Shown here: in pieces, positions 1 to 64,000 of the stretch
Layout of the letters: each line of letters opens with the position of its first letter
How positions within the stretch are numbered: the first letter of the stretch is position 1
Virus record (IMG/VR): IMGVR_UViG_3300015360_000041
Span: 2,900-66,899 of that record
Origin: a virus
Length of the DNA: 64,000 bases
Strand: one strand, 5' to 3'
Program-made: the position numbers and the translations under genes
Notes under the pieces: model-generated
What the model saw: only the letters and a program-made list of their open reading frames with translations
Told to the model about the DNA's origin: nothing
Databases searched by the model: none

Positions 1-236
1 GTCTGATCACTTATTGCATGACAGGCTCTCCAAGTTCTGGACATTCCACGAAAGGCGAATACTCGAGGGAAGTGGAAATGTCAGGGAAATGCAAAGAAGA
101 AAGTCTTTCGAAGTCGACCAATTATTTAGTGACAAACTCTAAGGCGTCGATAACGACAAAAATGCAGAAAGCCGAGAAGAATGGGACTATCATCGTCGAG
201 TACCAAGAATTTTTAGATATAATCACAAAACTATAA
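1..236 (+). CDS. C-terminal BRCT domain, probably of an NAD-dependent DNA ligase (5' truncated by the window edge)
   Basis: MTG...SKSTNYLVTN...TKMQKAEKNGTIIVEY matches the BRCT tail of LigA-type ligases. Confidence 0.6.
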   Translation, partial: LITYCMTGSPSSGHSTKGEYSREVEMSGKCKEESLSKSTNYLVTNSKASITTKMQKAEKNGTIIVEYQEFLDIITKL

Positions 237-245
237 TACACAGAG

Positions 246-452
246 ATGAAAGACAGGGATAAAATTGAGGAGATGGCGCAGAAGCTAGTTATTGCGAACT
301 TGACGGCAACCGACGAGAAAGTCCGTATAAGTGATGTATACGAGAGTACTCGTATAAATGTCGTTAAAGTTTCGGTGAGCGTCGCCATAGACTTCTATAG
401 GGAATTGGACACCCAACTGTGCGTAAAACCAGAGCCGGATAAGACTAAATAA
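246..452 (+). CDS. hypothetical protein
   Basis: 68-aa ORF in a tightly packed co-oriented run. Confidence 0.5.
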   Translation: MKDRDKIEEMAQKLVIANLTATDEKVRISDVYESTRINVVKVSVSVAIDFYRELDTQLCVKPEPDKTK

Positions 453-474
453 ATCACATCAAGTAAAACATATC

Positions 475-798
475 ATGAAGAAGACGAAAGTATACACAAT
501 CACAAAAAATAAAGGCACGCTCCACGAGTATGACATCAAATCGTACAAGAAGAAACAAGATGTCATACACGAGCTGTACTATTCAAAAAACAATATATGG
601 TCGTCTAATGCCAGAGGGAGACTGATATTGTCGGTCACTGACAGTGCCGACGATTTCGACTTGAAATTCGAGTTTGATGACGAGTTTCACAATAAATTAA
701 ATTTAAGCACATTAGAACACGATAGGGCGGCATACATGTTCGTCATACTGAAACACATACAGAAAATTCATAAAATGCACAGGATAAAATTCAAATAA
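475..798 (+). CDS. hypothetical protein
   Basis: 107-aa ORF with A-rich leader, co-oriented. Confidence 0.6.
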   Translation: MKKTKVYTITKNKGTLHEYDIKSYKKKQDVIHELYYSKNNIWSSNARGRLILSVTDSADDFDLKFEFDDEFHNKLNLSTLEHDRAAYMFVILKHIQKIHKMHRIKFK

Positions 799-808
799 AC
801 ATAATCAT

Positions 809-1231
809 ATGGACATAACTAAATTAGAGTATAGACCGGAAGCACATCCGTTGGAATTTGTCGGGTGTATCGTAGAAGACACGGAAGGTACTGAAATCAT
901 CAGCGAGATGATCGGCGGTTTTGACTCGTACATCAAGCAGATTCTGATGGAAGACGACAAATACGTATACCACGCTGTCTACCGGGTCGGTTACGTAGTT
1001 TTCGTATACTTCTACAAGAGGGAGCGTTCGCTGCGTGACATTGTATTGAATTGCAAGGACTACACAATCTGCCGGACACACTATGAGACTGGTGGAGTCG
1101 AACACACCGGTAAGATGAATGGAAACCTGGTGGAATTCACCAGCGAGTATGGGCCTTTGGAAGATACCATGTACAAGGAAGAAATATCTACTGAGTATGC
1201 CAAACAAATGGCAGAAAAACTCGTAAAATGA
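809..1231 (+). CDS. hypothetical protein
   Basis: 140-aa ORF; ATGA overlap with the next gene. Confidence 0.6.
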   Translation: MDITKLEYRPEAHPLEFVGCIVEDTEGTEIISEMIGGFDSYIKQILMEDDKYVYHAVYRVGYVVFVYFYKRERSLRDIVLNCKDYTICRTHYETGGVEHTGKMNGNLVEFTSEYGPLEDTMYKEEISTEYAKQMAEKLVK

Positions 1232-1929
1232 TAAGTACTCAAATGTGCTTATCAAAAATTATGAAGAAAACAATAGCGTTTGTTCCAGTATGGGTATTAT
1301 ATTACATCGGTGACATGACTGCGAAGACTTTCAAGTACTTCGATTCGACACTATTATACATGCTCTACAACTGGTGCGTGTGTAAATCTGGTGACATGCA
1401 GGATTGGTCCGGTCTGACAAGGCCCTGGCTGAAACCGGAGAATCTGGAGATTGAACGCAGGTGGCTAATAAAAAAATTGCCAGTGAATACACAGTTCGAA
1501 GAGCTGTTGCACATCAAACAATATTACACAAAAGACGGCAGATTTAGAAAATCTTTTGACGGTGCAGAAATTACGTGCTATCATACAGTCAAGAAGTATA
1601 TATCTTTCGGAGTTAATGAGGAGATTGAACACAAGATAACACAAGAACAATTTGAAAAAGCTATAATCGGCGATACTTTGCACAACGGCAGCACGACAAA
1701 ATGCATGTTCAAACACCGTTACAAAATAAAGATTGACGGATTGGTCTATGAATTCGACGGGCTGCTTTTCGATGAATTACATTCGACGCCATCTATGTGG
1801 ATTCTCGAGATTGAATTGAAAGACATAAACCAGAGAATAGATATGCCAGAATTTGTGAAGAGTTTGATAGTGAAAGAGATAACCGGCGATAAGAGTTATT
1901 CTAATTACTCTATGTCAGTTAATGTTTAA
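1228..1929 (+). CDS. CYTH-like (triphosphate tunnel) domain protein with N-terminal extension
   Basis: EIERRWL, KHRYKI, YEFD, ILEIE, EITGDKSYSN motifs. Confidence 0.75.
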   Translation: MISTQMCLSKIMKKTIAFVPVWVLYYIGDMTAKTFKYFDSTLLYMLYNWCVCKSGDMQDWSGLTRPWLKPENLEIERRWLIKKLPVNTQFEELLHIKQYYTKDGRFRKSFDGAEITCYHTVKKYISFGVNEEIEHKITQEQFEKAIIGDTLHNGSTTKCMFKHRYKIKIDGLVYEFDGLLFDELHSTPSMWILEIELKDINQRIDMPEFVKSLIVKEITGDKSYSNYSMSVNV

Positions 1930-1998
1930 AACAAGATTATGATTTAAAATAATTATAAAAAAGCTGCATAGGAATAAATTTCTATAAAACTTGTAACT

Positions 1999-2532
1999 AT
2001 GACGAAATTAGATGAATTTGACATTGGTTGTGGTATAATATCAGAGTTCTGTAAGAACAATGGAATCAAGGTTCCGGAAATTATAATATCTGACGAGATA
2101 GAGCACATCGGATATTACAGGTTCGATAGACCTGACGCAATATACGTGAATGTGAAGAGATGTAACAGAACGAGCAAAAATGACCACCCGATGATGATTT
2201 ACGAGACGAACGTGATAGGCACAATGTTACACGAGTTCGGGCACTACGTGCATTTCAGTCTTTTCCCGTGGTTGACAAAGAAATTCGGCGCGATAAAGAA
2301 CGAGCCATTCATAAAATTCTGGGAACGCAGTGTCGATGAGGACATCGCCGAGAACATAAGGCTGTTCGTCTTGAACCCGCCGATGTTGGCCAGAGGCCGC
2401 AAGAAGCGCTTCGAGATTCTGTCAAAACACATGTTACACGGAGTCGGGCGCAATACCCTGGCGGTGTACGATTTGTACGACAAAAAGAATGAAAAAATAG
2501 ACATAGACAAGTGGGAATTGTTTTTGGTTTAA
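1999..2532 (+). CDS. putative zincin metallopeptidase
   Basis: HEFGH (HExxH) plus downstream EDIAE. Confidence 0.6.
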   Translation: MTKLDEFDIGCGIISEFCKNNGIKVPEIIISDEIEHIGYYRFDRPDAIYVNVKRCNRTSKNDHPMMIYETNVIGTMLHEFGHYVHFSLFPWLTKKFGAIKNEPFIKFWERSVDEDIAENIRLFVLNPPMLARGRKKRFEILSKHMLHGVGRNTLAVYDLYDKKNEKIDIDKWELFLV

Positions 2533-2542
2533 TATATAAGTT

Positions 2543-3439
2543 ATGGAATTTTACAAGAAACAACTATATAACGCGAATAAAGACCTAATATTCCTCATGA
2601 AACCGACATTTCTGATGAGAATCAACGAGAATGACACCACATTGGTGCCCAGGTTCTCTCTGAAGAACTCTGACGTCTTCGACGACTTTCCGGCAAACAC
2701 TCACGTGAAGTTCTCACAAGAGCTGATTGAGAAGGCCATACAATGGGGTATGATTATACAAATCGACTACAAGGGAGACGATGACGGACAGATGCAGGGA
2801 CACGAGAGAACGATATACCCGATGGTGATAGGAAAATCTAAGGATGACAAGTTCTTGATTAGAGGTTACCACCTTAACGGATGGTCTGTCAGCAATGGCG
2901 GAAACGTCGAGAAGGAATGGAGATTATTCAGAGCTGACAGGATTCTCAGTATGACTTTCACCGGTGCATTCTTTAGACTTGCCCCGGCAGGATACAACGA
3001 GACCGGAGATAAGGCGATGGCGAAGATAATTGCGCAAGCCGACTTCAACAAGATACGCAACAACCAACAGACGTTGTTACAGAAGAACCAGATCGACACT
3101 GTAGACCGGGTCATATTGAACAAGATTAAGGAGGTGGAAGTGAAAAATCTTAACTACAACCTGAAACTTATGAATCCGTGGGCCGGAAGCGTCATACCCA
3201 AGAAGGACTCTAAGAACATACGTATAACGTTCGCCAAGCCTGTAATAGGAAACGGACAGTGGGTAGCCCTGATAGGCACAAGCATAGAACCTAACAACAT
3301 ATTCAAACTGAAGGAAGACAACAGCATCATAGCGTCTTACAAGAGTGTGAAGTGGATAATGGCAGACGAACTGGACAAGTTGAACACGCTCGAACAGCAG
3401 GTGGAGTTCAAGACATACATGTTTTTAAAAGGTAAATAA
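2543..3439 (+). CDS. WYL-domain protein (no HTH)
   Basis: IQIDY...ERTIYP...WRLFRADRI pattern; AATATATAA motif just upstream. Confidence 0.65.
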   Translation: MEFYKKQLYNANKDLIFLMKPTFLMRINENDTTLVPRFSLKNSDVFDDFPANTHVKFSQELIEKAIQWGMIIQIDYKGDDDGQMQGHERTIYPMVIGKSKDDKFLIRGYHLNGWSVSNGGNVEKEWRLFRADRILSMTFTGAFFRLAPAGYNETGDKAMAKIIAQADFNKIRNNQQTLLQKNQIDTVDRVILNKIKEVEVKNLNYNLKLMNPWAGSVIPKKDSKNIRITFAKPVIGNGQWVALIGTSIEPNNIFKLKEDNSIIASYKSVKWIMADELDKLNTLEQQVEFKTYMFLKGK

Positions 3440-3441
3440 CA

Positions 3442-3807
3442 ATGATTGAAGAAAGTAATAAAGTATTGAATGTGTTGTTTTACAAGGACAACGATTCTAA
3501 GTGGTACGCAGACGTGCCAGAATGGACAGGCGAGAAGTGGGAGCTCGAGATGGTCTGTGGTGCAGACACGATGCTCGAAATAGTGTCTCAAGGGGAAGAC
3601 AAAGTACGTCTGACACTGAGCACAGCGATTTTTGATGACCATAATTTCACGCTCGATAAGATTAAAGACACCCCAGACATCGGCGGTGCACTTTACAAGA
3701 TGAATGAATACAATGGCATACCTTTTGACATCGAAGTCTGGCTTTGTCATGTGACTGGTTTCGTGTTCGGGCATCTTCCTGAAATAATATATATATCGCA
3801 TGATTAG
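3442..3807 (+). CDS. hypothetical protein (DUF6717-like)
   Basis: WYAD.PEW...LEMV.GAD.ML...WLC.VT.FVFG..PE.IY pattern. Confidence 0.55.
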   Translation: MIEESNKVLNVLFYKDNDSKWYADVPEWTGEKWELEMVCGADTMLEIVSQGEDKVRLTLSTAIFDDHNFTLDKIKDTPDIGGALYKMNEYNGIPFDIEVWLCHVTGFVFGHLPEIIYISHD

Positions 3808-3911
3808 AGTTATAAAACTGCTGTTCTGGACCATGTGCCTGGACGAAGTAGAATCCCACATGATTTAAAATAATTATGCCATATGCCAAAATTATTTTTA
3901 GATTTGCGTAT

Positions 3912-4280
3912 TTATCTAAACAGTACATTAACATCTGCGATTCCCAATGAAATAGCTACTACGCCGACGTCTTGCGTCTTGCCAGGCAATATGTAAACGT
4001 TAATGTTATAGTCACCCACATTCAGTTCGGGTATAAACCGTGCGAACTGGTCCGCGATGTTTGCCTGTATCGTAGAAGCTGGAAATTTTGTCTTCCACAA
4101 ATACTTTGGGATGTCCGCACCGAAGTCTGGTGAGCCCATAACGTCGCCCTTATTGGTCATCAGTATCATGTATATCTTGGCCACGACAGCGTCGATGTAC
4201 GTCACGTTCTCTACCCTGAAATCATCAAAGTTTGGGTCGAATTTCCCTTTTATGTAAATGTCTGATATGTCTTGTGCCAT
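3912..4280 (-). CDS. gp25-like baseplate wedge / sheath initiator
   Basis: ILMTNKGDVMGSPDFGADI..YLW gp25/GPW signature. Confidence 0.75.
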   Translation of the reverse strand: MAQDISDIYIKGKFDPNFDDFRVENVTYIDAVVAKIYMILMTNKGDVMGSPDFGADIPKYLWKTKFPASTIQANIADQFARFIPELNVGDYNINVYILPGKTQDVGVVAISLGIADVNVLFR

Positions 4281-4340
4281 AGTTTTATTTTTCTATTATT
4301 GTGTGATAGTTAAAAAACTTATTTCCTTATTAAAGAAAAA

Positions 4341-5096
4341 TCATCTTGTTTTGTTGAAGAAGAATCCGCCCCTGGTGATATTTTTTATATAGTCTTTGAC
4401 TTCCTGCACCATCTTGTCGCCACGGTCGTATATCCTGTCAGTACTGATTTTTGTATTGCCTGCGAGTTGCATGTCAGTGAAAGACAGGTGTGTCGCGTAA
4501 TCCATCATGGCCATGCCTGTAACGTACTTCAGGAAATAAGGGTCTCCGAATAGATACTCTTCAGGTATGTTTGCCCACACTTCCAGAATCAGGTTCCTGC
4601 GGAGACTCGTCTGCACTTCGAAACGCTTGCTGTTCGGGTCGAAACTGAATTTTACAGTGTTCTTGTTGAACGTTGCCAGGGCGTCCTGCATGTTCTGCAT
4701 CACCGCCATAGATTCGGCGAACTCTCCGACGTTTATCGCAGCAATGTAGGGCTGCGAAGTTTGACCAAAGCTCACACCGCCTTTAGGCAGTAGGTAACCG
4801 AGATTGTGCATGTCTCTGTAATTGACCATGTAAATCCATCGCACTGCCTCTATCTCGTCCGGTAGTGTCAGGAATTTTATGTCAGTAGATTTGTTCTTCC
4901 ACATTGAAAGCAAATCTATATAGTAATAAGTCTTCTGGTTTGCCCATTTGTACTCGCGGTAGAAATATCTCAGTGCGTCGTATTTTATGATACGCTCTAC
5001 GTTCTCACTGCCGAGAGTGTATGGTAACCTACAGCTAAGCGTAACGTTCTGTCTCACAACGTCTAATATCTCGTCTAAATTTAATCTCTTTTCCAT
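4341..5096 (-). CDS. putative neck / head-completion protein (T4 gp13-like)
   Basis: Size, structural context and C-terminal YFLKYV...QLAGNTKI...IYDRG resemble gp13-like proteins. Confidence 0.5.
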   Translation of the reverse strand: MEKRLNLDEILDVVRQNVTLSCRLPYTLGSENVERIIKYDALRYFYREYKWANQKTYYYIDLLSMWKNKSTDIKFLTLPDEIEAVRWIYMVNYRDMHNLGYLLPKGGVSFGQTSQPYIAAINVGEFAESMAVMQNMQDALATFNKNTVKFSFDPNSKRFEVQTSLRRNLILEVWANIPEEYLFGDPYFLKYVTGMAMMDYATHLSFTDMQLAGNTKISTDRIYDRGDKMVQEVKDYIKNITRGGFFFNKTR

Positions 5097-5120
5097 CGTT
5101 ATTTTTTGTGGTGGTTTTTC

Positions 5121-6461
5121 TTATTTCTTCAATCCCTTTATGAGCTTGTCGTTTGGTGATATTGCCCAGAATGTGTCCTTGTTTGCCATCTTGACAGTCA
5201 TGTCTATATGTGCGTTGGGACCAATCTCGCCAGAACGAAATACGCCGTCTTTCATGATGCAATCTATCAAACCGCCATCGAACATGCACTTTGTCAATTC
5301 TGCCCAGTCTTTGGCATCACAATTTGATAATCTGCACGCTTCCAATTTACTGTCGAATATTTTTGAATTGTATATGTGACCGCCGTTTATTTCTGTATCT
5401 ACGATATGACAGTCATATAGAGTACATTCCTTAATCCGACAGTTGACAAAATCAACACTTTTTAGATAATGTATGTTACTTATTAATGCGTCCACGACTT
5501 CCACCCTGTTAGTTGTTGAATTGTAATTTATAGTGGCATTCTTTATGCTGTCACATGACTTTATTATGTCGAACAGTTTGTTCTTTACCTTATCCCAAGA
5601 CGCTATAACTGCGTCATATTCCGGCACCTGGTCAATCTCTATGTTTATGCCGTCTATGTTCGCTAGGAAGTCGTCGTAAGTCTTGTACTGTTTAAACCAG
5701 TTGATGTTGTCCTCGAGATAGCTGAGCAGTTTTATATTGTCCTCGGGCAGTAACTCTTCTGTTATTGCTTTCCTTGTCTGCATTATGAAATAGTCCATAA
5801 GCGTTAATATGTCATCCGTTTTATTCTCGTAATCTGCTCCACCGATGTACCTGAATTCCAAATAGTTCATCCACATCTTCTGTATGTTTATACCGTAGTA
5901 TTTAGTATCATCTGGAATCTGTACACACTGTATAATGGAATTCAATGCGACCTCTGAGTCTTCCCAGTCTTCGAAAGGTACCACCCATTTGACTGAACGC
6001 GCGTATATATTGTTCCGACGTGATGGAAACTTATCGTATACAAAGTCTTCGTTGAAATTTAATATCAGTTTTATCGGATTCATCTGCTTGACATGCATGT
6101 CTGTGAACGATATGTTGATGTGCACAGAACAGTAATCGTTAGTGTAACCGTATTTCTTTATGAAGTTGAGTGCCTTGATCAATATGATTCTAGCATCGAC
6201 CCAGTTGATTGGCCCTGTTATGAGCTCAATCATCTCAGAACCTCCAGAGTAATCTGGTTCTATCTTGAACTTCTTATCAGTCACTGTGAAGTCAGAATGG
6301 TACTGGTTGAAACCCCATACTTCAATCGGCGAGAACTCTAAATTGATAAGTTCCATTGTCTTGATGTAAGAATGGTTCGAGAAGAATTCGAATTCGAAAC
6401 CCAACACTGCTGTCTGCAGGTCTTTCCAGTTATTTATAAATCTGTTATTGAACGTGTTCAT
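5121..6461 (-). CDS. amidoligase (COOH-NH2 ligase) family protein with C-terminal beta-helix-like repeats
   Basis: GFEFEF, D.S..ELITGP, CSVHINIS, KYYGIN, YLEFR motifs. Confidence 0.75.
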   Translation of the reverse strand: MNTFNNRFINNWKDLQTAVLGFEFEFFSNHSYIKTMELINLEFSPIEVWGFNQYHSDFTVTDKKFKIEPDYSGGSEMIELITGPINWVDARIILIKALNFIKKYGYTNDYCSVHINISFTDMHVKQMNPIKLILNFNEDFVYDKFPSRRNNIYARSVKWVVPFEDWEDSEVALNSIIQCVQIPDDTKYYGINIQKMWMNYLEFRYIGGADYENKTDDILTLMDYFIMQTRKAITEELLPEDNIKLLSYLEDNINWFKQYKTYDDFLANIDGINIEIDQVPEYDAVIASWDKVKNKLFDIIKSCDSIKNATINYNSTTNRVEVVDALISNIHYLKSVDFVNCRIKECTLYDCHIVDTEINGGHIYNSKIFDSKLEACRLSNCDAKDWAELTKCMFDGGLIDCIMKDGVFRSGEIGPNAHIDMTVKMANKDTFWAISPNDKLIKGLKK

Positions 6462-7050
6462 GTTTGTTGTTTTTGTCGTATAATTTTATGTATCTGATAT
6501 TGGTCGTGTCGTACAGTACCATCAGTTTCTTGCCAGTCTCCATGACGCCGCTGTATTTGTTGGCTCTCATGTAAGGCACTACAGCCTTGGTACCTATCCT
6601 GTCTGTTATCCCAAAAGTGTTTATGTAAGATGAAACATCGAGATAGCGCTCAATAGGCTTGCCTGCACCGAGGTACAGGTATCTACCGTTCTCAGAAGCG
6701 TTGTTCTGTGCCGCAAGTCCTATGATATTTCCAGGAATGACGCTGACGTTGTTTATGTTTACAGGCGCCGATTGTGTGTTTATATTGACCGCTGATGTAG
6801 CCGTTATCTTGGACATGTGATCTGTGAGCAGTTCTTGGAAATTTTTTACGAAGAGTATGCCATCCAGATTCTTGAAATGCACTCTGGTCACTATGTTTTT
6901 CTCGTCAAAATTCACGTTAGGCCGGCCAGACATATACAGACAGAACCCGTATTCACTGGCTGTATTGTAATAGTCGTATGACAATCCTTTTTTTAGGATG
7001 TTTTCCAATTCATAACTGTTTGTTCTGTAGTAATAATCCAGGTTGCCCAT
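6445..7050 (-). CDS. hypothetical protein, possible divergent ADP-ribosyltransferase fold
   Basis: YYYRT...YGFCLYMS...KYSGV...LMVLYD loosely resembles the ART-PolyVal layout; late-type promoter upstream. Confidence 0.35.
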   Translation of the reverse strand: MGNLDYYYRTNSYELENILKKGLSYDYYNTASEYGFCLYMSGRPNVNFDEKNIVTRVHFKNLDGILFVKNFQELLTDHMSKITATSAVNINTQSAPVNINNVSVIPGNIIGLAAQNNASENGRYLYLGAGKPIERYLDVSSYINTFGITDRIGTKAVVPYMRANKYSGVMETGKKLMVLYDTTNIRYIKLYDKNNKHEHVQ

Positions 7051-7063
7051 AAATTTATATATT

Positions 7064-7093
7064 AAAAAAAGGTCTCGAATAATCGAGACCTTT
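7064..7093 (-). terminator. intrinsic terminator
   Basis: AAAGGTCTCGA-ATAA-TCGAGACCTTT hairpin with a U-tract on the minus strand. Confidence 0.8.
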
Positions 7094-7191
7094 CATTAAT
7101 TTGATACGTAAATACATTATTTTTTGTCAATTACTTGGCCCTGACGGCCATAATCTGTTTTTTGACAGTTGCACATATGATGATTTGTTCG

Positions 7192-7440
7192 TCATTTTTT
7201 AGACATGTCGTTCAACATACCTATCTTGTCTCTTATGCTGTCCTGCAAACATTCTGACAGTACAGTACTCTCAAACTGTATGTTGTCTAGGTTTAGTTTT
7301 CGGTACACCTTGTTGTAGACAAATTTGTAATTATCCTCGTCGGCATTCAGGAAAGTCAATAAATCTTCCGGGTTGATACCTTCCAAGATGTATGAGTCTA
7401 GAATATCGTTGATGATAAAGTATATTTTATTCAAGTTCAT
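7192..7440 (-). CDS. hypothetical protein
   Basis: 82-aa ORF in the minus-strand operon. Confidence 0.55.
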   Translation of the reverse strand: MNLNKIYFIINDILDSYILEGINPEDLLTFLNADEDNYKFVYNKVYRKLNLDNIQFESTVLSECLQDSIRDKIGMLNDMSKK

Positions 7441-7453
7441 GATATATGTATAT

Positions 7454-7744
7454 TTATTTTGTCATATATTCTTTGTAGTATTCTTCTTCTTTTTCACTAT
7501 ACTGAATATCGTCAGTGTATACCGTATCTACGACGTATTCTTGCACCTGTTCTTGTTCTGTAGCTGGCATGGATTTAGTGAATACTAGATACATGCAGTA
7601 TGAAAATAATATGAATAAAAGTATGCCCCAATGTTTTTTTAGAATTACTTTGAGTTTTGTCAATACATTGTCGGCAACATCCAATTTCTTTGATATATCG
7701 TTTGTGTCCGAACAGTTTGTAGACTTTACATCATTCGCATCCAT
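7454..7744 (-). CDS. small membrane protein
   Basis: Single hydrophobic segment WGILLFILFSYCMYLVF. Confidence 0.55.
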   Translation of the reverse strand: MDANDVKSTNCSDTNDISKKLDVADNVLTKLKVILKKHWGILLFILFSYCMYLVFTKSMPATEQEQVQEYVVDTVYTDDIQYSEKEEEYYKEYMTK

Positions 7745-7746
7745 TT

Positions 7747-8097
7747 TTACTTGTTGAAGTACATACGTAATCTTGTGGCAACCATAGCCTTGTAGTAGTC
7801 TTTCATGTTTGCAGTTTTGTCTTCGTATGCTGTAATGATGTCATTGTACGTCGATTGTGCAATTTCTTCGTCATCAGCGCCTTCTAAGAAGTTCTCCTGT
7901 ACGCCGGATTGAACTTCTTCAATATTGCCGATTTCATAACTTACCATATTTGTTATAGTATCGATTTCTTTGTCAACTAATTCCCCGGCATCACTTTCAG
8001 ACATTGCTATTACATTACCTTCAATGAGGACTGTCGCTGTGTATTTGTATTTCTTAGTTTCGTTATTCTCTTTTATGAGAGATGTTAGGTTTTTCAT
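7747..8097 (-). CDS. hypothetical acidic protein (possible internal virion protein)
   Basis: N-terminus MKNLTSLIKEN; late operon context. Confidence 0.5.
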   Translation of the reverse strand: MKNLTSLIKENNETKKYKYTATVLIEGNVIAMSESDAGELVDKEIDTITNMVSYEIGNIEEVQSGVQENFLEGADDEEIAQSTYNDIITAYEDKTANMKDYYKAMVATRLRMYFNK

Positions 8098-8102
8098 ATT
8101 AT

Positions 8103-8582
8103 TTATTTTGCTATTTTATTTATTATATTTGTTACTACACCCTCTAGTTCACCGCCTACTGCAATACTGTAATCGTTGCTGCCGTCTTCTGTGAAGAGAG
8201 TTATGCTTTCTATCGTCATGTGTGACTCAGACTCGAATTCCGGTGGGGTGTCATAGTCGCCAGGGTTATCGTGTGTGGTCTTGCCGTAGCCTGTCACGTG
8301 TACCATTATGCTGTCCTGCCCGTTTATGCTGTGCAATGTTATCTCTGTGTCGAGTGTGTCGTCTTCCGATTGTAGTTCAGACGTGTATACGGACCCTTCG
8401 ATTTGCCAATCGCCAGCGTTAACCATTTTAACATGTTTTGTATCTATCTCTTTGACTCCGTTAGTATTCAGGTACTCAAGGATGTACTTGCAGTACGCTA
8501 GTACATCGGCATAATGGTTCGCATTATCTGACTTGAATTCCTCGAAAGTCTTGAGAGTTATTAAGCGATTTTTCTTTTCCAT
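8103..8582 (-). CDS. hypothetical acidic protein (possible internal virion protein)
   Basis: Probable start MEKKNRLITLKTFEEF overlapping the upstream gene end. Confidence 0.5.
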   Translation of the reverse strand: MEKKNRLITLKTFEEFKSDNANHYADVLAYCKYILEYLNTNGVKEIDTKHVKMVNAGDWQIEGSVYTSELQSEDDTLDTEITLHSINGQDSIMVHVTGYGKTTHDNPGDYDTPPEFESESHMTIESITLFTEDGSNDYSIAVGGELEGVVTNIINKIAK

Positions 8583-9166
8583 TTCAGTGTATTGCTTATA
8601 TTTTTTGCATTGCATTCGGAGAGTATGTTATAAACGACATCCTTGTTTTTCTCGTTCAACTTGTCTAATGAGTTTATGAAGAATATGCCATTCTCGTATA
8701 TCGCCTTGAATCCGTCTTTCTTAATCTGTGTATTGAGTGATTCTGCCAACATCGATATTTTGCTAGAGTCTGGAACAAACATCGCACACTCGAAAGGTAG
8801 GTCATTTTTCTCCATGTCCATTGTGTAAGAGTAACCTGTTTCTGGAAAATCTGAGTCAGGTAACGATTCGATGTACTGTGTTATTTCACCCAAGTGTGCC
8901 TGTACGAAAGCCACAGAAATATCTTCTGGAACATGTGCCGGGTCTATAAATATCGTCGATATGACGTCTATAGTCTGGCCCTTAGTCAATTCTAGAGATT
9001 TGGCATACTCGCCAATCTTTATGATGTTGTTTAAGGTGTCTACATCCGCGTGCGGTACATTTATAGGGTCTGCCTGCTTTCCCGGAATACTGACAGGTAA
9101 TCCGTTTTCATTAACTGTATTATTCTTGGAATTTTGTTTCTTCCACTCGTTTATCGATGTAATCAT
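8561..9166 (-). CDS. hypothetical protein (possible internal virion protein)
   Basis: N-terminus MITSINEWKK; AATATATAA motif upstream on the minus strand. Confidence 0.55.
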   Translation of the reverse strand: MITSINEWKKQNSKNNTVNENGLPVSIPGKQADPINVPHADVDTLNNIIKIGEYAKSLELTKGQTIDVISTIFIDPAHVPEDISVAFVQAHLGEITQYIESLPDSDFPETGYSYTMDMEKNDLPFECAMFVPDSSKISMLAESLNTQIKKDGFKAIYENGIFFINSLDKLNEKNKDVVYNILSECNAKNISNTLKWKRKIA

Positions 9167-9216
9167 ACGGATACTTAATAAGGTTAATATTTATATATTA
9201 TATATTTAATTTTTAA

Positions 9217-9498
9217 CTATATTTTTATACTTTTAGTGCGAATAATGTTGTTTAAGCCGCTTATTGTGCGTACTGGATACCTTATATCGGTATTGTAGTC
9301 CAATAACGACCATTCATGGTCGCCGTTGTTAAACAATAACCATTTGTGACCAACAATGCCCTGGTCAATACATGCGCCTAACTTGTCATTAATCCATAAC
9401 TCTTTAATACTTGCATTATTTGATGGACGCCAGCCGGCATTTTTTAGCTGGTCGATTGCTTGGTGTATTCCACCTTTCTTCAATTTACTTGTCGTCAT
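9217..9498 (-). CDS. hypothetical protein
   Basis: 93-aa ORF directly downstream of nrdB. Confidence 0.5.
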   Translation of the reverse strand: MTTSKLKKGGIHQAIDQLKNAGWRPSNNASIKELWINDKLGACIDQGIVGHKWLLFNNGDHEWSLLDYNTDIRYPVRTISGLNNIIRTKSIKI

Positions 9499-9500
9499 AT

Positions 9501-10571
9501 TTACATTTTAAAATCTCCGTAATCAACATCTGACGAGTCCTGTTTGAACGCGCCCGTGGTGTATGTCACTATCTCAGTCTCTTGTGGTGCTTCCTGCATC
9601 GATTTGCTTTCGGTCCAATTGGTAATCCAACTTATTGGATTCTGTACCTTATCGAATATCGGTTCCAATTTTATGGTTTTCATCCGGCTATTAGTGAGCC
9701 ATTTCATGTACTGGATGAGGATGTCAGCATTCATTCCAATCATGGCGCCGTCTTTGAAAAGGTATTTCGCCCACTCAATCTCTTCGTCTGCCGCGTCCTG
9801 GTACATTTTTATCACAGTCTTTTCACATTCTGCTGCAATCTTTTTGAATCCCTCAGTCTCGTCTTCTGCCAAATATTTGAGTATCAACGACGAACACCCC
9901 ATGTGTAGGTTCTCGTCGCGGTTTATTAGCGATATGATTTTCGCATTGCCTTCCATCTTTTTGTTCTGTGCGAAACAGTATGAACACGCGAAAGACACGT
10001 AAAAACGTATGCCTTCGAGTATGTTTATGGAAACTAAAGTCAGATAAAGTTTCTTCTTGCGATTCTTCAATGTGTCATCAGGAATGGCCTCGATAAGCTC
10101 GTCATAATACTTGGTCACGGACGACGTGCGTTTGATAATTTCCGGGTCATCAAGTATGGTATCGAACACCTCAGACGGATTAGTGTAAATCTGTTTGATG
10201 ATGTATGTATACGAGTACGAGTGTAACGTCTCGAAGAACTCCCAAGTTTTGGCAAATGCCTCGATCTCCGGATTCGAACAGTCTTTCAGCAAATGTGAAA
10301 TTCCCCTGGACTGTACAGAATCTAGTAATATCTGGTACCCGAGGTTTTTTGTAAAAATGAAACGCTCGTGGTCAGACAACGACTGAAAGTCGGATTTGTC
10401 CCTGCTCAAATTAATTTCTTCCGGTCTCCAGAAGAAAGATATTTGTTGTTTGAACATGTTGAAAATCTTCTCGTATTTAGGCTGGTCATATCGTTGTAAC
10501 GACAATTCTGCACCAAAGAACATCGGTTCCTTTCTGTAATCTATTTGCTTTGTGTTTATGATGTTTTTCAT
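9501..10571 (-). CDS. nrdB: ribonucleotide reductase class Ia beta subunit
   Basis: FFWRPEEI, LLDSVQ, ETLHSYSY, LEGIRFYVSF, RDENLH, APQETE. Confidence 0.97.
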   Translation of the reverse strand: MKNIINTKQIDYRKEPMFFGAELSLQRYDQPKYEKIFNMFKQQISFFWRPEEINLSRDKSDFQSLSDHERFIFTKNLGYQILLDSVQSRGISHLLKDCSNPEIEAFAKTWEFFETLHSYSYTYIIKQIYTNPSEVFDTILDDPEIIKRTSSVTKYYDELIEAIPDDTLKNRKKKLYLTLVSINILEGIRFYVSFACSYCFAQNKKMEGNAKIISLINRDENLHMGCSSLILKYLAEDETEGFKKIAAECEKTVIKMYQDAADEEIEWAKYLFKDGAMIGMNADILIQYMKWLTNSRMKTIKLEPIFDKVQNPISWITNWTESKSMQEAPQETEIVTYTTGAFKQDSSDVDYGDFKM

Positions 10572-10587
10572 ATCTTATATTTTTTTT

Positions 10588-11091
10588 TTAAATTGAGCAT
10601 GCGCCAGAATCACAACCGGAGTCTTTACCCATCTCATCGATGTCATCGGATTTCTTGTCGTCAGTGTTTGCATAGTATAAGGTCTTTAGACCGTATTTGT
10701 ACGCGTATAACAAGTCTTTGATAACACCGCCCAGAGAGATACCGTCATTACTGTACTCGTAGTAGTGATTTGCAGACACCGACTGGTCGATCCATTTCTG
10801 GATTACCGCAACGATGTTAGTGTAACCCTTGTTGTCGCCCATGTCGTAAGCCAGCTGGTATTTGTTCTTCAATTTAGTTATCTCCGGGACAACCTGTTTG
10901 ACTAGACCCGACTTGGAGCGCTTTGTCGTCACCAATGCTCGTACAGGTTCCATACCGTTAGTCGCATTCTGTACTACTGCGGAATTATGTGATACACAAC
11001 CATTATCTAATATATAATTATGTTGATTTAATACTTCTATATCATAAGTATGTTCTTGTTCTTGTAATTTTGTGATTTTTGTAATTCTCAT
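10588..11091 (-). CDS. nrdA: NrdA C-terminal fragment fused to a split-intein C-half (IntC)
   Basis: 36-aa IntC ending YDIEV..HNY..NGCVSHN, then SAVVQNATNGMEP, DQSVSAN, LKTLYY and terminal CDSGAC. Confidence 0.93.
   Translation of the reverse strand: MRITKITKLQEQEHTYDIEVLNQHNYILDNGCVSHNSAVVQNATNGMEPVRALVTTKRSKSGLVKQVVPEITKLKNKYQLAYDMGDNKGYTNIVAVIQKWIDQSVSANHYYEYSNDGISLGGVIKDLLYAYKYGLKTLYYANTDDKKSDDIDEMGKDSGCDSGACSI
10984..11091 (-). mobile_element. split intein C-terminal half (36 aa)
   Basis: Blocks F/G, penultimate His, terminal Asn, Ser+1. Confidence 0.9.
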
Positions 11092-11106
11092 ATTTTATTT
11101 TTGTTT

Positions 11107-11232
11107 TTATTTTATGTGTTGTTGATTAAACATTTGTAATTTATATTCTAATTCTTCTATAGTATGACTGCATTTTATTTTTTTACTGCTATTTACAGAT
11201 AATGACATATATTCTAAATTTAGAATATGCCG
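11107..11232 (-). pseudogene. probable 3' remnant of an HNH-type endonuclease between the intein halves
   Basis: Minus-strand frame reads RHILNLEYMSLSVNSSKKIKCSHTIEELEYKL..., an NL......N..K...C..TIEEL HNH C-terminal pattern with no N-terminal part. Confidence 0.5.
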
Positions 11233-11234
11233 GC

Positions 11235-11582
11235 TTATTCAAAAATATTAATAATATCGTCAAATTCTTTCAGTTCATCAACTCGCGTCCATATTTCGAT
11301 ATTATCTCTATTAACTAAGAGCTTATGATTTGCTGTCATTTTATATGTTTTACCGTCAGTGAATTCTATTTCATATAATGATTTTAATCCATTATAATAA
11401 AACTTATTACATATATCAGAACTATCTTTAGTTTTAACATTGAATGGAGTCTCAAATTCATACCAGTTTGATATTCCGTTCTTTTCTATTTTTTCAACAT
11501 CTATATTTTGTTCTTTGAAAATTTCAGTATACGATTTAATATCGCCATTTTCTAATATTATTTTAGTATCTTTTGTAACGCA
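11235..11582 (-). mobile_element. split intein N-terminal half (115 aa)
   Basis: Cys1 block A CVTKDTKI, block B TANH; visibly AT-rich relative to the flanks. Confidence 0.9.
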
Positions 11583-13475
11583 AGATTCCGCAGGCATGAC
11601 GGCTGTCAATACCGAGTTGCGTAAACCCGCTCCCGTTTTGAGGTCGAGTTTCACTCTCAGCCCCTCCCAGTCGCACGAGTGTGTGCGTTTCACTAAGTCA
11701 TCTACATTCTTGTTATATCTGTCTATTGGCAAGACGCCTTTGCTGTACGTCGTCTTATCGTACCATTCACACGCGCCCAACTCTTCCGCTAATTTATTAG
11801 ATGCCACCAATAGAGAATACTGTATGTGCTCGAACAATTCGTCTACGGCAGTCAGAGACTCGGCGTCAGTGTATTTCAGGTCTTGTTTGGCCAACCAGTA
11901 TGCGAAATTTGTGATACCGACACCTATGCTTCTGCGTTTCAACATCTTCTTAGACGCGTTAACCGGGTAGTCCTGGTGGGTTATAACAAAATCTAATAAT
12001 CTCACAATGTATTCGGACGCCTTGTATAACTCTTCGTTGTTCTTTATGGTGCCCAAGTTGTGTGCTGCGAGAACACATAGGGCAATCTCGCCTTCCGAAA
12101 GGTGTTCAGTTTCCGGTTTGTCATCAAAATCGTATATCGATTTTAGTTCGCTGGTAACAAGACAAATTTCCACGCAAAGATTCGACATTTTCACGCACTC
12201 GATGAACGGAGAATTCGAATTCACATTATCGATATTCATCACATAAAGACGTCCCGTTCCGATGCGTTCCTGCGCGAAACTGTTCATCAGGTCGCGGGCT
12301 TTCACTGTCTTGCGTACAATCTTTTTGTTAGCCTCGTATTTCTCATACAGTTCGTCAAACTTCTCGTTGACGCCAAAGCTATCGTATAAACCCGGCACGT
12401 CGTGCGGACTGAATAGTGATATGTCTTCGTTATCGATGAATCTCTTGTAGAACATCTTAGAGAACTGGATGCCGTAATCCATATGTCGTACACGGTTGTC
12501 GTCAGTGCCCTTATTATTCTTCAACACCAATACGTCTTCAATCTCTTTATGCCACCACGGGAAATATACTGTTGCGGAACCCTTTCTGATACCGCCTTGG
12601 GAACATGAATGTACCGAGCTTTGCATCTGTTTCAAGAACGGGATTACCCCGGTGTGTACAATCTCTCCGCCGCGGATTTTAGAGCCTACTGCACGGATTT
12701 TACCGACATTGATGCCGATGCCCGCGCGCTTGCTCACATATTTAGTGATTGCCGCGTTTACGTATATGATGGAATCTAATGAGTCGCCAGTTTCAATTAG
12801 CGTACATGAGCTGTACTGCCTGTTCGGTGTCCTGATCCCGGCCATAATCGGCGTAGGCAGTGATATTTTCTGTAACGATATTAGGTCGTATAGTTCCTTG
12901 ATATGTTTGAAACGTGTGTCCTTGTCGTAATCCATGAATACTGTCATAGCTATCAACATGAATGCGTATTGCGGCGTCTCGTATATCTTACCGACAGAAC
13001 GGTCTTTGACCAGGTACTTGTCCATCAGCTGTTGAAGACCGGCGTAAGTGAAATCGTAATCTCGCTTGTGTTTGATGTACAGGTTGATGACAGATATTTC
13101 TTCGTTCGTGTACTTTTCCAATATGACCGGGTCGTATACCTCAGCCTTGACATTATTGGTTATGACGTTCCACAGGTGGGGCATCTCGGTCTTCACCTCG
13201 AATACCTCCTTACGCAACAGGTAATTTAAAAGATTTGCTGCAACATATTGGTAGTTTGGTGTTTTCTCGTTTGTCAGGTCGACTGCAGACTGTATCAATA
13301 CATTATGTATCGCGCTGGTCTTTATTCCTGAAAAGAATTGAATGTGTGAGTTCATTGCTACATCGCTTGCAGACACCCCAGAAAGACCTTCTGTCGCCCA
13401 CATTAAAACTTTGTTGATTTTCTCGGCATCGAAACTTAGCTTTTCCCCGTTTCTCTTGGTAACGTTTGAATCCAT
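11235..13475 (-). CDS. nrdA: NrdA N-terminal fragment (ATP cone + catalytic barrel) fused to a split-intein N-half
   Basis: VTKRNG ATP cone, ETPQ, SLPTP, QYSSC, SQGGIRKG, SNLCVEI; after MPAES it continues CVTKDT...TANHKLL and stops. Confidence 0.95.
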   Translation of the reverse strand: MDSNVTKRNGEKLSFDAEKINKVLMWATEGLSGVSASDVAMNSHIQFFSGIKTSAIHNVLIQSAVDLTNEKTPNYQYVAANLLNYLLRKEVFEVKTEMPHLWNVITNNVKAEVYDPVILEKYTNEEISVINLYIKHKRDYDFTYAGLQQLMDKYLVKDRSVGKIYETPQYAFMLIAMTVFMDYDKDTRFKHIKELYDLISLQKISLPTPIMAGIRTPNRQYSSCTLIETGDSLDSIIYVNAAITKYVSKRAGIGINVGKIRAVGSKIRGGEIVHTGVIPFLKQMQSSVHSCSQGGIRKGSATVYFPWWHKEIEDVLVLKNNKGTDDNRVRHMDYGIQFSKMFYKRFIDNEDISLFSPHDVPGLYDSFGVNEKFDELYEKYEANKKIVRKTVKARDLMNSFAQERIGTGRLYVMNIDNVNSNSPFIECVKMSNLCVEICLVTSELKSIYDFDDKPETEHLSEGEIALCVLAAHNLGTIKNNEELYKASEYIVRLLDFVITHQDYPVNASKKMLKRRSIGVGITNFAYWLAKQDLKYTDAESLTAVDELFEHIQYSLLVASNKLAEELGACEWYDKTTYSKGVLPIDRYNKNVDDLVKRTHSCDWEGLRVKLDLKTGAGLRNSVLTAVMPAESCVTKDTKIILENGDIKSYTEIFKEQNIDVEKIEKNGISNWYEFETPFNVKTKDSSDICNKFYYNGLKSLYEIEFTDGKTYKMTANHKLLVNRDNIEIWTRVDELKEFDDIINIFE

Positions 13476-13597
13476 ATTTTTTGTTGTTTTTATTTAGTGT
13501 TTGTATATCTATATATTGCAATATTCATGAAATGTTTTGAAAAATAGAAAATAATTATTCCGTATTATGTGTCCTTTATTTCACAAATTAATATCTA

Positions 13598-14803
13598 TCA
13601 AATTATATTTTTAACATACACGAATACTTTTACGCCGGCGTTAGGGACGCATATTACATTTCCGTTTGCGATCTCGGATTTTACCGCGGAGTGTTTCATG
13701 GGCTGCCTGTGTTTTATTTCATCTGTATGTACCCAGTAATTCATAACCCCGCCCTTCGAGTAGTTTACGAACGTGAACCCAATATCTTCCAGGCTGCCGC
13801 CGATATTGTGGTCGTAGTCGGAATAGAACTTGATTTCGTTCACCTGTATAGATTTCTTGCCAACTTCCAGGAACTCATGGTTGTTTATGAAATGTCTGAA
13901 CAGTCTAGAGCTTCCGCCGACGACAGAGTGATATTTCAATGTACCGACGCGTATGATTTCTATCACCCCGGGTTTCTTGGCGAAAAAATTGTAGCCGAAT
14001 GTGTATAACATGACTAGAGTGCCGGCTTTCAAACTATTTCTGTCTTTTTTGAGAACCATCCCGAGATTTAGAGACGCACCTCTGCTGCCATAGAAACAGT
14101 TCTTCTTTTCAAATTCCCTGGCGACCGCGCCATCTACGACCACTATCTCACAGTCCCTCGCGTATATCCTGTCGATAGTCTTGTGCGCGGCGTGTAAGAT
14201 ATACGATTTCAGTATTTCTTTTTTCGCCGGGTCATTCCACTCGAAGTCTTTTACCCACATTTTGAACGAGTTATTCTGCTCTGACTGTAACGACAAATTG
14301 AAAAAATACGACTTGTCTATGTCGTTCAACGAGTGTTTCGAACTGTCGATATAGCATATCTCATATCTCATGCCAGATCTAGTATGGAAATAATATTGGT
14401 TGTTTTCGACGGTATAATCAATTTTGCTGATATTCAGAAACGCTGTCATCTCGTTATTATATAACGTGTGTTTCGCCTGTAACGAATACACCGTGTACCC
14501 ACAATCGTATATCTTGAAAATGTTGTCATTTAATATTTTTACGGCATCGTTATTATATTTTAGATCGATAACACTGTTTTCGTGTAAAATTGTGTCCTTG
14601 CTGTTAGAATCAAAATATTTATAGTTCGGCTGTTCATATTTGACAAAATTTAATTTCCCGGTATCCAAGAATATGTTATTGTTGTCGTGTGTGTAATAAT
14701 ACGCGTGTAGATTTAATTCATTTACGAATATATCGAATATATCCGTGGGGTCATATGCGGCGTCGAAATTGAAGTATGTTATCGTATTGTCGTCTACTGA
14801 CAT
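13598..14803 (-). CDS. C-terminal part of a Hef-like homing endonuclease-associated protein
   Basis: KIYDCG, IYARDCEI, GGSSRLF, YSD..GF motifs typical of these phage proteins; its frame stays open upstream into the neighbouring ORF. Confidence 0.55.
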   Translation of the reverse strand: MSVDDNTITYFNFDAAYDPTDIFDIFVNELNLHAYYYTHDNNNIFLDTGKLNFVKYEQPNYKYFDSNSKDTILHENSVIDLKYNNDAVKILNDNIFKIYDCGYTVYSLQAKHTLYNNEMTAFLNISKIDYTVENNQYYFHTRSGMRYEICYIDSSKHSLNDIDKSYFFNLSLQSEQNNSFKMWVKDFEWNDPAKKEILKSYILHAAHKTIDRIYARDCEIVVVDGAVAREFEKKNCFYGSRGASLNLGMVLKKDRNSLKAGTLVMLYTFGYNFFAKKPGVIEIIRVGTLKYHSVVGGSSRLFRHFINNHEFLEVGKKSIQVNEIKFYSDYDHNIGGSLEDIGFTFVNYSKGGVMNYWVHTDEIKHRQPMKHSAVKSEIANGNVICVPNAGVKVFVYVKNII

Positions 14804-14829
14804 GTTTGCTATGGCGGTGTCACCTACAG

Positions 14830-15999
14830 CTAATTCGTAGTTGTATCGACTAATACGGCCGTAGAAATATCGGTATATTTGATTTCGTCTTGTGTAATTT
14901 CACTGACGGTGTAGCTTGTAAATTTATCATGTGATTTATTGATATGATTACGTAATAGCGTTTTTATATTGTTGCTGTTATGTTTCCACTCGTTTTCAAA
15001 AACGTGGAATAATTTTATGTTTTGTTTACTTGCGGCTGTGGATTTATTGTAATGATAGTTCGTGTCCGTTTTATATTTCTCTGAGTGCCAGAATACGCCG
15101 TTGTACTCTACTGCCAGATTTACGTCTTTGCAGTATATGTCTAAGTGCTTGCCGTTCAGTATTGTTTTATTTGTCTGCTCGGTATTCGTAAACTGTTTTA
15201 TGTAGTCAAATAACTCGAGTTCCGCGCAAGATATGTTACTGTTGATGGGATTACACTCGGTACACGGGCACACGTCGTATAACTTAACTCGCTGGTACAG
15301 TAATTTGTACGGTATTTCATAATATCTGTCACATTTTGTGCACAATATCTTTAACAAGTTTTCATTCAATATTTCAAAATTATGTATGTCGTAATCTCTC
15401 GGCAGTTTATACATGTAAAAATTGACCCAGGTTTTTTGGATTTTGTTTTTAAAATATACTGATTTATTGAAACTTGCCGCCCCGTATCTTTTCATGTTTG
15501 TCGCAACCGACTTAGTTTTTATGTCTAAATGCGTCAGTGGCGATTTGCTGTTATACTTGAGTATGCAAGTGTTCTGTTTTTTCTGCTGGATGTCATGTAC
15601 CAATAACACATTTTCCACGCCGTATCTGTCCATACACGTCTGCCTGTATTTCTCTTTGCCCTCGTCACTCTGCATATAACTATCGTGACCGAATAACATG
15701 TTATTGGTTATTTTAGCTTTACCGCGCGAGCACGCTTTGCAGGTATAAAACCCGTGTCTGTTAACATTCTGCACGTATTTGTAATACATTAACGATTTTT
15801 CTGCGTCACATTTAGTGCAAATCGCAGTAATGGCTGCATGCGAATTCGTAGACAAATCATGTATCTTGACGTCTGCAGTGTAAATCACACCCTGCGCCGT
15901 CTTATCGCCATTTTCTAATTCGTATCCCTTGCTGAGAAAATAGCTTTTGTTTGTATTATTGATTTTTATCTGTATCTTTTCTTCTTTAATCATATGCAC
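14830..15999 (-). CDS. putative homing endonuclease: Zn fingers, KYG-type repeats, PD-(D/E)XK/Vsr-like domain
   Basis: CxxC pairs, TCMDRYGVEN/TNMKRYG repeats, HLDIY...AVEYNGVFWHS, FHVFENEW. Confidence 0.7.
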   Translation of the reverse strand: MHMIKEEKIQIKINNTNKSYFLSKGYELENGDKTAQGVIYTADVKIHDLSTNSHAAITAICTKCDAEKSLMYYKYVQNVNRHGFYTCKACSRGKAKITNNMLFGHDSYMQSDEGKEKYRQTCMDRYGVENVLLVHDIQQKKQNTCILKYNSKSPLTHLDIKTKSVATNMKRYGAASFNKSVYFKNKIQKTWVNFYMYKLPRDYDIHNFEILNENLLKILCTKCDRYYEIPYKLLYQRVKLYDVCPCTECNPINSNISCAELELFDYIKQFTNTEQTNKTILNGKHLDIYCKDVNLAVEYNGVFWHSEKYKTDTNYHYNKSTAASKQNIKLFHVFENEWKHNSNNIKTLLRNHINKSHDKFTSYTVSEITQDEIKYTDISTAVLVDTTTN

Positions 16000-16083
16000 T
16001 ATATATAGTATTATGTATTATATAATATAATTATTATTTGTTTAAAAATAAACTAATAAACAATTATATTATATAACAATTAT

Positions 16084-17412
16084 ATGGAACGCATGATTAT
16101 CGATAGGAAAAAAAAGCAATTATCTACAGATGAAATATCATATTTAGATACGCTTAGTGAATACGATGTTATTGCGTTAATGAAAGAATGTAACGACAAA
16201 TATAATTACCATAACGCCGTTCAGACAGGATTAAAATTAATTTTAAACTCTGTTTATGGTGCATTCGGTAACGAGTTTTTCGTGTGTTCCACGACTGATA
16301 TTGCAGGGGCCATCACGGCGATGGGTCGTGACCTTATCAAATACATGGATACTATTAATGAGACGTATTGGTACGAGTACTGGCATGAAGACGATGAGCT
16401 GCACGAGCATTTAAAAATAAGCGATGTCGAAAAAATACCAGATAACTGGATTCACAGAGAGTCGAAGACACTGCACGAAGGCGAAGTCACCCAGTTAGAT
16501 ATGGAAGACGGCACGTACCAGAGAGAAGTGTCTGTGAGTAACTATGTTGATACTGATTCTTTATTTTGTTCATTCGAACCGGCAATGAATAGCGCTAAAT
16601 GGAAAGGCGATGAACAAGATTTCATCACAAAAATAGCTGAATTCAGACTGGAGCCGTTGTTCAAATCGAAGCTCAAGGGTTATGCGAAGAAATACCGTGT
16701 CGAAAATATACAGGAGTTTGAATTAGAGAATATTAATGAGTCGGTAATATTTTTGACGAAAAAGAAATACATCAAGCACACGATACGGGAAGATGGCACG
16801 CAATACCCGAGACTGCAGAATATTGTGCCGAAAGGCGTGCAGCTTATTCAGAAGGGGACACCTAAATTCGCCAGAGAGAAAGTCATGCAGATTATCAATT
16901 ACTTGTTTGATAATTCAACATCGTATAATATCAAAGACCTGTTGAAATTTGTCAGGGACCTGAAGAAGGAATTCGAATTGACAGATATTAACGATATTGT
17001 ACAGTCTACGAATATAAACAATTACTGGTCTAGCAAGTTGATTGTGGACGGCCAACTCACAGATGGTCCTGGAGTAGTACATGACAAAGACAAGCTCATT
17101 TACGGCAAGGGCACGTATTACACAATAAAGGCAGCTGGTCTATACAATAACTTGCTGTACAAACACGCTGAGCTGATTAACACATACGAGGTCATAAAAC
17201 CCGGTACAAAAGTAAAGATATACCCGTGTCTCGACAGTGAGAATGATAAATTTTGTTACATATTGGGCAAATATCCGAAGGAATTCGCGCCGGCCGTCGA
17301 TTATGACGAATTATTTCAGAAAACGATAGCAGCCCAGGTTAATACATATATTAGTGCGTTAGGTCTGCCGGAACTGAATAAGCGTCTAAAGGTCGTAATA
17401 TCACTGTTTTAA
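16084..17412 (+). CDS. family B DNA polymerase, C-terminal subunit only (split gene)
   Basis: Motif B KLILNSVYG, motif C YVDTDS, KKKY, KG; no exonuclease domain and no motif A. Confidence 0.85.
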   Translation: MERMIIDRKKKQLSTDEISYLDTLSEYDVIALMKECNDKYNYHNAVQTGLKLILNSVYGAFGNEFFVCSTTDIAGAITAMGRDLIKYMDTINETYWYEYWHEDDELHEHLKISDVEKIPDNWIHRESKTLHEGEVTQLDMEDGTYQREVSVSNYVDTDSLFCSFEPAMNSAKWKGDEQDFITKIAEFRLEPLFKSKLKGYAKKYRVENIQEFELENINESVIFLTKKKYIKHTIREDGTQYPRLQNIVPKGVQLIQKGTPKFAREKVMQIINYLFDNSTSYNIKDLLKFVRDLKKEFELTDINDIVQSTNINNYWSSKLIVDGQLTDGPGVVHDKDKLIYGKGTYYTIKAAGLYNNLLYKHAELINTYEVIKPGTKVKIYPCLDSENDKFCYILGKYPKEFAPAVDYDELFQKTIAAQVNTYISALGLPELNKRLKVVISLF

Positions 17413-17430
17413 AAAACAACTATAAATAAT

Positions 17431-18537
17431 ATGACGAATATAAATTTCGACCCGACATATGACGATTACATCTTGAACAAAATTTATGACAGAATAACAG
17501 ATTTCTCTGTCAATTCTGTGTATCTTGAGATAAACAAGGAGAAATTTGAAGAGATAATAGAAAATAATTTCTTAGAACTGGACGCATACGAGAAGACTGA
17601 GCATGTGTATTCTAAATCGACTAACAACTTAGAACCGTACACGACCAGGGCACTCATGTCAAAGGAATTTGCTGTAGTGTATTCCATAACGAATCACAAC
17701 GAGAAGTCTGAGACAGACAAGAATTTCGATTACGACAAAGACGGCATATGGACTGCCAGTAATTTCACGTTCTATTACGACAACAAGAACGCGTCAAAGA
17801 TAAAAACCGTGATTTCCCAACTGAAAGAAAATATAAGAACACAGGAGATAAAAAATAGATTTTATACGATAGGCGCAGATTCTACAGGGTTTGTTTTAAA
17901 TGCAGAGAAAGTGAATACTATGACATTAGACTTGGCGTTGAATTACGGCTCAAAATTTGTTGTGGCGCACGACGAGATTTACGAGGCGTTAAAGACACAG
18001 TTTTCTGGTCTAATATTACTGCACGGGACTCCAGGAACTGGCAAGACTACTTACATCCGACATTTGATTAAATTATTATGCAACGACAAGACGATAATAT
18101 ATGTCCCGACATACATGGTGGAACAACTGGCAAATCCTGAATTTATATCGTTTATACAGAGATTCAAGGAGGCGATACTCATATTGGAAGACGCCGAATT
18201 TTGTCTACAAACAAGGGATGACGAACGCGGCGGTGCGCAAGCTGTTTCGAATCTTTTGAACATCACAAACGGGCTTTTAAACGACGTCACAAAGATACAG
18301 GTGATTGCGACTTTCAACATGGACAAGAAAAATATAGATAAAGCATTATTACGTCCGGGTCGTTTATTGAAAGAATGGAAGTTTGATAAGTTATCTATGG
18401 AAGAATCGATTAATCTGTCAAAGTCTTTGAACAAAGACATCAGCATAACCACGAACATGACGCTTGCCGAGATTTATTCCGGCAAGACGCAGACTACGAA
18501 AACAAAAAAACGCATTGGAATTAAAGACGAAGAATAA
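17431..18537 (+). CDS. AAA+ ATPase
   Basis: HGTPGTGKT, ILEDAE, IDKALLRPGR. Confidence 0.9.
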   Translation: MTNINFDPTYDDYILNKIYDRITDFSVNSVYLEINKEKFEEIIENNFLELDAYEKTEHVYSKSTNNLEPYTTRALMSKEFAVVYSITNHNEKSETDKNFDYDKDGIWTASNFTFYYDNKNASKIKTVISQLKENIRTQEIKNRFYTIGADSTGFVLNAEKVNTMTLDLALNYGSKFVVAHDEIYEALKTQFSGLILLHGTPGTGKTTYIRHLIKLLCNDKTIIYVPTYMVEQLANPEFISFIQRFKEAILILEDAEFCLQTRDDERGGAQAVSNLLNITNGLLNDVTKIQVIATFNMDKKNIDKALLRPGRLLKEWKFDKLSMEESINLSKSLNKDISITTNMTLAEIYSGKTQTTKTKKRIGIKDEE

Positions 18538-18827
18538 TGTGGTCAACTGATGATATTTTAAGAACAGAAAATTTCAATGACTTAAGCAAGTCCCAGCTGC
18601 TTGATATAATATCTGTATTGCGCAATGACCTGAAATACCACAAGTATCGCAGAGACGTGGCACAAGAGCAATCGCAGACGCTCATAACATCACTGAACGC
18701 ACAACTGGTCGCAGAAAAGAAAGATTTCGAGAGAATAAAACAGTCCAATGTAAATTTTTATAATAAAATCAGCAGACAGTTGACTCTATGGGAGCGTATA
18801 AAAGGCCGAATAGACCTCAAGAATTAA
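18537..18827 (+). CDS. hypothetical coiled-coil protein
   Basis: Translationally coupled (TAATG). Confidence 0.6.
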   Translation: MWSTDDILRTENFNDLSKSQLLDIISVLRNDLKYHKYRRDVAQEQSQTLITSLNAQLVAEKKDFERIKQSNVNFYNKISRQLTLWERIKGRIDLKN

Positions 18828-18958
18828 AATATGTAATAACACTTTAAAAATTAATAAATTTATAAAAAGAGAAGAATTATTAAAATATTTGATTTTATGC
18901 TGGAGTAATGGATATAAAAGAATATATAAATTTGAAAACAAAAATAACATAACATACT

Positions 18959-21900
18959 ATGGCAAGTACCTCACGCAAATATTCTAGTATAAACGACCAA
19001 ACTGCGCAGCAAATACGCAACAATCAGAACACCCTAGAGATTTTAACTAAAATGGACCAGGCGTTACACAGCACGGAATCTTTCGTGACGGTGAAGACGA
19101 CTGACGCCACGGGCAAGGAAACTACGTCGCAGATAATCACTGTGGGATACTTCAAGCAGAAACTCGACCAGCTATTCAAGATGGTGAAGGTGCTGTCTGG
19201 AGTAGACGGCAATCCCGCGGCGTTGCAGATTGCCAACAACCAATTCAAAAGAATTGTTGTTGCCGATTTGAATTTAGAGCCTAAGCCAATCCCAGCAATA
19301 ACACCGGTGACGACTTTCAGGGCCGACCCAAACTGGATATTCGACGCATTCCTAAATCCAAAGATTTCTGTGGAACTTGACTTGACGGACAAGATTGACG
19401 ACGACACAAAGACGATACAGTCTAAGCGGTTCATCGTAGAATTTGACAGAGTTGTCACGTTAGACCCTAACGGCAACGAGTCAATACAGCTTACGCCTGC
19501 CGGAGCTGCCAGGAAGATAGAATTTGAAGCAAAGTACAAAGGAAAGAGCAACATCGACATGGTCGAGTTCATAACATGGCTAGACACTCCTGGACTGGTA
19601 AACCGCGTGGACGACACATTGTTGGACCAAGACTTTTTCAGAGTGGAGCCGAACAGACTGCAACACAAAGGAGACTTCACCATATCCGGTACGGACATCG
19701 ACACGCTAAACAAGAAATTATGGTATCTTTTAGATACCCTCACATATTACGACATATCTGACCCTTACAATCCGCCGAAACCAATCGATTTGAAAATCGG
19801 AGACTCGGTGAACGTAAACCCAAACCTTGCAGGTGTTCAATCTACCACTGTATACAAGGTCGTAGAAATATCCACAATCACATCCGAGTACAGAGTGCGT
19901 TTCGAACAGATGTACGGCGAAGAACCGATTCCCGTCAGACTAAACGCATTGAGCATATATTCGGACAGAGTTAAAAACAGGTCGGTTAAAATATCGGTAG
20001 GCTTCGACGACCACTGCGTCATATTCGTAAGACAGATAGATGACACGAACAACTTGGTCGGATTAGACTGGAGTCCTGGTGTCGGTTTCTGGACGAACGA
20101 CTTAAGATTAGACAACGCGAACGGAGAGCTTTTCTCGGAATTCTACATAAAGAAAGTTTACGATTACGGCCTCGTCATAGATGATTTGGTTTCTAAGAAA
20201 GTGCCTAACTACTATGGCATTAAACCGAGCGCGCCAAAACTCGATGTTACTAACTTCAAGGTAGTACAGATAAACGCACACTTGACGCAGACTGTGGAGG
20301 CTGAGCAGATACGCGACTTACACAACAACAAGAACAACCTAACGTCTGAGATTCAGCAGATTCAAGACACTGTCGAGAAGACCAACAGACTGATACAGAC
20401 GACGGTATTCGATTCGGCAGCAGACAGAAAGCGTTCTGAGGACGAACTATCATTGTTGACCAATAAATTGAACACTAAGAACCAGACAAAGTTCTCTGTA
20501 GTGCAGGACATCCTCGCAAGCAAGAAGAACCTAAACAAGATTGCGCCTACATACCACGCCAGGGGGTTCTTCCCTATGCCCGAGGCTGTAGACTCAACGA
20601 AGACGTCACCTCAGGAAGTTGTACAGTTCGAGATTTGGTACCGCAAACTTTCAACGTCAGGCGCGGAGAATCCGATTCTCACAATTCCAGACTTGAACAA
20701 CAGCGCTGCGAGGTCTGCCAATTCTGCGACTACACTGGCTAACGCAAACATAAGCAAACCGAAGACTGTAAACGGCGCCTTCTCTAACTGGCAGAAATAC
20801 AAGTCAGATTCTAGAAAGCGTTCGCAAGACCCAATATCTGGAGACTGGTTCTGGCACATAGAGGACGTCAGCGACGCAAACACACCGAACATAAACCAGA
20901 TAGACATTCCGATACTCCCTGGCGAGAAGATTCAGATAAGAGTGAAATCCCTATCGGAAGTAGGTTGGCCTGAGACTCCCGTAGAGTCAGACTTCAGCGA
21001 GGTGATTACTGTGGAATTTCCTAGCGATTTGAACAACGTCTTAAACGAAGACGAGTTCATCCTCAAGGAAGCACAGGCCGACGACATCAAGGTGAAATTC
21101 GAGAGAGACTTGGAATCCCGCGGTTTAAACTTACACCTCAACTCAGCACTGAGAGACGGCGACATATATTACGCGCACAGGTCCGATGCCATCGCATCAG
21201 GTTTCAAGGATACCAACAACAAGAACATAAATCTGTACGACCAACTAGTATTGATGGTCGCGACCATCAATACTCTCGAAGAGACTGTCAACAGGGCCAA
21301 GGGTATTCTCGAGGTTTACCTGGTAAAGTCCGGAAACAAGATTAGACTGTTTACCGGTAACAACCTGACTTACAACATCAACCTGGAAGACTACATGACT
21401 AAGACCAAAATCGGCGTCGTGTCTGACCCGAGAGACAGTACGTCTAGGACTTACACGAACGAGACACTCCAGATAAACGACTTCTCGATATTGGTGAAGA
21501 ATTCTGCTGCTGTAGCGCCGCTAGGACTATTGTCTTACCGCGGTTACGGGCAGCCAGCTGGTCTCACTCCGTCGCGTTTCGCTTATGACGGCGAGTCGAT
21601 TACTGCGGGAAAAGGCGTACAGCCTATATGGGTTCAGAGCGATTCTTCCATATTGAACGCTGAGATTCCGGGTAACTCTGCGGTGTCATACCTGACGGCA
21701 CCTAGATACGCGACGCAACAGAACAACCAGTGGTTGTGGCTGCAGGTCCGCGACTTGAACGGTAACTACATATACGATTCGACCACAGGACAACCTGCTA
21801 ATATTTTATGGGATTCTTTTTTAAATGTTGCTTTTGGCACAAACACATATGCTGGTGGCGCCGGTCCAGCAGTTCAGAATTGTGCCACACGTATAATAGA

Positions 21901-22858
21901 CGCTATACATTCCACAGATTATAATGTAGGTTTCTACAGTAGTGGCTCGGTACAGGCCAAACATTCGCCAATACCTGGTACATATGCGCCAGTGACTAAG
22001 ATAACAAACGAACTAAACTGGTCTATAGCCGAGGGACACAGCACCGGTGGAGATACCACAATGTTGACAACCGTCGGTAAAGGTGACATGGGCTCTACGA
22101 TTCACCCGGTTGTTTCAGGATTCGGAGACATCGTGGACACGTCAACACAGTTGACTAAATACATAAAGACCGGAGACACCAACTCGGTGCTTGTGCCCAT
22201 TTATATTTTCGCTAAGGCATACACAGGGACCAAGGTATTATCGGCAGTAGGACAAACTTTAGATAAAAATAAGCCGTTCGTTGATACGGCAACCCAGGCG
22301 TCTTCTGGAGATTTCCCGGGCATAACAACGAGCACAAGCGCTCCTGTAGGCAAGTTGGTAATTAACGTATCGTCAAATGCGAATAACACAATAAGAATAG
22401 GCGACAGGATAGTTCTTTCTGGATTGGTTACTCCATCATGTGTCGCAGCAAACAATAAACCGTTGAGAGTTACAAACGCGACTGCTGGTGGTATGATAAC
22501 TACCGACTATACATGTGTTGCATTTATCGGAGCAGCCGGGAATGAACCTACTATTGTACTCCAACAATTACACAAGAAATATGTCAATGTCGACTCAGGC
22601 CCAGAATTACACGCATATAATGTCTTAGGTCAAATAGGAGGGAACACACGATACGTCACTAATTATGTCGAGATAGTCACTACTACTGTGGCACCCAAGC
22701 CTAAAATACACACAAAGAAATTACGTTTCTACCTCGAAGACGAGAATAACATACGTCCGTTCGAGTTCCAGTTGAACTGGATATTGACACAATACAAACC
22801 GGTACAGTTATCAACTGTATTTAGCAGTGGCGGTGGCGGTCCATCTAGTTCTATCTAA
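18959..22858 (+). CDS. large putative virion structural protein (1299 aa)
   Basis: Late-type promoter, beta-rich Thr/Gly/Ser C-terminus, central coiled coil, downstream terminator. Confidence 0.6.
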   Translation: MASTSRKYSSINDQTAQQIRNNQNTLEILTKMDQALHSTESFVTVKTTDATGKETTSQIITVGYFKQKLDQLFKMVKVLSGVDGNPAALQIANNQFKRIVVADLNLEPKPIPAITPVTTFRADPNWIFDAFLNPKISVELDLTDKIDDDTKTIQSKRFIVEFDRVVTLDPNGNESIQLTPAGAARKIEFEAKYKGKSNIDMVEFITWLDTPGLVNRVDDTLLDQDFFRVEPNRLQHKGDFTISGTDIDTLNKKLWYLLDTLTYYDISDPYNPPKPIDLKIGDSVNVNPNLAGVQSTTVYKVVEISTITSEYRVRFEQMYGEEPIPVRLNALSIYSDRVKNRSVKISVGFDDHCVIFVRQIDDTNNLVGLDWSPGVGFWTNDLRLDNANGELFSEFYIKKVYDYGLVIDDLVSKKVPNYYGIKPSAPKLDVTNFKVVQINAHLTQTVEAEQIRDLHNNKNNLTSEIQQIQDTVEKTNRLIQTTVFDSAADRKRSEDELSLLTNKLNTKNQTKFSVVQDILASKKNLNKIAPTYHARGFFPMPEAVDSTKTSPQEVVQFEIWYRKLSTSGAENPILTIPDLNNSAARSANSATTLANANISKPKTVNGAFSNWQKYKSDSRKRSQDPISGDWFWHIEDVSDANTPNINQIDIPILPGEKIQIRVKSLSEVGWPETPVESDFSEVITVEFPSDLNNVLNEDEFILKEAQADDIKVKFERDLESRGLNLHLNSALRDGDIYYAHRSDAIASGFKDTNNKNINLYDQLVLMVATINTLEETVNRAKGILEVYLVKSGNKIRLFTGNNLTYNINLEDYMTKTKIGVVSDPRDSTSRTYTNETLQINDFSILVKNSAAVAPLGLLSYRGYGQPAGLTPSRFAYDGESITAGKGVQPIWVQSDSSILNAEIPGNSAVSYLTAPRYATQQNNQWLWLQVRDLNGNYIYDSTTGQPANILWDSFLNVAFGTNTYAGGAGPAVQNCATRIIDAIHSTDYNVGFYSSGSVQAKHSPIPGTYAPVTKITNELNWSIAEGHSTGGDTTMLTTVGKGDMGSTIHPVVSGFGDIVDTSTQLTKYIKTGDTNSVLVPIYIFAKAYTGTKVLSAVGQTLDKNKPFVDTATQASSGDFPGITTSTSAPVGKLVINVSSNANNTIRIGDRIVLSGLVTPSCVAANNKPLRVTNATAGGMITTDYTCVAFIGAAGNEPTIVLQQLHKKYVNVDSGPELHAYNVLGQIGGNTRYVTNYVEIVTTTVAPKPKIHTKKLRFYLEDENNIRPFEFQLNWILTQYKPVQLSTVFSSGGGGPSSSI

Positions 22859-22888
22859 TTTTTAATATATTGATTACTAATAAGTTAC

Positions 22889-22924
22889 AAAAAATCCGGA
22901 AAATAACTCATTCCGGATTTTTTT
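22889..22924. terminator. bidirectional intrinsic terminator
   Basis: AAAAAATCCGGAA...TTCCGGATTTTTTT. Confidence 0.85.
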
Positions 22925-22981
22925 ATATGGAAAATAATACATATCTTTACTCTATATTAACAACCTAAAAATCAAAAAAAC

Positions 22982-23668
22982 ATGAAAAATCAAATCTTAT
23001 CTTTAATCTTTGTGATTAGTGCATTAACCGGTTTCTCTCAGACGTTGCCGACATACAAGACTACATCTAACTTGACGCCAATCCAAATCAGTGCGTGCGG
23101 TAACGAAAATTTCCAGACACCCGACACGTTGTTAGTTCCTGTAGGAGACAGTGTTTGGGTTGGGAATATAAACGTTTGGAATTACAACTGGCTCGGTTAT
23201 GATAGTATCGAAAAATTTTACCTTTTTAAACAAAATTTAATAACATCTATCGGTATTTGTATCGACACGGTGATTATAGGCAACAACGAAGATTTCCGGT
23301 TCAAGGTGACGAACACGACTAAATACAGATATGCAATTGTCCACATATTTCCGTTTCATACAACACATATGATATTTTATGTACGTGGGACTATGGGATT
23401 GACCACTGGCATTCCGAGTCGTGACAACAGTAAAGCCGTGCTGAACGCGTTTCCTAATCCGGCGTCGACTGAATTGACGCTGACCTTCAATACGAACAAG
23501 CACGACGAGAAAATAGAGCTGCTCGACATACATGGACGCATAATCATACAGAACACCGATGAGCGCGAGCTAGGCCGCAATACCGTTAAATTAGACGTGT
23601 CGCAACTTAGTGCAGGAATATACACCGCACGAATCGGTTCTGAAACTATCAAGTTCATGAAGATATAA
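22982..23668 (+). CDS. secreted protein with signal peptide and T9SS C-terminal sorting domain
   Basis: MKNQILSLIF...GFSQ signal; AFPNPA...DIHGR...LDVSQLSAGIY...KFMK type A CTD. Confidence 0.85.
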   Translation: MKNQILSLIFVISALTGFSQTLPTYKTTSNLTPIQISACGNENFQTPDTLLVPVGDSVWVGNINVWNYNWLGYDSIEKFYLFKQNLITSIGICIDTVIIGNNEDFRFKVTNTTKYRYAIVHIFPFHTTHMIFYVRGTMGLTTGIPSRDNSKAVLNAFPNPASTELTLTFNTNKHDEKIELLDIHGRIIIQNTDERELGRNTVKLDVSQLSAGIYTARIGSETIKFMKI

Positions 23669-23686
23669 CGGATTAGTCATTCTCAC

Positions 23687-23719
23687 AAAAAGACCTTCAG
23701 TTTCTGAAGGTCTTTTTTT
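23687..23719. terminator. bidirectional intrinsic terminator
   Basis: AAAAAGACCTTCAG-TTT-CTGAAGGTCTTTTTTT. Confidence 0.85.
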
Positions 23720-23756
23720 ATTCGCATAATTGTAGAAATAACATATAAATAAAAAC

Positions 23757-24209
23757 ATGAGCTATCAAGAATTCAAAGCAGAGATACAGCAGTCTATAAA
23801 GGAAGCGATGCTTGCAAAAAATCAACATCTATTGGACACACTGCGTTCAATTTCTGCAGGTCTTACGAATGCAGAGAAGTCCGAGAGGAACATCGGCAAG
23901 GAGTTGGACCCGTTGTCAGTTGTGGCTGCCCTGGCCAGGCAGAGACAGCAAAGCATAATTGCGTATACCGAGGCTGGAAACAAGGCGATGGCGGACTCAG
24001 AACAGACCGAATTGGGCATCATAGAATCTTACCTACCTAAGAAGTTGACGGAACCAGAGATAGACGGTGTCATATCGCTGATGGTTACATCGGAATTCAT
24101 TGGTGCCACGGCAAAGGACAAGGGCCGTGTGGTTAACGCGTTCAAAGAGAAGCATTCGGCACAGAACATGCAGCACGTCATGGCGGCGATTGCGAAATAT
24201 TTGAAATAA
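23757..24209 (+). CDS. GatB/YqeY domain protein
   Basis: IKEAMLAK..LDTLRSI, RQRQQSI..Y..AG, E.GIIESYLPK.L, KDKGRV. Confidence 0.85.
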   Translation: MSYQEFKAEIQQSIKEAMLAKNQHLLDTLRSISAGLTNAEKSERNIGKELDPLSVVAALARQRQQSIIAYTEAGNKAMADSEQTELGIIESYLPKKLTEPEIDGVISLMVTSEFIGATAKDKGRVVNAFKEKHSAQNMQHVMAAIAKYLK

Positions 24210-24236
24210 AACTTAGTGCAAATTTAAACAATACTG

Positions 24237-24269
24237 CCCGTTCATTAATATATAATATTAATGAACGGG
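24237..24269. repeat. perfect 14-bp inverted repeat covering a late-promoter motif and the orphan ATG
   Basis: CCCGTTCATTAATA-TATAA-TATTAATGAACGGG. Confidence 0.9.
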
Positions 24270-24314
24270 TCTATTTCATTACTAAGGGCCAATCCGGCCT
24301 TAACAACCTTTTGA
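24261..24314 (+). pseudogene. orphan duplicate of the first 16 codons of the 25441 gene
   Basis: MNGSISLLRANPALTTF* versus MNGSISLLRANPSLTTN at 25441. Confidence 0.9.
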
Positions 24315-25355
24315 TTTATGTTTTTGATACCAACCATTTTGTAAATATTCATTAAGTTCAACAGATTTTATCATTTTTCTTTCACTGGTATTTTTGTCAG
24401 TTACCCATAATTTTCCAAATGATGGATTTTTATTACCTTTTCGTAATTTTGCTTTTTCACTCATTTTTTGTTTTGTAATATCACTATGTTTTTTACCCTT
24501 ACCAACAAATAATAATTCTCCAGATAAATAACGACTATCGTCTTTAAAGACATTAAAAATATTGTTATTATTATCTTTTACTGTAACCATATTTTTTGAT
24601 GACCCAAAAAATTCACCGGATAAATATCTAATGTCATCAGAGTTTACTGTATATTTATTTCCGTGTATATCTTGAACGTGTACTATATTAGTATTTGGAT
24701 GATATAATTCGCCGGATAAATAACGTGGGTCGTTTAATTTTACTTTATAAAAATTTCCATTTTTATCAATTAATGTTATTTTACCCTTTGTATTTCCGGA
24801 TATTTCCCCGGATAAATAACGTGGGTCATTTTTATGAACTTGCATAGTTTTACCAGTTTCATCGATAGCTGTAAATAAATCAAGTGTTATGTGTTTAAGT
24901 TCGCCTGCTAAATATTGTTTATCGGTAACATCAACTCTGGAAGTATTGCCAAATTTATCTTTAACTGTTACAAAACCAGTATTTATATGTAACAATTCGC
25001 CAGATAAATAACGTGGGTCATTTTTATGAACTTGCATAGTTTTACCAGTTGTATCTTTTACACAAACTGTATCTTGTACATTAAATTGACCACCGCCCAA
25101 AATTATATTATATGTATCATTTCGTGCAATAAAATATTTATTTACTAATTCTTTCTCTTTCAAAAGCATATCATGTTTATTATCAAATATATACAATAAT
25201 AATTTATCAAAATTATGTAAACCATATTCCTTAATTGCCTTTTTAATATTTGTCCCAGAACCCATGTATGTGTCATTTCGTGTTTTTGTCGCATGTACAC
25301 CAATATAAATCATGTTATTTATTTTATTTGTTATTTGATATACTACATATTTCAT
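24300..25355 (-). mobile_element. free-standing GIY-YIG homing endonuclease with tandem DPRYLSGE-type repeats and a NUMOD3-like motif
   Basis: YVVYQITN...YIGVH...YMGSG, HSDITKQKMSE; AT-rich island; probable ATG at 25355. Confidence 0.9.
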
Positions 25356-25427
25356 ATTTCGTGCCAATTACTTTTGTATTTTTATATATTATATTTGAAC
25401 AGTTATAAAATCAACTTATATTTTTTT

Positions 25428-25436
25428 AATATATAA
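25428..25436 (+). promoter_or_regulatory. putative late promoter AATATATAA (recurrent motif)
   Basis: Same motif at 2531, 24247, 39761 and 58450 (+), at 7055-7063 and 25382-25390 (-), and upstream of 18959 and 36996. Confidence 0.6.
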
Positions 25437-25440
25437 CAGC

Positions 25441-28400
25441 ATGAATGGTTCAATATCCTTATTGCGTGCAAATCCCAGTTTAACGACCAACATAAAACTG
25501 GTAGTCGATACTCAATACAATCTGTATTTTGAGTCGTACTCTGCCAACCGAGAATTGTCTGACAAGAGTTTCAAGAAATACCAGATAACCGCGGATTCCT
25601 TCCTGTCCCAGAAAATTGCGGCATTCTACAAGGGATTGCCGACTGACATCGCGTTCGACGTCAAAAACGACATCAATCCCGACGTTATACAATCCGACTA
25701 CAACAAACAGTTTGATGACATCTACTATTCCGGCGGTCGAAACGTGGAAGATACCAGATACCTGGAGGAATTCCAGTACAACACGACGTTGAAGATTGTC
25801 CCGAACAACATGCCTAAGTATTTCATGGTGTTCCGTGTCGACGGCCCGGGTACCGAGGAAATGGTTAACTATAATGAGACAGTTGCACCGCTCGACCCGA
25901 GCAATACGACAAACCCGATGAGTTACATATCGTCAGCAAAGCTCATAAGCACTTTCGACCTGACTCCGAAGACTAACCTAGGCAGATTGTGGAAGAAGAA
26001 CTACATCGACGACGACTTGCTGTTGCGCTCGCCTGTCGAGTTCAATTTCAAGCAGTACGAGTTCAGTAAGTGGAACGGTTACGACTACCACACAGGCGGC
26101 ACTGTATCCAAATCGTTATTCATGAACGAGTACATGCTAAACCAGACGACGCCATTTGATATTGAATCGTTCATAACTGACGGGTTCAAGAAGAACTCTG
26201 TGGTGTCTTCTCACTTCACCAACATATCTTTCCTGTACGACGACACGGTCGCCGGGGTGTTTTACAAATCGGACACACCTGGGCAGTTCGTATATTACGA
26301 GAAAGATTATCCGTTCATCACTAAATACATACATGAGGGTTTCATAAAGTCTACGCAGTACACCAGGTTCATAGAACCTGTCACCAATGAAATATATTAC
26401 ACGTTCAGCGAGCATGTCACTTACCGCAGGAAGTGGACCATAAACAGGTACACCGGGTTTTACATAGACGAACTGATTGGGACCGATGTAGTGTCGCCAT
26501 ATGTGCCGGTACAATTCGAATACGGTAAGGGCATATACATAGTGTCGAACGTATTCAGGAATGCGAATACACCGGCCGCACCATCTGTTAGCCCTGTCAG
26601 CGGGACGTACAACGCACAGCTTCCAGTATATTTCAAGATTGACACACAGCTATTCCTTGTAGAATTCCAGAACAACGAGTACGTGTTGATTAGCGACACT
26701 GTGCATTCAGGTATGATGGATTCCTTCATCGATGCAGCACAGAAGCCAATAAAGATCGAGTATGAGAACGACGAATGGAGTATATCAGTACCGACGCTTA
26801 ATGACACATTCAGGGCGTACATAAAGAACACTGACAACACATATTACCAAAAGTTTGAGGTATCGCGTAACATTAATTCTATATACGTCATAAAGATTGT
26901 GGACAGATACTACCGCATAGGCGTAGACGCATACAACAACAGGCTGTTCGTACAGACTGACGATTACATAACTTGTGATTCGTCTATACTGTACCGCAAG
27001 TTGGGTTTCGATGGTCTTAGGGTAGATAACATCCAGGTGTTGACCAAAGACAACGACGTCACATATTTCCAGATTTACAAATTAAAACTGACAGAGATTG
27101 GCGACTGGGATTTCACACGTGAGAACACAACATATGCAGGAATAGAATACAACAAGACTGACAGCGTGTCACACGGCAGGCCTTTCCTTTTCCAATTGGA
27201 TGTCAAGGACACGAACGTGCCCAAGGACCATTACTCGGAGAAATACTATAACATATGGGTCGACGACCAGATCGTGACGATGAGCAACTACCTGTTGTAC
27301 TCCGGACAATTCGTGTTACCACAGGCCAGCGAGTATGCTGCTAGCGGCGACTTGTACATGCTTGACAAAATGAGTAACCTGACTCGCATCTGGAATGTCA
27401 ACCAGAGCGTGGCAAAATGGGGGATATACCAGTCGATAAACAACATGTCAGTGCCTTACAGCATAAACAATTCGCTTGATGTTTGTGGGCCGTACAATTT
27501 CACACCTAACATGTACTCGCCGTTCGTGGACATTAAGGAACTGACGCTAGACTGGTTCTACACCCTGGGAAAACCGGTAAATTACAGTGCCGATGATTAT
27601 TACGGGCTGACGTATTTCAGCGGAAATAATGTGTGGAACGTGACCGAACGCACACTCAACATAGATTTACCTACGCTGTCTACGCCATACATATTAAACC
27701 CACAATTCAGACTTGCTTACAAGTACAAAATAGACATGGAGTACTACAAGAACCCCGGGGCGGTGATAGACTATTTCGATTACGTGTTCAACCAATCGGT
27801 CGAGATTGACGATTCCGATGGTGATTTGTTGATGCTGCAGTACTACAAGCGCATCGCGTATTTCACAGAGAGTGACAGAGTGAACGGTCCTGCAGTATTT
27901 TTCAAGGGGTTGTCTGCGTCCATACAGTATGTCGATACGGCGGACCCTAACACTAATAGCAATTTCAAAGTATCCCCGGCAAACGACCTGTCAGGATATG
28001 GATTCTCTATACTGTTCAGCCCGAGATTCACGACCTCGCCATTGCTGTTGGGCAAGGCAGGCATCGAGATTATACTGAACAAGATTTACAACAACGTCAT
28101 GATAAACATGTACGTGTACACGCTGCCGGGTACTTACACATCGCTGTGTTACAAAGAACGCGACAGGGTTTACAACGACTCGTTCGTACAGTTCACAGGG
28201 TGGGCCGACCCGTCAATCATGTCGGTTTACACGTTCTACGACAGTGAATTACCGACACAGTCGCTGACACTCAAGACCATCACCGACATACTTTCACAGA
28301 ACATGCACACGCACCCACATTTCAGCCAAGGAATAAAATACACTGTCGTTGAGAATGTCGTTGAGTATCCTCTGGAATCGATAACGTGCGATTGGCTGCC

Positions 28401-29604
28401 ATTGGCTAACCGGTCTGTAGTGACATTAAAGTTCCTGAAGGACATACCGTTGAAGCACGGCGACTGGATATTCATACAGAACACGACTTACGCGGTGTTC
28501 GACACTAACCTACAGATTGATACAAAGAAACACAATCGTTCTGTTACCGTAGTTGTAGACAATGACCAGACCACACAAGTGGGCATCATGAACAACGCAC
28601 TGTATAATAACTCGTCTAATATAAAAGTTACGAAAGAGAAATCTGTGTACCCGTTCAGGTTGAAAGTCAACAAGCCTGACAACATAAAGATAAACCGTTC
28701 GTCTAACATGGTCGCCGGCGATACCTCGTGTCCCGTCAAACCTAGGAATACTTTCAGTGTAAACACAGACATAATAGTAAGTAACGAGAACTACTATGAG
28801 CGTGTTCCATACGTGTACGTAGACGATAACATAAGCAGACGATTGATGAAATCGAATACGAAGGAATTACCACACTCGGTACTTGACGGTCTTCCGTCAA
28901 TATTCAGGTACAGCGCAGATTACGAACCTATATTAAACACCGTAGACATGTTCAAACAGTCGGCATTGACTTCATACAATAACGCGCACACGATCGGAAT
29001 CAGCATGCCTGCGGGAACCGCGTTCTACATGGAGTCAGACATCATAAACAACAAGTATCACATATCGGTCCACGTCACTGACGTACTGAATCAGCTATAT
29101 GACAACGTGACCGGGCTTCAGATCATAGCAGTCGGTGACGCGTTGTATGTGCATGACACTAACGATTTCCCTTGGGCTGAATATAGGACGGGCCACGTCA
29201 TAGCAGTATCGGAATCAACACTTGGCCCTGTAGGACCAAACAAGTCGTATAAGATAACGCTGAGTTTCGAGTTCACATTTTTGCCAATACTGACAGACAT
29301 AGATTTTGCGATAACGCCGAAGACTTTCAGGATGTACCTATTCAAGTATTCGCAAGCTAATACTGCGTTCGAGTACCAGTACGCGAATTTTGGCAAGACC
29401 CGCGAGACCATGATAAGCAAGGTGTACACGGGAGTGAACCCGCTGCAGACCAGCAACCAGATATGGAAGACGACCAACAAGTACCCGATGATAGACGAGC
29501 ACGGCATGACGACAATATCGCGAAACCTGTTCAAGTCGTCATGGGACCCTAATTACTATTACAAGACAATCTCGAAAAAACACGAAGTAAAACCATTATC
29601 ATAA
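25441..29604 (+). CDS. large putative virion (baseplate/tail) protein (1387 aa)
   Basis: Late-type promoter, aromatic/beta-rich composition, coupled to the next gene. Confidence 0.6.
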   Translation: MNGSISLLRANPSLTTNIKLVVDTQYNLYFESYSANRELSDKSFKKYQITADSFLSQKIAAFYKGLPTDIAFDVKNDINPDVIQSDYNKQFDDIYYSGGRNVEDTRYLEEFQYNTTLKIVPNNMPKYFMVFRVDGPGTEEMVNYNETVAPLDPSNTTNPMSYISSAKLISTFDLTPKTNLGRLWKKNYIDDDLLLRSPVEFNFKQYEFSKWNGYDYHTGGTVSKSLFMNEYMLNQTTPFDIESFITDGFKKNSVVSSHFTNISFLYDDTVAGVFYKSDTPGQFVYYEKDYPFITKYIHEGFIKSTQYTRFIEPVTNEIYYTFSEHVTYRRKWTINRYTGFYIDELIGTDVVSPYVPVQFEYGKGIYIVSNVFRNANTPAAPSVSPVSGTYNAQLPVYFKIDTQLFLVEFQNNEYVLISDTVHSGMMDSFIDAAQKPIKIEYENDEWSISVPTLNDTFRAYIKNTDNTYYQKFEVSRNINSIYVIKIVDRYYRIGVDAYNNRLFVQTDDYITCDSSILYRKLGFDGLRVDNIQVLTKDNDVTYFQIYKLKLTEIGDWDFTRENTTYAGIEYNKTDSVSHGRPFLFQLDVKDTNVPKDHYSEKYYNIWVDDQIVTMSNYLLYSGQFVLPQASEYAASGDLYMLDKMSNLTRIWNVNQSVAKWGIYQSINNMSVPYSINNSLDVCGPYNFTPNMYSPFVDIKELTLDWFYTLGKPVNYSADDYYGLTYFSGNNVWNVTERTLNIDLPTLSTPYILNPQFRLAYKYKIDMEYYKNPGAVIDYFDYVFNQSVEIDDSDGDLLMLQYYKRIAYFTESDRVNGPAVFFKGLSASIQYVDTADPNTNSNFKVSPANDLSGYGFSILFSPRFTTSPLLLGKAGIEIILNKIYNNVMINMYVYTLPGTYTSLCYKERDRVYNDSFVQFTGWADPSIMSVYTFYDSELPTQSLTLKTITDILSQNMHTHPHFSQGIKYTVVENVVEYPLESITCDWLPLANRSVVTLKFLKDIPLKHGDWIFIQNTTYAVFDTNLQIDTKKHNRSVTVVVDNDQTTQVGIMNNALYNNSSNIKVTKEKSVYPFRLKVNKPDNIKINRSSNMVAGDTSCPVKPRNTFSVNTDIIVSNENYYERVPYVYVDDNISRRLMKSNTKELPHSVLDGLPSIFRYSADYEPILNTVDMFKQSALTSYNNAHTIGISMPAGTAFYMESDIINNKYHISVHVTDVLNQLYDNVTGLQIIAVGDALYVHDTNDFPWAEYRTGHVIAVSESTLGPVGPNKSYKITLSFEFTFLPILTDIDFAITPKTFRMYLFKYSQANTAFEYQYANFGKTRETMISKVYTGVNPLQTSNQIWKTTNKYPMIDEHGMTTISRNLFKSSWDPNYYYKTISKKHEVKPLS

Positions 29605-29605
29605 G

Positions 29606-30382
29606 ATGAAAAAAAATGCGATAGTCAAGGATTACGATAATCTGCCAGTGTCCGGTGTATACAACATGCAGGAGAAGTCAAACATGCTCGTAAGTAAGAT
29701 GATGGACATAGAGGATGTCATGCGTGTGAGCTACAATTTCACGCCAGGTGATATGTCCACGCTGCTGACCGCCGCGAATAGGCCCATAGCAGATTCACTA
29801 TACAACAACTCGCATTCTTTCGCGAAAGAGAGCGCAGTCACGTCTGTCACACTAGACAAGTCGCAGACTGAGCTAGACTCCAACAACCTGTCGAAATGGG
29901 TGTTCGAGTTCGACAGCAAGTACCTGTTGCGCGAATACCTGTATAACGAGATATACACGCTAAACCCGCAATCACCTTTCAGGACTATTCCCATGAACAA
30001 TATTCCGGGCGGCAAGATTAACAAGTTGTGCTACGACTACATAAACAAGAACATCTTGGATAGATACAGGCTCAAGGATTTCATACTCTGGACGACGTTC
30101 CACGAGCTGAAGAACAATACAGTGCCGGGTTCTGGCACTGACCCAGTACTCAATCCTGAGATAAAACTGTTGTACAGGACTCCGGTGTTCTCGTTCAATG
30201 CCATACCAAACATTGGTTCTGGGACATCGCACACTACCGGGCCTGACATAGACAAGCAGAAGGAGACAATATACATGAAACAGTACAACGACGGCATGTA
30301 TGAGATTAACTACAAGCAGAAGAAGTCCAGCCAATACTACACGTTCTTGTGGTATTATGACGCAATTTTCGAGAGAATTTAA
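29606..30382 (+). CDS. putative structural protein
   Basis: Starts 1 nt after the large structural gene. Confidence 0.5.
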   Translation: MKKNAIVKDYDNLPVSGVYNMQEKSNMLVSKMMDIEDVMRVSYNFTPGDMSTLLTAANRPIADSLYNNSHSFAKESAVTSVTLDKSQTELDSNNLSKWVFEFDSKYLLREYLYNEIYTLNPQSPFRTIPMNNIPGGKINKLCYDYINKNILDRYRLKDFILWTTFHELKNNTVPGSGTDPVLNPEIKLLYRTPVFSFNAIPNIGSGTSHTTGPDIDKQKETIYMKQYNDGMYEINYKQKKSSQYYTFLWYYDAIFERI

Positions 30383-30429
30383 AACATTTCGGCCATACTG
30401 TCATATAAATAATTAAATATTGATATTGT

Positions 30430-30927
30430 ATGGCAACAAAAGCAAACTATAACACGGAACTTGTAAGCATCACTGACGAGAAGAAGAAAGAGTGGGCAAC
30501 CAATCTGAAAGACCTGAGCCCACTGATACGCTCGAAACAACCGCACGACATGACTGACGCTTCGGCTTTGGCGCTATCCTATCGCACGATGATACTCGAG
30601 GAGATTTCATATTTCCTGAGAGAACTTGCACAGGAACAGAAGATTCTGAAAGAACTCAAGCGAGACAAATTCATATTGTACACTACCGGGCTATTGCCTA
30701 ACGGCACTAGGCCCACGGGAAACATACTCAACCACCCGCTCATAGGCAATTCCAAAATATCTGGGGGACAGAAAGAGATGGTCATTTCAGGTGACCTGTC
30801 GGACTACGAATATACCACAGACATACTCGGTCAGACCGTAGACTATCTCAGGGAGTGCATCAAGACCATCGACCAATACATGTACAGCATTAAGAACAGG
30901 ATAGAACTGTTCGGAATATTCAAATAA
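30430..30927 (+). CDS. UvsY-like recombination mediator
   Basis: Helical protein ending DYLRECIKTIDQYMYSIKNRIE; lies near uvsW. Confidence 0.55.
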   Translation: MATKANYNTELVSITDEKKKEWATNLKDLSPLIRSKQPHDMTDASALALSYRTMILEEISYFLRELAQEQKILKELKRDKFILYTTGLLPNGTRPTGNILNHPLIGNSKISGGQKEMVISGDLSDYEYTTDILGQTVDYLRECIKTIDQYMYSIKNRIELFGIFK

Positions 30928-30938
30928 AATACACACAA

Positions 30939-31205
30939 ATGACAAAGATAAGTAAACGCATACTCAACCGGGTTGAGATTAATATCACAGACGACAATTC
31001 ATTGCCAGTGTACAAATTCTACCAGGACTGGCTGAAATTGATTCAGATGAAAGAAGAGATCGACATTAAACCGAATGTCATAGAATTCGATTTCTTGCCT
31101 GGATATAAATTCCACGGACTCAGAATGCAAGAATCTGAGGAAATAAATAATAGCCCACTCACATTCAATTTCGTATGTGATGCGTGGGAGAAAAAAGATC
31201 TATAA
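30939..31205 (+). CDS. hypothetical protein
   Basis: 88-aa co-oriented ORF. Confidence 0.5.
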   Translation: MTKISKRILNRVEINITDDNSLPVYKFYQDWLKLIQMKEEIDIKPNVIEFDFLPGYKFHGLRMQESEEINNSPLTFNFVCDAWEKKDL

Positions 31206-31281
31206 ATTATGTAGACGAAAAATTTTTAAGCACAAATGACAAAGATAAATGCGAGAACAATAAAAACAATACACATACAGA

Positions 31282-31620
31282 ATGAACAATCCTAAATTAT
31301 TGGAGGCAGTGACACCTGCAGCGACGTACAAGATACCGACGTATCTTGTCAGTGACAACGGCATAGAAGACGGCGACGGGCTTACAATACACTTCTGCAA
31401 AGGCAACAAGTCCGACATCTCTCACCTGAGACAGGAGGGTGTCTTCACGGAGACACTCATACAGCTGGCTAAGGAATACTTACAGGAAGTTAACCAAGGC
31501 GAACTGAAGACAGATGACACGACCCAGGCGATAATAAAACTTGAGGAAGCGTTGATGTGGATTAACAAGCGCGCGGAAGACAGGAAACTCAGAAATGTAC
31601 AGGCTACATACAAAAAATAA
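31282..31620 (+). CDS. Tad1-like anti-defence nucleotide sponge
   Basis: IHFCKG..QEGV..E.LI...AIIKLEEALMWINKR...R..RNVQATY resembles Tad1 (FQEGP..NGV..EDLI...AITKLEEALLWL.KR...R..RGVEGT). Confidence 0.7.
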   Translation: MNNPKLLEAVTPAATYKIPTYLVSDNGIEDGDGLTIHFCKGNKSDISHLRQEGVFTETLIQLAKEYLQEVNQGELKTDDTTQAIIKLEEALMWINKRAEDRKLRNVQATYKK

Positions 31621-31653
31621 ACGATAGACCAGACTCGTCTGTCACTAGATACT

Positions 31654-33249
31654 ATGAAATTAGAATACATGCCTGGCGTAGAACGCATAAAGATATTGCC
31701 GGAAAACAACACGGAAGCCAGAGGCATAAAGAACTGGCTCGACAGATATGTCGATGGTTACATGTTTGACCCGGCATACAAGAATAGGCTTTGGAATGGC
31801 AAGAAAACACTGTACAACAAAGAAGATGACACGATCCCGATGGGGCTGTGGCGCGAGGCCTTTAAATGCTGCGAGGAGTTCGGGTATACTTTTGAATTTG
31901 TCAATAAAGACGAGTTCCCACTAAATAGGGAAATTAAAAAAATTAAATTTGAGACGTTTATTAAGGAATGGTTCGGCGGATATAAATTTGAGCCCAGAGA
32001 ATATCAAATACGGGTAGCGTATAATATACTTAAAAATAGATATTGTAATATAGAAGTTGCTACAAGCGGCGGTAAAACATTAATTTACAGCATGACGTTG
32101 TTTTATCTATTGACACACAACCCGCAGGCAAAATTTTTATTAATCGTTCCATCCAAAACACTGGTAACTCAATTTTATAACGACATATTAGAGTTTAACT
32201 GGGATAATCGGCTAGCGATCAATATACAAGAAATTTTTGACGCCACGGAAAACCCCAGACACACTGATCCGAGTAAACCAGCAAATTTAGTTATTGGTAC
32301 TTTTCAATCATTGTCTGACGCTGTAAAATTTCCAAAAAAATATTTTATGCCATTTTACTCGATAGTCGGCGACGAATTTCATAAGGGAAGAAATAACTCG
32401 TATAGAAAAATATTTAAAAAAACAATAGGCACAGCATATTACAGATGGGGCATGTCTGGCACATTTCCAAAAGACGAGACATACGAGATGTTAGAAATTA
32501 TGGCAAAAACCGGACCAGTTGTGGATATAGTTAAAGCTAAAGAATTAATGGACGTCGGTTTTATTACTAAAGTTAAAATAAAACAAGTTTTTATGTACCA
32601 CAATAACTGGGAATTTGCCGAGAGACTTGAAATAGTCGCAAGCAGAGATAAAAAATCGGCGTATGACTTAGAAGTACAAAAAATACAGGAAACCCCGGAG
32701 CGTTTAGATATTATAAACAAAATTGTTAGTCAGTGTAAGTCTAACACACTAGTTTTATTTCACAACACTGATTACGGACAAAAAATTTTAGAAAAATTAA
32801 AATTAAATAACCCCGAAAAAGAATTTTATTATATCGACGGGTCTGTAAAAAATAATGGCAATAGCAAAAATATAGAAAATAATAGAACTTACATTAAATC
32901 ACAGATGAATTTATCAGACGGTAAAGTTAAAGTATTAGTTGCAAGTTTTTTCACGTTGTCTACAGGTGTAAGTATTAACGCCATTACCAATGTTATATTC
33001 TGCCAATCGTTCAAGAAAGCACAGGTCATCATTCAAAGTATTGGTAGAGCATTAAGGTTACATGAAGACAAAAAATATGCATATGTGTTTGATTTAATTG
33101 ACGTGTTTAACCATGATGATTTCGCAAAGAGGACTAAATCTAAATTCAAAAATATACTATTAAATCACGGGAAAGAAAGATTAAAAATTTATGAGCACGA
33201 ACAATACCCGACAGACAGCATAGAAATACAATTAAAACCAGCAACATGA
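31654..33249 (+). CDS. uvsW: UvsW-like SF2 helicase
   Basis: PREYQ, ATSGGKT, DEFH, MSGT, QSIGRALR, FDLID. Confidence 0.9.
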   Translation: MKLEYMPGVERIKILPENNTEARGIKNWLDRYVDGYMFDPAYKNRLWNGKKTLYNKEDDTIPMGLWREAFKCCEEFGYTFEFVNKDEFPLNREIKKIKFETFIKEWFGGYKFEPREYQIRVAYNILKNRYCNIEVATSGGKTLIYSMTLFYLLTHNPQAKFLLIVPSKTLVTQFYNDILEFNWDNRLAINIQEIFDATENPRHTDPSKPANLVIGTFQSLSDAVKFPKKYFMPFYSIVGDEFHKGRNNSYRKIFKKTIGTAYYRWGMSGTFPKDETYEMLEIMAKTGPVVDIVKAKELMDVGFITKVKIKQVFMYHNNWEFAERLEIVASRDKKSAYDLEVQKIQETPERLDIINKIVSQCKSNTLVLFHNTDYGQKILEKLKLNNPEKEFYYIDGSVKNNGNSKNIENNRTYIKSQMNLSDGKVKVLVASFFTLSTGVSINAITNVIFCQSFKKAQVIIQSIGRALRLHEDKKYAYVFDLIDVFNHDDFAKRTKSKFKNILLNHGKERLKIYEHEQYPTDSIEIQLKPAT

Positions 33250-33422
33250 AGAAATTACAGAAGATATTACACGACAAGATCATGCAGACGTCAGCTTACA
33301 TAAACAGGATAAACGTGTTCGGACATCCGGCGGTTGAGACTGTGGACGGCATAGAAGTATACAAAGATACCGGTAACGTATGTCCGGTGGACTTAAAGTA
33401 GAAACAGCTACACGACAATGTA

Positions 33423-33698
33423 ATGATGAAATGGTTGCCTGTTGTAGAAAAAATGATGGGAACTAGTAATCCGGAAAAGAATGCGATATTTGCCGAATAC
33501 GCGCAAGCACAATATGACGCTATGCCCAGTCACGATGTGTTACAATTTTTAACTCCAAAGGTGCAATTAAAGGATTTAGGGTTTTTTCCAAGCAGTCTGA
33601 AAATACTCGCGATGACGCATCTCGATAACGATTTTAACGGCCCGGTTAAACCGCCGGGTATAGACAATGTAGATACAAATGTCGACGACCACTTTTAA
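33423..33698 (+). CDS. hypothetical protein resembling a major-capsid N-terminal segment
   Basis: KWLPVVE...AEYA...FPSSLKILAMT; resemblance by eye only. Confidence 0.35.
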   Translation: MMKWLPVVEKMMGTSNPEKNAIFAEYAQAQYDAMPSHDVLQFLTPKVQLKDLGFFPSSLKILAMTHLDNDFNGPVKPPGIDNVDTNVDDHF

Positions 33699-33727
33699 AA
33701 TAAAACTAAAATGCACATAATTGCATC

Positions 33728-34546
33728 ATGACAGAAAACAAAGACACATCGGATTACAAGATTATAAACATTGTCAGGGATTTCAAGACTTCGTTAGGTG
33801 ATAAGAACACAGTGTTCGCGTTACTGCTGAGGCTGAAACGGTCTCTGGAGTTCAACGGCACTGTCAGTTGGACGAACCTATATACAGAACTCGGTGAGTT
33901 CTACAAAGACTTCAGGCCGTACTACAGCTCAGGTGTTTACACGCCCGACCCGATAAACAAGGACGCGATGACAGAAAAAGACATATTCGTGTTCGGCTCA
34001 AACACGGAAGGCCGTCACGGTGGCGGTGCTGCCAAAGCGGCGCTTGACCATTACGGAGCCGTATATGGCCAGGCCCGCGGTCTACAGGGCAATTCGTATG
34101 CCATTGTTACCAAAGACCTGAACGTAGGCGAGAGGAGTATCGATGTACTGGAGATTGAGAAAGAGATTAACGCGTTGATCGAATTCGCGTTGGACAATCC
34201 AGACAAGACGTTCTTCGTCACTAAGATTGGTTGCGGCCTGGGAGGATTCGACCTGAAAGACATCGCCCCGCTTTTCTCGAACAAACTGATACCGAACAAC
34301 ATTATTCTGCCGGTTGAGTTCGTGTCACCTCAATATTCGCGGTCATATTTTTATTCGGCAAAGAACAAGAAGTTCTTCCACATTAAAAATAATAACCATA
34401 TAATTGTGATCGGTGTCGGTAATACGAAAGAGATTACAGAGGTCAAGATGAATAACATCATAGCTGAACTGCCTGACGATATTACGTCATGCGACAGAGA
34501 CGATTTCATATTGGCATCTGAAGAGGTGTTGAAGGCATTGTACTAG
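33728..34546 (+). CDS. A1S_2505-like (macro-like) phage protein with N- and C-terminal extensions
   Basis: IFVFGSNTEGRHGGGAA, GLQGNSYAI.TK, FFVTKIGCGLGG. Confidence 0.75.
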   Translation: MTENKDTSDYKIINIVRDFKTSLGDKNTVFALLLRLKRSLEFNGTVSWTNLYTELGEFYKDFRPYYSSGVYTPDPINKDAMTEKDIFVFGSNTEGRHGGGAAKAALDHYGAVYGQARGLQGNSYAIVTKDLNVGERSIDVLEIEKEINALIEFALDNPDKTFFVTKIGCGLGGFDLKDIAPLFSNKLIPNNIILPVEFVSPQYSRSYFYSAKNKKFFHIKNNNHIIVIGVGNTKEITEVKMNNIIAELPDDITSCDRDDFILASEEVLKALY

Positions 34547-34564
34547 ACCGGAAACTGAGATTGC

Positions 34565-35035
34565 GTGTTAGACATAAAAACTTCCATAGAATTTGACCCA
34601 GCCAACATGACGGCCAAGCACGAGAAACAGTCGGATTGGAAGCGCACTGCACTTTGTCAGATAGACGGAGACATCGACAAGTACTATTCGTGGTTTCTGA
34701 AGAGGCGTTTCGATTTGGAGTTAAACAGGCCAATACGCAAGGCGCACATAACTGTGATAAACGACAGAGTTTTAGATGCGGTGAAATATAACCAGGCCAA
34801 GGAGATATTTGATGGTAAGGAGATAGTGTTTAAGTACGACCCTGCAGAGATTCGCACGAACGGCGAGCACTGGTGGGTCAAGGTGTACAACACTGACATA
34901 GAGGCAATCCGTGAGTTCGCCGGACTACAACGGAAGCCGCATTTCAATTTGCACTTGACGTTGGGTTATGCGAATAACAAGAACATGCACCACTCGGAAT
35001 ACATACTGAGGCAGATAATGAAATTTAATTTATAA
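34565..35035 (+). CDS. 2H phosphoesterase family protein
   Basis: Two HxT motifs: AHITV and LHLTL. Confidence 0.7.
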   Translation: MLDIKTSIEFDPANMTAKHEKQSDWKRTALCQIDGDIDKYYSWFLKRRFDLELNRPIRKAHITVINDRVLDAVKYNQAKEIFDGKEIVFKYDPAEIRTNGEHWWVKVYNTDIEAIREFAGLQRKPHFNLHLTLGYANNKNMHHSEYILRQIMKFNL

Positions 35036-35053
35036 ACCAAAAAATATAACAAA

Positions 35054-35797
35054 ATGGGCACAACAGTAGCATCACCAATCAATCTGAGAAAAGAAATCGT
35101 TAGCCAGGTGGTTAAGGAGAAGGGAATCACCGGCGTTAAGGCGCAAGTCGTTCTAGTCATGGACTATTCCGGTTCTATGGACCACTTGTACAGGTCTGGA
35201 TTTGTTCAACGTGTTATGGAACGACTGGTTCCGATAGCGATGCAGTTCGATGACAACGGCGAGATGGAACTTTACATGTTTCAGAACAATTGCATCAAGC
35301 ACCCGAACAACGTCACTGCGGTGTCGGTTGACGGAATCGTGAAAAGAGAGATTACAGGAAAGTACGATTTCGGCGGCACACAATATGCTCCGGCAATCAG
35401 ATCGATACTGGAGGACTACGTTCCCTCGTCGGTTACCGAAAAGAAAGGTTTTTTCGGTAGTATGTTCGGCGGAAAACCGAACGTCACGGGAAATATTACA
35501 GACCCGGTGTACGTCATATTTGTCACTGACGGCGACAACTCGGACAAGCCAGCGGCGGAAGCGGCGATAAAGGAAGCGTCAAAATACGGTGTATTCTTCC
35601 AGTTCGTGGGAATCGGTAACGCGTCAATGGCATTCTTGGACAAGCTGGACACCATGCCAGGTCGCGTTCGAGATAATGCTAATTTTTTTCAGGTCAACGA
35701 CTTGGACAAGATTGGTGACAAAGACTTGTACGAGAGATTATTATCCGAATTTCCGTCATGGATTGAAAATGCCAGAAAAGATGGTTTAATAAAATAA
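35054..35797 (+). CDS. vWA domain protein (Ter-associated type)
   Basis: DYSGSM MIDAS, GGTQYAP, FVTDGD, FFQFVGIG, DNANFF. Confidence 0.85.
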   Translation: MGTTVASPINLRKEIVSQVVKEKGITGVKAQVVLVMDYSGSMDHLYRSGFVQRVMERLVPIAMQFDDNGEMELYMFQNNCIKHPNNVTAVSVDGIVKREITGKYDFGGTQYAPAIRSILEDYVPSSVTEKKGFFGSMFGGKPNVTGNITDPVYVIFVTDGDNSDKPAAEAAIKEASKYGVFFQFVGIGNASMAFLDKLDTMPGRVRDNANFFQVNDLDKIGDKDLYERLLSEFPSWIENARKDGLIK

Positions 35798-35820
35798 TAA
35801 TATCAATTAAAAATACAGAC

Positions 35821-36618
35821 ATGAATACAAAGGAATTAAATAATCCCATATCGTATACGTCGTTAAACACATTAGCAAATAAAAATCTGTGTGTGATTAA
35901 GTATATAAAGGAAGGTCACTCTCCGTTATTGTCTATGACAGTTGGCGACTATTATATTGCCGAAAAGACGGTAAATGATGAAGGCACACTGATATATAAA
36001 TTACTGAACAATGATATTATGGACCGTAAAGGCACAGAACCGATACGAGTTTATAGATGTGTTAATGGCGTCGATAGATTTGCCGAGTACGAGATTAAAG
36101 GATGGATTGAAGAGAACAATCTCGAACATGCAACTGACGTTAATTTATGTCCGTTGATTACTGTTACTGGTCGAGTGTATGGGTTTATTAACCCATTAAC
36201 GGACGGGGTAAAACGAGTGCTAGACAAAAGCCACAGTGTGTGGCATGTAGGCATGTCTGTTGATATTTATAAAAAGAATTTACAAGGCAGACCAGGATAC
36301 CAGGTACTGTCTGACAATACGTTCGGAAAGGTCGACACTACATGTGATGTTTTCAAAGATGTCCGCCATAATAATAGCCCGTTGAGTGATATGTTAAAAC
36401 AGAATTACTCGACACTGAAAGCTGGTCACAGGATCATGGTAAATTCTGTATATGGTCGTTCGTACGGCAATGATCCATCCACATTCGATCATAACACATA
36501 TATCTCTGACTCTGACGACGAACGAGAGCGCAGAATAAATCACGACAACGCCCCGATACAGAGACACGTTTGCGACGAAAGTATAGGACTAAATGTAGAG
36601 TATTTACTGATTAAATAA
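35821..36618 (+). CDS. hypothetical protein
   Basis: 265-aa co-oriented ORF. Confidence 0.55.
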   Translation: MNTKELNNPISYTSLNTLANKNLCVIKYIKEGHSPLLSMTVGDYYIAEKTVNDEGTLIYKLLNNDIMDRKGTEPIRVYRCVNGVDRFAEYEIKGWIEENNLEHATDVNLCPLITVTGRVYGFINPLTDGVKRVLDKSHSVWHVGMSVDIYKKNLQGRPGYQVLSDNTFGKVDTTCDVFKDVRHNNSPLSDMLKQNYSTLKAGHRIMVNSVYGRSYGNDPSTFDHNTYISDSDDERERRINHDNAPIQRHVCDESIGLNVEYLLIK

Positions 36619-36637
36619 CAAATAAAAACAAATAAAA

Positions 36638-36922
36638 ATGAAAACAAAAGAGAAAACACAGAAGTTAATCGACATCTTACGTAACGCTAAGGATTCGAAC
36701 GAAGAGACAGCATTGGTCGCACAGTCGGCTCAGGCGAGTATAAACACGCAGCAGGAGATTCTGAACTTACAAGGACAGATTAACCAACAGAATGCGGTAA
36801 TCAGTTTGGCAATACAGGCACCGAGTTTTTCGGCGGCCAAGGTTTACGCGGCGCGCAGAGACATGGAGCTCTTAGAAGTGAAATTAGCCGGTATCCAGGG
36901 TATTTTCGCAGAGCTGTTTTAA
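36638..36922 (+). CDS. hypothetical coiled-coil protein
   Basis: A-rich leader; followed by a terminator. Confidence 0.6.
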   Translation: MKTKEKTQKLIDILRNAKDSNEETALVAQSAQASINTQQEILNLQGQINQQNAVISLAIQAPSFSAAKVYAARRDMELLEVKLAGIQGIFAELF

Positions 36923-36936
36923 TATAATTTCGGATT

Positions 36937-36969
36937 AAAAAAAGAGGGACCCAGTCAGGTCCCTCTTTT
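36937..36969. terminator. intrinsic terminator
   Basis: AAAAGAGGGACC-CAGTCA-GGTCCCTCTTTT. Confidence 0.85.
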
Positions 36970-36995
36970 AATATATAAAGATAAAGGATTAAGAT

Positions 36996-37355
36996 ATGCA
37001 ACTAATTGATAATAAGATAAAGCTGAAAGACTACATACAGGTAGACATGAAAGACCCGAATTTCGACGATACTGATAATGCCGAAGTGACAGTAGAAGTA
37101 ACGTTCTCTGTGGACGTCGCAAATCAGGGTATAGTTTTTGAAGTATACGACATAAAATCTGTCACTTGGTCTTATACCGGGGTGACGTTCACTGACGACG
37201 AAAACGAGACTAGTGATATTACAGGCGCTTCTGACGACACGTGGACGGTGAACACGACGAAGTCCAAGACAAAAGATGAGAACTATGGGCTTTACCTGTC
37301 TGATGTGTATGTCAACATTGCGAATAAAGTTATAGACATAAATTTTGAGTGTTAA
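36996..37355 (+). CDS. hypothetical acidic protein
   Basis: AATATATAA motif upstream. Confidence 0.6.
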   Translation: MQLIDNKIKLKDYIQVDMKDPNFDDTDNAEVTVEVTFSVDVANQGIVFEVYDIKSVTWSYTGVTFTDDENETSDITGASDDTWTVNTTKSKTKDENYGLYLSDVYVNIANKVIDINFEC

Positions 37356-37377
37356 TTATTATTCATGATATTGTATA

Positions 37378-37698
37378 ATGAAAATAAGTTTTGACGTGGA
37401 CGGAACACTGTTGTTAGTCGGCCAGTTCGTGGATAGGTTCCAGCGATTCGGCGACGACGTGTACATTGTTACATCTAGAGACGGCGGGAAACCGAATCTC
37501 GATTTGCTAGAGCTGGCGTCAAAACTTAACATAGCACATGATAAGATACATTATACTAACAACCAATTGAAATTAGACAAGCTCGAAGAACTCGGGATTG
37601 AATTTCACTTCGACGACGACGTCATCGAGGTCGACGAGATTAACAGGTACTCGACGACATGCAAGGCGCTAGCTGTTAATTTCAAACACATATACTGA
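37378..37698 (+). CDS. minimal HAD-fold protein
   Basis: SFDVDGTL, IVTSR, K, HFDDD. Confidence 0.75.
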   Translation: MKISFDVDGTLLLVGQFVDRFQRFGDDVYIVTSRDGGKPNLDLLELASKLNIAHDKIHYTNNQLKLDKLEELGIEFHFDDDVIEVDEINRYSTTCKALAVNFKHIY

Positions 37699-37811
37699 TA
37701 TGAGTGACATTTTTTTTTGAACGAGACTGACGTGTGTTGCTAATCGACACAAGTTTAATTTGCTAAATTTTAAAACTTTCTTCAAAAAAAAACGTATAAA
37801 TATTATAAATT

Positions 37812-38153
37812 ATGAAAGACAATCACATAAATCACAGGGATACACAGTTTATCGTATGGATTAAAAAAATTTTCACAAAGCCAAGGCATGTAATGGCCGG
37901 CGACCTCGGTATATATCACTACATATGGGGGTGTGACACGTTCCACGAGGACAGTCACGGGTTGAAGTACGACGTGTACGCGAAGATAAAGTCGTTGGAT
38001 GTCTACGAGACTCTGATAGAGATTGAGGCCATCGACATCAAGATAAACGACTCGGCCAGCACAGAGATACAGAACATCATAAAGAACAATTTCCCTAAGT
38101 ACGTCAACCCCAAATACGTCAAATGGCAATTGAAATCGACACAGCAAAAGTAG
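37812..38153 (+). CDS. hypothetical protein
   Basis: 113-aa ORF with AAACTT...TATAAAT upstream. Confidence 0.55.
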   Translation: MKDNHINHRDTQFIVWIKKIFTKPRHVMAGDLGIYHYIWGCDTFHEDSHGLKYDVYAKIKSLDVYETLIEIEAIDIKINDSASTEIQNIIKNNFPKYVNPKYVKWQLKSTQQK

Positions 38154-38235
38154 AGATTATATCGGGACACGACAGATACCTAGAAGTCAAGCACCACGGG
38201 TATAATAAATTATTAAAAATAAAAACACAGAGATT

Positions 38236-38760
38236 ATGGGATTAAAGATTAAACTTATGATAGCGGTCGACCGCAACGGTGTGATGGGCGACAAGAACAC
38301 GCTTCCGTGGAAACTGAGCGACGACTTGAAGCAGTTCAAGAAAGAGACGGTAGGTTCGCCATTGATAATGGGTTCTAACACGTTCAAGTCGCTTCCAGGC
38401 ATTCTGCCAGGCCGAGAGCACTTGGTGTTGTCAACGACGATGTACGGCGACAACGACAAGTCAGTGTTCACGAGCATGAAGAACGCGTTGGATTACCTGA
38501 GTGATTCCGGATGCGAGAAAGTGTACGTCATAGGCGGCGCCAACGTCGTGAAACAATTTGCATCGATGAACATGTTTGACGAGTTAATAATAACCCACGT
38601 CGAGTGCGCCATAAAGGGCGACACCATACTAGACCTTGACGAAGACTTAGGTTTGGAGAACTGGCACATGTACAAGTCTGATGTTTATGAACAGTCCGAC
38701 AAGAACCAGTACGGGTTCATAGTGAACCGGTATTTAAAGAAGAAAAAAAGATTCTACTAA
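38236..38760 (+). CDS. folA: dihydrofolate reductase
   Basis: IAVDRNGVMG..NTLPW..DLKQFK, IMGSNTF, LPGR, VIGGA. Confidence 0.95.
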   Translation: MGLKIKLMIAVDRNGVMGDKNTLPWKLSDDLKQFKKETVGSPLIMGSNTFKSLPGILPGREHLVLSTTMYGDNDKSVFTSMKNALDYLSDSGCEKVYVIGGANVVKQFASMNMFDELIITHVECAIKGDTILDLDEDLGLENWHMYKSDVYEQSDKNQYGFIVNRYLKKKKRFY

Positions 38761-39026
38761 TGAACAAGATAACATCAATAAATTACGAGAACTTCTACGA
38801 CAATCTTGAGTGCAAGATATTAGAGACATACGGTTACACTAATATGTTGACGGCATACCCAGAATATGTAAGCAAACACGGACTGGACGCATTGGAATAC
38901 GACGCTAAATCTCTCGACAAGGTAAGACTGCTCAAAAATGAAACGCTCACACTCGACACTTACATGATATGTGCATACCTGCGCGACATCGAGAACGAGA
39001 TAACAAGGGTGTTAAATAATATTTAG
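38760..39026 (+). CDS. hypothetical protein
   Basis: Coupled to DHFR (TAATG). Confidence 0.55.
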   Translation: MNKITSINYENFYDNLECKILETYGYTNMLTAYPEYVSKHGLDALEYDAKSLDKVRLLKNETLTLDTYMICAYLRDIENEITRVLNNI

Positions 39027-39116
39027 TACAAGTTTGTGCGGAATATATACAACACAGTTTTTTAAAAAATATATGCCCAATAGGTTAGGCGCGCAACATA
39101 TAATAAACCAAAAAAC

Positions 39117-39473
39117 ATGGCAAAACAAGAAAAATCTATAGACCTTAGAAAAGAAAAGACCGACGAATTTTCTGACACGGTAAATCCTGTGCCCGCAGAT
39201 GCTATGCATTCTGCGTTAGCCGTGCAGAACGCGCTGATTGACGAGACCCGAGTGCCCAAGAAACTGCCAGCACTAAAGCAAGGCGAGAAGCAGATTTGCG
39301 TAATAATATACCTGAAGCTGATAAACGGCGATGATGATTTCGTTGAGACATTGACGTTGAACATGGTTTCACAGATCAACGCCGTGATATGTAATACGAA
39401 CAAGCACACCAAGACGCCGGGCGGGTACACCGTTAATAAAGTTAAATTAAACACCGAAATAATATGCAGATAA
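39117..39473 (+). CDS. hypothetical protein
   Basis: A-rich leader, 118 aa. Confidence 0.55.
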   Translation: MAKQEKSIDLRKEKTDEFSDTVNPVPADAMHSALAVQNALIDETRVPKKLPALKQGEKQICVIIYLKLINGDDDFVETLTLNMVSQINAVICNTNKHTKTPGGYTVNKVKLNTEIICR

Positions 39474-39709
39474 AAATGAACGAGATTTATGTCAATTTAG
39501 ATATTTGTGAATGTCATGAGATATTCGATAAACACTCATACTGTAGTGCCGAGTCATGTATAACGGCCGGTGTGACCGAAATACTTTATGACCAGGAGTC
39601 CGGTGATATATTGGCGACAGTACAAAATGGCGAATTCCTCACGCTAGACGAGAAATATACGAGCGAAAATATAAAAACTTTCACGAATATTTCCGAATTA
39701 CGAAAATAA
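39464..39709 (+). CDS. hypothetical protein
   Basis: Overlaps the previous stop. Confidence 0.5.
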   Translation: MQIKMNEIYVNLDICECHEIFDKHSYCSAESCITAGVTEILYDQESGDILATVQNGEFLTLDEKYTSENIKTFTNISELRK

Positions 39710-39713
39710 TTCG

Positions 39714-39721
39714 TATATTTG
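39714..39721 (+). promoter_or_regulatory. Bacteroidota-type -7 promoter element TATATTTG upstream of the tRNA leader
   Basis: Matches TAnnTTTG; also at 45370; an AATATATAA motif follows at 39761. Confidence 0.6.
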
Positions 39722-39774
39722 CGTTATGATCTAAAAACAGATTAAACTTTTTTACTATATAATATATAATTAAT

Positions 39775-39861
39775 ATGAAAACAACTAGCAATATATCACG
39801 CCGCTCGAGTTCGTCAAGACGAAGCGGATATGTATTGCCTGGATGTGGACGTATGAAGTAA
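39775..39861 (+). CDS. Ser/Arg-rich leader peptide (28 aa) of a putative attenuator
   Basis: MKTTSNISRRSSSSRRSGYVLPGCGRMK*; 10 consecutive Ser/Arg codons; lies between the promoter motifs and the terminator preceding Ser/Arg tRNAs. Confidence 0.8.
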   Translation: MKTTSNISRRSSSSRRSGYVLPGCGRMK

Positions 39862-39888
39862 TTAGAAATACTATCATTTGTTTTTTTT

Positions 39889-39917
39889 AAACCCAGGCCG
39901 AAACGTCTGGGTTTTTT
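39889..39917 (+). terminator. attenuator terminator upstream of the tRNA cluster
   Basis: AAACCCAGGC-CGAAAC-GTCTGGGTTT then TTT; its 5' arm is complementary to GCCTGG (39837-39842) in the leader ORF. Confidence 0.85.
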
Positions 39918-39975
39918 ATTTTATAGCAGTTTACATGAGCAACGTTCTGAAAATTAAAAATTGGAGCTCGACATT

Positions 39976-40065
39976 GGAAGGTGTAGCAGTCTCATGGAGA
40001 GGCGATTAGTTTTGAAAACTAAACAGCGGGTAATGCCGCTCGGGGGTCGGGTCCTCCACTTTCCG
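39976..40065 (+). tRNA. tRNA-Ser(UGA)
   Basis: GGAAGGT/ACTTTCC acceptor, TTAGT-TTTGAAA-ACTAA anticodon arm, long variable arm, G73; atypical T-loop; no encoded CCA. Confidence 0.85.
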
Positions 40066-40084
40066 CAGTGAACATGATTGTAAT

Positions 40085-40157
40085 GCAGACATGGTGTAAG
40101 TGGAAACACGTTGGGATTCTAACCCAAAGACTCTGAGTTCGAATCTTGGTGTCTGCG
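40085..40157 (+). tRNA. tRNA-Arg(UCU)
   Basis: GCAGACA/TGTCTGC acceptor, TTGGG-ATTCTAA-CCCAA, GTTCGAATC. Confidence 0.9.
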
Positions 40158-40196
40158 CAAGATTTTCGTATTAGATTACAAATACGATTGAGTAAT

Positions 40197-40282
40197 GGAA
40201 AAGCCAACTGTTGGGGAAACAGACTTGCCTGCTAAGCAACGTGTCCGGGAAACCGGATTGGGGTCGGAACCCAGGTTTTCCG
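40197..40282 (+). tRNA. tRNA-Ser(GCU)
   Basis: GGAAAA/TTTTCC acceptor, TTGC-CTGCTAA-GCAA, TCCGG-GAAA-CCGGA variable arm, G73. Confidence 0.85.
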
Positions 40283-40291
40283 CGTGAATAT

Positions 40292-40362
40292 GTGTCTATA
40301 GTTTAATGGAAGAACGGAAGAATACGAATCTTTTGGTCTGGGTTCGAATCCTAGTTGACACA
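40292..40362 (+). tRNA. tRNA-Arg(ACG)
   Basis: GTGTC/GACAC acceptor, GAAGA-ATACGAA-TCTTT, GGTTCGAATCC. Confidence 0.88.
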
Positions 40363-40377
40363 CAATAAAACATAAAA

Positions 40378-40803
40378 CTAATTAACGTTACCTAACGAAT
40401 TACTATCAATCTTCACTGAATTTATTTGTGTCGGATTCACATTCCCCTGTAATTTTACCTTGTCTCGTGTTACGGCATCATTGACGTTTTTAAAATCCGG
40501 CACCGTAGATTTTGTAACTTCCGGGTTAACATTGTCGTCGGACAATTTCTCTAATTTTATCTTAGTTTCATCGGTCACATTCAAATTCGATGGCTCTAAT
40601 TTCTCTGTTTTTTTTACAACGGCGTTCAAATTATCTTTTTCCAACTTCGATTTCGTTGATTTAGAACTTGCCGTGTTTAAAGTCTCGTTCTTGAGTTTCT
40701 TTTTTTCTGCAGGTTTATCACTAATATTGCTGTCGTCCAACACAGATTTGCGTATTTTTGATTGGTCGTCCTTATTAAGGTTTGAGTTAATTTTGTTTGT
40801 CAT
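40378..40803 (-). CDS. hypothetical low-complexity Lys/Asn/Ser-rich protein
   Basis: AATATATAA motif upstream on the minus strand. Confidence 0.5.
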   Translation of the reverse strand: MTNKINSNLNKDDQSKIRKSVLDDSNISDKPAEKKKLKNETLNTASSKSTKSKLEKDNLNAVVKKTEKLEPSNLNVTDETKIKLEKLSDDNVNPEVTKSTVPDFKNVNDAVTRDKVKLQGNVNPTQINSVKIDSNSLGNVN

Positions 40804-40856
40804 TAAACTTTTCGGTTATTATTTACAATAATGTTATATATTAAAATTATACCATT

Positions 40857-41873
40857 ATGAGGTTATATATAACGGAATCGTCCGTACAGACGATGACATC
40901 ATTCTTCAAATATTCCGATATTGAGATAGTCAACAATCCGCAGACGTATTTCATGCGTAACAAACAGCATTTCAACTTCGACGCTGTCCTGATACTGGAC
41001 GGAACCCCCGGAAACGATGCTACACTGAACATGGCCAGGCTTGCAGGCGTGCCGGTCTATGGCATACACAGGTACGACAAGACCGAACAGTCGGTCATGA
41101 TGAGCGCGGCGAGCATCAACATGCCAGACACGTGGTTCTCGGGGTACCTGAATAATTGCAACGATTTCGTGTCGTTGATGAAAGACGTCAAAGACGATGA
41201 ACGAGTGATAATAAAATACAGCCTCGGCGCGAGGGGTTTCGGTCAGATACTGCTGACTAAACGCGAGCTGATCGACTTGTTCGACAGCGACGACGATGTA
41301 TTAGTCAGATTGCTCGGCGAATCGTATTCGAAAGCACACTGCACGGACGAAGGTTTGGAGCAAACGACGGCAAAGAAACTGTCGGAGACAGATAAGCAAC
41401 TCGAGAAATTCAAGAATATCAAGATAAATAAACACGACTGTCTCTTGAGCGCCATAAGACGCCGTAATGATTTAATAGTGCAGAGATACATACCGAACAG
41501 AGTCGAGTGGCGGATGCTCTGGTTTTACGACCAATTTCCAATCCTGGTGAGACGGAATTTCGACGACGGTACTTGGCAAGCCAATGCGTGCAATAACACG
41601 TCTGGGTCGTCCACTGTCGTCGATATGCGAGAATTGAAGGACTATGCCATAGACTACGAAAAGATCGACGGGTTTTTCAGTGAGATGAATGCGCCGTTCA
41701 TGAGCGTGGACATATATTACGATACAGACACTCACCAATGGGGGCTATTCGAGTTCCAGATGGAATTCGGGTGGACCAACACTGTGGGCATGGACTCGAG
41801 TTCTCTCAGTGTCAAGATGACAGAGGCTGTACATTCCATAACTAACAAACAAAAGCACACTCTCGCAGTATAA
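40857..41873 (+). CDS. ATP-grasp fold protein (RimK-like)
   Basis: IIKYSLGARGFGQ, VQRYI...EWR, WQAN, MSVDI, LFEFQ. Confidence 0.7.
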   Translation: MRLYITESSVQTMTSFFKYSDIEIVNNPQTYFMRNKQHFNFDAVLILDGTPGNDATLNMARLAGVPVYGIHRYDKTEQSVMMSAASINMPDTWFSGYLNNCNDFVSLMKDVKDDERVIIKYSLGARGFGQILLTKRELIDLFDSDDDVLVRLLGESYSKAHCTDEGLEQTTAKKLSETDKQLEKFKNIKINKHDCLLSAIRRRNDLIVQRYIPNRVEWRMLWFYDQFPILVRRNFDDGTWQANACNNTSGSSTVVDMRELKDYAIDYEKIDGFFSEMNAPFMSVDIYYDTDTHQWGLFEFQMEFGWTNTVGMDSSSLSVKMTEAVHSITNKQKHTLAV

Positions 41874-41878
41874 TAGAC

Positions 41879-42169
41879 ATGGGTGAAGAATTATTTATAA
41901 ATATTTGGGACGCGTTATATGACTGGTCTATCAAGTCTAAGCATTTATATTTTTCGGGCATAGACGTTACGAAATATGATAAATTGCCATACGATATAAT
42001 AATAAAATTGTTATCATGTCATTTTGATGAACCGCAAATAGATTTGATAATCTGGTCCATATATGACGAAACCCCAGAGCTTGCAATAAATGAAGACCAA
42101 AAAATATTAGTTGATAATGCGCATACCTGCTGGGAATATATAAATAAATTAAACACTCAAAAATTATGA
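41879..42169 (+). CDS. hypothetical protein
   Basis: Co-oriented ORF. Confidence 0.5.
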   Translation: MGEELFINIWDALYDWSIKSKHLYFSGIDVTKYDKLPYDIIIKLLSCHFDEPQIDLIIWSIYDETPELAINEDQKILVDNAHTCWEYINKLNTQKL

Positions 42170-42495
42170 AATATAAAGTAGAAATGTTTTACACATTAAA
42201 TGAAGACACGACATTCAGATATGACATGAATTGCAAAACATTCATAGAGTATGTGGCTAACGGTGTTATTATCGTAGCTGACACTTATTTGGTGCAAGTT
42301 AAATTGCAAATACTATCTTTATTAATTGAATATTCAGAATATACATCTATCCCGGCAATATTGCCTGCGTCATTCGATGTCAGAGTGTCAGAGTTATTAG
42401 GTGTAAACAATTTGATAAGTGCAATAATCCCAAATACTCAAGTGCCTAGTGACTTGATACTTGTGTATCAAGGTCCATTAGTAGACATGTTATAG
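42166..42495 (+). CDS. hypothetical protein
   Basis: ATGA overlap. Confidence 0.5.
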   Translation: MKYKVEMFYTLNEDTTFRYDMNCKTFIEYVANGVIIVADTYLVQVKLQILSLLIEYSEYTSIPAILPASFDVRVSELLGVNNLISAIIPNTQVPSDLILVYQGPLVDML

Positions 42496-42532
42496 AAATA
42501 AACAAATAAACAAATACATAAACAAATACAAG

Positions 42533-43414
42533 ATGAATAACTATTTAGATTTTTTGATTGATCTTTGGAAAATAACCAAAGAAGACGGCGGTTTCAGAGC
42601 GTATTCCGCGTTGATTGCTAAACATAAAGTTAACAGGAGCATTTCAGTCGTTCTCGGCGAAGACTTAGAATGGGTCAGTGATGACGGAAAGTTGTACATC
42701 TGGTCCGGAAAGAAACCGACTAAAAAAGACGCAGAGACCGCACACTTGATGCTGAAGAACCGCATAATGAAGCAGAAGAAAGACGCAGTCAAATTGGGAA
42801 AAATAGAAATCAAAAAATCAGACGATGTATTCCTTAACCGTCTCGCCAAACGCGGCGTAGACATGTCTAAGAAGACTGATAAGCTAGTGTGCGAGATTGC
42901 AGATTTGGGTGAGAGTATAAGCAACATGACAGTGCCATTAGTCAAGATTGATGATGCGACAAAACTCCCGTACACTGACGACGAGCTGAACAATGACGTC
43001 AATAACCTGTTGGACGAGACGATCAAGGGAATTGCCGAAACCTTACGTATACTGGAACAGAATTACGCGCAATCAGAGCAGCAATTGAAAACGGAGCAGC
43101 AATTGAAAACGGAGCGTGAAAGATATTTCGACGAGATTGACAGATTGACTAGCGCTAATGAATCGTTGGCAGCGCAGATGACCAATCTGAACGTGATAAA
43201 CTCGGAAGTGCGTGAGAAGCTGACAAATTGCGTGAATCGTATAGAAGTATTGGACAACGAGAATGCGCAGATGAGAAATCACATCAATTCGCTGCACACA
43301 CAGTTGGAAGAGCGCAACGACAATCTGTCAGAGACTAGAAAATTGTTACATGACGCGAATTATGAAATAGACAACACACTAATAAACAGGATAAAAAAAT
43401 GGAGCCGCAGATAA
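42533..43414 (+). CDS. hypothetical coiled-coil protein
   Basis: Heptad-rich C-terminal half; internal 18-nt tandem duplication (EQQLKT x2, 43076-43111). Confidence 0.6.
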   Translation: MNNYLDFLIDLWKITKEDGGFRAYSALIAKHKVNRSISVVLGEDLEWVSDDGKLYIWSGKKPTKKDAETAHLMLKNRIMKQKKDAVKLGKIEIKKSDDVFLNRLAKRGVDMSKKTDKLVCEIADLGESISNMTVPLVKIDDATKLPYTDDELNNDVNNLLDETIKGIAETLRILEQNYAQSEQQLKTEQQLKTERERYFDEIDRLTSANESLAAQMTNLNVINSEVREKLTNCVNRIEVLDNENAQMRNHINSLHTQLEERNDNLSETRKLLHDANYEIDNTLINRIKKWSRR

Positions 43415-43558
43415 TATTCATGATACTGCAGTTGCTGAGTTCTATGGTGACTTTCGCTGCTTATGCTAAAGAAAATAAATGGAAGGAATTGAAGTGGTAC
43501 GTAATAGGACTCATCATAACCAACGCATTGTTGATTTGGGGCGGGTTCTATGTGCCGC

Positions 43559-44347
43559 TTATGCGCTAGCTGGAACGTCCGCTAAAATAATAATGTTATT
43601 TTGAAACCACTCAGAGCACTTATCATTGATGAGTGCTTTGTTAGTTTTGTACAGGTCCTTGAAGTACTGTTTGACTCTCTGACTACTTGCTTCCAAGAAA
43701 CTCGCACGCCAATCGTTTATGACTTCTATGAACTTTATGTCCATATCATTGTCTGTAGGATAGTCTAGGAACTGGTATAATTGTAATTTGTAATCGTTAT
43801 CAGAAGCCAATACATCAGAGGACACTTCCTCTTTCATCAAGTTCAACAGAGGTTTCCGTATACCGTTTTTAGTATTGTGACCTTTCTTAATTATCTTCTT
43901 GAGTTGTTTCCTGTTGACCTTAGGTATTATCTCAAGACCGAAAGAATTAGCCAGCAATACAGAAGAACCTCCGCCGAAACTACCAATATCGCCTGAACCT
44001 GCAGAACTAGGTACTCCTGGAGTGCCAGACATTCCAGCACTCGATACGGCACCCATGTCCTCGACTATGCTCATTATGTCAGACTCTTTCACCAACCTGT
44101 CCATTAACCCACCGATTTGGTGTTTAAGGTCTTTTTCTGACACTGCGCACCTGATCATGAACTTATCTGTCACACAATCCTTGAATAGCGATAAAGGCAA
44201 CCTAATTACCTTATAGAGGAAATAATCCTTGTTTGCACCCTCGTAATACATGATGCGCACTTTAATATCTTGCCCGTCAATGTTTTTAACGTCAAAATAC
44301 CACTTATTGTTTATAAACAGCTGGTCGCCAGATTTTATGTTGTCCAT
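43559..44347 (-). CDS. hypothetical protein (possible virion protein)
   Basis: Late-type motif upstream; Gly/Ser-rich GTPG..GSGD linker. Confidence 0.55.
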   Translation of the reverse strand: MDNIKSGDQLFINNKWYFDVKNIDGQDIKVRIMYYEGANKDYFLYKVIRLPLSLFKDCVTDKFMIRCAVSEKDLKHQIGGLMDRLVKESDIMSIVEDMGAVSSAGMSGTPGVPSSAGSGDIGSFGGGSSVLLANSFGLEIIPKVNRKQLKKIIKKGHNTKNGIRKPLLNLMKEEVSSDVLASDNDYKLQLYQFLDYPTDNDMDIKFIEVINDWRASFLEASSQRVKQYFKDLYKTNKALINDKCSEWFQNNIIILADVPASA

Positions 44348-44407
44348 ATCATATATATTTTTTATTTGACATTAAAAAGACACATAATTGTGTAAAACGA
44401 TATAATT

Positions 44408-45319
44408 ATGGCGAAAGGTCACATAACATTACACAATACTATCATCACTGTAAATAACAGGGAGATATATAATTTATACATGCAGGAAATAAGACATTTC
44501 AGTAAATTGACGAGGGATGAAGAGTTTGAATATTTCAGGCAGTTGCGAGCAGGTAATACGAAAATGCACAACGAACTGATAAGTCGAAATTTATTATTTG
44601 TGATTTCTGTCGCAAAACAATATCAGGGATTGGCGCACGGCGCGTTGACGCTAGAAGACCTGATAGCCGAAGGAAATGTCGGCCTATGCCTGGCTATAGA
44701 CAGATATGACTATACTAAGGGTCACAAGTTTATTTCCTATGCAGTATTCTGGATTAAGCACGCGATTTTGGGTTGTCTTAGAGATAATATCAAAAACATA
44801 AGGGTTCCACAAAACAGACAAGCGATATTACACAAGCTAAACCAGCTCGAGAGAGAGATGGAGCAGCAACAAGATTATCACATCGACGTGACTACATTAG
44901 CACTGCGTGCTGTAGAACTAGGATTACTTAGCGAACAAGATGCCGTATCAAATTTGTCGCGATTGAAAAATGATTGTGTAGACACTCGGTCATTTTCAAA
45001 ACCGATAAACAACCATAGCACTGGCGAAGAACTGACATTATTGGACGTTCTCACAGATGACAATTCTTTAGCGCCTGACGCGAGACTGCATGATGTAGAT
45101 ATGAAGAGCGGTATTCAGGTTATGTTAAATACATTACCAGAGCATGTCAAATGCATGATTGAGCTATACCACGGAATTAACACGTACAAGTCTTTGAACT
45201 ATAAACAGATTGGTATGGTGTGCGATTTAACGTCCGAGAGAATCAGACAGCTTATAAACAAATATACGCGCAAGCTCTCTCGTAATTTCAGTGAAGAAAA
45301 AGAATACATGATGACATAA
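44408..45319 (+). CDS. sigma-70 family RNA polymerase sigma factor (RpoD/Bacteroidota primary-like)
   Basis: NLLFVISVAKQYQ, DLIAEGNVGL, KFISYAVFWI, region 4 LTSERIRQ. Confidence 0.92.
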   Translation: MAKGHITLHNTIITVNNREIYNLYMQEIRHFSKLTRDEEFEYFRQLRAGNTKMHNELISRNLLFVISVAKQYQGLAHGALTLEDLIAEGNVGLCLAIDRYDYTKGHKFISYAVFWIKHAILGCLRDNIKNIRVPQNRQAILHKLNQLEREMEQQQDYHIDVTTLALRAVELGLLSEQDAVSNLSRLKNDCVDTRSFSKPINNHSTGEELTLLDVLTDDNSLAPDARLHDVDMKSGIQVMLNTLPEHVKCMIELYHGINTYKSLNYKQIGMVCDLTSERIRQLINKYTRKLSRNFSEEKEYMMT

Positions 45320-45381
45320 CGTAAAAATACACAAAATGATAATTAATTTTTTATTTCGTTAATAATTCATATATTTGTAAA

Positions 45382-45978
45382 ATGAAGACTGCATACATCC
45401 TAAGAGGAATACCAGGTTGCGGCAAATCGTCTCTGTCGGACGAGTTGCATTCAAACGCATCGATGACGGGCAGAACCGCATTAATTTGCAGTTCTGATGA
45501 TTTCTTCATGGACCACGATGGTAAATACAACTGGGATTTTGACAAACTCGGTCACGCACATATGTGGTGTAAGCAAGAGTTTAAGAACGGTATTGCCGAA
45601 GGCATAGACGTGGTAATTGTCTCTAACACGAACATACACACGTCCGACGTCAAGGCATACCACGACGTCGCCAAGGACGGCGGATACATGGTATTCGTTT
45701 TGACCGTCGAAAACTGGCACGACGGTACGGACATACACGATGTGGCGATAGAAGTGAAACTCGCCATGTCTGACACTCTCAGACAGAATATCAAAGGGTT
45801 CGCGATGCCAATGGTCGACGTGAAAGGCACCATGAAACCCAAGTACAAACGCAACAAAGACACAAACCTCTACGAGGTCTTCGACTACACAAAACAAGAA
45901 GTTGCCAGGGCGAGACGTGTGTACACGGCAGAAGAGATTGAAGAGTTGAAACGGTTGTCAAAAAAAACAAATAAATAA
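45382..45978 (+). CDS. P-loop kinase (AAA_33 / polynucleotide-kinase-like)
   Basis: ILRGIPGCGKS, SSDDFF, AHMWC, VIVSNTN, IHDV. Confidence 0.8.
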   Translation: MKTAYILRGIPGCGKSSLSDELHSNASMTGRTALICSSDDFFMDHDGKYNWDFDKLGHAHMWCKQEFKNGIAEGIDVVIVSNTNIHTSDVKAYHDVAKDGGYMVFVLTVENWHDGTDIHDVAIEVKLAMSDTLRQNIKGFAMPMVDVKGTMKPKYKRNKDTNLYEVFDYTKQEVARARRVYTAEEIEELKRLSKKTNK

Positions 45979-45982
45979 ATAT

Positions 45983-46597
45983 ATGAAAACAATTTCCAAA
46001 TTTATCCGGTACTGGGTGTACATAATCTATTACTACACCACGATCTGTTTCAGTTACGTGAAACACTACAGAGAACCTAAATTACGTTACTTTTACAAGG
46101 CACGACTTTTCGCGTTGACTACACACCACAACGTGAGACAGAGTTACGACGGTTACCCGTACTTCTATCACATCGACATGGTCATGAAGTTTGCGCTGAA
46201 GTTCTCGCACATCATGGACAACAACATCAACGTCGTCATCGGTGCCATATTCCACGACTTGATAGAGGACTGCAGGCTGACTTACAACGACGTCAAAGAT
46301 GAATGGGGAGTGGAAGTCGCTGACATAGTCTTCGCGTGTACCGAACTGCGCGGCAAGAACCGGGAAGAGAGACACGGTAAAGAGTACTATGATTTACTAC
46401 AGACCACGGAAGAGGGTTCGTTCGTCAAGATTTGCGACGTTATCGCTAACATGACACAGGGCACGAATACAGGTTCTGGCATGTTGAAGAAATATCGTGT
46501 CGGTTATGCGAAATTTAAAGTGCTGTTGTACAGAGACAAGTTCAAAGAGATGTTCGATTATATCGAATCAAACTTACTGGAAGACAAGAAAACATAA
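45983..46597 (+). CDS. HD-domain (p)ppGpp hydrolase-like protein (MESH1/SpoT type)
   Basis: H..Q...PYFYH, FHDLIED, VKICDVIAN. Confidence 0.8.
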   Translation: MKTISKFIRYWVYIIYYYTTICFSYVKHYREPKLRYFYKARLFALTTHHNVRQSYDGYPYFYHIDMVMKFALKFSHIMDNNINVVIGAIFHDLIEDCRLTYNDVKDEWGVEVADIVFACTELRGKNREERHGKEYYDLLQTTEEGSFVKICDVIANMTQGTNTGSGMLKKYRVGYAKFKVLLYRDKFKEMFDYIESNLLEDKKT

Positions 46598-46609
46598 AAA
46601 CATAAAAAC

Positions 46610-46861
46610 ATGATTTGGTCAGTAATTAAATTAATATTCGCATTATCACATATTGTTAGTGCAACCGTATGTAACGCTATAACTTGGACTGTATATTTCG
46701 GATGGGACAGAGACATATATCAAATGTATTGGACCGACAAGAAAACGAACATACAGTACACTTACCGCATTAATGCGTTTGCATGGGCGTTCAGAGTAAA
46801 ACGTCTAGCAGATTCAGCATTCGACATAACTAACAACCAGCACGTGACCGATAAAAAATAG
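46610..46861 (+). CDS. hypothetical membrane protein
   Basis: Hydrophobic N-terminus. Confidence 0.45.
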   Translation: MIWSVIKLIFALSHIVSATVCNAITWTVYFGWDRDIYQMYWTDKKTNIQYTYRINAFAWAFRVKRLADSAFDITNNQHVTDKK

Positions 46862-46979
46862 TCTCACTTTAATGTTGTATAATTATTTTAAATCATATGC
46901 ATAACAAAGAACGACTTGAAGAAGATTTTACTGGGCACAGATATGAACAGAATTAAACTAAAACCACGTGTATAACATT

Positions 46980-47600
46980 ATGAAGAAAACTGAGATATTA
47001 ATCGTCGGCATCACGGGACTTATGGGTTCTGGTAAAAGCCACATAAGTCATATATTTGGAGAATGCGGCGCGATCATATACAACACTGATATAGTGTCAA
47101 GAGCCGTACAGATGAAGAACCAGGACTTGAAAACAAAACTCGTTGAAAAGTTTGGCGAAAAGTATTATGACGGGAAATTAATCAACGTCGAATATGCCAA
47201 ATCGCTGCTGTATGCAGGGACGCCGGAGTCTACGGAAAATCTGGAGTGGGTAACAACAGTCGTTGGCGAGTGTGTCAGACAGAATCTGTCAGAATACAAG
47301 AAGTCATTGGAAGACGCGGGCATCGAGAACTACATTCTCGTCGAATCTGCGATATTGTTCGAGACCGGTCTTGATAAGCACTGTGATTTAATAATCGGCG
47401 TTAAATCAACTAGCCCCATAGTCGCGACATACGGAAGGGATTACACGACCAAAGAGGAGTGGAAGATACGCATGGCGACGCAACTACCTGAATGTGATAA
47501 AAAATACGATTTCGTCATAGGCAACGAGTACAACAACGCTGTGGAAGCCAAGGTGCGAAAGGTTCACGAAGAAATAATGGAAAAATATTTCACAGATTAA
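46980..47600 (+). CDS. coaE: dephospho-CoA kinase
   Basis: VGITGLMGSGKS, YNTD, VESAILFE, RMATQL, DFVI.N. Confidence 0.85.
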   Translation: MKKTEILIVGITGLMGSGKSHISHIFGECGAIIYNTDIVSRAVQMKNQDLKTKLVEKFGEKYYDGKLINVEYAKSLLYAGTPESTENLEWVTTVVGECVRQNLSEYKKSLEDAGIENYILVESAILFETGLDKHCDLIIGVKSTSPIVATYGRDYTTKEEWKIRMATQLPECDKKYDFVIGNEYNNAVEAKVRKVHEEIMEKYFTD

Positions 47601-47623
47601 AATATTATTGCTATATTTACATC

Positions 47624-48142
47624 ATGAAAACTATTTTTTATCATACAACAGGTACACGGTTCAAAATCGGAGATGTCATCGGTGGTCCGGGCAAGATAGT
47701 TTTCCTGCACACGAACCCAGTTCCACACGGAACGATACAGTCGATAGTCGCGGGCGGTTTCGCGTCGCACTCCAGTTATAATGCAGCAAGCAATAAAGCC
47801 TGGAATGATTATCAAATCGCTAAAATTGAATTCGATAAGACGAAAATCGGCGAAGCCCCAGTGTGTCCGTCAGATATATCGAACCCCAAACCCGTACCGC
47901 TTTTCGTGTACGAGATGAAACCTTACAACAAACCTGTATTCGGCAGCTGTAACGACGAGTATATCGTGTTCGACGATTTCGTCGAGGTCGTGCGCGTCGT
48001 TGGAAACGCAAAAGGCATACTGGACAACTTCAAGCAAAAATTTGGCGACGGTGCCAAGGCTTACCATTTCGGAGGCAAGGCGCGCAAGCCTAAGGGTCAC
48101 GGCAAGGTAAGAACAAACTCAAATTACTCAAATGAATACTAA
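47624..48142 (+). CDS. hypothetical protein, possible Arr-like ADP-ribosyltransferase fold
   Basis: FYHTT..FKIGDVI.GPG and VYEMKP weakly recall Arr. Confidence 0.3.
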   Translation: MKTIFYHTTGTRFKIGDVIGGPGKIVFLHTNPVPHGTIQSIVAGGFASHSSYNAASNKAWNDYQIAKIEFDKTKIGEAPVCPSDISNPKPVPLFVYEMKPYNKPVFGSCNDEYIVFDDFVEVVRVVGNAKGILDNFKQKFGDGAKAYHFGGKARKPKGHGKVRTNSNYSNEY

Positions 48143-48374
48143 AGAAATACAGATCGGCGATGTCATAGAGATGTTCAACTGTACCGGGTCTTCGGACAGG
48201 GCGACAGAGCGTACTTATATCATAGACCGCGTGACTAAGACGTTGGCAAAAAGCGGCGAAATGCGATTCAATAGAGTGGCAGAACAGTGGCAAAAAGACG
48301 GAGAATATCTTGTCAAACACGTCGACGAAAGACGATGGTCTGTAAATGGACACAGATTACTAAAAACTGAGTAG
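48132..48374 (+). CDS. hypothetical protein
   Basis: Overlapping co-oriented ORF. Confidence 0.5.
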   Translation: MNTKEIQIGDVIEMFNCTGSSDRATERTYIIDRVTKTLAKSGEMRFNRVAEQWQKDGEYLVKHVDERRWSVNGHRLLKTE

Positions 48375-49184
48375 ATGAACATACACTTCACAGACAAGGG
48401 ATTATTCGATAATCTCAAGAACGCGACTCTCGCGAAAGTGAGGGTCGGTTCTCATTTATACGGAACCAACACTGAGAAATCGGATGAAGATTTTTTGTAC
48501 ATCTACGCGACGTCTGAAAACGAGCTCAAGTCCTTCGTGTGGACCAACCACCAGCTGCAGTACAAGGAAGAAGGCGTCGACCACAATTTCGTGTCGCTGC
48601 ACACGTTCGTCAGGAACATCATAAACGGCGACAGTACCATAAACTTCGAGGTCGTACATTCGGAGGAGCTGAAGAACACGTTATTGGGTTTCATGCACGT
48701 GTACAGAGACTATTTCAACACGTACACTATAATCAGGAGCTATAACGGCTTCGCGAGACGCGACTGCAAGCACTTCACGAAGGCGACGACGCCATACGAG
48801 AAACGCAAGCGGTTCGGGCACATAGTCAGGGGATACGTATATGCAAAGCTGTTGATGAACAGGGAATTCAAATTCAATATCGCGAACTACGCCTTTGTGA
48901 AGGTGTTAGATGAGATTATTGCGGAAGACGGAGATATAACAATGAACCACATCAATAAGTTCAAGGTTTTGCTGGACGAACAGCGCAAGGAACTGAACGC
49001 GATGCTTGAACTCAAATCTGTCAAAATGGCGAAGATGATGGATGTCACAGACGCGACCGATATGGAAGTGTCCATGAGGTTGGTCCAAGACACGGCCGAG
49101 TTCAAGGGCAAACAGAGACGGTTGAAAGATTTCGACATGACAATATTTATTAACGCTTTTGAAAATTGGGTCAGCTATGATTAG
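48375..49184 (+). CDS. Pol-beta superfamily nucleotidyltransferase (RlaP-like)
   Basis: VGSHLYGTNTEKSDED. Confidence 0.8.
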   Translation: MNIHFTDKGLFDNLKNATLAKVRVGSHLYGTNTEKSDEDFLYIYATSENELKSFVWTNHQLQYKEEGVDHNFVSLHTFVRNIINGDSTINFEVVHSEELKNTLLGFMHVYRDYFNTYTIIRSYNGFARRDCKHFTKATTPYEKRKRFGHIVRGYVYAKLLMNREFKFNIANYAFVKVLDEIIAEDGDITMNHINKFKVLLDEQRKELNAMLELKSVKMAKMMDVTDATDMEVSMRLVQDTAEFKGKQRRLKDFDMTIFINAFENWVSYD

Positions 49185-49905
49185 ATACCAGATATTCGGT
49201 TCCGCGTCGTCGGTAGATTACGACGTGCTTGTTTTTGTCGATTCTCTTGGGACCATACAGGAGAACCACGATACAGTACACCACTATAATGACGAGCTCG
49301 TAAAATTGTTTGCAGAACTGAAAATGCCAGAGAAGAAGATGAATGCGAATCTCGGAGTGCTGGAAGACGGAATTGTCGTGAAGGTTTTCAAGGGTTATCC
49401 TTTCGAGGTGAACAACTCTTTGTTCACCACATACGGGTATCACAGACAAACTATTGACAACCAGGTGACTCGCATGTACGAGTTGACTGACGACATAAAA
49501 CACTACAAGTTGAAACGTTGTTTCAGGTTCCTTTTGAGCTTTTATTCGAGAGTCCCGGAATGGCGCAAAGACATAAAACTGGCACTGATGGGAGACCTAG
49601 TGAAGAGGACTGATTGCGTCGCAAAGATAAATCTGTTCACGCACAAGGACTTTCCCGGAAAGAAGGATTCCGTGGCGGACATATACAAGACGTTCGCGTT
49701 CCAGTTGGCACAGACGTACCTGCTGATAAGGGACATAGAAGCATACTCGAAAGAGGACGTCATAAAACATCTACCGAAATTGGAGGGCTCTCTGATGCGC
49801 AAGGAAACAGGCATAACCGAGATGTCTATGATGCACGGACTGTTGAACTCGCTCATAGAATACTCGAGGGGCGAAATGAAACACATGAAATCGCTGGAAG
49901 AATAA
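49177..49905 (+). CDS. putative nucleotidyltransferase
   Basis: IFGSASSVDYDV (GS...DxD); ATG at 49177. Confidence 0.6.
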   Translation: MIRYQIFGSASSVDYDVLVFVDSLGTIQENHDTVHHYNDELVKLFAELKMPEKKMNANLGVLEDGIVVKVFKGYPFEVNNSLFTTYGYHRQTIDNQVTRMYELTDDIKHYKLKRCFRFLLSFYSRVPEWRKDIKLALMGDLVKRTDCVAKINLFTHKDFPGKKDSVADIYKTFAFQLAQTYLLIRDIEAYSKEDVIKHLPKLEGSLMRKETGITEMSMMHGLLNSLIEYSRGEMKHMKSLEE

Positions 49906-49943
49906 AATAACGAAAGTCTTGGTTACCAAGACTTTCGTTATTT
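49905..49943. terminator. long hairpin / terminator
   Basis: AAATAACGAAAGTCTTGG-TTA-CCAAGACTTTCGTTATTT. Confidence 0.75.
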
Positions 49944-50121
49944 ACGTGAAAATAATTTTTTTATTAAGAATATTATTGTTATATTTACAGTATGGAATAT
50001 GAATCTGATTTAATACGAAAGATTAATGGGATCAAGAACACAAGAAGATTAACATAGGACAACATGACGAGTTCATGGAAAAGTACAAGAATGTATTATT
50101 AACCATAAAAACAACATTAAT

Positions 50122-50727
50122 ATGAACGTAATGAAGAACCCGGTATTGAGTAAGATGTACGCACATTGCGGACTGACGCTTAGCGAGAAAGGCTTACAAT
50201 TCTACATGAAAGACAACCCAGGTTATAATATTTTGATAACCACTGACCATGTGAGAATTGCGGAAATCATGGGGTTCAATTACCAGGAATTAGAAGATGC
50301 GAAGGAATATCATGATTTCTTCGAATTGCTTTTGGTAAATCAGTTCTTCAGACCCAGCAGATTTGCCGTGGATACCACGGACGGTGTTGTGAAGATGTTT
50401 GCGTCTCTGGCGGAATATTTGACTGAGAACCCGATCTACAAGGGATACACTTCAAGACAGGTCACGGACATGTTCCAGCCTTTGAATGAATTTGATTTCG
50501 AGACTCGTTACAAGCGTTTGCACGAATTGTACGATAATGCAAAGCACATAAAGAATAAGTTCAACGGTGGGACCGTATTGCGTTTCAGACCCGATTACGA
50601 CAAGCGTAACCTGGAAGCCGGATTCGACAAGTTCAACAACGGGCATTTCGCAACGATTGTAGAACGACTCGAGTTCATATACAGCCACACTGAAGAAGAG
50701 ATAGCGGAATTATTCGTAAAACTTTAA
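50122..50727 (+). CDS. hypothetical protein (resembles the C-terminal part of phage PolX-like nucleotidyltransferases)
   Basis: CGLTLSEKGL...ITTD..RIAEIMGF pattern; no catalytic N-terminus seen. Confidence 0.4.
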   Translation: MNVMKNPVLSKMYAHCGLTLSEKGLQFYMKDNPGYNILITTDHVRIAEIMGFNYQELEDAKEYHDFFELLLVNQFFRPSRFAVDTTDGVVKMFASLAEYLTENPIYKGYTSRQVTDMFQPLNEFDFETRYKRLHELYDNAKHIKNKFNGGTVLRFRPDYDKRNLEAGFDKFNNGHFATIVERLEFIYSHTEEEIAELFVKL

Positions 50728-50730
50728 GAC

Positions 50731-51081
50731 ATGATAAGGACAAGGAAATTGATAGGAAAGGCGCAGCTGTTCGATTACCTAGGACAGCCTGAAATCTCTA
50801 AGATTGAGATTAATACGTGTAAACAGAAGACTCTCAAAAATAAGGAGATATGTTCCATATACATTTATCACAGAATCAACTGGGCAGACATTTGTTCGGT
50901 CATCGGCAGGTGTGAGGCCGCAAAATTGGAAGACCTCGGTGCCGACGAATCGTATAAAGAATTCGTCACCAATTTTTGTTCTTGTAAGCGCGATGGTTTC
51001 GTGACTGCGAGTAATATAAATAAATTGGTGGAGATCGAAAAAAAAAACAGGGTATCATTTCAACATATCAAAACAAATTAA
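50731..51081 (+). CDS. hypothetical protein
   Basis: Co-oriented ORF. Confidence 0.5.
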   Translation: MIRTRKLIGKAQLFDYLGQPEISKIEINTCKQKTLKNKEICSIYIYHRINWADICSVIGRCEAAKLEDLGADESYKEFVTNFCSCKRDGFVTASNINKLVEIEKKNRVSFQHIKTN

Positions 51082-51087
51082 GAATTT

Positions 51088-51456
51088 ATGCAAGCAGACA
51101 GAACAATAGTTATAGCAGATATAAAACCGTTTGGTAATCTCGAGTCCATGCTTAATACATTAGACGAAGAGATTAAACTGTGCGAGGCTGAGGGTTATAC
51201 GAAAGAGGTCGCACGTCTATGTCGCCTGTTGTCTGAGTTCGGGTTATTAGCCCCCGGCAGTTGGTTCGACGAGATGGATGGCGAAGATGACAGACCTGAA
51301 GTCGAGATGGTCGTATTGTACTCGAGAAGCCTTTTGATACGCTTGAACAACATCGCACAGAAGGACCTGAACGGGTTCACAATGAAACCAACAGCTGAGC
51401 AGATGATGGATGACCAGGATTTGATGAAACATTTCAAGAACGTAACTTTTAAATAA
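51088..51456 (+). CDS. hypothetical protein
   Basis: Co-oriented ORF. Confidence 0.55.
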   Translation: MQADRTIVIADIKPFGNLESMLNTLDEEIKLCEAEGYTKEVARLCRLLSEFGLLAPGSWFDEMDGEDDRPEVEMVVLYSRSLLIRLNNIAQKDLNGFTMKPTAEQMMDDQDLMKHFKNVTFK

Positions 51457-51472
51457 ATAAAAATAAAACGAC

Positions 51473-52561
51473 ATGCAATTAGAGATACAAACATTACTCA
51501 GGGCACACGGACTTCAACACGTGCAAGATTTGCTTAAACTTGAGGTAAAGCGTAAGGACGACCTGGTGTTATTGAAATACAATACCATAGAGGCAGACTG
51601 GACGAAATCCGCGCTGTACGACTGCCGTGGCATCATACTGGACAGTGCCGACGACTGGAATGTCGTTGCGTATCCGTACCGCAAATTCTTCAACGTGCAA
51701 GAAGGTTATGCTGCCAAAATAGACTGGTCAAATTCGGTCGTGTTCGAGAAAGAGGACGGCTCATTGATAACGTTATGGTATCACAGGGGCGAGTGGAGAC
51801 TGTCCACGTCAGGCACCATCGACGCGGACACGACGTCGAACGGTGCGGAGTACACTTTCGCAGAACTCGTGTGGAACACAGCCGCGCTGATGTACGGCTC
51901 GAAGGAGTCGTTCCTAGCGAGACTGAACACAAAGCACAACTACATGTTCGAGCTTTGTACGCCGTGGAACATCGTGGTCACACAACACCAGACTTCTAAA
52001 TTGGTCCTTCACGGTGTGAGAGACATGAGCACTTATAAGGAATTACACATACACGATTTTGACCTAGTACAAGTCAAGGTGCACGACCTTAAAAACGAGG
52101 CTGAGATATGCGCGACATTTGCCGGAAAGTCCTGGCAGGAAGAGGGCTATATAGTTATGGACAAGACGACCATGGAACGCGTCAAGATCAAAAACCCGGC
52201 ATATGTTTCAGTTCACCACGTCAAGACAGGCGTGTCGCCGTATGAAATCGTGAATGTCATAAAGACGAACGAGATTTCTGAGTTCTGTGTGTACTTCAAG
52301 GAACGCACAGAGTTCATACTGAGACTGGACGAAGAGTGGGTGAAGCTTGAGAATATGCTCAATTCAAAATGGAAACACGTATTGAACGAGGGCCGATTCG
52401 AGACGCAGAAAGATTTCGCTATAACAATGATGAAGGAAGTCGAGAGACCGTTTCACAGCGTCATGTTCAACATGAAGAGTGGAAAGATTGACAATATCCG
52501 TGCTGGCATGTGCGCGCTAGATACCAAGTTCTTGTATTTCTACTTACAACCGGAAAAGTAA
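51473..52561 (+). CDS. RNA ligase (T4 Rnl1-like)
   Basis: CRGII, KFFN, EKEDGS (motif I), MFEL, EGYIV, KIKN..Y. Confidence 0.9.
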   Translation: MQLEIQTLLRAHGLQHVQDLLKLEVKRKDDLVLLKYNTIEADWTKSALYDCRGIILDSADDWNVVAYPYRKFFNVQEGYAAKIDWSNSVVFEKEDGSLITLWYHRGEWRLSTSGTIDADTTSNGAEYTFAELVWNTAALMYGSKESFLARLNTKHNYMFELCTPWNIVVTQHQTSKLVLHGVRDMSTYKELHIHDFDLVQVKVHDLKNEAEICATFAGKSWQEEGYIVMDKTTMERVKIKNPAYVSVHHVKTGVSPYEIVNVIKTNEISEFCVYFKERTEFILRLDEEWVKLENMLNSKWKHVLNEGRFETQKDFAITMMKEVERPFHSVMFNMKSGKIDNIRAGMCALDTKFLYFYLQPEK

Positions 52562-53040
52562 TGGACTACGGCAGATTCATAATATTCCTGGACGTCGACG
52601 GCGTGTTGTGTTCTTACGACGAGAACATATACACGCCTGACGCGAAGGACATGTACGACGTGGACGAAGAACACTTCTTCAAGTCTGATGCGATAGACGC
52701 GCTCAATGCTATAATAGAGCATTACGACGCCGACCTGTGCATGATTTCATCGTGGAACGGCAAGTTCAAAGACGAAGCCCACTACAAGGCGTTCCTTGTC
52801 CGACGCGGCGTGATTGTGAACAACTTGTATTTCGGAAACAAACACGACAGAGCGAATTACGTCATTGAGAATATAGACAACGGTATGACCGATTACATCA
52901 TAATAGACGACGAGGCAAACCAGTACTATAAACGCATCGACAAGATTGCGTACTCGCGCATACTGAAGACTGACCGCAACAGGTGTCTTGATAAGTATGA
53001 CGCGAAATTTGTAACGATTAATCTGAAATTAAAAAAATAA
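52561..53040 (+). CDS. HAD phosphatase (RNA-repair-associated type)
   Basis: FLDVDGVL, ISSW, YIIIDD; coupled to the RNA ligase by TAATG. Confidence 0.8.
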   Translation: MDYGRFIIFLDVDGVLCSYDENIYTPDAKDMYDVDEEHFFKSDAIDALNAIIEHYDADLCMISSWNGKFKDEAHYKAFLVRRGVIVNNLYFGNKHDRANYVIENIDNGMTDYIIIDDEANQYYKRIDKIAYSRILKTDRNRCLDKYDAKFVTINLKLKK

Positions 53041-53182
53041 AATATGAGCAATACCACGTCCGGTCTTCCACACAAAATTAAACACATTTTCAGTAACATT
53101 GCTAACGATTTGGTCAATGCGTAATAATAAACAATGTTAACACTAATTTCGATAATAAATAAAACAGTAAAACTCACAAAAC

Positions 53183-53554
53183 ATGATAATATCACCGGAA
53201 ACATACTACGCGTACAGCAGAAGCTGCATGGAAAAAATAGATTCATGCGTCGCGTTCTCTAGAATTTCTGCGGCGAGGACATTCGCAGACAAGAAACAGA
53301 TTAGTCTGAAAAACTGGTTGAAGATATACGTGACCTATGATTACAATGGCTACAGCTCGATGTATGGCAAGAACGTTTATTTCAAGAAGAACAGTGAGAA
53401 GCTGATTCAGTACAAGGTACTGAAAGGCGATTTGCTGGTTCTTCAACGATTTAACGATTCTGACGTATTGCCGGCGAAGGCCATGACCCGTACAAGTTTC
53501 ATAAGTTTCATGCGTTTCATGAAGCGTTGTGGGTATATTGTAGAGATAGAATAG
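53183..53554 (+). CDS. hypothetical protein
   Basis: A-rich leader, 123 aa. Confidence 0.5.
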   Translation: MIISPETYYAYSRSCMEKIDSCVAFSRISAARTFADKKQISLKNWLKIYVTYDYNGYSSMYGKNVYFKKNSEKLIQYKVLKGDLLVLQRFNDSDVLPAKAMTRTSFISFMRFMKRCGYIVEIE

Positions 53555-53613
53555 CAGCCTGAAAAGAATTACATATTATAAAAACTGAAAGACTCGTAAG
53601 AGTACGTTTTCAA

Positions 53614-54345
53614 TTAATAAAAGAAATTAATTTTATCCATATCTGACAGCCCGTATTTGTCCTTCAGCTCTTTTATTATAATGCCCGAGTATTGTTTGTC
53701 TAGCAACTGGAACATGTTCCACACGTTGTCCGAGAAATATCCCGACAGCTCTATAAATATCTCAGTGCGTGTATAACCGTATTGTATAAGGTCTTTTAGA
53801 AGTATGCCGAAATAAGCATTGAAGTCTGTCTTCGCAGGCTTGCGTCTGTTTGTAGTGAAGTTTATGTCAGTGTTTGTCGATAACAACTTGTGCACTTCGT
53901 GTTTCAGTCTAATATCACGATACGCGTCTATGCTATTGCGTGACTCCTCTGACTCTAGGTCGCTGTCGTTAATGTCCAATGAACCACCGCCGTTTTTGAT
54001 AATGTGCTCTGACTGGTACTCTAGGTCTGCCACCGGTGCTACATTTTGTTTGCCTTTGAATATTGTGTCGTACGACAGCGAGTGCTTTCCAATCAATTTC
54101 GGTTTCTGAATGCCGCGCTTCTTCTTTGGTTTTTCTTCAGTCAATTCTTCGTCGTCGCCTTCTAACTCGTTGGCATATGTAGATTTCTTCTCATCGTCGT
54201 CGATATTGAAATTATCGTCTTCTGGCTCGTCATCGTCTTCCGTCTCGAATTCGTGTTTGTCAAATAGGCTGCCATCGTTTATGTACCTACCAGAACCGAA
54301 TTCTTCGGTATCATCGTCTACTTGTGAATTGCGTTTTTTTGCCAT
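53614..54345 (-). CDS. hypothetical protein with acidic N-terminus
   Basis: Directly downstream of the helicase. Confidence 0.6.
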   Translation of the reverse strand: MAKKRNSQVDDDTEEFGSGRYINDGSLFDKHEFETEDDDEPEDDNFNIDDDEKKSTYANELEGDDEELTEEKPKKKRGIQKPKLIGKHSLSYDTIFKGKQNVAPVADLEYQSEHIIKNGGGSLDINDSDLESEESRNSIDAYRDIRLKHEVHKLLSTNTDINFTTNRRKPAKTDFNAYFGILLKDLIQYGYTRTEIFIELSGYFSDNVWNMFQLLDKQYSGIIIKELKDKYGLSDMDKINFFY

Positions 54346-54367
54346 TGTTTATGTGTTGTGGTTGTTT

Positions 54368-55696
54368 TTACAGTAGTGTCGTCTCTATATAGTGGTCGTT
54401 AGTTACACGCAATATATTCTTGTTGAAACTGAATCCTACTCTCTCATAGTCAGTAGAGCAGTCACGCAGTTTAACGTGTTTCAAGTGGTACTTGTTCTCC
54501 ATCTTCATCAGCGGCGTCAATATGATTGCCCAGACCATGTCTGCGGTATCTGCAATCGCCTTGCTCTCCGGTATGTCGTTCAACGCTATGTCGTTGGCGC
54601 CGTACTTGTCTTTGGCGATCTGTGTTGCGGTCAACAGCGCGAGATTGAATTTCTGCGCGATTGCCCTCAATCCAACTGCCAAGTGCTCGCCCTTGAGGTA
54701 AAGCATGTTCCTGTCCACGCCCTTCTCAGTGCCCATGATTTGGATGTAATCGATGACTAGCATGTCAATATCTATGCCGGCCTCTTCCTTGACCTGTTTG
54801 AGATATTTCTCGACGTCTGAAATCGTGGCAGACCCGGACGGGTATTCTTTAATGAATAATTTACCGGGCTTGCTATCTATTATCCCCCCGCCATTACGAC
54901 TGTTCATCTCTTGGATGCGTTGCTTCATGTACTCCTTGTCTTTAGCGAGCTCTGTATACTGGTTGATTGGAATCTCGAGTCTCATGCTTCCTATACGCTT
55001 TAGACATTTCTTGTCGCTCAGTTCTAGTGTGATGTATGCGACATTGTAACCGGCGTTCACAGCATTTACAGCGAAATTCTGCATCCACAGAGATTTGCCG
55101 GAACCCGGTCCGCCCATCAGAACGTTGAATGTCTTTCTGTCCCATCCGCCTTCTGTTATAGCATCGAGACACGGATAACCTGTCGTTATCTTGTTAGCCT
55201 CCAAATCCTGGTCGTGCGCGTCCTCGTCGTCGAAATCCAGTCCTATACTGCCCTTCTCGAGTTGGATGTTGATGGCATTATCTATTTTTAATCTTACTTT
55301 GGATACGGCTTCCTGCACTTTGTTGTAATCTGTCTTATCCAGACCCTTGATGTCGTCTATGCTGTCTACCAGGCCGTTTATAGTGGAATTAGACAAGACC
55401 CACGCCTTGAACCGAGGTTCTATGAATTCAGGGCGGAACTCGTCCCAGTCATTCTTCAACAAGGCCTTTATGAAATCTAAAGGAATCTTGTCATCTTTGT
55501 CGTAGAGTTTGACCAGATTGTAAATCTCCTTCTTTCCAGGAACCACCTTGTCAGTACTCCCCATGTATTCTTCACGTATACAGTTGTATACGAACTTAAT
55601 ATCCTCGTTTTCGAAGTAGAACCCTTGTACGTTTCTGAAGTGCTCAGGTTTCTTCAAAACCCAGTTCATGAATAATTTCTCGATGTTTGATGTCAT
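54368..55696 (-). CDS. replicative DnaB/gp41-like helicase
   Basis: GGPGSGKS, YITLEL, IKEYP, VIDYIQIM, TATQ, ESKAIADTAD. Confidence 0.93.
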   Translation of the reverse strand: MTSNIEKLFMNWVLKKPEHFRNVQGFYFENEDIKFVYNCIREEYMGSTDKVVPGKKEIYNLVKLYDKDDKIPLDFIKALLKNDWDEFRPEFIEPRFKAWVLSNSTINGLVDSIDDIKGLDKTDYNKVQEAVSKVRLKIDNAINIQLEKGSIGLDFDDEDAHDQDLEANKITTGYPCLDAITEGGWDRKTFNVLMGGPGSGKSLWMQNFAVNAVNAGYNVAYITLELSDKKCLKRIGSMRLEIPINQYTELAKDKEYMKQRIQEMNSRNGGGIIDSKPGKLFIKEYPSGSATISDVEKYLKQVKEEAGIDIDMLVIDYIQIMGTEKGVDRNMLYLKGEHLAVGLRAIAQKFNLALLTATQIAKDKYGANDIALNDIPESKAIADTADMVWAIILTPLMKMENKYHLKHVKLRDCSTDYERVGFSFNKNILRVTNDHYIETTLL

Positions 55697-55894
55697 TTGT
55701 ATGCCTTTTATGTCTTTTTAGTGCTTGAGTTCATTGTATATTGTTTTATACCAGAATCCCCAAAATGTTTAACAATCACAAATATCTTTTGTGATATGAC
55801 GTTTTATTACTCGACATTACGTGTGGATTTTTGAATATCGCGGATTACACATACACTTGTAACATATAAATCAAACCAATAAATAAAAATAAAA

Positions 55895-56662
55895 ATGACA
55901 CAATCAATTATGCAAATGTTCGCTGAGATTTTCAGCAACCCGTTATCGGCGGTGTTCTTGATCTTGAACATCACGTTGTTAGAAATATTATTATCAATAG
56001 ACAATGCCGCGGTTTTAGCGACGATGGTCATTGACTTGCCTGCGGAAAAACGTAACAGGGCTTTGAAATACGGCATCGTCGGCGCTTACGTGTTCAGGGG
56101 CTTGGCGCTGATTTTTGCAGGCATGTTGACACAGATATGGTGGCTGAAGCCGATAGGCGGTATATACTTGATGTGGATGACATATTCATATTTCAAGGGT
56201 AAGTCCACAGAGAAAACCGATGACGACGTAATCGACAAGAGTGGCAACTGGTTGTACAAGATGACTGTCGGGTATTTTGGAATCTTCTGGTCTACAGTTA
56301 TCATGGTAGAGGTCATGGACATAGCTTTCTCAATCGACAACATATTCGCTGTAGTTGCATTCTCTAATAACATGGTGTTGATATGCTTCGGCGTGTTCGT
56401 AGGCATATTGGCAATGCGATTCGTGGCACAGAAATTTGTATTATTGATGGAGAAATATAAATTCCTAGAGACATGTGCGTTCGTCGTGATCGGCATTTTG
56501 GGTTTAAAATTGTTCGCATCCGTATTGGTACACTTTTGCCCTGAAACGAAATGGATAGAGTCCGAGAATTTCGACTGGGTGATGTCAGGGGTGACATTAT
56601 TGATATTTATAGTTCCGTTTATGTTTCACAAAATGGCGAGACACAATCAGGAAGCACGATGA
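55895..56662 (+). CDS. terC: TerC family membrane protein
   Basis: LEILLSIDNA, YGIVGAYVFR, DIAFSIDNI, GILAMRF. Confidence 0.92.
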   Translation: MTQSIMQMFAEIFSNPLSAVFLILNITLLEILLSIDNAAVLATMVIDLPAEKRNRALKYGIVGAYVFRGLALIFAGMLTQIWWLKPIGGIYLMWMTYSYFKGKSTEKTDDDVIDKSGNWLYKMTVGYFGIFWSTVIMVEVMDIAFSIDNIFAVVAFSNNMVLICFGVFVGILAMRFVAQKFVLLMEKYKFLETCAFVVIGILGLKLFASVLVHFCPETKWIESENFDWVMSGVTLLIFIVPFMFHKMARHNQEAR

Positions 56663-56863
56663 TAGTTATTGTTTCTGTGTGAAAGAGTTATTCAGATTTC
56701 CGAATGTTTTTTACGCATTACTTGTAACACGAAAATATTCAAATTAACACTAGATAACGACCAGAGAGAACTGGCGTTCTATCAGAAGGCTTCATAGACA
56801 GACGCAAGAGAGATTGCGAAATACTTGGATTAAAAACAACATAACAAAGAAAACGAAATAGAC

Positions 56864-57520
56864 ATGACTGAAATAAAAACACTATCATTCGATTTGTGGG
56901 GCACACTGATTAAGAGTAATCCGAATTTCAGCGACGCGAGAGCCGAGTATCTCAAGCAATATACGCATATGACTGTTGAAGAGATACTCTACACTATCAA
57001 GAAGATAAAACATGACATCGATACAAAAGTCGAGTCATTCGGATTTCACTTCAGGTCTTTTGATGTGTATAGTATCATACACAACGAACTTGCATTATGT
57101 GATGTCACTATCGAAGATGTAAGAAACAAGTGCACCGCATTATTCCTGGACAACATGCCAGAACTTATACACGGAGACATAGCAGAAAAATTAAACATTT
57201 TATCAGATTATTACAAAATGTATATTTCATCAAATACTGTGTTACAGGACGGACAGTATTTGAGAAAGGTTTTAAAACACCACAACATCTTGAATTGTTT
57301 CAACGAGACATTTTTTTCTAACGAACTGGGATTTTCAAAGCCTGACCCTAGATTTTTCAGAGTTGTGCACATGGCAGCAATGTCAAAGTCTAGTTACATA
57401 CTACATATCGGAGACAACCTCGTGACAGATTACATTGGTTCTACAGCTTATGGATTTATGTCAACACACTTAAATGAAGATTGCAAGATAGAAAATGTAC
57501 TAGAACAGTACGTCAAATAA
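56864..57520 (+). CDS. HAD hydrolase
   Basis: SFDLWGTL, SSNT, KPDP, HIGDN...D. Confidence 0.88.
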   Translation: MTEIKTLSFDLWGTLIKSNPNFSDARAEYLKQYTHMTVEEILYTIKKIKHDIDTKVESFGFHFRSFDVYSIIHNELALCDVTIEDVRNKCTALFLDNMPELIHGDIAEKLNILSDYYKMYISSNTVLQDGQYLRKVLKHHNILNCFNETFFSNELGFSKPDPRFFRVVHMAAMSKSSYILHIGDNLVTDYIGSTAYGFMSTHLNEDCKIENVLEQYVK

Positions 57521-57537
57521 CCAGAAATTTATAAAAC

Positions 57538-58413
57538 GTGGAAACAATCAGAATAGCAGCGTACACGTTCACGAACGAGAACGACATACATTTCTTACCA
57601 GAAGAATATTCACAGTTCAAATTCGGCTCTAAGAGCATCGCACGCAAGTACGGTCACGAGCTGTGGACCAAGTTCGCAAGCACTAAGTTCTTCCTGGACA
57701 TACTACAGCAATTGCAGAATGCGCCAGAGAAGCGTATCGTGGTAATGGCATCGCCTTTCGTGCACATTCCCACTGCGACTTGGGCAATGAAAGATTACTT
57801 CGTCAGACACCTGAATCGCTCGTTATACGAGTACGGATTGAAACCTGTCATAGAGACTAAGATATTCCGCGAGAGTTCTTATAAAGAGGAATACGGCGAG
57901 ATGAGCAAAGAGCAGCGAATGAAGGTCATGTCAGGCGATACGTTCAAGGTTGACGCAGAACTACTGAAAGACAACATATGCCTTTTCCTGGATGACATCG
58001 TCATCACCGGCGCGCACGAACACAGAATATGCCAGATGCTGAAGAAATACGGAATTGACAACGGACATAACTATTTCCTGTATTTCGCGGAACTGATGTC
58101 CGAGGCAAACCCCGTAATAGAGAATTACCTGAACTACTACTATGTCAAGAGTCTCGTGCGTCTCAACAAGATTATGGAGAACCACGAGTTCCAGATGAAC
58201 ACTAGAGTCGTGAAGTATATATTGGACGCGAATTTTGATGACTGTACGTCGTTTCTGAACTACCAATCCGATACCATATTACAGACGTTGTATCACAACG
58301 CCATCGGCAACGAATATAACAAGATTGAGTCTTATGCCGACAACTTCCGTAATTTGGAAGAGAAGGTCAAGGCAATAGAGAGAAACTACAAACCTAGCAA
58401 GTTGGTGAAATAA
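57538..58413 (+). CDS. phosphoribosyltransferase (Ter-associated type)
   Basis: YSQFKFG, IPTAT, LFLDDIVITGAHE. Confidence 0.8.
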   Translation: METIRIAAYTFTNENDIHFLPEEYSQFKFGSKSIARKYGHELWTKFASTKFFLDILQQLQNAPEKRIVVMASPFVHIPTATWAMKDYFVRHLNRSLYEYGLKPVIETKIFRESSYKEEYGEMSKEQRMKVMSGDTFKVDAELLKDNICLFLDDIVITGAHEHRICQMLKKYGIDNGHNYFLYFAELMSEANPVIENYLNYYYVKSLVRLNKIMENHEFQMNTRVVKYILDANFDDCTSFLNYQSDTILQTLYHNAIGNEYNKIESYADNFRNLEEKVKAIERNYKPSKLVK

Positions 58414-58462
58414 CAAACGCCACAAATTAACTAAAATGTGGGGTTTCTTAATATATAAACGC

Positions 58463-58693
58463 ATGACGACAGAAGAATTAAAAACTTACTTATCGAGTTT
58501 CACGAAATTCGTGATTGGAGGCAATACGTGTTTGCCCCCAATGGATAGGGCGACTTTGTATTTCGACAGGGCCAAGACTTTCGTAAATGAGATGTTCATT
58601 GAAGATGTGTATTTCGAGCGTGTAGGCGTTATAAGGATTTTCACAGAATCTTGCATAGGACATTCAGAACTATTAAAACTCACAAACAAATGA
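58463..58693 (+). CDS. hypothetical protein
   Basis: ATG 4 nt after AATATATAA. Confidence 0.5.
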   Translation: MTTEELKTYLSSFTKFVIGGNTCLPPMDRATLYFDRAKTFVNEMFIEDVYFERVGVIRIFTESCIGHSELLKLTNK

Positions 58694-58935
58694 TGTTCGT
58701 GTCCATAAGTTGGGTTGGCTCGTTCTTATTGATACTATCGTATTTCTTACTATCTACAAATAGATTGAATCAGAATGACTGGAAGTACCACACATTAAAC
58801 CTGTGTGGTTCTTTCATGTTCGTACTGTACTCATTCTCGATAAACGCGCCGGCATCAATGTTCATAAACTTAGTGTTCGTAGTCATCGCCATCTATTCTT
58901 TGATAAAAATAACGACATCTAAATACAGACAGTAG
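58690..58935 (+). CDS. small membrane protein (CBU_0592-like)
   Basis: WVGSFLLILSYFLL...YHTLNLCGS. Confidence 0.6.
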   Translation: MMFVSISWVGSFLLILSYFLLSTNRLNQNDWKYHTLNLCGSFMFVLYSFSINAPASMFINLVFVVIAIYSLIKITTSKYRQ

Positions 58936-59030
58936 TTCACGATTATCGGGGTTTTCGCAAATATTACAGAATAAATTTCCGAATATAGTTATTTATCCAC
59001 ATAATTGTATAAATTAAAAACATACCATAA

Positions 59031-60233
59031 ATGGACACAAATAACACGAGCATCGAGGACGCCCAGATTATTGACGAAACTCAAAAACCAGTAGTACAAT
59101 CTGTACAAGTAGAACCTACAAACAAAGTAGTGAACGCCAACGCGGTTTCAATTATCTCTCTCGATAAGAGCGGTAAACCGGATCTATCTAAATACTCGTC
59201 ACAGGAGATTGACAAGTTTACGAAAATGGGCGATTCGTTGAAAACCAAGGACAGCAATTCGATTTTGAATTTCGGCCTGGAGTTACAGAACAAATTGGCC
59301 GGGCACTCAGACTCGTTCTTACAGAATGTTCGTTCTTTCGACGCCGGCGAGATTGGCGGTTCCATTAACAATTTGCTTGCAGAAGTAAATTACATCGACA
59401 TCGACCCGTCACAGCAGTCAGGATTGAAACGCATCATGATGCAGATTCCCGGGCTTAAGAACCTGATGATGAGCACTAAGAAGATTTTCCAGAAATACGA
59501 CACAGTGTCGAACAACATCGACGGCATCGTGAAGAAGTTGGACCAGGGCCGTTTGACTATCATAAAAGACAACAACCAATTACAGAGCCTGTTCGAACAG
59601 AACATAGAATACATCAAGGACCTCGAGCAGTTAATCGTTGCGGGTCACATAAAGTACGATGAGCTCGACAAGGAGTTGAAACTGATGGAAATGAATCCAG
59701 AGCAGTACGAAGATTATCAAATCTCGGACAGCAGAGAGTTCTTGAATCGCTTGAGCAAGCGTTTAGCGGATATGGCGATTACTCGGGTAATTACCATTCA
59801 ATCTTTACCACAGATTCGCCTCGTGCAGAACAACAACATGTCGATGGTCGAGAAGATCCAGTCGTCTGTAACGACGACCATCCCGTTATGGAAAAATCAA
59901 ATCGCCATCGCCGTTGCGTTGATGCGACAAAAGAATATCCTCGACGTGCAGGAAAAGATTTACGACACGACCAACACAATATTGAAGAAAAACTCCGAGA
60001 TGTTGAAAATAAACAGCATAGCAGTTGCCAAACAGAACGAGCGCGGCGTTGTCGCGATCGACACCCTACGCCAAGTGCAACAGGATTTGGTTTCTACTCT
60101 TAATGACATTAAACGCATAAAAGATGAAGGCGAGGTTACCCGCAAGTCTGCCATGAAAGAACTCGAGGTGTTGGAGAACGAATTGAAGAAGAATGTCCTA
60201 CAGCTGGGCACAGAAGGAAAAACTAATTACTAG
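59031..60233 (+). CDS. telA: TelA toxic anion resistance protein
   Basis: ILNFG..LQ, QSLPQIRLVQNNN, TTIPLWK. Confidence 0.92.
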   Translation: MDTNNTSIEDAQIIDETQKPVVQSVQVEPTNKVVNANAVSIISLDKSGKPDLSKYSSQEIDKFTKMGDSLKTKDSNSILNFGLELQNKLAGHSDSFLQNVRSFDAGEIGGSINNLLAEVNYIDIDPSQQSGLKRIMMQIPGLKNLMMSTKKIFQKYDTVSNNIDGIVKKLDQGRLTIIKDNNQLQSLFEQNIEYIKDLEQLIVAGHIKYDELDKELKLMEMNPEQYEDYQISDSREFLNRLSKRLADMAITRVITIQSLPQIRLVQNNNMSMVEKIQSSVTTTIPLWKNQIAIAVALMRQKNILDVQEKIYDTTNTILKKNSEMLKINSIAVAKQNERGVVAIDTLRQVQQDLVSTLNDIKRIKDEGEVTRKSAMKELEVLENELKKNVLQLGTEGKTNY

Positions 60234-60251
60234 CCTGCCCGTGATTAGTGT

Positions 60252-60287
60252 AAAAAGACTTTGAGAATAATTCTCAAAGTCTTTTTT
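60252..60287. terminator. bidirectional intrinsic terminator
   Basis: AAAAAGACTTTGAGAA-TAA-TTCTCAAAGTCTTTTTT. Confidence 0.85.
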
Positions 60288-60335
60288 ATACATCGTAATA
60301 AAATTGTATAATTGTTGTAATACAAACCGACAAAT

Positions 60336-61439
60336 ATGAAAGCGTTTACTTGGATTATAAACATATTCAGAAAGAAGAAAACTGACACGGTGACGTTACA
60401 GTTACAAGAAGATGGCACCATGTCATCCACAATCACGCAGCAGATAAAACAGGACCCTGCCGAAATCGTGCTTAAAGAGTCACAGGACAGGATAAACAAG
60501 ATGAAGATCTACGCCAGATATTTCGATAACCGCGTGCTCACTGACATCCTAAACCAGACGGAAGTAGTTCACGACGTGTTCGTCGACAACCGCGAGCTCA
60601 GCTACAACAAGCTGGAGCAGTATCACTATTACTACACAGACCACCTTGTCGAATTGCTACAGAAGCTGAAGACTTCCAAAGACGAGAATAACGGAGTAAT
60701 AACGTCTCAGGTCAAATCATTGGAGAACAAGATAGCCAACGGCAAGAAGCGGAGCTTACAGATACTGCACGAAAACATCAAGGCATTGAACAACGACAAG
60801 GCGCAGTATGCACAGTACATGTCCTTACAGCTGGCAAGCATATACAATTGCATGGTAGACAATTTCAACGATTTCAGGTACAAGAAGCGCGTGGCGTTGA
60901 CGACATACACCGCGAAGAACGGTACAGACCTGTCGTGGCCGTTACCCAGCGAGCTGTTCTTACAGCTCACGGATTACAAGTCCGAGAATCAGTACCAGTG
61001 GGAGGACTATCACATCGAGAGAAAGCTGATGGGCAGATTGCAAAAGAACCTGTTCCTTATCGATTTCGTGGGGACGTGTTTATCCGGGGACACGTACTTC
61101 GAGGTTTTCAAGATTTCTGACAGCGAGGACTATTTCATCTACACGCACGACCAGGGCATTTTCAAGTTCCTGGACTTCAGAAAGATCCAAGACCTATGCA
61201 CCACGGACAACACGACGTACGGCGAGCTGAACCGTGAGATTGCCGAGTTTGAGGACAAGAAGGTCGAGATCAAGTCGAGGCTGACCGAGATCAAGAAGAT
61301 CGACTCGAAGGTGACCGAGACCCTCAAGGAATACCTCAAGAAGATTGAGAACATCGAATTGATGAATACAATATCTGAGGTCGACGTCGAACGCAGAAAC
61401 CTACAGTCGATATTGGAACTGACCAGACTTGAAGTTTAA
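60336..61439 (+). CDS. TelA-partner (XpaC-like) protein
   Basis: Adjacent to telA; helical LEQYHYYYTDHLVELL segment. Confidence 0.45.
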   Translation: MKAFTWIINIFRKKKTDTVTLQLQEDGTMSSTITQQIKQDPAEIVLKESQDRINKMKIYARYFDNRVLTDILNQTEVVHDVFVDNRELSYNKLEQYHYYYTDHLVELLQKLKTSKDENNGVITSQVKSLENKIANGKKRSLQILHENIKALNNDKAQYAQYMSLQLASIYNCMVDNFNDFRYKKRVALTTYTAKNGTDLSWPLPSELFLQLTDYKSENQYQWEDYHIERKLMGRLQKNLFLIDFVGTCLSGDTYFEVFKISDSEDYFIYTHDQGIFKFLDFRKIQDLCTTDNTTYGELNREIAEFEDKKVEIKSRLTEIKKIDSKVTETLKEYLKKIENIELMNTISEVDVERRNLQSILELTRLEV

Positions 61440-61704
61440 CATGACTGAGATGATCGAAGCACCGTTCACAGACGAACAGGTCAGAAATATAAATGACTTC
61501 CAAAATGGTGGAAACCGTCACCCGTTCACGTGCTGCAGTCCGGAAGAGATTACAGAATGTACTAGGGCAGGCAAGATGGTCGACGGCAAGTACGTGCAAG
61601 GAACTTCTGGAGGATTGCTGATTGCTTCTAACGATGGAATGGTTTGCCCATGCGGCGAATACGAACAGCACTGGGTGTATAAAATAATGACAGACAAAAT
61701 ATGA
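61429..61704 (+). CDS. hypothetical Cys-containing protein
   Basis: HPFTCC...VCPCGEY.Q.W. Confidence 0.55.
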   Translation: MKFNMTEMIEAPFTDEQVRNINDFQNGGNRHPFTCCSPEEITECTRAGKMVDGKYVQGTSGGLLIASNDGMVCPCGEYEQHWVYKIMTDKI

Positions 61705-61952
61705 CACAGATATTACTTATAATAAATTATCTCGCAGCATTACACATACTGCGGATTATAACCGATGACGCTACATGGTCCGCGCTAATGCGCGACACGA
61801 AGCTCGGCAAAGACTTGGCAGAGCAACGGAAGATAACAAAAAACGAGAAGCCCGTACGACGCATGTTGTGCTGGTTGCTGATCATCCCGGGAATCGGGAT
61901 GATCATGATGACGATTTCATTGCTGCTGAATTTTTTTGATAATCGCGAATAA
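61701..61952 (+). CDS. small membrane protein
   Basis: Two hydrophobic segments. Confidence 0.5.
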   Translation: MTQILLIINYLAALHILRIITDDATWSALMRDTKLGKDLAEQRKITKNEKPVRRMLCWLLIIPGIGMIMMTISLLLNFFDNRE

Positions 61953-62030
61953 ATAATTTTTGATTGCCGCGCGTTACCTGTATAATTGTAGATATAAAAA
62001 ATAAAACAAATAAACATAATAAATAAAACC

Positions 62031-62606
62031 ATGGCTATTAACTTATCAAAAGGACAGAAGATCGAGATTACACAGAAGAATTTCACAATAGGTTTGGGGT
62101 GGACCCCGAACGCTGGCACGAACGCTGCATTCGATTTAGACTGCTCCGTATTCTTACTGGACTCAAACAAGATGATTCCTACGGAGAACCACTTCGTATT
62201 CTACAACAATTCGGCATCGCCAGATGGCGCAATCAAGCACTCCGGGGATGACAGAACCGGGGCCAACTCCGCGGGCGGCGACGACGAGCAAATCAAAATA
62301 GACGTGAACGCGTTAGACCCGAGCATTCAAGAGATGTTGTTCGTCGTGTCAATAAACGAAGCCCAGGCACGCGGCCAGAACTTCGGCATGGTCCGCGGCT
62401 CGTATATACGCATAGTCGATAACGAGACTGGCACGGAAGTCGCCAAATATGAATTAGACGAGGACTTCTCTATCGAGACGTCCATCGAGTTCGGGCGTCT
62501 CTACCGCCGTGACGGCGGATGGAAATTCGACGCGTCGGGAGTGGGTTACAAGGAAGACTTGTCGTACTTCGTTCAGAAGTATTACGCAGGCCCGGTTCAG
62601 AAGTAA
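62031..62606 (+). CDS. terD: TerD family stress protein
   Basis: MAINLSKGQ, GLGW, FDLD, FVFYNN, GDDRTG, GDDEQI, GQNFG, LYRRDGGWKF. Confidence 0.95.
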   Translation: MAINLSKGQKIEITQKNFTIGLGWTPNAGTNAAFDLDCSVFLLDSNKMIPTENHFVFYNNSASPDGAIKHSGDDRTGANSAGGDDEQIKIDVNALDPSIQEMLFVVSINEAQARGQNFGMVRGSYIRIVDNETGTEVAKYELDEDFSIETSIEFGRLYRRDGGWKFDASGVGYKEDLSYFVQKYYAGPVQK

Positions 62607-62629
62607 AAACGCTAACATACATAAACAAT

Positions 62630-63913
62630 ATGAGAATAGAAATCAAAACACAGGAGGAACTGGACGCAGTCGACATAAACTATGCCGGCGAGATCAACAT
62701 AACAGGTAAAGTCGATTGTATCGATAAATTTTACCCGAATGCTTTCGTGAATATATACGGTAGCGCAACAGTGAATGGTGTATCCGACAATGCTACAGTG
62801 TATCACGTATACGGCAGCGCAACAGTTGGTTGTGTATCCGGTGATGCGAAGGTGAATAACGTCTCCGGCCGTGCCACGTTACGCACCGTCTCCGGCAGTG
62901 CCACGGTGAATCACGTATACGGTGATGCCACAGTGAGTAACGTGCACGATAATGTCACCGTGCGTAACGTACACGGTAATGCCACGGTGGATAACGTCTA
63001 CGGTAATGCCACGGTGGATAACGTCCACGGCAGTGCCACGGTGAGTAACGTGCACGGTAATGCCACGGTCAATCACGTATACGGCAATGCTATAGTGAGT
63101 AACGTGCACGGTAATGCCACGGTGAATGACGTATCCGGAAGTGCCATGGTGAATGACGTAGCCGGCAATGCCACGGTGAATAACGTACGCGTCAGTGCGG
63201 CGGTGAGTAACGTCCACGGTAATGCCACGGTGAATCACGTATACGGCAATGCCACAGTGAGTAACGTACACGATAGTGCCACAGTGAGTAACGTACACGG
63301 TAATGCCACGGTGCATCGCGTATTTAGTAATGCCACGGTGAGTAACGTATCCGGCAGTGCGACGGTAAGTAACATATCCAGAAATGTAAAAGTGAAAAAC
63401 GTATCCGGAAATGCCGCAATATTATTCGTCGATGACGCTGTTAAAATACATACGACTGGTAAGAATATTGTATCATATTATAATGATAAGTCGGTCATTC
63501 TTGATTGTTCTGAACAAACTACTACAATTATTCTCGATAGATTTGTCGCAACAGTTGCGTCGTATATTGGAATGTTCCCGGTTAATGTCATAGACGACAA
63601 GGTGATCATGTACAAGACTGTGCACAAAATAAACGGTGAGTACATATCGGACATAGACCAGAATTTCAAGTATGTGTTAGGAGAAACCAGAGAAGAAAAA
63701 TGCGATTCGGATATAAATATCGAATGTAGTTACGGCATTCACGTGTCACACAAAATGTGGGCATTGAATTATGGCAGCTGGACAGACGTCGCACTATTAG
63801 AACTAGAAGTGACCATGGACTCTATTATTGTACCATTAAAATGTGATGGCAAGGTGAGAACGAACAGTGTCAAAGTGCTTCGAGAGGTACCGGTAGAAGA
63901 ATATTACAGATAA
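62630..63913 (+). CDS. beta-helix repeat protein (9-aa VHGNATVSN repeats) with a conserved phage C-terminal domain
   Basis: ATG at 62630 after an A-rich leader; C-terminus ECSYGIH...DGKVR. Confidence 0.8.
   Translation: MRIEIKTQEELDAVDINYAGEINITGKVDCIDKFYPNAFVNIYGSATVNGVSDNATVYHVYGSATVGCVSGDAKVNNVSGRATLRTVSGSATVNHVYGDATVSNVHDNVTVRNVHGNATVDNVYGNATVDNVHGSATVSNVHGNATVNHVYGNAIVSNVHGNATVNDVSGSAMVNDVAGNATVNNVRVSAAVSNVHGNATVNHVYGNATVSNVHDSATVSNVHGNATVHRVFSNATVSNVSGSATVSNISRNVKVKNVSGNAAILFVDDAVKIHTTGKNIVSYYNDKSVILDCSEQTTTIILDRFVATVASYIGMFPVNVIDDKVIMYKTVHKINGEYISDIDQNFKYVLGETREEKCDSDINIECSYGIHVSHKMWALNYGSWTDVALLELEVTMDSIIVPLKCDGKVRTNSVKVLREVPVEEYYR
62750..63420 (+). repeat. degenerate 27-nt coding tandem repeat
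   Basis: Units like AACGTGCACGGTAATGCCACGGTGAGT. Confidence 0.85.
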
Positions 63914-64000
63914 TAAAACAACAACTAAAAAAAAAAAGAAAAAGAGAATAAACAAAACGAAGGTTCAGACGAGCGACATAAAGAAAAAAGAGAACAGTTC

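Follow-up and report, generated by a model that had tools for sequence, protein, structure and literature searches.

How can the large subunit of a class Ia ribonucleotide reductase (RNR) be made when its gene, nrdA, is present as two genes, each carrying one part of an intein at the end that faces the other? The locus raising this question lies in a stretch of 64,000 nucleotides of DNA of a large, uncultured phage (IMG/VR record IMGVR_UViG_3300015360_000041, positions 2,900 to 66,899), called the window in its whole length. It is very probable, in our judgement, that a phage class Ia nrdA was cut into two genes by a mobile split-intein cassette, that the endonuclease of this cassette has since been deleted, and that the two protein halves trans-splice.

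An initial annotation, made from the letters alone, described a first gene ending in MPAES/CVTKDT...TANH...IFE and a stop codon and, after a gap of 143 nt, a second gene opening with MRITKI...VSHN/SAVVQNATNG, so that a 115-residue IntN and a 36-residue IntC would be present. All of these ends and lengths are found in the sequence as described (more fully, ...VMPAES/CVTKDT...MTANH...IINIFE and MRITKI...GCVSHN/SAVVQNATNG), and both genes lie on the minus strand, a point that the annotation had left unsaid. The stop codon of nrdA-N occupies 11235-11237 and the ATG of nrdA-C begins at 11091 (Table 1). Each of the three frames of the spacer between them is interrupted by stops (8, 4, and 2). The intein parts and the spacer form a compositional island with a GC content of 21.3% in IntC, 21.0% in the spacer, and 24.9% in IntN, compared with 44.9% and 45.7% in the exteins, which supports a foreign origin of the cassette, probably by homing. 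Shine-Dalgarno-like motifs precede only 3 of the 59 open reading frames (ORFs) in the window, and the A-rich leader of the IntC gene, in which such a motif is absent, resembles the leader of nrdA-N; the IntC gene is therefore probably translated independently. Two further endonuclease genes are located directly upstream of the locus.

Table 1. Positions of the nrdA pieces, the intein parts and the neighboring features in the window.
Feature	Position	Strand	Support
nrdB (small subunit), directly downstream of nrdA, same strand	9501..10571	-	PF00268, E 3.8e-55
nrdA-C, second gene, 167 aa, of which the first 36 aa are IntC	10588..11091	-	
nrdA C-extein, 131 aa plus stop: Ser+1 start (SAVVQNATNG), YY pair, C-terminal CDSGAC	10588..10983	-	
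IntC, 36 aa: MRITKITKLQEQEHTYDIEVLNQHNYILDNGCVSHN; block F TYDIEV, block G His-Asn end	10984..11091	-	
Spacer, 143 nt, 21% GC	11092..11234	-	
Probable relic, 3' end of an HNH-like homing endonuclease gene (phrog_5104 family)	11146..11229	-	BLASTP, HMM
nrdA-N, first gene, 746 aa, of which the C-terminal 115 aa are IntN	11235..13475	-	
IntN, 115 aa: Cys1 (CVTKDT) start, presumed block B T-A-N-H, IINIFE end	11238..11582	-	Pfam and relatives
nrdA N-extein, 631 aa: ATP-cone, all-alpha domain, barrel up to Pfam position 392	11583..13475	-	

The host protein carries all features of a class Ia NrdA, namely the ATP-cone, the all-alpha domain, the barrel, the YY pair, the C-terminal cysteine pair, and an adjacent nrdB. 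The barrel is divided between the genes, with positions 1-392 of the Pfam model Ribonuc_red_lgC encoded by nrdA-N and positions 392-522 by nrdA-C. The thiyl-radical motif NLCVEI is uninterrupted within the N-extein, its Cys434 does not vary among 20 aligned N pieces, and the intein follows about 190 residues downstream of it, between the equivalents of T624 and S625 of Escherichia coli NrdA according to the alignment, in a part of the barrel that is among its best conserved. As the initial annotation had stated, the second gene encodes both LYYAN, with the YY pair, and the C-terminal CxxxxC: when L008, the closest relative, is aligned with E. coli R1 (E 6e-58), its counterparts fall on two neighboring tyrosines and on the terminal CESGAC motif of R1, presumably Y730/Y731 and C754/C759, and the C piece of the window and its relatives align across these columns. 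The junction can be read exactly from two relatives in which the intein is absent. L008 (exteins 69-76% identical) reads ...FPAESSSVVQ... in one frame, and L132 (78-79% identical) reads ...IMPAESSAVVQNATNGMEP..., which is the same as the predicted spliced product; its uninterrupted junction carries the identical MPAESSAVVQNATNGMEP. In-frame removal of the intein thus restores the conserved host sequence, and the proposal that this yields a class Ia NrdA holds.

The inserted element has the features of a class-1 intein. The nucleophile Cys1 (Cys632 of the N gene) is invariant among the 20 N pieces, as are T714 and H717 of the TxxH motif T714-A-N-H717, which we take to be block B. Among 19 C pieces, T15, D17, G31, and H35 of IntC are invariant, N36 is nearly so, and the +1 residue, Ser in the VSHN/S junction of the window, is either Ser or Thr. 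IntN matches positions 1-93 of PF14890 (Intein_splicing) at 38.0 bits (cut-off 35.8) and IntC positions 122-155 at 24.6 bits, a score which alone is below the cut-off. The intein is naturally split in that its parts belong to separate adjacent genes with their own stop and start, divided at the point where endonucleases are usually inserted. This split point aligns with the contiguous inteins of the relatives CP220 and P0138, the latter of about 151 aa compared with 115+36 here, and all intein residues are present. The initial reading of nrdA as divided by a naturally split class-1 mini-intein is thus well supported. The net charge of IntN is -7 and that of the first 12 residues of IntC +2, a point of likeness to the split inteins of Npu and Ssp DnaE.

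From this anatomy, a route to the complete enzyme can be proposed. The first gene would yield the N-extein fused to IntN, and the second, from its own start, IntC fused to the C-extein. IntN and IntC would associate into one HINT domain and undergo standard class-1 protein trans-splicing, in which an N-S acyl shift at Cys1 produces a thioester, this thioester is attacked by Ser+1, and the terminal Asn36 of IntC cyclizes. The predicted product is an NrdA of 762 residues in which a native peptide bond joins the equivalents of T624 and S625. The cassette itself may have arrived by homing from a low-GC donor and once have held, between its halves, a free-standing HNH-like endonuclease gene of the phrog_5104 family; upon deletion of this gene, a 3'-terminal remnant of about 130 nt would have stayed behind and would now form the spacer before the IntC gene.

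The intein belongs to a widespread family. All 25 of the top IntN matches scanned by Pfam are RNR large subunits, and for most of them the listed barrel match reaches to around Pfam position 390, with a few that break off before this point or continue into the intein. Among the best 150 of 270 IntN matches, 121 end within 12 residues of the end of IntN, and dozens of proteins of 155-200 aa consist of IntC and the NrdA C-terminus. The nearest IntN, P0331, is 65% identical; for the two nearest C pieces, which share the two-gene layout, identity is 76 and 74% across the whole piece and about 75 and 69% within IntC. Among 5.8 billion clustered proteins, nothing exceeds 65% identity to the IntN or about 75% to the IntC. 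Since the nearest relatives are this distant and the family is common and mostly split, the allele is, judged by sequence comparison, a new version of a known arrangement and not a new kind. At least 19 distinct loci carry the intein, and among those listed it is contiguous in three, split with an ORF of 272-412 aa between the halves in seven, split with a 150-aa ORF in two, and split with a gap not exceeding 240 nt in seven. These counts are samples, as the two profile scans of viral contigs covered 3 and 5 of 64 parts and their listed matches were mainly extein patterns. They span all stages from a contiguous mini-intein through a split intein with an endonuclease gene of 272-412 aa to short relic spacers. 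No stretch in viral_contigs or metagenome_contigs fitted a degenerate DNA pattern made for the IntC subgroup nearest to the window; because P0016, which has a JGI source label, fits the pattern, this zero reflects the limits of the scan and not absence. When the locus was compared by megablast with 50,697 phage records, no match was obtained.

The split inteins NrdA-1 to NrdA-7 are placed directly N-terminal of the thiyl-radical cysteine by Dassa et al. (2009; PMC2677866), whereas in the window NLCVEI is uninterrupted and the intein lies at T624/S625, a site that sets it apart from them. In the open literature, that is outside subscription journals and InBase and as far as its texts are accessible, no split intein at the T624/S625 site of NrdA was found described. 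With the fractured genes of the same study (PMC2677866), the locus shares that a phage housekeeping gene is present as two adjacent genes on the same strand, with IntN and IntC at their ends and the split at the usual endonuclease insertion point. A free-standing endonuclease gene between the halves is not found, and its place is taken by the 143-nt spacer with the probable relic; since gp41-7 is presented in that text as having likewise lost its endonuclease gene, this does not exclude membership among the fractured genes (Dassa, 2009; PMC2677866). With the endonuclease lost and the split intein fixed, the locus would stand at step III of the model as outlined there. The endonucleases are given in this source as GIY-YIG or Vsr-like, in contrast to the HNH-like phrog_5104 type of the relic and of the relatives' genes (PMC2677866).

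Closer counterparts are found in phage genomes. The Campylobacter phages CP220, CPt10, and PC14 (Firehammervirus, Fletchervirus) carry a homologous intein at the same site, with an IntN 34-44% identical by tblastn, and the window halves align end to end with it, with no gap at the split point; in these phages, however, the intein is one polypeptide in one gene, whereas the window has two genes and a spacer. The Klebsiella jumbo phages phiKp_21 and KP13-7 (Alcyoneusvirus) and the Campylobacter phage CP21 have an nrdA intein of the same family and with the same split point, and they retain between the halves a gene of 272-323 aa, fragmented in CP21, that belongs to the family of the window's apparent relic. 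In phiKp_21, the junction (MPGE/C...HN/TSSQ) lies one residue earlier than in the window. In GenBank, the pieces of these three phages are labeled nrdA or hypothetical protein and not intein. The nrdA genes of Aeromonas phage Aeh1 were reportedly described in pieces by Friedrich in 2007. In Aeh1, nrdA-a, mobE, and nrdA-b represent an nrdA turned into two adjacent genes after invasion by a homing endonuclease gene; no intein is involved and the chains stay separate and assemble by tails (Crona et al., 2011, PMC3045599; PMC2677866), whereas the window has a complete split intein and the endonuclease gene is gone. The canonical split into a long IntN and a 36-aa IntC is also that of Npu and Ssp DnaE, and the window IntC can be aligned over its full length with the 36-residue IntC chain of Npu DnaE (4lx3_B), a marginal likeness at E 0.04; the host protein differs and the +1 residue is Ser instead of Cys. 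Among solved chains, none matched IntN better than E 0.012.

The spacer probably holds a remnant of a homing endonuclease gene, a reading that rests on moderate statistics. The relic stretch is part of an open frame at 11110..11238, of which a 33-aa ORF (11107..11208) is the portion after an ATG. By BLASTP, this frame matches residues 311-334 of the 336-residue endonuclease of locus L041 with 13 of 24 identities (E 1e-5). When the 2840 six-frame pieces of the window were searched with an HMM built from 30 endonucleases, a family that is HNH-like and has no Pfam model, the spacer ranked first (E 0.01, 12.4 bits), followed by a piece at E 0.82, and its match lies at the far end of the model (positions 301-328 of 331). 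A comparable deletion is documented by two related loci: the 155-nt spacer of L042 corresponds to the 3' end of the L041 endonuclease gene (328-336 aa; HMM E 1e-28), and the pair directly exhibits the same kind of event. The PHROGs scan of the spacer translation gave no relevant match, and the endonuclease of phiKp_21 (P0002) did not match the spacer. Because the short spacers of L125 and L128 likewise have no match to the phrog_5104-type family, relics are not uniform across the intein family. A 16-bp palindrome, ATTCTAAATTTAGAAT, at 11211-11226 is unique in the window and no commoner than expected by chance, the z-score for RNA structure in the spacer is 0.20, and an intron at the locus was considered and rejected, Rfam returning nothing relevant.

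These features allow a reading in which the split intein is real and the spacer is ordinary intergenic DNA, such as a promoter or leader, that resembles an endonuclease tail by chance. The HMM value of only 0.01 in an AT-rich, low-complexity region, the silent PHROGs scan, and the unmatched spacers of L125 and L128 fit it, as does TATAAATT in the spacer, one mismatch away from TATAAATA, which is enriched in the window (17 found vs. 4.7 expected). We nevertheless hold it to be unlikely, since the spacer ranks first of all window pieces, matches the end of the model, and sits where seven related loci have an endonuclease gene, and since L042 provides an independent case of such a remnant. Much less credit is due to the idea that the intein halves merely dock, so that NrdA would be a non-covalent subunit of two chains like NrdA-a/NrdA-b of Aeh1, although the latter is a working example of an nrdA in pieces that dispenses with splicing (PMC3045599; PMC2677866). 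A clasp needs none of the class-1 catalytic residues, yet every one of them is kept and is invariant or nearly so in relatives, and about 150 foreign residues would remain between the T624 and S625 equivalents in a highly conserved stretch of the barrel.

Another reading takes the gap for an error or chimera of assembly or sequencing, the true phage having a contiguous mini-intein or an intact nrdA; the initial annotation had named a contiguous intein frame, hidden by an assembly error, as a refuting finding and 11091-11235 as the span to look at. In the Logan contigs of the likely source run, the work of a second assembler, both gene boundaries are crossed with 0 differences; no single contig there spans the spacer. 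This sample, X1, which may be the source, has contigs over 10300-11184 and 11157-12000, each across one gene boundary, with 0 differences and a 28-nt overlap inside the spacer. Uncovered parts of the stretch in X2, X3, and X5 carry no weight in this comparison. As the contigs break there, with this short overlap, a population variant, for example one that still has the endonuclease gene, may exist at the spacer. Some public relatives are indeed error-ridden, L039 for instance being annotated as many tiny coding sequences. However, a frameshift cannot close a gap of 143 extra nt with stops in all frames while the intein residues are complete, a 292-nt contig of another sample, X2 (10863-11154, 2 differences), holds the IntC start together with 63 nt of the same spacer, and the split point recurs in at least 16 other loci and in the 121 IntN matches noted above, so that an artefact is highly improbable. 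Equally little probability attaches to the view that this nrdA is decaying, broken by mobile elements and heading for loss, as was proposed for Campylobacter phage CPt10, whose nrdA is called a pseudogene by Dwivedi et al. (2013; PMC3653736). The fragmented intervening gene of CP21 and the endonuclease genes upstream of the locus could be taken in this sense. Against it, both ORFs are intact with all conserved motifs and nrdB follows on the same strand, and the nearest C-piece alleles keep the two-gene layout. Moreover, 22 of 26 listed differences from contigs of other samples in nrdB, nrdA-C, and nrdA-N are synonymous and 4 non-synonymous; the intein holds only two of them (one of each type), so that this signal of selection is not specific to the intein.

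An nrdA cut by a split-intein cassette that later lost its endonuclease, with halves predicted to trans-splice, thus remains our preferred explanation. A further-reaching version of it, which we put forward tentatively and consider possible but rather doubtful, is that naturally split RNR inteins at T624/S625 form a large clade, of which the locus represents the final state, free of the endonuclease. This clade would occur in enzymes of class Ia and in one or more of class II, about four fifths of its sampled members would be split, and it would include every stage of endonuclease gain and loss. The stub would be kept as the start region of the IntC gene, and the 115+36 pair with Cys1 and Ser+1, only marginally like solved inteins, might then be fast and orthogonal like gp41-1 or NrdJ-1. 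In the work of Pinto et al. (2020; PMC7090010), gp41-1, gp41-8, NrdJ-1, and IMPDH-1 are among the five exceptionally fast inteins of a panel of 34. As such fast inteins came from fractured genes of phages, distant new alleles are candidates for orthogonal protein ligation, and the present allele may be of use here, having Ser at +1 and at most 65% (IntN) and about 75% (IntC) identity to known proteins. Together with its relatives, the locus also offers a clean natural series for the model that a gene with an intein is first fractured by an endonuclease gene, which then disappears; a recognizable stub remains in L042 and probably in the window. Since the pieces are usually labeled "nrdA" and "hypothetical protein", a functional RNR may be mistaken for a pseudogene.

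The class Ia nrdA of the window is distributed over two genes, nrdA-N and nrdA-C (see the table below). According to the Pfam profiles, nrdA-N carries the ATP-cone, the all-alpha domain and barrel positions 1-392 and ends with Intein_splicing positions 1-93, and nrdA-C starts with Intein_splicing positions 122-155 and continues with barrel positions 392-522. IntN comprises 115 aa (CVTKDT...MTANH...IINIFE) and IntC 36 aa (MRITKI...GCVSHN), followed by SAVVQNATNG. Layout and Pfam halves thus agree with the initial annotation of a naturally split intein fracturing nrdA, and the locus is a genuine, probably functional split-intein nrdA. Neither a second RNR large-subunit gene nor an intein match beyond nrdA was found in the 66.9-kb IMG/VR source record, whose completeness of only 16% by CheckV estimate indicates a very large phage.

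Features of the nrdA locus and its neighbourhood in the window
Feature	Position	Strand	Length	Profile matches
nrdB	9501..10571	minus		
nrdA-C	10588..11091	minus	167 aa	
Spacer	11092..11234	minus	143 nt	
nrdA-N	11235..13475	minus	746 aa	
Free-standing homing-endonuclease-like gene	13598-14803	minus	401 aa	phrog_559, phrog_3339
Free-standing homing-endonuclease-like gene	14830-15999	minus	389 aa	phrog_559, phrog_3339, DUF7487, weak phrog_5104 (N-terminal part)
ORF	16084-17412	plus	442 aa	family B DNA polymerase domain, positions 136-348 of 453 only
Third endonuclease-like gene	24300-25367	minus		GIY-YIG SegE-like, NUMOD3

The gap between the two genes is not an artefact of frame, since the spacer contains stops in all three frames (8, 4 and 2). 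Moreover, two contiguous mini-inteins, one from Campylobacter phage CP220 and one from the metagenomic protein P0138 (about 151 aa), align end to end with IntN plus IntC, so that no residues are absent from the window intein, and compared with these its break lies at the usual endonuclease insertion point. Sequence cover across 11091-11235 was checked with Logan contigs, i.e., assembled sequence. Sample X1, possibly that of the source, has two contigs (10300-11184 and 11157-12000) that match with 0 differences; because their 28-nt overlap falls inside the spacer, each gene boundary is confirmed and the spacer is unbridged by one record. A second sample, X2, contributes a 292-nt contig (10863-11154) with 2 differences. 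The two gene boundaries of the initial annotation therefore stood in X1, and a single contig spanning the spacer was not obtained.

Across 20 related N pieces, Cys1 and the TANH motif's T and H do not vary; across 19 related C pieces the same holds for T15, D17, G31 and H35, N36 is nearly invariant and the +1 residue is Ser or Thr. The 26 differences listed from contigs of other samples, which cover nrdB and both nrdA genes, comprise 22 synonymous and 4 non-synonymous changes; only two of the 26 fall inside the intein. The net charge is -7 for IntN and +2 for the first 12 residues of IntC. A Shine-Dalgarno-like motif precedes only 3 of the 59 ORF starts in the window and the leaders are A-rich, which suggests that the host does without Shine-Dalgarno pairing. 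The IntC gene and nrdA-N have very similar A-rich leaders, so that independent initiation of the IntC gene is plausible.

In the closest nrdA genes of public contigs the junction is uninterrupted. One such locus, L008, with exteins 69-76% identical to those of the window, reads ...FPAESSSVVQ... in one frame, and L132 (78-79% identical) reads ...IMPAESSAVVQNATNGMEP..., which equals the predicted splice product of the window nrdA in every letter; the proposal that removal of the intein restores the NrdA sequence is thereby borne out. In an alignment of L008 to the R1 chain of E. coli, the insertion falls between the T624 and S625 equivalents, which makes the S625 equivalent the +1 nucleophile. 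The loop at this site presumably contacts the substrate phosphates. The thiyl-radical motif NLCVEI is uninterrupted in the window nrdA. In contrast, the split inteins NrdA-1 to NrdA-7 are placed directly N-terminal of the thiyl-radical cysteine by Dassa et al. (2009; PMC2677866), and thus occupy a different insertion site. L132 (1632-2530), the closest nrdA relative found, is empty at the window's site and is fractured further upstream, where a 259-aa GIY-YIG gene precedes the IntC of another split intein; close relatives hence differ in the occupied site and intein cassette within nrdA.

A search of 1.84 billion representatives with IntN returned 270 matches. Of the 150 best, 121 stop no more than 12 residues from the projected end of IntN and are thus split forms, and 29 continue. 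All of the top 25 scanned are RNR large subunits, one of them class II; the listed barrel stretch before the intein ends at about Pfam position 390 in most of these, the exceptions being a few that end sooner or extend into the intein. Several proteins (P0132, P0136, P0139, P0148) are middle pieces of the enzyme: they begin with another split intein's IntC and end with an IntN of the window's family, so that these enzymes are encoded by three genes. Searching with nrdA-C gave dozens of proteins of 155-200 aa with the pattern MKIKSIKK..HTYDIEV..NGCVSHN followed by S and the NrdA C-terminus. Profile scans of viral contigs placed the window's intein in at least 19 distinct loci (L120 and L093 are the same contig and were counted once): it is contiguous in at least three (Campylobacter phages PC14, CP220 and CPt10), split with an ORF of 272-412 aa between the halves in at least seven, split by a 632-nt gap containing a 150-aa ORF in at least two, and split with gaps of 10-240 nt in at least seven, including L039, a record with many broken frames.

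The 272-412-codon genes between intein halves are found in Klebsiella phages phiKp_21 and KP13-7 (323 aa), in Campylobacter phage CP21, where the 272-aa ORF is the largest piece of a fragmented gene, and in the viral contigs L041, L093, L123 and L126. Their proteins match no Pfam family and have phrog_5104 in common, one being weakly similar to endonuclease VII; 55 relatives share the end motif HLDHKFSISRGF...NLEFIPWEEN..KQGKCSIT.EEL. The contigs L041 and L042 have flanks about 77% identical, and the 155-nt spacer of L042 corresponds to the last ~150 nt of the L041 gene (HMM E 1e-28), a pair that we consider decisive for a mechanism in which deletion of the endonuclease gene would leave a 3' stub.

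Such a stub is also the likely nature of the window spacer. Its one long open frame (11110..11238) translates to ISRHILNLEYMSLSVNSSKKIKCSHTIEELEYKL... and shares 13 of 24 residues with positions 311-334 of the 336-residue L041 frame (E 1e-5). When an HMM made from 30 endonucleases was searched against the complete six-frame translation of the 64-kb window (2840 pieces), the spacer piece ranked first (E 0.01, model positions 301-328 of 331), ahead of a runner-up at E 0.82. However, its score is modest (12.4 bits), a scan of the spacer translation against PHROGs gave no relevant match, and the phiKp_21 endonuclease protein does not match the spacer. The locus has probably been caught after the loss of its endonuclease gene and would correspond to step III of the Dassa model, the fixation of a split intein following endonuclease loss, for which Dassa et al. 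(2009; PMC2677866) had one example, gp41-7. The composition is low in GC throughout IntC (21.3%), spacer (21.0%) and IntN (24.9%), far below the exteins (44.9% and 45.7%) and the window overall (41.3%), so that the 599-nt cassette 10984..11582 forms a compositional island, as would be expected of an element acquired from a low-GC genome through homing or recombination. The locus is of an ordinary kind; it offers a useful candidate tool and cleanly illustrates the step at which the endonuclease is lost. The short spacers of L125 (240 nt; 3755-4000) and L128 (179 nt; 3765-4000) show no match to the phrog_5104-type gene; their translated tails, for example ...IHIIWSSDFDKLEKIKE..., look by eye like stubs of a different nuclease family.

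Novelty of the allele had been left open; it is new within a widespread family, and its insertion site differs from that of the published NrdA split inteins. The nearest IntN, P0331, is 65% identical, followed by P0125 (62%, from the search of representatives) and others at 60% and 58%, and the closest C pieces share 76% and 74% identity with nrdA-C. The locus has no DNA-level match among phage records; the best cultured-phage intein matches are the Campylobacter PC14 group (44%) and Klebsiella phages (35%). Among solved chains the best matches have E 0.012 for IntN and E 0.04 for IntC, in the second case to the Npu DnaE IntC. Full-text searches of open-access papers gave no description of a split intein inserted here in NrdA; the contiguous CP220 intein is mentioned by Dwivedi et al. 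(2013; PMC3653736).

The two free-standing homing-endonuclease-like genes adjoin each other immediately upstream of nrdA-N, whose strand they share, and phrog_5104, weakly matched by one of them, is the family of the gene seemingly lost from the window intein. The neighbouring 442-aa ORF may be part of a polymerase gene in pieces, beside endonuclease genes and without an intein signal; neither an exonuclease half (PF03104) nor a second polymerase piece was found in the 66.9-kb record. With a GC content of 27% versus 41% for the window, the third endonuclease-like gene is another compositional island. Finally, TATAAATA, which we take to be the T4-type late promoter consensus, occurs 17 times in the window versus 4.7 expected, a count reached in 0 of 100 shuffles, and several of these sites shortly precede the start of an ORF, e.g., at 17421, 23744 and 30404.

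What the first reader, a model, noticed from the sequence alone, without database searches (positions are those of the whole stretch)
24237..25488. Homing endonuclease flanked by an orphan and a synonymously recoded copy of a structural gene's 5' end
Seen: 24261-24314 encodes MNGSISLLRANPALTTF*, and the 1387-aa gene at 25441 starts MNGSISLLRANPSLTTN. 15 of 16 residues are identical but 11 of 16 codons differ (10 synonymous). Each copy has its own AATATATAA motif. The antisense AT-rich GIY-YIG gene lies between them and its last codons overlap the orphan copy. Inference: the element inserted about codon 16 of an essential gene without splicing, and rescues it by carrying a replacement promoter and a recoded, cleavage-resistant N-terminus. 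This is an intronless gene-repair style of homing, and it pinpoints the likely target site.
Basis: partly seen in the sequence, partly recalled or inferred. Interest (0 to 1): 0.8.

Follow-up and report, generated by a model that had tools for sequence, protein, structure and literature searches.

The report
Phage endonuclease cassette replacing a gene's start
A selfish endonuclease gene sits inside the start of a conserved giant-phage gene and keeps that gene working by bringing its own promoter-like motif and a foreign copy of the first 15 codons, an arrangement so far described mainly for gene ends in fungal mitochondria.

Summary
The orphan ORF (24261-24314) and the live gene (25441-29604) share 15 of 16 residues. 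11 of 16 codons differ, 10 of them synonymously.

A contig in an unrelated metagenome run (X5), about 96% identical on both flanks, joins 24305 directly to 25486 and skips 1180 nt. There the orphan-type codons run in frame into the gene body.

The 1180-nt insert has 26.6% GC against 45% for the gene body. It holds:
- an intact antisense GIY-YIG/NUMOD3 endonuclease gene;
- a copy of the phage's gene-proximal AATATATAA motif;
- a replacement copy of codons 1-15.

That replacement is as diverged from the orphan as distant relatives are, so it is foreign rather than locally mutated.

In a third run (X4) the orphan-endonuclease junction recurs. The endonuclease is 98.6% identical there, while the flank is about 89% identical. 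This suggests recent spread.

Not shown: cleavage, the target site, immunity of the recoded copy, and that the gene is structural or essential.

The closest known analogue is the fungal mitochondrial mobile-ORF elements that carry a foreign C-terminal gene end. My searches found no phage or 5'-end case, so I class it as a new variant of a known kind.

The parts
23757..24209 (+). YqeY-like gene. It forms the left flank (left homology arm) of the insertion.
   Evidence: Pfam YqeY 3.6e-24. Relatives L003/L005 have the same gene directly upstream of the orthologue. X5 and X4 contigs cover it at about 96% and about 89% identity.
24236..24270 (.). Perfect palindrome (15+3+15, or 16 pairs). It is a terminator-like hairpin on both strands, with the native AATATATAA motif at its apex and the orphan ATG-AAC-GGG in its right arm.
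   Evidence: RNA fold gives -20.9 kcal/mol (z -7.7) on + and -19.7 (z -5.9) on -. The equivalent region before the live copy is unstructured (-4.8, z -0.2).
24247..24255 (+). Native copy of the gene-proximal AATATATAA motif, 5 nt before the orphan ATG.
24261..24314 (+). Orphan ORF. Native codons 1-15/16 of the 1387-aa gene (24261-24305/8) are followed by F and a stop read from cassette DNA.
   Evidence: Its 16 residues equal the N-terminus of the closest homologues P0002-P0004. In X5 the same codons run into the gene body.
24306..25485 (.). The inserted cassette: 1180 nt. Its ends may be shifted up to 3 nt to the right, because ACC occurs at both ends.
   Evidence: The X5 contig joins 24305 to 25486 (skips 1180, 104 nt and 1076 nt on the two sides, both=3). 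GC is 0.266 against 0.453 for the gene body and 0.477 for the left flank.
24300..25355 (-). GIY-YIG/NUMOD3 homing endonuclease gene (351 aa). Its last two codons and its stop are supplied by orphan codons 16-14.
   Evidence: All invariant columns of a 24-member family alignment are present. The closest homologues are 68% and 64% identical.
24511..25086 (-). Six tandem 96-nt (32-aa) repeats inside the endonuclease (DPRYLSGEL... modules), presumed to be a DNA-binding array.
   Evidence: Repeat families D1-D3 at 96-nt spacing. The repeat number varies among homologues. The function is inferred.
25382..25390 (-). AATATATAA motif 26 nt upstream of the endonuclease ATG.
25428..25436 (+). Cassette-borne AATATATAA motif 4 nt before the live ATG (candidate replacement promoter).
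   Evidence: 9 of 14 exact motif hits lie 0-40 nt upstream of the 81 genes, against 0.36 expected.
25441..25485 (+). Cassette-borne foreign copy of codons 1-15, in frame with the native gene body.
25441..29604 (+). Live 1387-aa gene: a conserved megaphage protein of unknown function, native from 25486 onwards.
   Evidence: 104 homologues were found. The N-terminal motif is among the most conserved parts.

Best explanation
A 1180-bp free-standing homing-endonuclease cassette is inserted after codon 15/16 of a conserved gene of an uncultured, roughly 400-kb phage.

Read on the + strand, the cassette contains:
- an antisense GIY-YIG/NUMOD3 endonuclease gene with its own upstream AATATATAA motif;
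- a second AATATATAA motif;
- a foreign copy of codons 1-15, conserved in protein but with saturated synonymous differences, that reads in frame into the native gene body.

The native promoter motif, hairpin and codons 1-15 are left behind as a 17-codon orphan.

Shown here: the insertion boundaries, the existence of the empty allele, the foreign origin of the live 5' end, and recurrence of the orphan-endonuclease junction in a more diverged background.

Inferred mechanism:
- The endonuclease cuts the uninterrupted allele near codon 16.
- Repair uses the left flank plus orphan, and the gene body, as homology arms, and copies the whole cassette.
- The occupied allele is protected because the target is split. 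The only place that restores the right half-site has a left half differing at 15 of 45 nt.
- The same divergence would prevent direct-repeat recombination from deleting the cassette.

Also inferred: the stranded native hairpin, 30 nt past the endonuclease stop, may now terminate the endonuclease transcript.
For: - Empty site. X5 record 29 (1179 nt) covers 24202-24305 with 1 mismatch and 1 gap, then 25486-26561 with 42 mismatches. Neighbouring X5 contigs are about 96% identical on both sides. The two copies share no run long enough for a k-mer assembly jump.
- Foreign composition. The insert has GC 0.266 against 0.453 for the gene body.
- The orphan is the native end. Its 16 residues equal the N-termini of P0002-P0004, while only the live copy has A13S.
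- The live 5' end is foreign. It shares 26 of 39 nt with the orphan, the same range as either copy against relatives of 43-59% protein identity (24-28 of 39).
- Candidate promoter. The motif occurs 14 times against 1.7 expected, and 9 of the 14 lie 0-40 nt upstream of genes against 0.36 expected. The same motif precedes the orthologue in L002 and L003.
- Intact endonuclease. It is full length with all family-invariant residues.
- Spread. In X4 the orphan-endonuclease junction is present. Across 24261-25032, the stretch carrying the orphan and the endonuclease 3' part, there are 11 differences in 798 nt, against 79 in 714 nt of flank (Fisher p 2e-16).
- No splicing element. Rfam scan.
- Precedent. 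Fungal mitochondrial mobile ORFs carry a diverged but protein-conserved C-terminal gene end and leave the native end as a remnant (PMC3630166, passages read).
Against: - No cleavage, target-site or expression data exist.
- Among 82 other loci of this endonuclease family in IMG/VR, no second clear flank duplication was found. The best other flank matches look, from their translations, like tRNA-gene flanks or tandem endonuclease genes.
- A degenerate search for the N-terminal motif found no second copy in other viral contigs. The arrangement may therefore be a one-off scar rather than a maintained strategy.
- The right junction (25155-25468) is seen only in the window and its probable source run.
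- The X4 flank and endonuclease lie on separate short contigs linked only by a 28-nt overlap, and I could not see where the 9 differences of X4 record 19 lie.
- The X5 allele could be a secondary precise loss rather than a never-invaded site.
- The endonuclease takes its stop codon from target DNA, which looks like an accident of joining.
Confidence: 0.68

Rival explanations
1. One-off repair scar. The endonuclease originally sat in the intergenic space upstream of this gene in a diverged donor phage. After a break near codon 16 of the recipient, the right end copied the donor's gene start, promoter and endonuclease. The duplication is then an accident and the cassette is now a passive passenger. 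This explains the origin and does not exclude later homing of the product.
For: - The upstream neighbourhood differs among relatives: L002 and L004 lack YqeY upstream, so a donor could have lacked left homology.
- The endonuclease stop codon comes from target DNA.
- No second case was found among 82 family loci or in the N-terminal motif scan.
Against: The same orphan-endonuclease junction occurs in X4. There the endonuclease is 98.6% identical but the flank only about 89% identical. That pattern is what movement of the finished cassette between diverged genomes would give.
Confidence: 0.2
2. The empty allele in X5 is secondary. The cassette was ancestral in this lineage and was lost precisely by recombination within the TTAAC(A/G)ACC microhomology at the ends of the two copies.
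For: The two copies end in an 8-of-9-nt identical stretch, and the join in X5 is ambiguous by 3 nt.
Against: - The relatives whose upstream DNA I read (L002-L005) have a single copy and no endonuclease there.
- The homologous proteins start with the orphan-type N-terminus.
- The orphan shows no decay: it differs by at most 1 nt from X5 over 24202-24305.
Confidence: 0.07
3. Local tandem duplication of the gene start at insertion, followed by divergence in place.
For: Both copies carry the same motif at nearly the same spacing.
Against: - 15 of 45 nt differ between the copies, while the flanks differ from X5 by only about 4%.
- Upstream of the motif the two copies are not alignable: 21-32 of 60 nt identical.
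- The divergence equals that to distant relatives.
Confidence: 0.03
4. Assembly artefact: the contig wrongly joins an endonuclease from another genome into this gene.
For: The window is a metagenome-assembled contig. The right junction has no independent cover in runs X2-X5.
Against: - The left junction is seen independently in X4, and pieces of the endonuclease are seen at 100% identity in X2.
- The live gene is open for 1387 codons across the right junction.
- The probable source run holds 99% of the sampled words.
Confidence: 0.02

Closest known systems
Mobile ORF elements (mORFs) of fungal mitochondria that create gene hybrids. Examples: Allomyces macrogynus atp6; Glomus sp. atp6, atp9, cox2 and nad3; Rhizopus oryzae atp9; Mortierella verticillata cox2. 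As described in PMC3630166 (passages read).
   Same: - An endonuclease ORF is inserted inside a protein-coding gene without an intron or intein.
- The element carries a replacement copy of the displaced gene end. That copy is strongly diverged in DNA (64-81% there, 67-69% here) but nearly identical in protein, and is in frame with the gene core.
- The native end stays beside it as a remnant nearly identical to close relatives.
- The replacement is interpreted as horizontally acquired.
   Different: - Here the 5' end is replaced, not the 3' end, so the element must also supply transcription and translation start signals, and it does carry the phage's gene-proximal motif.
- The endonuclease is antisense to the host gene, not fused in phase.
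- The host is a bacteriophage.
- The duplicated part is only 15-16 codons.
Free-standing Seg-type GIY-YIG endonucleases of T4-like phages ('intronless homing'). Sources: review PMC2988022 (passages read) and SegB paper PMC2330249 (abstract seen).
   Same: - A free-standing GIY-YIG gene that is present or absent between related phages.
- It is AT-rich and lies next to conserved genes.
- Mobility is expected by double-strand-break repair with co-conversion of flanks.
   Different: In the passages of PMC2988022 that I read, free-standing endonucleases are described as inserted in intergenic regions. This one lies inside an ORF and repairs it with a carried gene start. Cleavage has not been shown here.
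Phage genes split by free-standing endonucleases: mobE in nrdA of Aeromonas phage Aeh1, mobA at T4 gene 60/39, and the seg-like gene in gene 43 of phage 25 (PMC2988022, passages read).
   Same: An endonuclease sits inside a conserved coding region without splicing, and gene function is retained.
   Different: In those cases the gene is cut into two polypeptides that reassemble. Here the short N-terminal piece is discarded and replaced, so a single full-length protein is made.
Intron- or intein-borne homing endonucleases, and collaborative homing.
   Same: Insertion in a highly conserved motif of a conserved gene. The occupied allele is probably immune because the site is interrupted.
   Different: No Rfam intron model matches the region. 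The endonuclease is on the opposite strand, so it cannot be an intein.

Membership tests
GIY-YIG homing endonuclease (free-standing, Seg-like) | GIY-YIG catalytic domain | tested here: inconclusive
   Pfam GIY-YIG scores 19.8 bits (cut-off 22.6) and SegE_GIY-YIG 22.4 (cut-off 25), both just below cut-off. PHROG homing-endonuclease families match at 3e-32 and 4.6e-10. The N-terminus has the VVY...YIG pattern and all 26 invariant columns of a 24-member alignment. Which residues are catalytic is recalled, not tested.
GIY-YIG homing endonuclease (free-standing, Seg-like) | Attached DNA-binding module | tested here: met
   NUMOD3 scores 26.9 bits against a cut-off of 20.4. There are also six 32-aa tandem repeats.
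GIY-YIG homing endonuclease (free-standing, Seg-like) | Presence/absence polymorphism at one site between closely related genomes | tested here: met
   An X5 contig about 96% identical lacks exactly 1180 nt.
GIY-YIG homing endonuclease (free-standing, Seg-like) | Site-specific cleavage of the endonuclease-less allele, and biased inheritance | not testable with these tools
   Needs enzyme assays or co-infection. The phage is uncultured.
mORF-type gene-end replacement element (fungal mitochondria) | Endonuclease ORF inside a protein gene, flanked by two copies of the gene end | tested here: met
   Here it is the 5' end, a mirror image of the described cases.
mORF-type gene-end replacement element (fungal mitochondria) | The inserted copy is diverged in DNA, conserved in protein and in frame. 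The native copy matches close relatives. | tested here: met
   15 of 48 nt differ with 15 of 16 residues identical. The orphan equals the X5 allele within 1 nt over 24202-24305 and equals the homologues' N-terminus. The live copy is as far from the orphan as distant relatives are.
mORF-type gene-end replacement element (fungal mitochondria) | Homology of the endonuclease or element to the mitochondrial ones (common descent) | not tested
   In PMC3630166 most of those ORFs are LAGLIDADG and one is GIY-YIG. I made no sequence comparison. The resemblance is in architecture only.
Group I/II intron or intein | Self-splicing RNA structure, or an in-frame intein | tested here: not met
   No intron family matched at E<=1 in 23700-25800. 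The endonuclease ORF is antisense to the host gene.

The most novel reading that the evidence does not exclude
This is an autonomous homing unit of a kind not yet described in phages: a 'gene-start replacement' cassette. Its carried promoter and foreign first 15 codons would be a maintained rescue-and-immunity module. The module would let a free-standing endonuclease colonise the most conserved motif at the very start of a core gene, resist its own cleavage, and resist deletion by repeat recombination. The stranded native hairpin would serve as the endonuclease's terminator. Such cassettes would move foreign gene ends and promoters between diverged megaphages.
Probability: 0.35. Interest if true: 0.75.

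Novelty: new variant of a known kind. Interest (0 to 1): 0.62.

Why it matters
Free-standing homing endonucleases in phages are known to avoid harm in three ways: sitting between genes, hiding in introns or inteins, or splitting a gene into two working halves. This case shows a fourth route in a phage. The element discards the gene's start and brings a replacement with its own start signals. That is the mirror image of the C-terminal replacement known from fungal mitochondria.

Both alleles, occupied and empty, are in hand. The target site, the immunity of the recoded copy and the promoter function are therefore directly testable with synthetic DNA.

It also shows how short stretches of foreign coding sequence and promoters can be carried between diverged giant phages. 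Annotators should note that a 17-codon orphan beside an endonuclease can mark such an event.

Tried and rejected
Closer relatives' DNA.
I therefore could not read the 5' regions of the 74-80% identical homologues P0002-P0005.
- P0009 was not found in IMG/VR.

Donor search.
- An exact 33-nt stretch of the live copy has no match in IMG/VR.
- A degenerate pattern for the N-terminal motif found only the two contigs already known as L003 and L005, once each.

Generality.
- A screen of 82 family loci for peptide duplicates flanking the endonuclease found no second convincing case. The first version of that script timed out.

Function of the 1387-aa protein.
- No Pfam or PHROG hit.
- The PDB profile search gave only E 0.21.
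- The protein atlas gave scores below 0.8.
- The N-terminal 700-aa model (pLDDT 82.6) had no Foldseek PDB match and VIA Z below 5.
- In BFVD it matches only uncharacterised jumbo-phage proteins.
- The C-terminal 488-aa model (pLDDT 80.7, pTM 0.42) matched only small generic beta-barrels, Z at most 8.8.
- I considered a tail-sheath identity because of gene order in PTm1. No fold evidence supports it.

Read cover.
- X3 has no cover over 24213-25625, and X4 has none over 25033-26667.
- Table 3 was truncated. I could not see where the differences of X4 record 19 or X5 record 29 lie, so no co-conversion gradient could be measured.

Literature.
- Searches found mitochondrial cases but no phage case of gene-end replacement.
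- The library holds open-access papers only, so absence is not proof.
- I opened no supplements. The alignments and identity tables of PMC3630166 (Figures S1-S4, Tables S1-S4) were not seen.
- The original Allomyces paper was not read. It is cited only through PMC3630166.
Full report
WHAT IS THERE.

The window is most of a 66,899-base IMG/VR virus record that CheckV rates 16% complete, so the genome is probably around 400 kb. The nearest relatives of the gene in question lie on contigs of 313-391 kb, and in the 460-735-kb 'uncultured phage' and Prevotella Lak megaphage records. More distant homologues occur in Tenacibaculum and Chryseobacterium jumbo phages. A neighbouring ORF carries a type IX secretion sorting domain. 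Together these point to a Bacteroidota host.

Around the finding the + strand carries, in order:
- a YqeY-like gene (23757-24209);
- a 17-codon ORF (24261-24314);
- an antisense 351-aa ORF (24300-25355);
- the 1387-aa gene (25441-29604).

The short ORF reads MNGSISLLRANPALTTF* and the long gene begins MNGSISLLRANPSLTTN. 15 of 16 residues are identical. 11 of 16 codons differ, 10 of them synonymously, and 15 of 48 nt differ.

I compared the 162 termini of 81 window genes with every six-frame fragment of the window. Only this pair stands out, at 49.8 bits (E 1.5e-11), against 29 bits for the next best.

The antisense ORF passes Pfam's NUMOD3 cut-off. It falls just under the GIY-YIG and SegE_GIY-YIG cut-offs and matches PHROG homing-endonuclease families strongly. 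It belongs to a family of more than 1400 database proteins. It keeps every invariant column of a 24-member alignment, and its C-terminus ends within a few residues of its closest homologues. Its final GGT TGT TAA is the reverse complement of orphan codons 16, 15 and 14.

THE DECISIVE TEST.

Such an allele exists.

I laid the contigs of four public runs on 22800-27500. One run from a different study (X5, labelled aquatic) gave a 1179-nt contig. It covers 24202-24305 with one mismatch and one 1-nt gap. It then continues at 25486-26561 with 42 mismatches, skipping 1180 nt. The join is ambiguous by 3 nt because ACC stands at both ends. Other X5 contigs cover the left flank (30 mismatches in 781 nt) and the downstream gene (33 in 973), so this is a roughly 96% identical phage.

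24305 closes codon 15 of the orphan and 25486 opens codon 16 of the live gene, so the joined frame is intact. It encodes the family-consensus N-terminus. The two copies in the window share no identical run long enough to let a 31-mer assembler jump between them, so the join is not an assembly collapse.

More distant relatives (43-59% protein identity) also have one copy and no endonuclease upstream. L003 and L005 have YqeY directly upstream, as here.

WHAT THE INSERT IS.

The 1180 nt (24306-25485) have 26.6% GC, against 47.7% for the left flank and 45.3% for the gene body. The insert holds the endonuclease gene, an 85-nt spacer with two divergent AATATATAA motifs, and the first 15 codons of the live gene.

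The motif is a feature of this phage. It has 14 exact copies against 1.7 expected. 9 of the 14 lie 0-40 nt upstream of the 81 genes, against 0.36 expected, often 3-5 nt before the ATG. It also precedes the orthologue in L002 and L003. I read it as a promoter element, but that is inference.

The orphan keeps the native copy of the motif at the apex of a perfect 33-nt palindrome whose right arm contains ATG-AAC-GGG. This folds at -20.9 kcal/mol (z -7.7) and scans as a terminator on both strands. L003 and L005 have a comparable palindrome around the motif. The cassette's copy has no such structure (-4.8 kcal/mol, z -0.2).

WHERE THE LIVE 5' END CAME FROM.

The orphan's 16 residues equal the N-termini of the closest homologues, P0002-P0004. 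Only the live copy has Ser at position 13.

Over codons 4-16 the two copies share 26 of 39 nt. Either copy shares 24-28 of 39 with relatives of 43-59% protein identity. Synonymous sites are therefore saturated, while the surrounding DNA differs from X5 by only about 4%. Upstream of the motif the two copies do not align: 21-32 of 60 nt are identical.

The live 5' end therefore did not drift in place. It came in with the cassette from a distant member of the same phage group, or it has travelled with the endonuclease for a long time. The N-terminal motif is among the most conserved parts of the protein (R9 and N17 are invariant in 60 sequences). This explains why a foreign copy is protein-identical, and it fits the habit of homing endonucleases of targeting conserved sequence.

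EVIDENCE OF SPREAD.

In run X4 (labelled soil, another study) one contig begins 10 nt before the orphan ATG and runs through the orphan into the endonuclease (24261-24695, 9 mismatches). Two more contigs cover 24700-25032 with 2 mismatches. A contig over the left flank (23565-24278) has 75 mismatches and 4 gaps.

That is 11 differences in 798 nt against 79 in 714 nt, Fisher p 2e-16. A cassette far better conserved than its flank is what recent horizontal movement would give.

Caveats:
- The pieces are short contigs linked by a 28-nt overlap.
- I could not see where the 9 mismatches lie.
- The right junction is not covered in X4.

MOST LIKELY MECHANISM.

Shown: the boundaries, the empty allele, the foreign gene start, an intact endonuclease, and the excess conservation.

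Inferred:
- The enzyme cuts the uninterrupted allele near codon 16.
- Break repair uses the YqeY-orphan side and the gene body as homology arms, and copies the whole cassette.
- The occupied genome is protected because the site is split, and the reconstituted junction has a left half differing at 15 of 45 nt.
- The same divergence blocks repeat-mediated loss of the cassette.
- The native hairpin lies 30 nt beyond the endonuclease stop and may terminate its transcript.

The borrowed stop codon is best explained by an origin through aberrant repair. So are the variable upstream neighbourhood among relatives and the lack of a second case among 82 family loci. In that scenario the donor carried the endonuclease upstream of this gene. 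The finished product may then have homed as a unit.

WHAT IT IS NOT.

No Rfam intron family matches 23700-25800 at E<=1. The endonuclease is antisense, so it is neither an intron nor an intein. In-place duplication and an assembly artefact are both disfavoured, as set out under the rival explanations.

COMPARISON WITH WHAT IS KNOWN.

The closest described architecture is the mobile ORF element of fungal mitochondria. There an endonuclease ORF is inserted in atp6, atp9, cox2 or nad3 together with a foreign C-terminal gene end. That end is 64-81% identical in DNA and nearly identical in protein. The native C-terminus stays as a remnant 91-98% identical to the sister species, and the first case was Allomyces macrogynus atp6 (PMC3630166, passages read).

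The present case differs in several ways. It is in a phage. It replaces the 5' end, so it must bring start signals. Its endonuclease is antisense. It duplicates only 15-16 codons.

For phages, the review by Edgell and colleagues (PMC2988022) describes free-standing endonucleases inside coding regions only as gene splitters: mobE in nrdA, mobA at gene 60, and a seg-like gene in gene 43. The word stem 'duplicat' does not occur in its text (passages read). Barth et al. 2023 (PMC10448857) likewise mention only the split reductase gene (passages read).

Seven literature searches found no phage example. The library is open-access only and no supplements were opened.

THE HOST GENE.

Its function stays unknown. 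There are no family or PDB sequence matches. Two confident partial models find only uncharacterised jumbo-phage proteins in BFVD and generic beta-sandwich or beta-barrel pieces in the PDB.

The Tenacibaculum phage PTm1 homologue lies between the neck protein and the DNA-end-protector and portal genes. That is a hint of a virion role, no more. In this window its neighbours are replication and nucleotide-metabolism genes. 'Conserved core gene' is justified (104 homologues). 'Structural' and 'essential' are not.

VERDICT.

It is a new variant of a known kind, with the enzymology still to be done.

Noticed in passing
window 24511-25086 (- strand): The endonuclease contains six tandem 32-aa repeats (consensus about xDPRYLSGELxxxxKGxVxVKDKxGNxxxV). 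The number of repeats differs widely among homologues, which looks like a modular DNA-binding array. Pfam sees only a weak Myosin_N SH3-like hit there.
   Followed up: partly
window, 14 sites, e.g. 2531, 7063(-), 18921, 39761, 58450: AATATATAA is an over-represented gene-proximal motif: 14 copies against 1.7 expected, and 9 of the 14 lie within 40 nt upstream of genes. It often sits only 3-5 nt before the ATG and often directly after a terminator hairpin. This suggests near-leaderless transcripts from a phage-specific promoter.
   Followed up: partly
window 13598-14803 (-) and 14830-15999 (-): Two adjacent ORFs match HNH/homing-endonuclease PHROGs. They sit between the ribonucleotide reductase large-subunit gene and a DNA polymerase gene. 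This is a second endonuclease-rich spot in the window.
   Followed up: no
IMG/VR loci L041, L043, L046, L053, L072, L074 and others: For many members of this endonuclease family, the translated flanks share short peptides on both sides (such as VGFEPT, RFESE, GSIPA). I read these as tRNA-gene T-arms, so the genes probably sit inside tRNA gene arrays, as recalled for T4 segB. L071 has two endonuclease genes in tandem.
   Followed up: no
L003 5440-5497 and L005 5937-5994: In a 50%-identical relative, the orthologue is preceded by a palindrome (AATCCTTTTAATATATAATTAAAAGGATT) with the same motif at its apex. A terminator hairpin overlapping the promoter-like motif therefore seems a conserved arrangement upstream of this gene.
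   Followed up: partly
window 22982-23668 (+): A 228-aa ORF with a type IX secretion C-terminal sorting domain (Pfam Por_Secre_tail, 6.7e-14) is encoded by the phage. It points to a Bacteroidota host.
   Followed up: no
window 26774: The roughly 96% identical phage in run X5 carries a 9-nt in-frame insertion (three extra codons) after 26774 in the 1387-aa gene.
   Followed up: no
window 24260: Both X4 and X5 lack one A at 24260. In them the native motif sits 4 nt before the ATG, as in the cassette's copy, and the palindrome is slightly imperfect.
   Followed up: no

Follow-up and report, generated by a model that had tools for sequence, protein, structure and literature searches.

The question raised by this locus is whether a short ORF rich in serine and arginine codons, placed between a promoter-like motif and an intrinsic terminator, controls transcription of the four tRNA genes that follow it. 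We analyzed a stretch of 64,000 nucleotides of a viral contig (the window). The virus had earlier been placed among jumbo phages, a label that a contig of 66,899 bases does not establish. With a probability of about 0.7, we interpret the locus as a transcription attenuator of the ribosome-mediated (leader-peptide) kind, through which the phage would regulate read-through into its Ser and Arg tRNA genes. The four tRNAs would probably be made only when ribosomes decode Ser and Arg codons slowly. The features of the locus are as follows.

39761-39769, + strand: promoter-like motif AATATATAA, enriched in the window, 5 nt before the leader ATG
39775-39861, + strand: leader ORF of 28 codons, MKTTSNISRRSSSSRRSGYVLPGCGRMK and stop (ORF list, six-frame composition scan)
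39781-39846, + strand: predicted hairpin A (the '1:2' element; MFE fold, -21.0 kcal/mol)
39837-39842, + strand: predicted antiterminator strand GCCTGG (region 2; constrained folds)
39847-39883, + strand: predicted hairpin B, containing the leader stop codon and enclosed by the antiterminator helix
39889-39920, + strand: intrinsic terminator with T tract (hairpin 39889-39914; -14.0 kcal/mol)
39976-40066, + strand: tRNA-Ser(UGA), class II; D arm unusual, T loop of 6 nt (ARAGORN -ps80 only; family covariation)
40085-40158, + strand: tRNA-Arg(UCU) (ARAGORN default; Rfam tRNA, 58.4 bits)
40198-40283, + strand: tRNA-Ser(GCU), class II, with a 4-bp T stem (ARAGORN -ps80 only; compensatory changes in the T stem)
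40292-40363, + strand: tRNA-Arg(ACG) (ARAGORN default; Rfam tRNA, 58.6 bits)

A Ser/Arg-rich leader ORF and the tRNA genes beside it

The first-pass annotation had described a 28-codon ORF in which 11 of codons 5-17 specify Ser or Arg, and the composition of the window bears this out. These control codons (39787-39825) read AGC AAT ATA TCA CGC CGC TCG AGT TCG TCA AGA CGA AGC. Among the 72,573 stop-free 13-codon windows in the six frames of the 64-kb window, this is the only one with 11 of 13 Ser/Arg, and the leader ranks first in Ser/Arg among 671 short ATG ORFs (the runner-up has 8). No longer ORF overlaps 39775-39861 on either strand. The leader unit adjoins, on the 5' side, the only tRNA genes of the window, all of which are for Ser or Arg.

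The absence of TCT, TCC, CGG and AGG from the leader had also been pointed out. These codons are indeed absent, but TCT and TCC together account for 33% of the Ser codons of the phage, and finding none among seven in the leader has a p value of ~0.06. Because this is not significant, and because TCT is used in the leader of a relative (L035, described below), we do not count codon-level exclusivity as evidence. AGG would in any case be readable by the anticodon UCU.

Of the promoter motifs initially proposed upstream of the ORF, one kind was found and another was not. The element AATATATAA occurs 14 times in the window compared to 1.73 ± 1.31 times in shuffled sequences. Copies are found 3-5 nt upstream of the ATG in the long ORFs at 2543, 25441 and 58463, and before further ATGs, so that the spacing from motif to ATG at the leader is that of the phage's long ORFs. 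In contrast, a consensus scan detected no sigma-70 sites upstream of either the leader or the tRNAs on the + strand. Such sites are not above chance in the window (7 compared to 8.5 ± 2.7 in shuffles), and we rejected the sigma-70 consensus as the promoter. We infer from position and enrichment that AATATATAA is a phage promoter yielding a leaderless or nearly leaderless transcript. None of 51 long ORFs of the phage has a Shine-Dalgarno word, and the lack of one at the leader is therefore normal for this phage. Ribosomes presumably translate the leader from a transcript starting at or just before the ATG; a transcription start downstream of the ATG would leave the leader untranslated.

The claim that four tRNA genes lie downstream held up, by different evidence for the two pairs. 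At default thresholds, ARAGORN and Rfam call only the two Arg genes, and both Ser genes fall below them. The relaxed ARAGORN setting (-ps80) that reports the Ser genes is unspecific, giving 28 calls in the 66.9-kb contig compared to 2 at default. For Ser(UGA), alignment with the phage tRNA-Ser(tga) family revealed compensatory changes in 10 of 26 pairs. For Ser(GCU), two double changes in the relatives X3 and X4 keep the T-stem pairs 40259/40273 and 40262/40270. Given these two observations, we rejected the idea that the Ser genes are dead pseudogenes. Since the Ser tRNAs are missed by standard tools, units of this type are likely to be under-annotated.

The terminator and a predicted competing helix

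An intrinsic terminator lies between the leader and the tRNAs, as first annotated. It has a 5' arm (39889-39898), a 6-nt loop (39899-39904) and a 3' arm (39905-39914), forming 10 pairs followed by the T tract. Upstream of it, the 5' strand of hairpin A falls within codons 3-11 and its 3' strand contains GCCTGG, and hairpin A is predicted to sequester this antiterminator strand when the early codons are free of ribosomes. The pairing suggested earlier between GCCTGG (39837-39842) and CCAGGC in the terminator arm was recovered in constrained folds. The partner is 39893-39898, and pairing occurs with the ribosomal A site at codons 2-16; GCCTGG is masked from codon 18 on. Hairpin B has a predicted free energy of -6.6 kcal/mol alone and -15.2 kcal/mol together with the antiterminator helix that encloses it.

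The leader RNA folds more stably than shuffled sequences both in the window (z = -3.97) and in L035 (z = -4.90); none of 200 shuffles reached the native stability in either case. We simulated the switch in silico by cutting the transcript before the terminator 3' arm and placing a ribosome stepwise on the leader. In the window, the fraction of the 5' arm captured by upstream RNA was 0.26 in the ribosome-free transcript; it rose to 0.66 when the A site was on the control codons and fell to 0.02-0.2 afterwards. The values for L035 were 0.18, 0.67 and 0.08-0.15, respectively. A switch this large was found in 4 of 300 dinucleotide shuffles for the window and 2 of 300 for L035. These simulations agree with the first-pass proposal that a ribosome on the early codons frees the antiterminator.

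In equilibrium folds of the full-length transcript, the terminator of the window is formed wherever the ribosome is placed (0.93-0.96), and a switch would therefore require that the helix made earlier wins kinetically. The free energies point the same way. The terminator state (-14.0 plus -6.6 kcal/mol) is more stable than the antiterminator module (-15.2 kcal/mol). A search of 39000-41000 with cmscan (E up to 1) gave no Rfam leader or T-box match; it returned two tRNA hits and three hits at chance level.

Relatives, other phage tRNA clusters and alternative explanations

A distant relative, L035, whose neighboring ATP-grasp-like protein is 33% identical, has the same layout: TATATAA, 5 nt, the ATG of the ORF MKTVNNILSSRSRRSNYNSIDELS (ending in a stop), a 13-bp terminator (3158-3186 of L035) and then the tRNAs Ser(tga), Arg(tct), Arg(acg) and Ser(gct). 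Its leader carries SSRSRRS and differs in nucleotides from the Ser/Arg leader of the window. In view of this layout, we rejected the idea that the terminator serves the upstream operon alone.

Other relatives of the neighboring protein (P0002-P0010) were 37-71% identical. No related loci were found in viral contigs with single neighboring proteins, nor in viral contigs or genome contigs with an alignment (A1). A blastn search with 39000-41000 against GenBank phages returned only tRNA-Arg fragments, in unrelated phages, and tblastn of the neighboring protein against phages gave no match. In viral contigs, a degenerate pattern of motif and leader start had 5 matches, all of them unrelated ORFs without nearby tRNAs. 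A search with a 24-mer of the leader core had 0 matches.

We surveyed phage tRNA clusters using loci fetched by a tRNA-Ser 16-mer, without selection for any leader feature. A fixed rule yielded 16 units with a terminator before tRNAs, 14 of which have a candidate ORF; L004:130 and L014:3117, which have no ATG ORF, were not scored. The permutation set consisted of 10 non-redundant units, including the window, from 15 with a candidate ORF. Left out were L028:2896, in which the 'terminator' lies inside a tRNA gene, L022:2101 and L033:10956 (same leader family as L012:10823), and L012:11719 and L025:2588 (same leader family as L022:3160). Matches between leaders and their own tRNA sets totaled 67 in these 10 units compared to 38.5 ± 5.7 in permutations, a value reached by 1 of 100,000. 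For example, a leader beginning MRQSLLFSYCWLSPKG precedes Phe, Tyr, Ser, Trp, Cys, Leu and Leu tRNAs, and the leader MRRVQQNWFNCDFDFNQDTGG precedes Asp, Cys, Phe, Asn and Gln tRNAs. Leader compositions equal to the downstream tRNA set thus recur with sets that are unlike each other (FSYCWL, QNFCD, TIMGAV). One rule-based unit, L005:2321, had no leader/tRNA match. A check proposed at the start was whether, in related loci with an ORF and terminator before tRNAs, leader codons covary with downstream anticodons; in the permutation test, the covariation was between leader composition and tRNA set.

The core of the attenuator interpretation is supported by three independent lines: the layout is kept in L035, an in-silico switch that is rare in shuffles is present in both loci, and leaders covary with tRNA sets. 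Of the original interpretation, the argument from codon exclusivity did not stand.

One alternative is that the unit is a stand-alone small gene or sRNA: its transcript of ~140 nt would code for a basic Ser/Arg micropeptide or function as an sRNA, and the tRNAs would be transcribed by constitutive leakage past the terminator or from their own promoter, uncoupled from the leader. The unit is self-contained, with motif, ORF and strong terminator; its RNA is strongly structured (z = -3.97), and the N-terminal MKT..NI is common to the window and L035 leaders. In addition, the 60-nt spacer between the terminator and the first tRNA in the window (39915-39975) could hold an unrecognized promoter. In L035, however, only ~14 nt separate the T tract from the first tRNA, and this gap leaves no room for a separate tRNA promoter. 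A peptide function would leave the recurring matches between leader composition and tRNA set unexplained. In the relative X4, moreover, the last codons of the leader ORF change or shift frame. Finally, shuffled sequences seldom show capture of the terminator arm that depends on the ribosome. X4 has 26 substitutions in 39689-39975, and none of the 21 listed falls within 39752-39839; indels on both arms alter its terminator. In X3, a stretch of 214 nt is replaced by 975 nt. Overall, we consider a stand-alone gene improbable.

A somewhat less probable alternative is that leader translation does take place and affects tRNA output by another route, such as Rho access, RNase processing or precursor stability, possibly even with inverse logic. 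Consistent with this, the antiterminator helix of the window has 6 bp and is weak at equilibrium, and X3 and X4 both have a T>C change at 39840 within GCCTGG, with no matching change at 39895 among the differences listed, a list that omits 20 differences. In addition, 5 of 9 other units tested have no clear '1:2' element. Their 5' arm is more than half captured even without a ribosome (0.58-0.9), and the '1:2' element is therefore not universal. Against other routes, a canonical hairpin with T tract is at the same place in every unit, and in all 9 of these other units the 5' arm was captured exactly when the A site was on the early codons and was released just after. Inverse logic would reduce the tRNA supply during a tRNA shortage.

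It is very improbable that the leader is a chance ORF in a spacer, with a terminator that ends the upstream operon (genes to 39709) and a Ser/Arg run that is a by-product of a G+C-rich hairpin: CG-rich hairpin sequence does tend to read Ser, Arg or Ala in some frames and the relaxed tRNA calls are unspecific, but this explanation is disfavored by the composition scan (1 of 72,573) and the permutations (1 of 100,000), by the same design in different nucleotides in L035, and by a promoter-like motif that precedes the ATG by 5 nt in the window and in L035 alike.

A proposed sensor of Ser/Arg decoding for phage tRNA supply

In the leader-peptide attenuator that we favor, the AATATATAA element would drive transcription from a start site that coincides with the leader ATG or lies just upstream of it, and a ribosome would translate the 28-codon leader. 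A ribosome that reads the Ser and Arg codons without delay would move beyond codon 17 and cover GCCUGG, or hairpin A would re-form behind it. The terminator (39889-39914) would then form, and most transcripts would stop before the tRNAs. A shortage of charged Ser or Arg tRNA would keep the ribosome on codons 5-17 for longer, and hairpin A would open. The free GCCUGG would pair with CCAGGC of the 5' arm before the terminator 3' arm exists, and RNA polymerase would continue into Ser(UGA)-Arg(UCU)-Ser(GCU)-Arg(ACG). The tRNA products would relieve the signal, resulting in negative feedback on tRNA supply. We infer both the kinetic competition between helices and the response of read-through to a shortage of Ser or Arg tRNA. 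Such a sensor would also fire on amino-acid starvation, where extra tRNA gives no help.

Leader-peptide attenuation is textbook knowledge for amino-acid biosynthesis and synthetase genes. The enterobacterial amino-acid operon attenuators include trpL, hisL, leuL and pheL, and the multivalent thrL and ilvL. Like leaders of the trpL/hisL type, the locus carries consecutive control codons in a short ORF, has an intrinsic terminator upstream of the genes to be regulated, and (in silico here) can form mutually exclusive sequester, antiterminator and terminator hairpins. In both, the antiterminator is less stable than the terminator and prevails only if it is made first. As with thrL and ilvL, two amino acids would be sensed together. 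Unlike these leaders, the element belongs to a phage, lacks a Shine-Dalgarno sequence and probably gives a leaderless transcript (its ATG is 5 nt from the promoter-like motif). The genes that it would regulate are tRNAs rather than biosynthetic enzymes, so that the product would be the sensed molecule. It also differs from the Rfam Trp, His, Thr and Leu leader families in matching no model and in having tRNA genes downstream. The pheM leader attenuator controls the pheST operon (phenylalanyl-tRNA synthetase) and is similar in placing a translation-apparatus gene under a leader peptide that responds to decoding of the cognate codon; it differs in controlling a synthetase, in sensing one amino acid and in being a host gene. 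T-box riboswitches bind uncharged tRNA directly, without translation, and control synthetase or amino-acid genes. They share with this locus the sensing of tRNA status and the antiterminator/terminator switch, whereas here an ORF and a ribosome would do the sensing, and 39000-41000 has no T-box match. In the text returned by a full-text literature search, we found no description of leader-peptide attenuation of tRNA genes.

Phage T4 offsets PrrC with Pnk and Rnl1, and the tRNAs of T5 offset tRNA-targeting systems. This phage likewise has both tRNAs and RNA-repair genes: those for an Rnl1-family ligase, HAD_SAK_2, RlaP and an AAA_33 kinase lie 5-13 kb from the tRNA unit. We know of no sensor-driven switching of tRNAs of the T4/T5 type, and the tRNA genes here differ in being behind a codon-matched conditional terminator. 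It is conceivable, although we think it unlikely, that the leader senses damage as part of a two-tier counter-defense, combining replacement tRNAs upon host tRNA depletion with parallel RNA repair. An anticodon nuclease or another tRNA-depleting defense would remove Ser or Arg tRNAs, and ribosomes would stall on the leader. This would switch on replacement tRNAs, which may evade the nuclease through their unusual D and T arms, and the ligase, kinase, HAD phosphatase and nucleotidyltransferase would repair cut tRNAs in parallel. The support for an anti-nuclease purpose comes from the nearby RNA-repair genes, and plain supply-and-demand feedback would account for the same facts. If the counter-defense interpretation is true, the widespread codon-matched leaders of Bacteroidota phages would be a general surveillance system for the tRNA pool.

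The same attenuation logic that is familiar from biosynthetic operons appears to control tRNA genes at this locus, where the regulated product would be the sensed molecule. If this is true, phages would gain a self-adjusting tRNA supply, and it would help to explain the division of phage tRNA clusters into blocks. The leader would spell out the tRNA content of its block, which could then be read from sequence alone. It would also provide a direct, testable link between phage tRNAs and depletion of host tRNAs, be it through a mismatch in codon usage, through host shut-off or through tRNA-cutting defenses. Leaders of this type may also serve as small, naturally occurring sensors of how fast selected codons are decoded.

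Layout of the locus and its tRNA genes

Within the 66,899-base viral contig that contains the window, a 670-base stretch without a long ORF on either strand separates the end of an 81-codon ORF (39709) from a convergent minus-strand ORF (40378-40803). The following elements were found in this stretch.

Elements of the putative attenuator and tRNA cluster (window positions)
39761-39769, plus strand: motif AATATATAA, the first element in the stretch
39775-39861, plus strand: leader ORF of 28 codons and a stop, encoding MKTTSNISRRSSSSRRSGYVLPGCGRMK; its ATG is 5 nt after AATATATAA
39781-39846, plus strand: predicted hairpin A (-21.0 kcal/mol), pairing codons 3-11 with the segment that bears GCCTGG
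39847-39883, plus strand: predicted hairpin B, containing the leader stop codon
39889-39920, plus strand: terminator, a 10-bp hairpin (-14.0 kcal/mol) and T tract
39976-40363, plus strand: four tRNA-like genes, downstream of the terminator and on the leader's strand, as follows
39976-40066, plus strand: tRNA-Ser(TGA), relaxed ARAGORN threshold and family covariation
40085-40158, plus strand: tRNA-Arg(TCT), default ARAGORN and Rfam
40198-40283, plus strand: tRNA-Ser(GCT), relaxed ARAGORN threshold and T-stem double changes in relatives
40292-40363, plus strand: tRNA-Arg(ACG), default ARAGORN and Rfam

Default ARAGORN and Rfam call just the two Arg genes and neither Ser gene. A relaxed ARAGORN call is by itself little proof, because there are 28 such calls in the contig compared to two at default. 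However, a 16-mer from the T arm of tRNA-Ser(TGA) matches 34 IMG/VR stretches exactly; 15 of these align to the gene, and default ARAGORN calls a tRNA-Ser(tga) at the corresponding place in five of these copies while missing ten. In a cloverleaf built from nine aligned family members, both sides have changed with pairing preserved in 10 of 26 pairs. For tRNA-Ser(GCT), two closer relatives, X3 (contig from a sediment run) and X4 (contig from a sludge run), both show double changes on opposite sides of two T-stem pairs: T>A at 40259 is matched by A>T at 40273, and G>A at 40262 by C>T at 40270. Based on these covariations, we accept four genuine Ser/Arg tRNA genes, as the first-pass annotation had claimed, two of them with unusual arms. 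The CCA end is not encoded in any of them.

The tRNA-Ser(UGA) family has a common T arm, GGGGGTCGGGTCCTCC, whose T loop is 6 nt long, as well as an unusual D arm; its members are the window gene and genes in L004, L005, L006, L011, L017, L019, L020, L027, L030 and L031 (IMG/VR loci). The X4 tRNA-Ser(GCU) T loop (G>T at 40263, G>A at 40267) reads like a standard one, and the window version is the derived one. A conserved 338-aa protein (40857-41873, plus strand) adjoins the tRNA unit; it has no Pfam or PHROG match, and one source names a homologue as an ATP-grasp, RimK-type ligase.

The leader and its match to the downstream tRNAs

Codons 5-17 of the leader include 11 Ser or Arg codons, the sole such case among 72,573 stop-free 13-codon windows in six frames; the runner-up among 671 short ATG ORFs has eight, and the background frequency of Ser plus Arg is 9.8% of codons (50 long ORFs). 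The observation of a Ser/Arg-rich 28-codon ORF before a terminator is confirmed. By standard wobble rules, each Ser or Arg codon in the leader is readable by one of the four anticodons. The reported absence of TCT, TCC, CGG and AGG is confirmed but carries little weight as evidence (p ~0.06 for Ser), and the leader of the distant relative L035, unlike that of the window, uses TCT.

The start context of the leader is that of this phage's real genes, as judged from two properties. There are 14 copies of AATATATAA in the window (for example at 2531, 7055, 25428, 36970, 39761 and 58450) compared to 1.73 ± 1.31 expected, an 8-fold excess that 0 of 100 shuffles reached. They are 3-5 nt (sometimes 17-31 nt) upstream of start codons, often directly after a terminator; long ORFs with the 3-5 nt spacing start at 2543, 25441 and 58463. 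In addition, no Shine-Dalgarno word (GGAG, GAGG or AGGA) is present at -20 to -4 of any of the 51 long ORFs (background, 7.5%). Genes without Shine-Dalgarno sequences are usual in Bacteroidota and their phages, and the missing words would fit a host of that type. We infer that AATATATAA is a putative phage promoter element giving leaderless or nearly leaderless transcripts. It may be read by the phage's sigma-70-family protein (44408-45319, plus strand; Sigma70_r2 and Sigma70_r4).

Using aligned homologues of the 338-aa protein to scan JGI metagenomes, we recovered L035, a 6,903-base contig whose homologue (3896-4951) is 33% identical and likewise adjoins a tRNA unit. Upstream of the homologue gene are tRNAs Ser(tga), Arg(tct), Arg(acg) and Ser(gct), preceded in order by TATATAA, 5 nt, the ATG of an ORF encoding MKTVNNILSSRSRRSNYNSIDELS, and a 13-bp terminator. 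The T tract ends ~14 nt before the first tRNA, and therefore transcription of these tRNAs has to pass the terminator. L035 differs from the window in its tRNA sequences, in their order and in its leader nucleotides; what it shares is the design and the two amino acids, Ser and Arg. A PolyA_pol-family (CCA-adding type) nucleotidyltransferase gene (1664-2794) is directly upstream of the L035 leader.

We compared leader residues and tRNA sets across 34 loci chosen by the tRNA-Ser 16-mer, with no upstream feature used, plus L035 and the window. A fixed rule (hairpin and T tract ≤100 nt before a tRNA; ATG ORF of 10-60 codons ending nearby) gave 16 units, 14 with a candidate ORF. We included the window unit manually, as its first tRNA falls below the ARAGORN default. 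Five units were dropped: L028:2896, whose "terminator" is inside a tRNA gene, and four with leader families already represented (L022:2101 and L033:10956 by L012:10823; L012:11719 and L025:2588 by L022:3160). Ten were scored, including the window, by how many own-set residues their best 10-residue segment held. Leader residues matched the unit's own tRNA set: the diagonal sum was 67, compared to 38.5 ± 5.7 for permuted pairings, and 1 of 100,000 permutations reached 67. The unit's own tRNA set ranked first in seven cases, second in two and seventh in one. For example, a leader containing MRQSLLFSYCWLSPKG precedes Phe, Tyr, Ser, Trp, Cys, Leu and Leu tRNAs, and MRRVQQNWFNCDFDFNQDTGG precedes Asp, Cys, Phe, Asn and Gln tRNAs. 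In L014 (~5388-5433), an ORF encoding MRSKRKYKQVIRRR ends 21 nt before the tRNA-Lys at 5454 and precedes Lys(ttt), Arg(tct) and Glu(ttc); it looks like a matched leader, and was not counted because the rule finds no terminator there.

Predicted folding and sequence changes in relatives

The leader folds much better than shuffled sequences in the window (z = -3.97) and L035 (z = -4.90); none of 200 shuffles did as well in either case. We folded transcripts truncated just before the terminator 3' arm, with or without a ribosome mask. With no ribosome, the window's terminator 5' arm was paired with upstream RNA at 0.26. When the A site occupied codons 2-16, the anticipated pairing of GCCUGG with CCAGGC formed around hairpin B (0.66), and from codon 18 onward the ribosome masked GCCUGG and 5'-arm pairing dropped to 0.02-0.2. 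The corresponding L035 values, from other nucleotides, were 0.18, 0.67 and 0.08-0.15. Among 300 dinucleotide shuffles of each leader, a switch at least as large arose in four for the window and in two for L035. In folds of the nine other units, the 5' arm was captured with the A site on early codons and freed just after in all nine; in five it was also captured without a ribosome. Against a switch, the terminator stays formed in the full transcript at equilibrium (0.93-0.96) and is ~5 kcal/mol better than the antiterminator state. Like that of the trp attenuator, a switch in the window would have to be kinetic.

The X3 contig covers 39689-39981 with 34 substitutions, and X4 covers 39689-39975 with 26. 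Of 21 X4 substitutions listed (at most five more exist), 11 are in 39722-39751, 10 in 39840-39889 and none in 39752-39839; if the 21 were evenly spread, the chance of zero in 88 of 287 bases is ~0.0005. The leader tail is not conserved (Cys24 to Ser, Arg26 to His, Met27 to Lys, a base inserted behind 39856). The X4 terminator has insertions on both arms and, by reading, would still form a hairpin. Both contigs have T>C at 39840, within GCCTGG, with no compensating change at 39895 among the differences listed (20 further differences exist), which counts against the exact GCCTGG-CCAGGC helix. Past 39975, X4 has sequence resembling the L035 tRNA-Ser. In X3, the window's 214 nt between 39981 and 40196 (Ser(UGA) start to Ser(GCU)) are exchanged for 975 nt whose loose end resembles a further tRNA, which means that close relatives differ in cluster content.

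Probable attenuation and possible tRNA upkeep

The attenuator claim is supported in silico and by comparison, and we give this reading a probability of about 0.7. The mechanism would be classical attenuation; a full-text literature search turned up no description of tRNA genes controlled by leader-peptide attenuation, and neither this target nor the resulting loop is described in the literature searched. The counter-defence purpose proposed in the first-pass annotation seems unlikely. Host nucleases as the trigger are not demonstrated by the phage's RNA-repair genes, and plain tRNA-supply feedback explains the same facts. The RNA-repair set (45382-53040: AAA_33 kinase, HD domain, RlaP nucleotidyltransferase, Rnl1-family RNA ligase and HAD_SAK_2 phosphatase), together with the PolyA_pol-family gene of L035, would fit a phage that devotes resources to maintaining its tRNAs.
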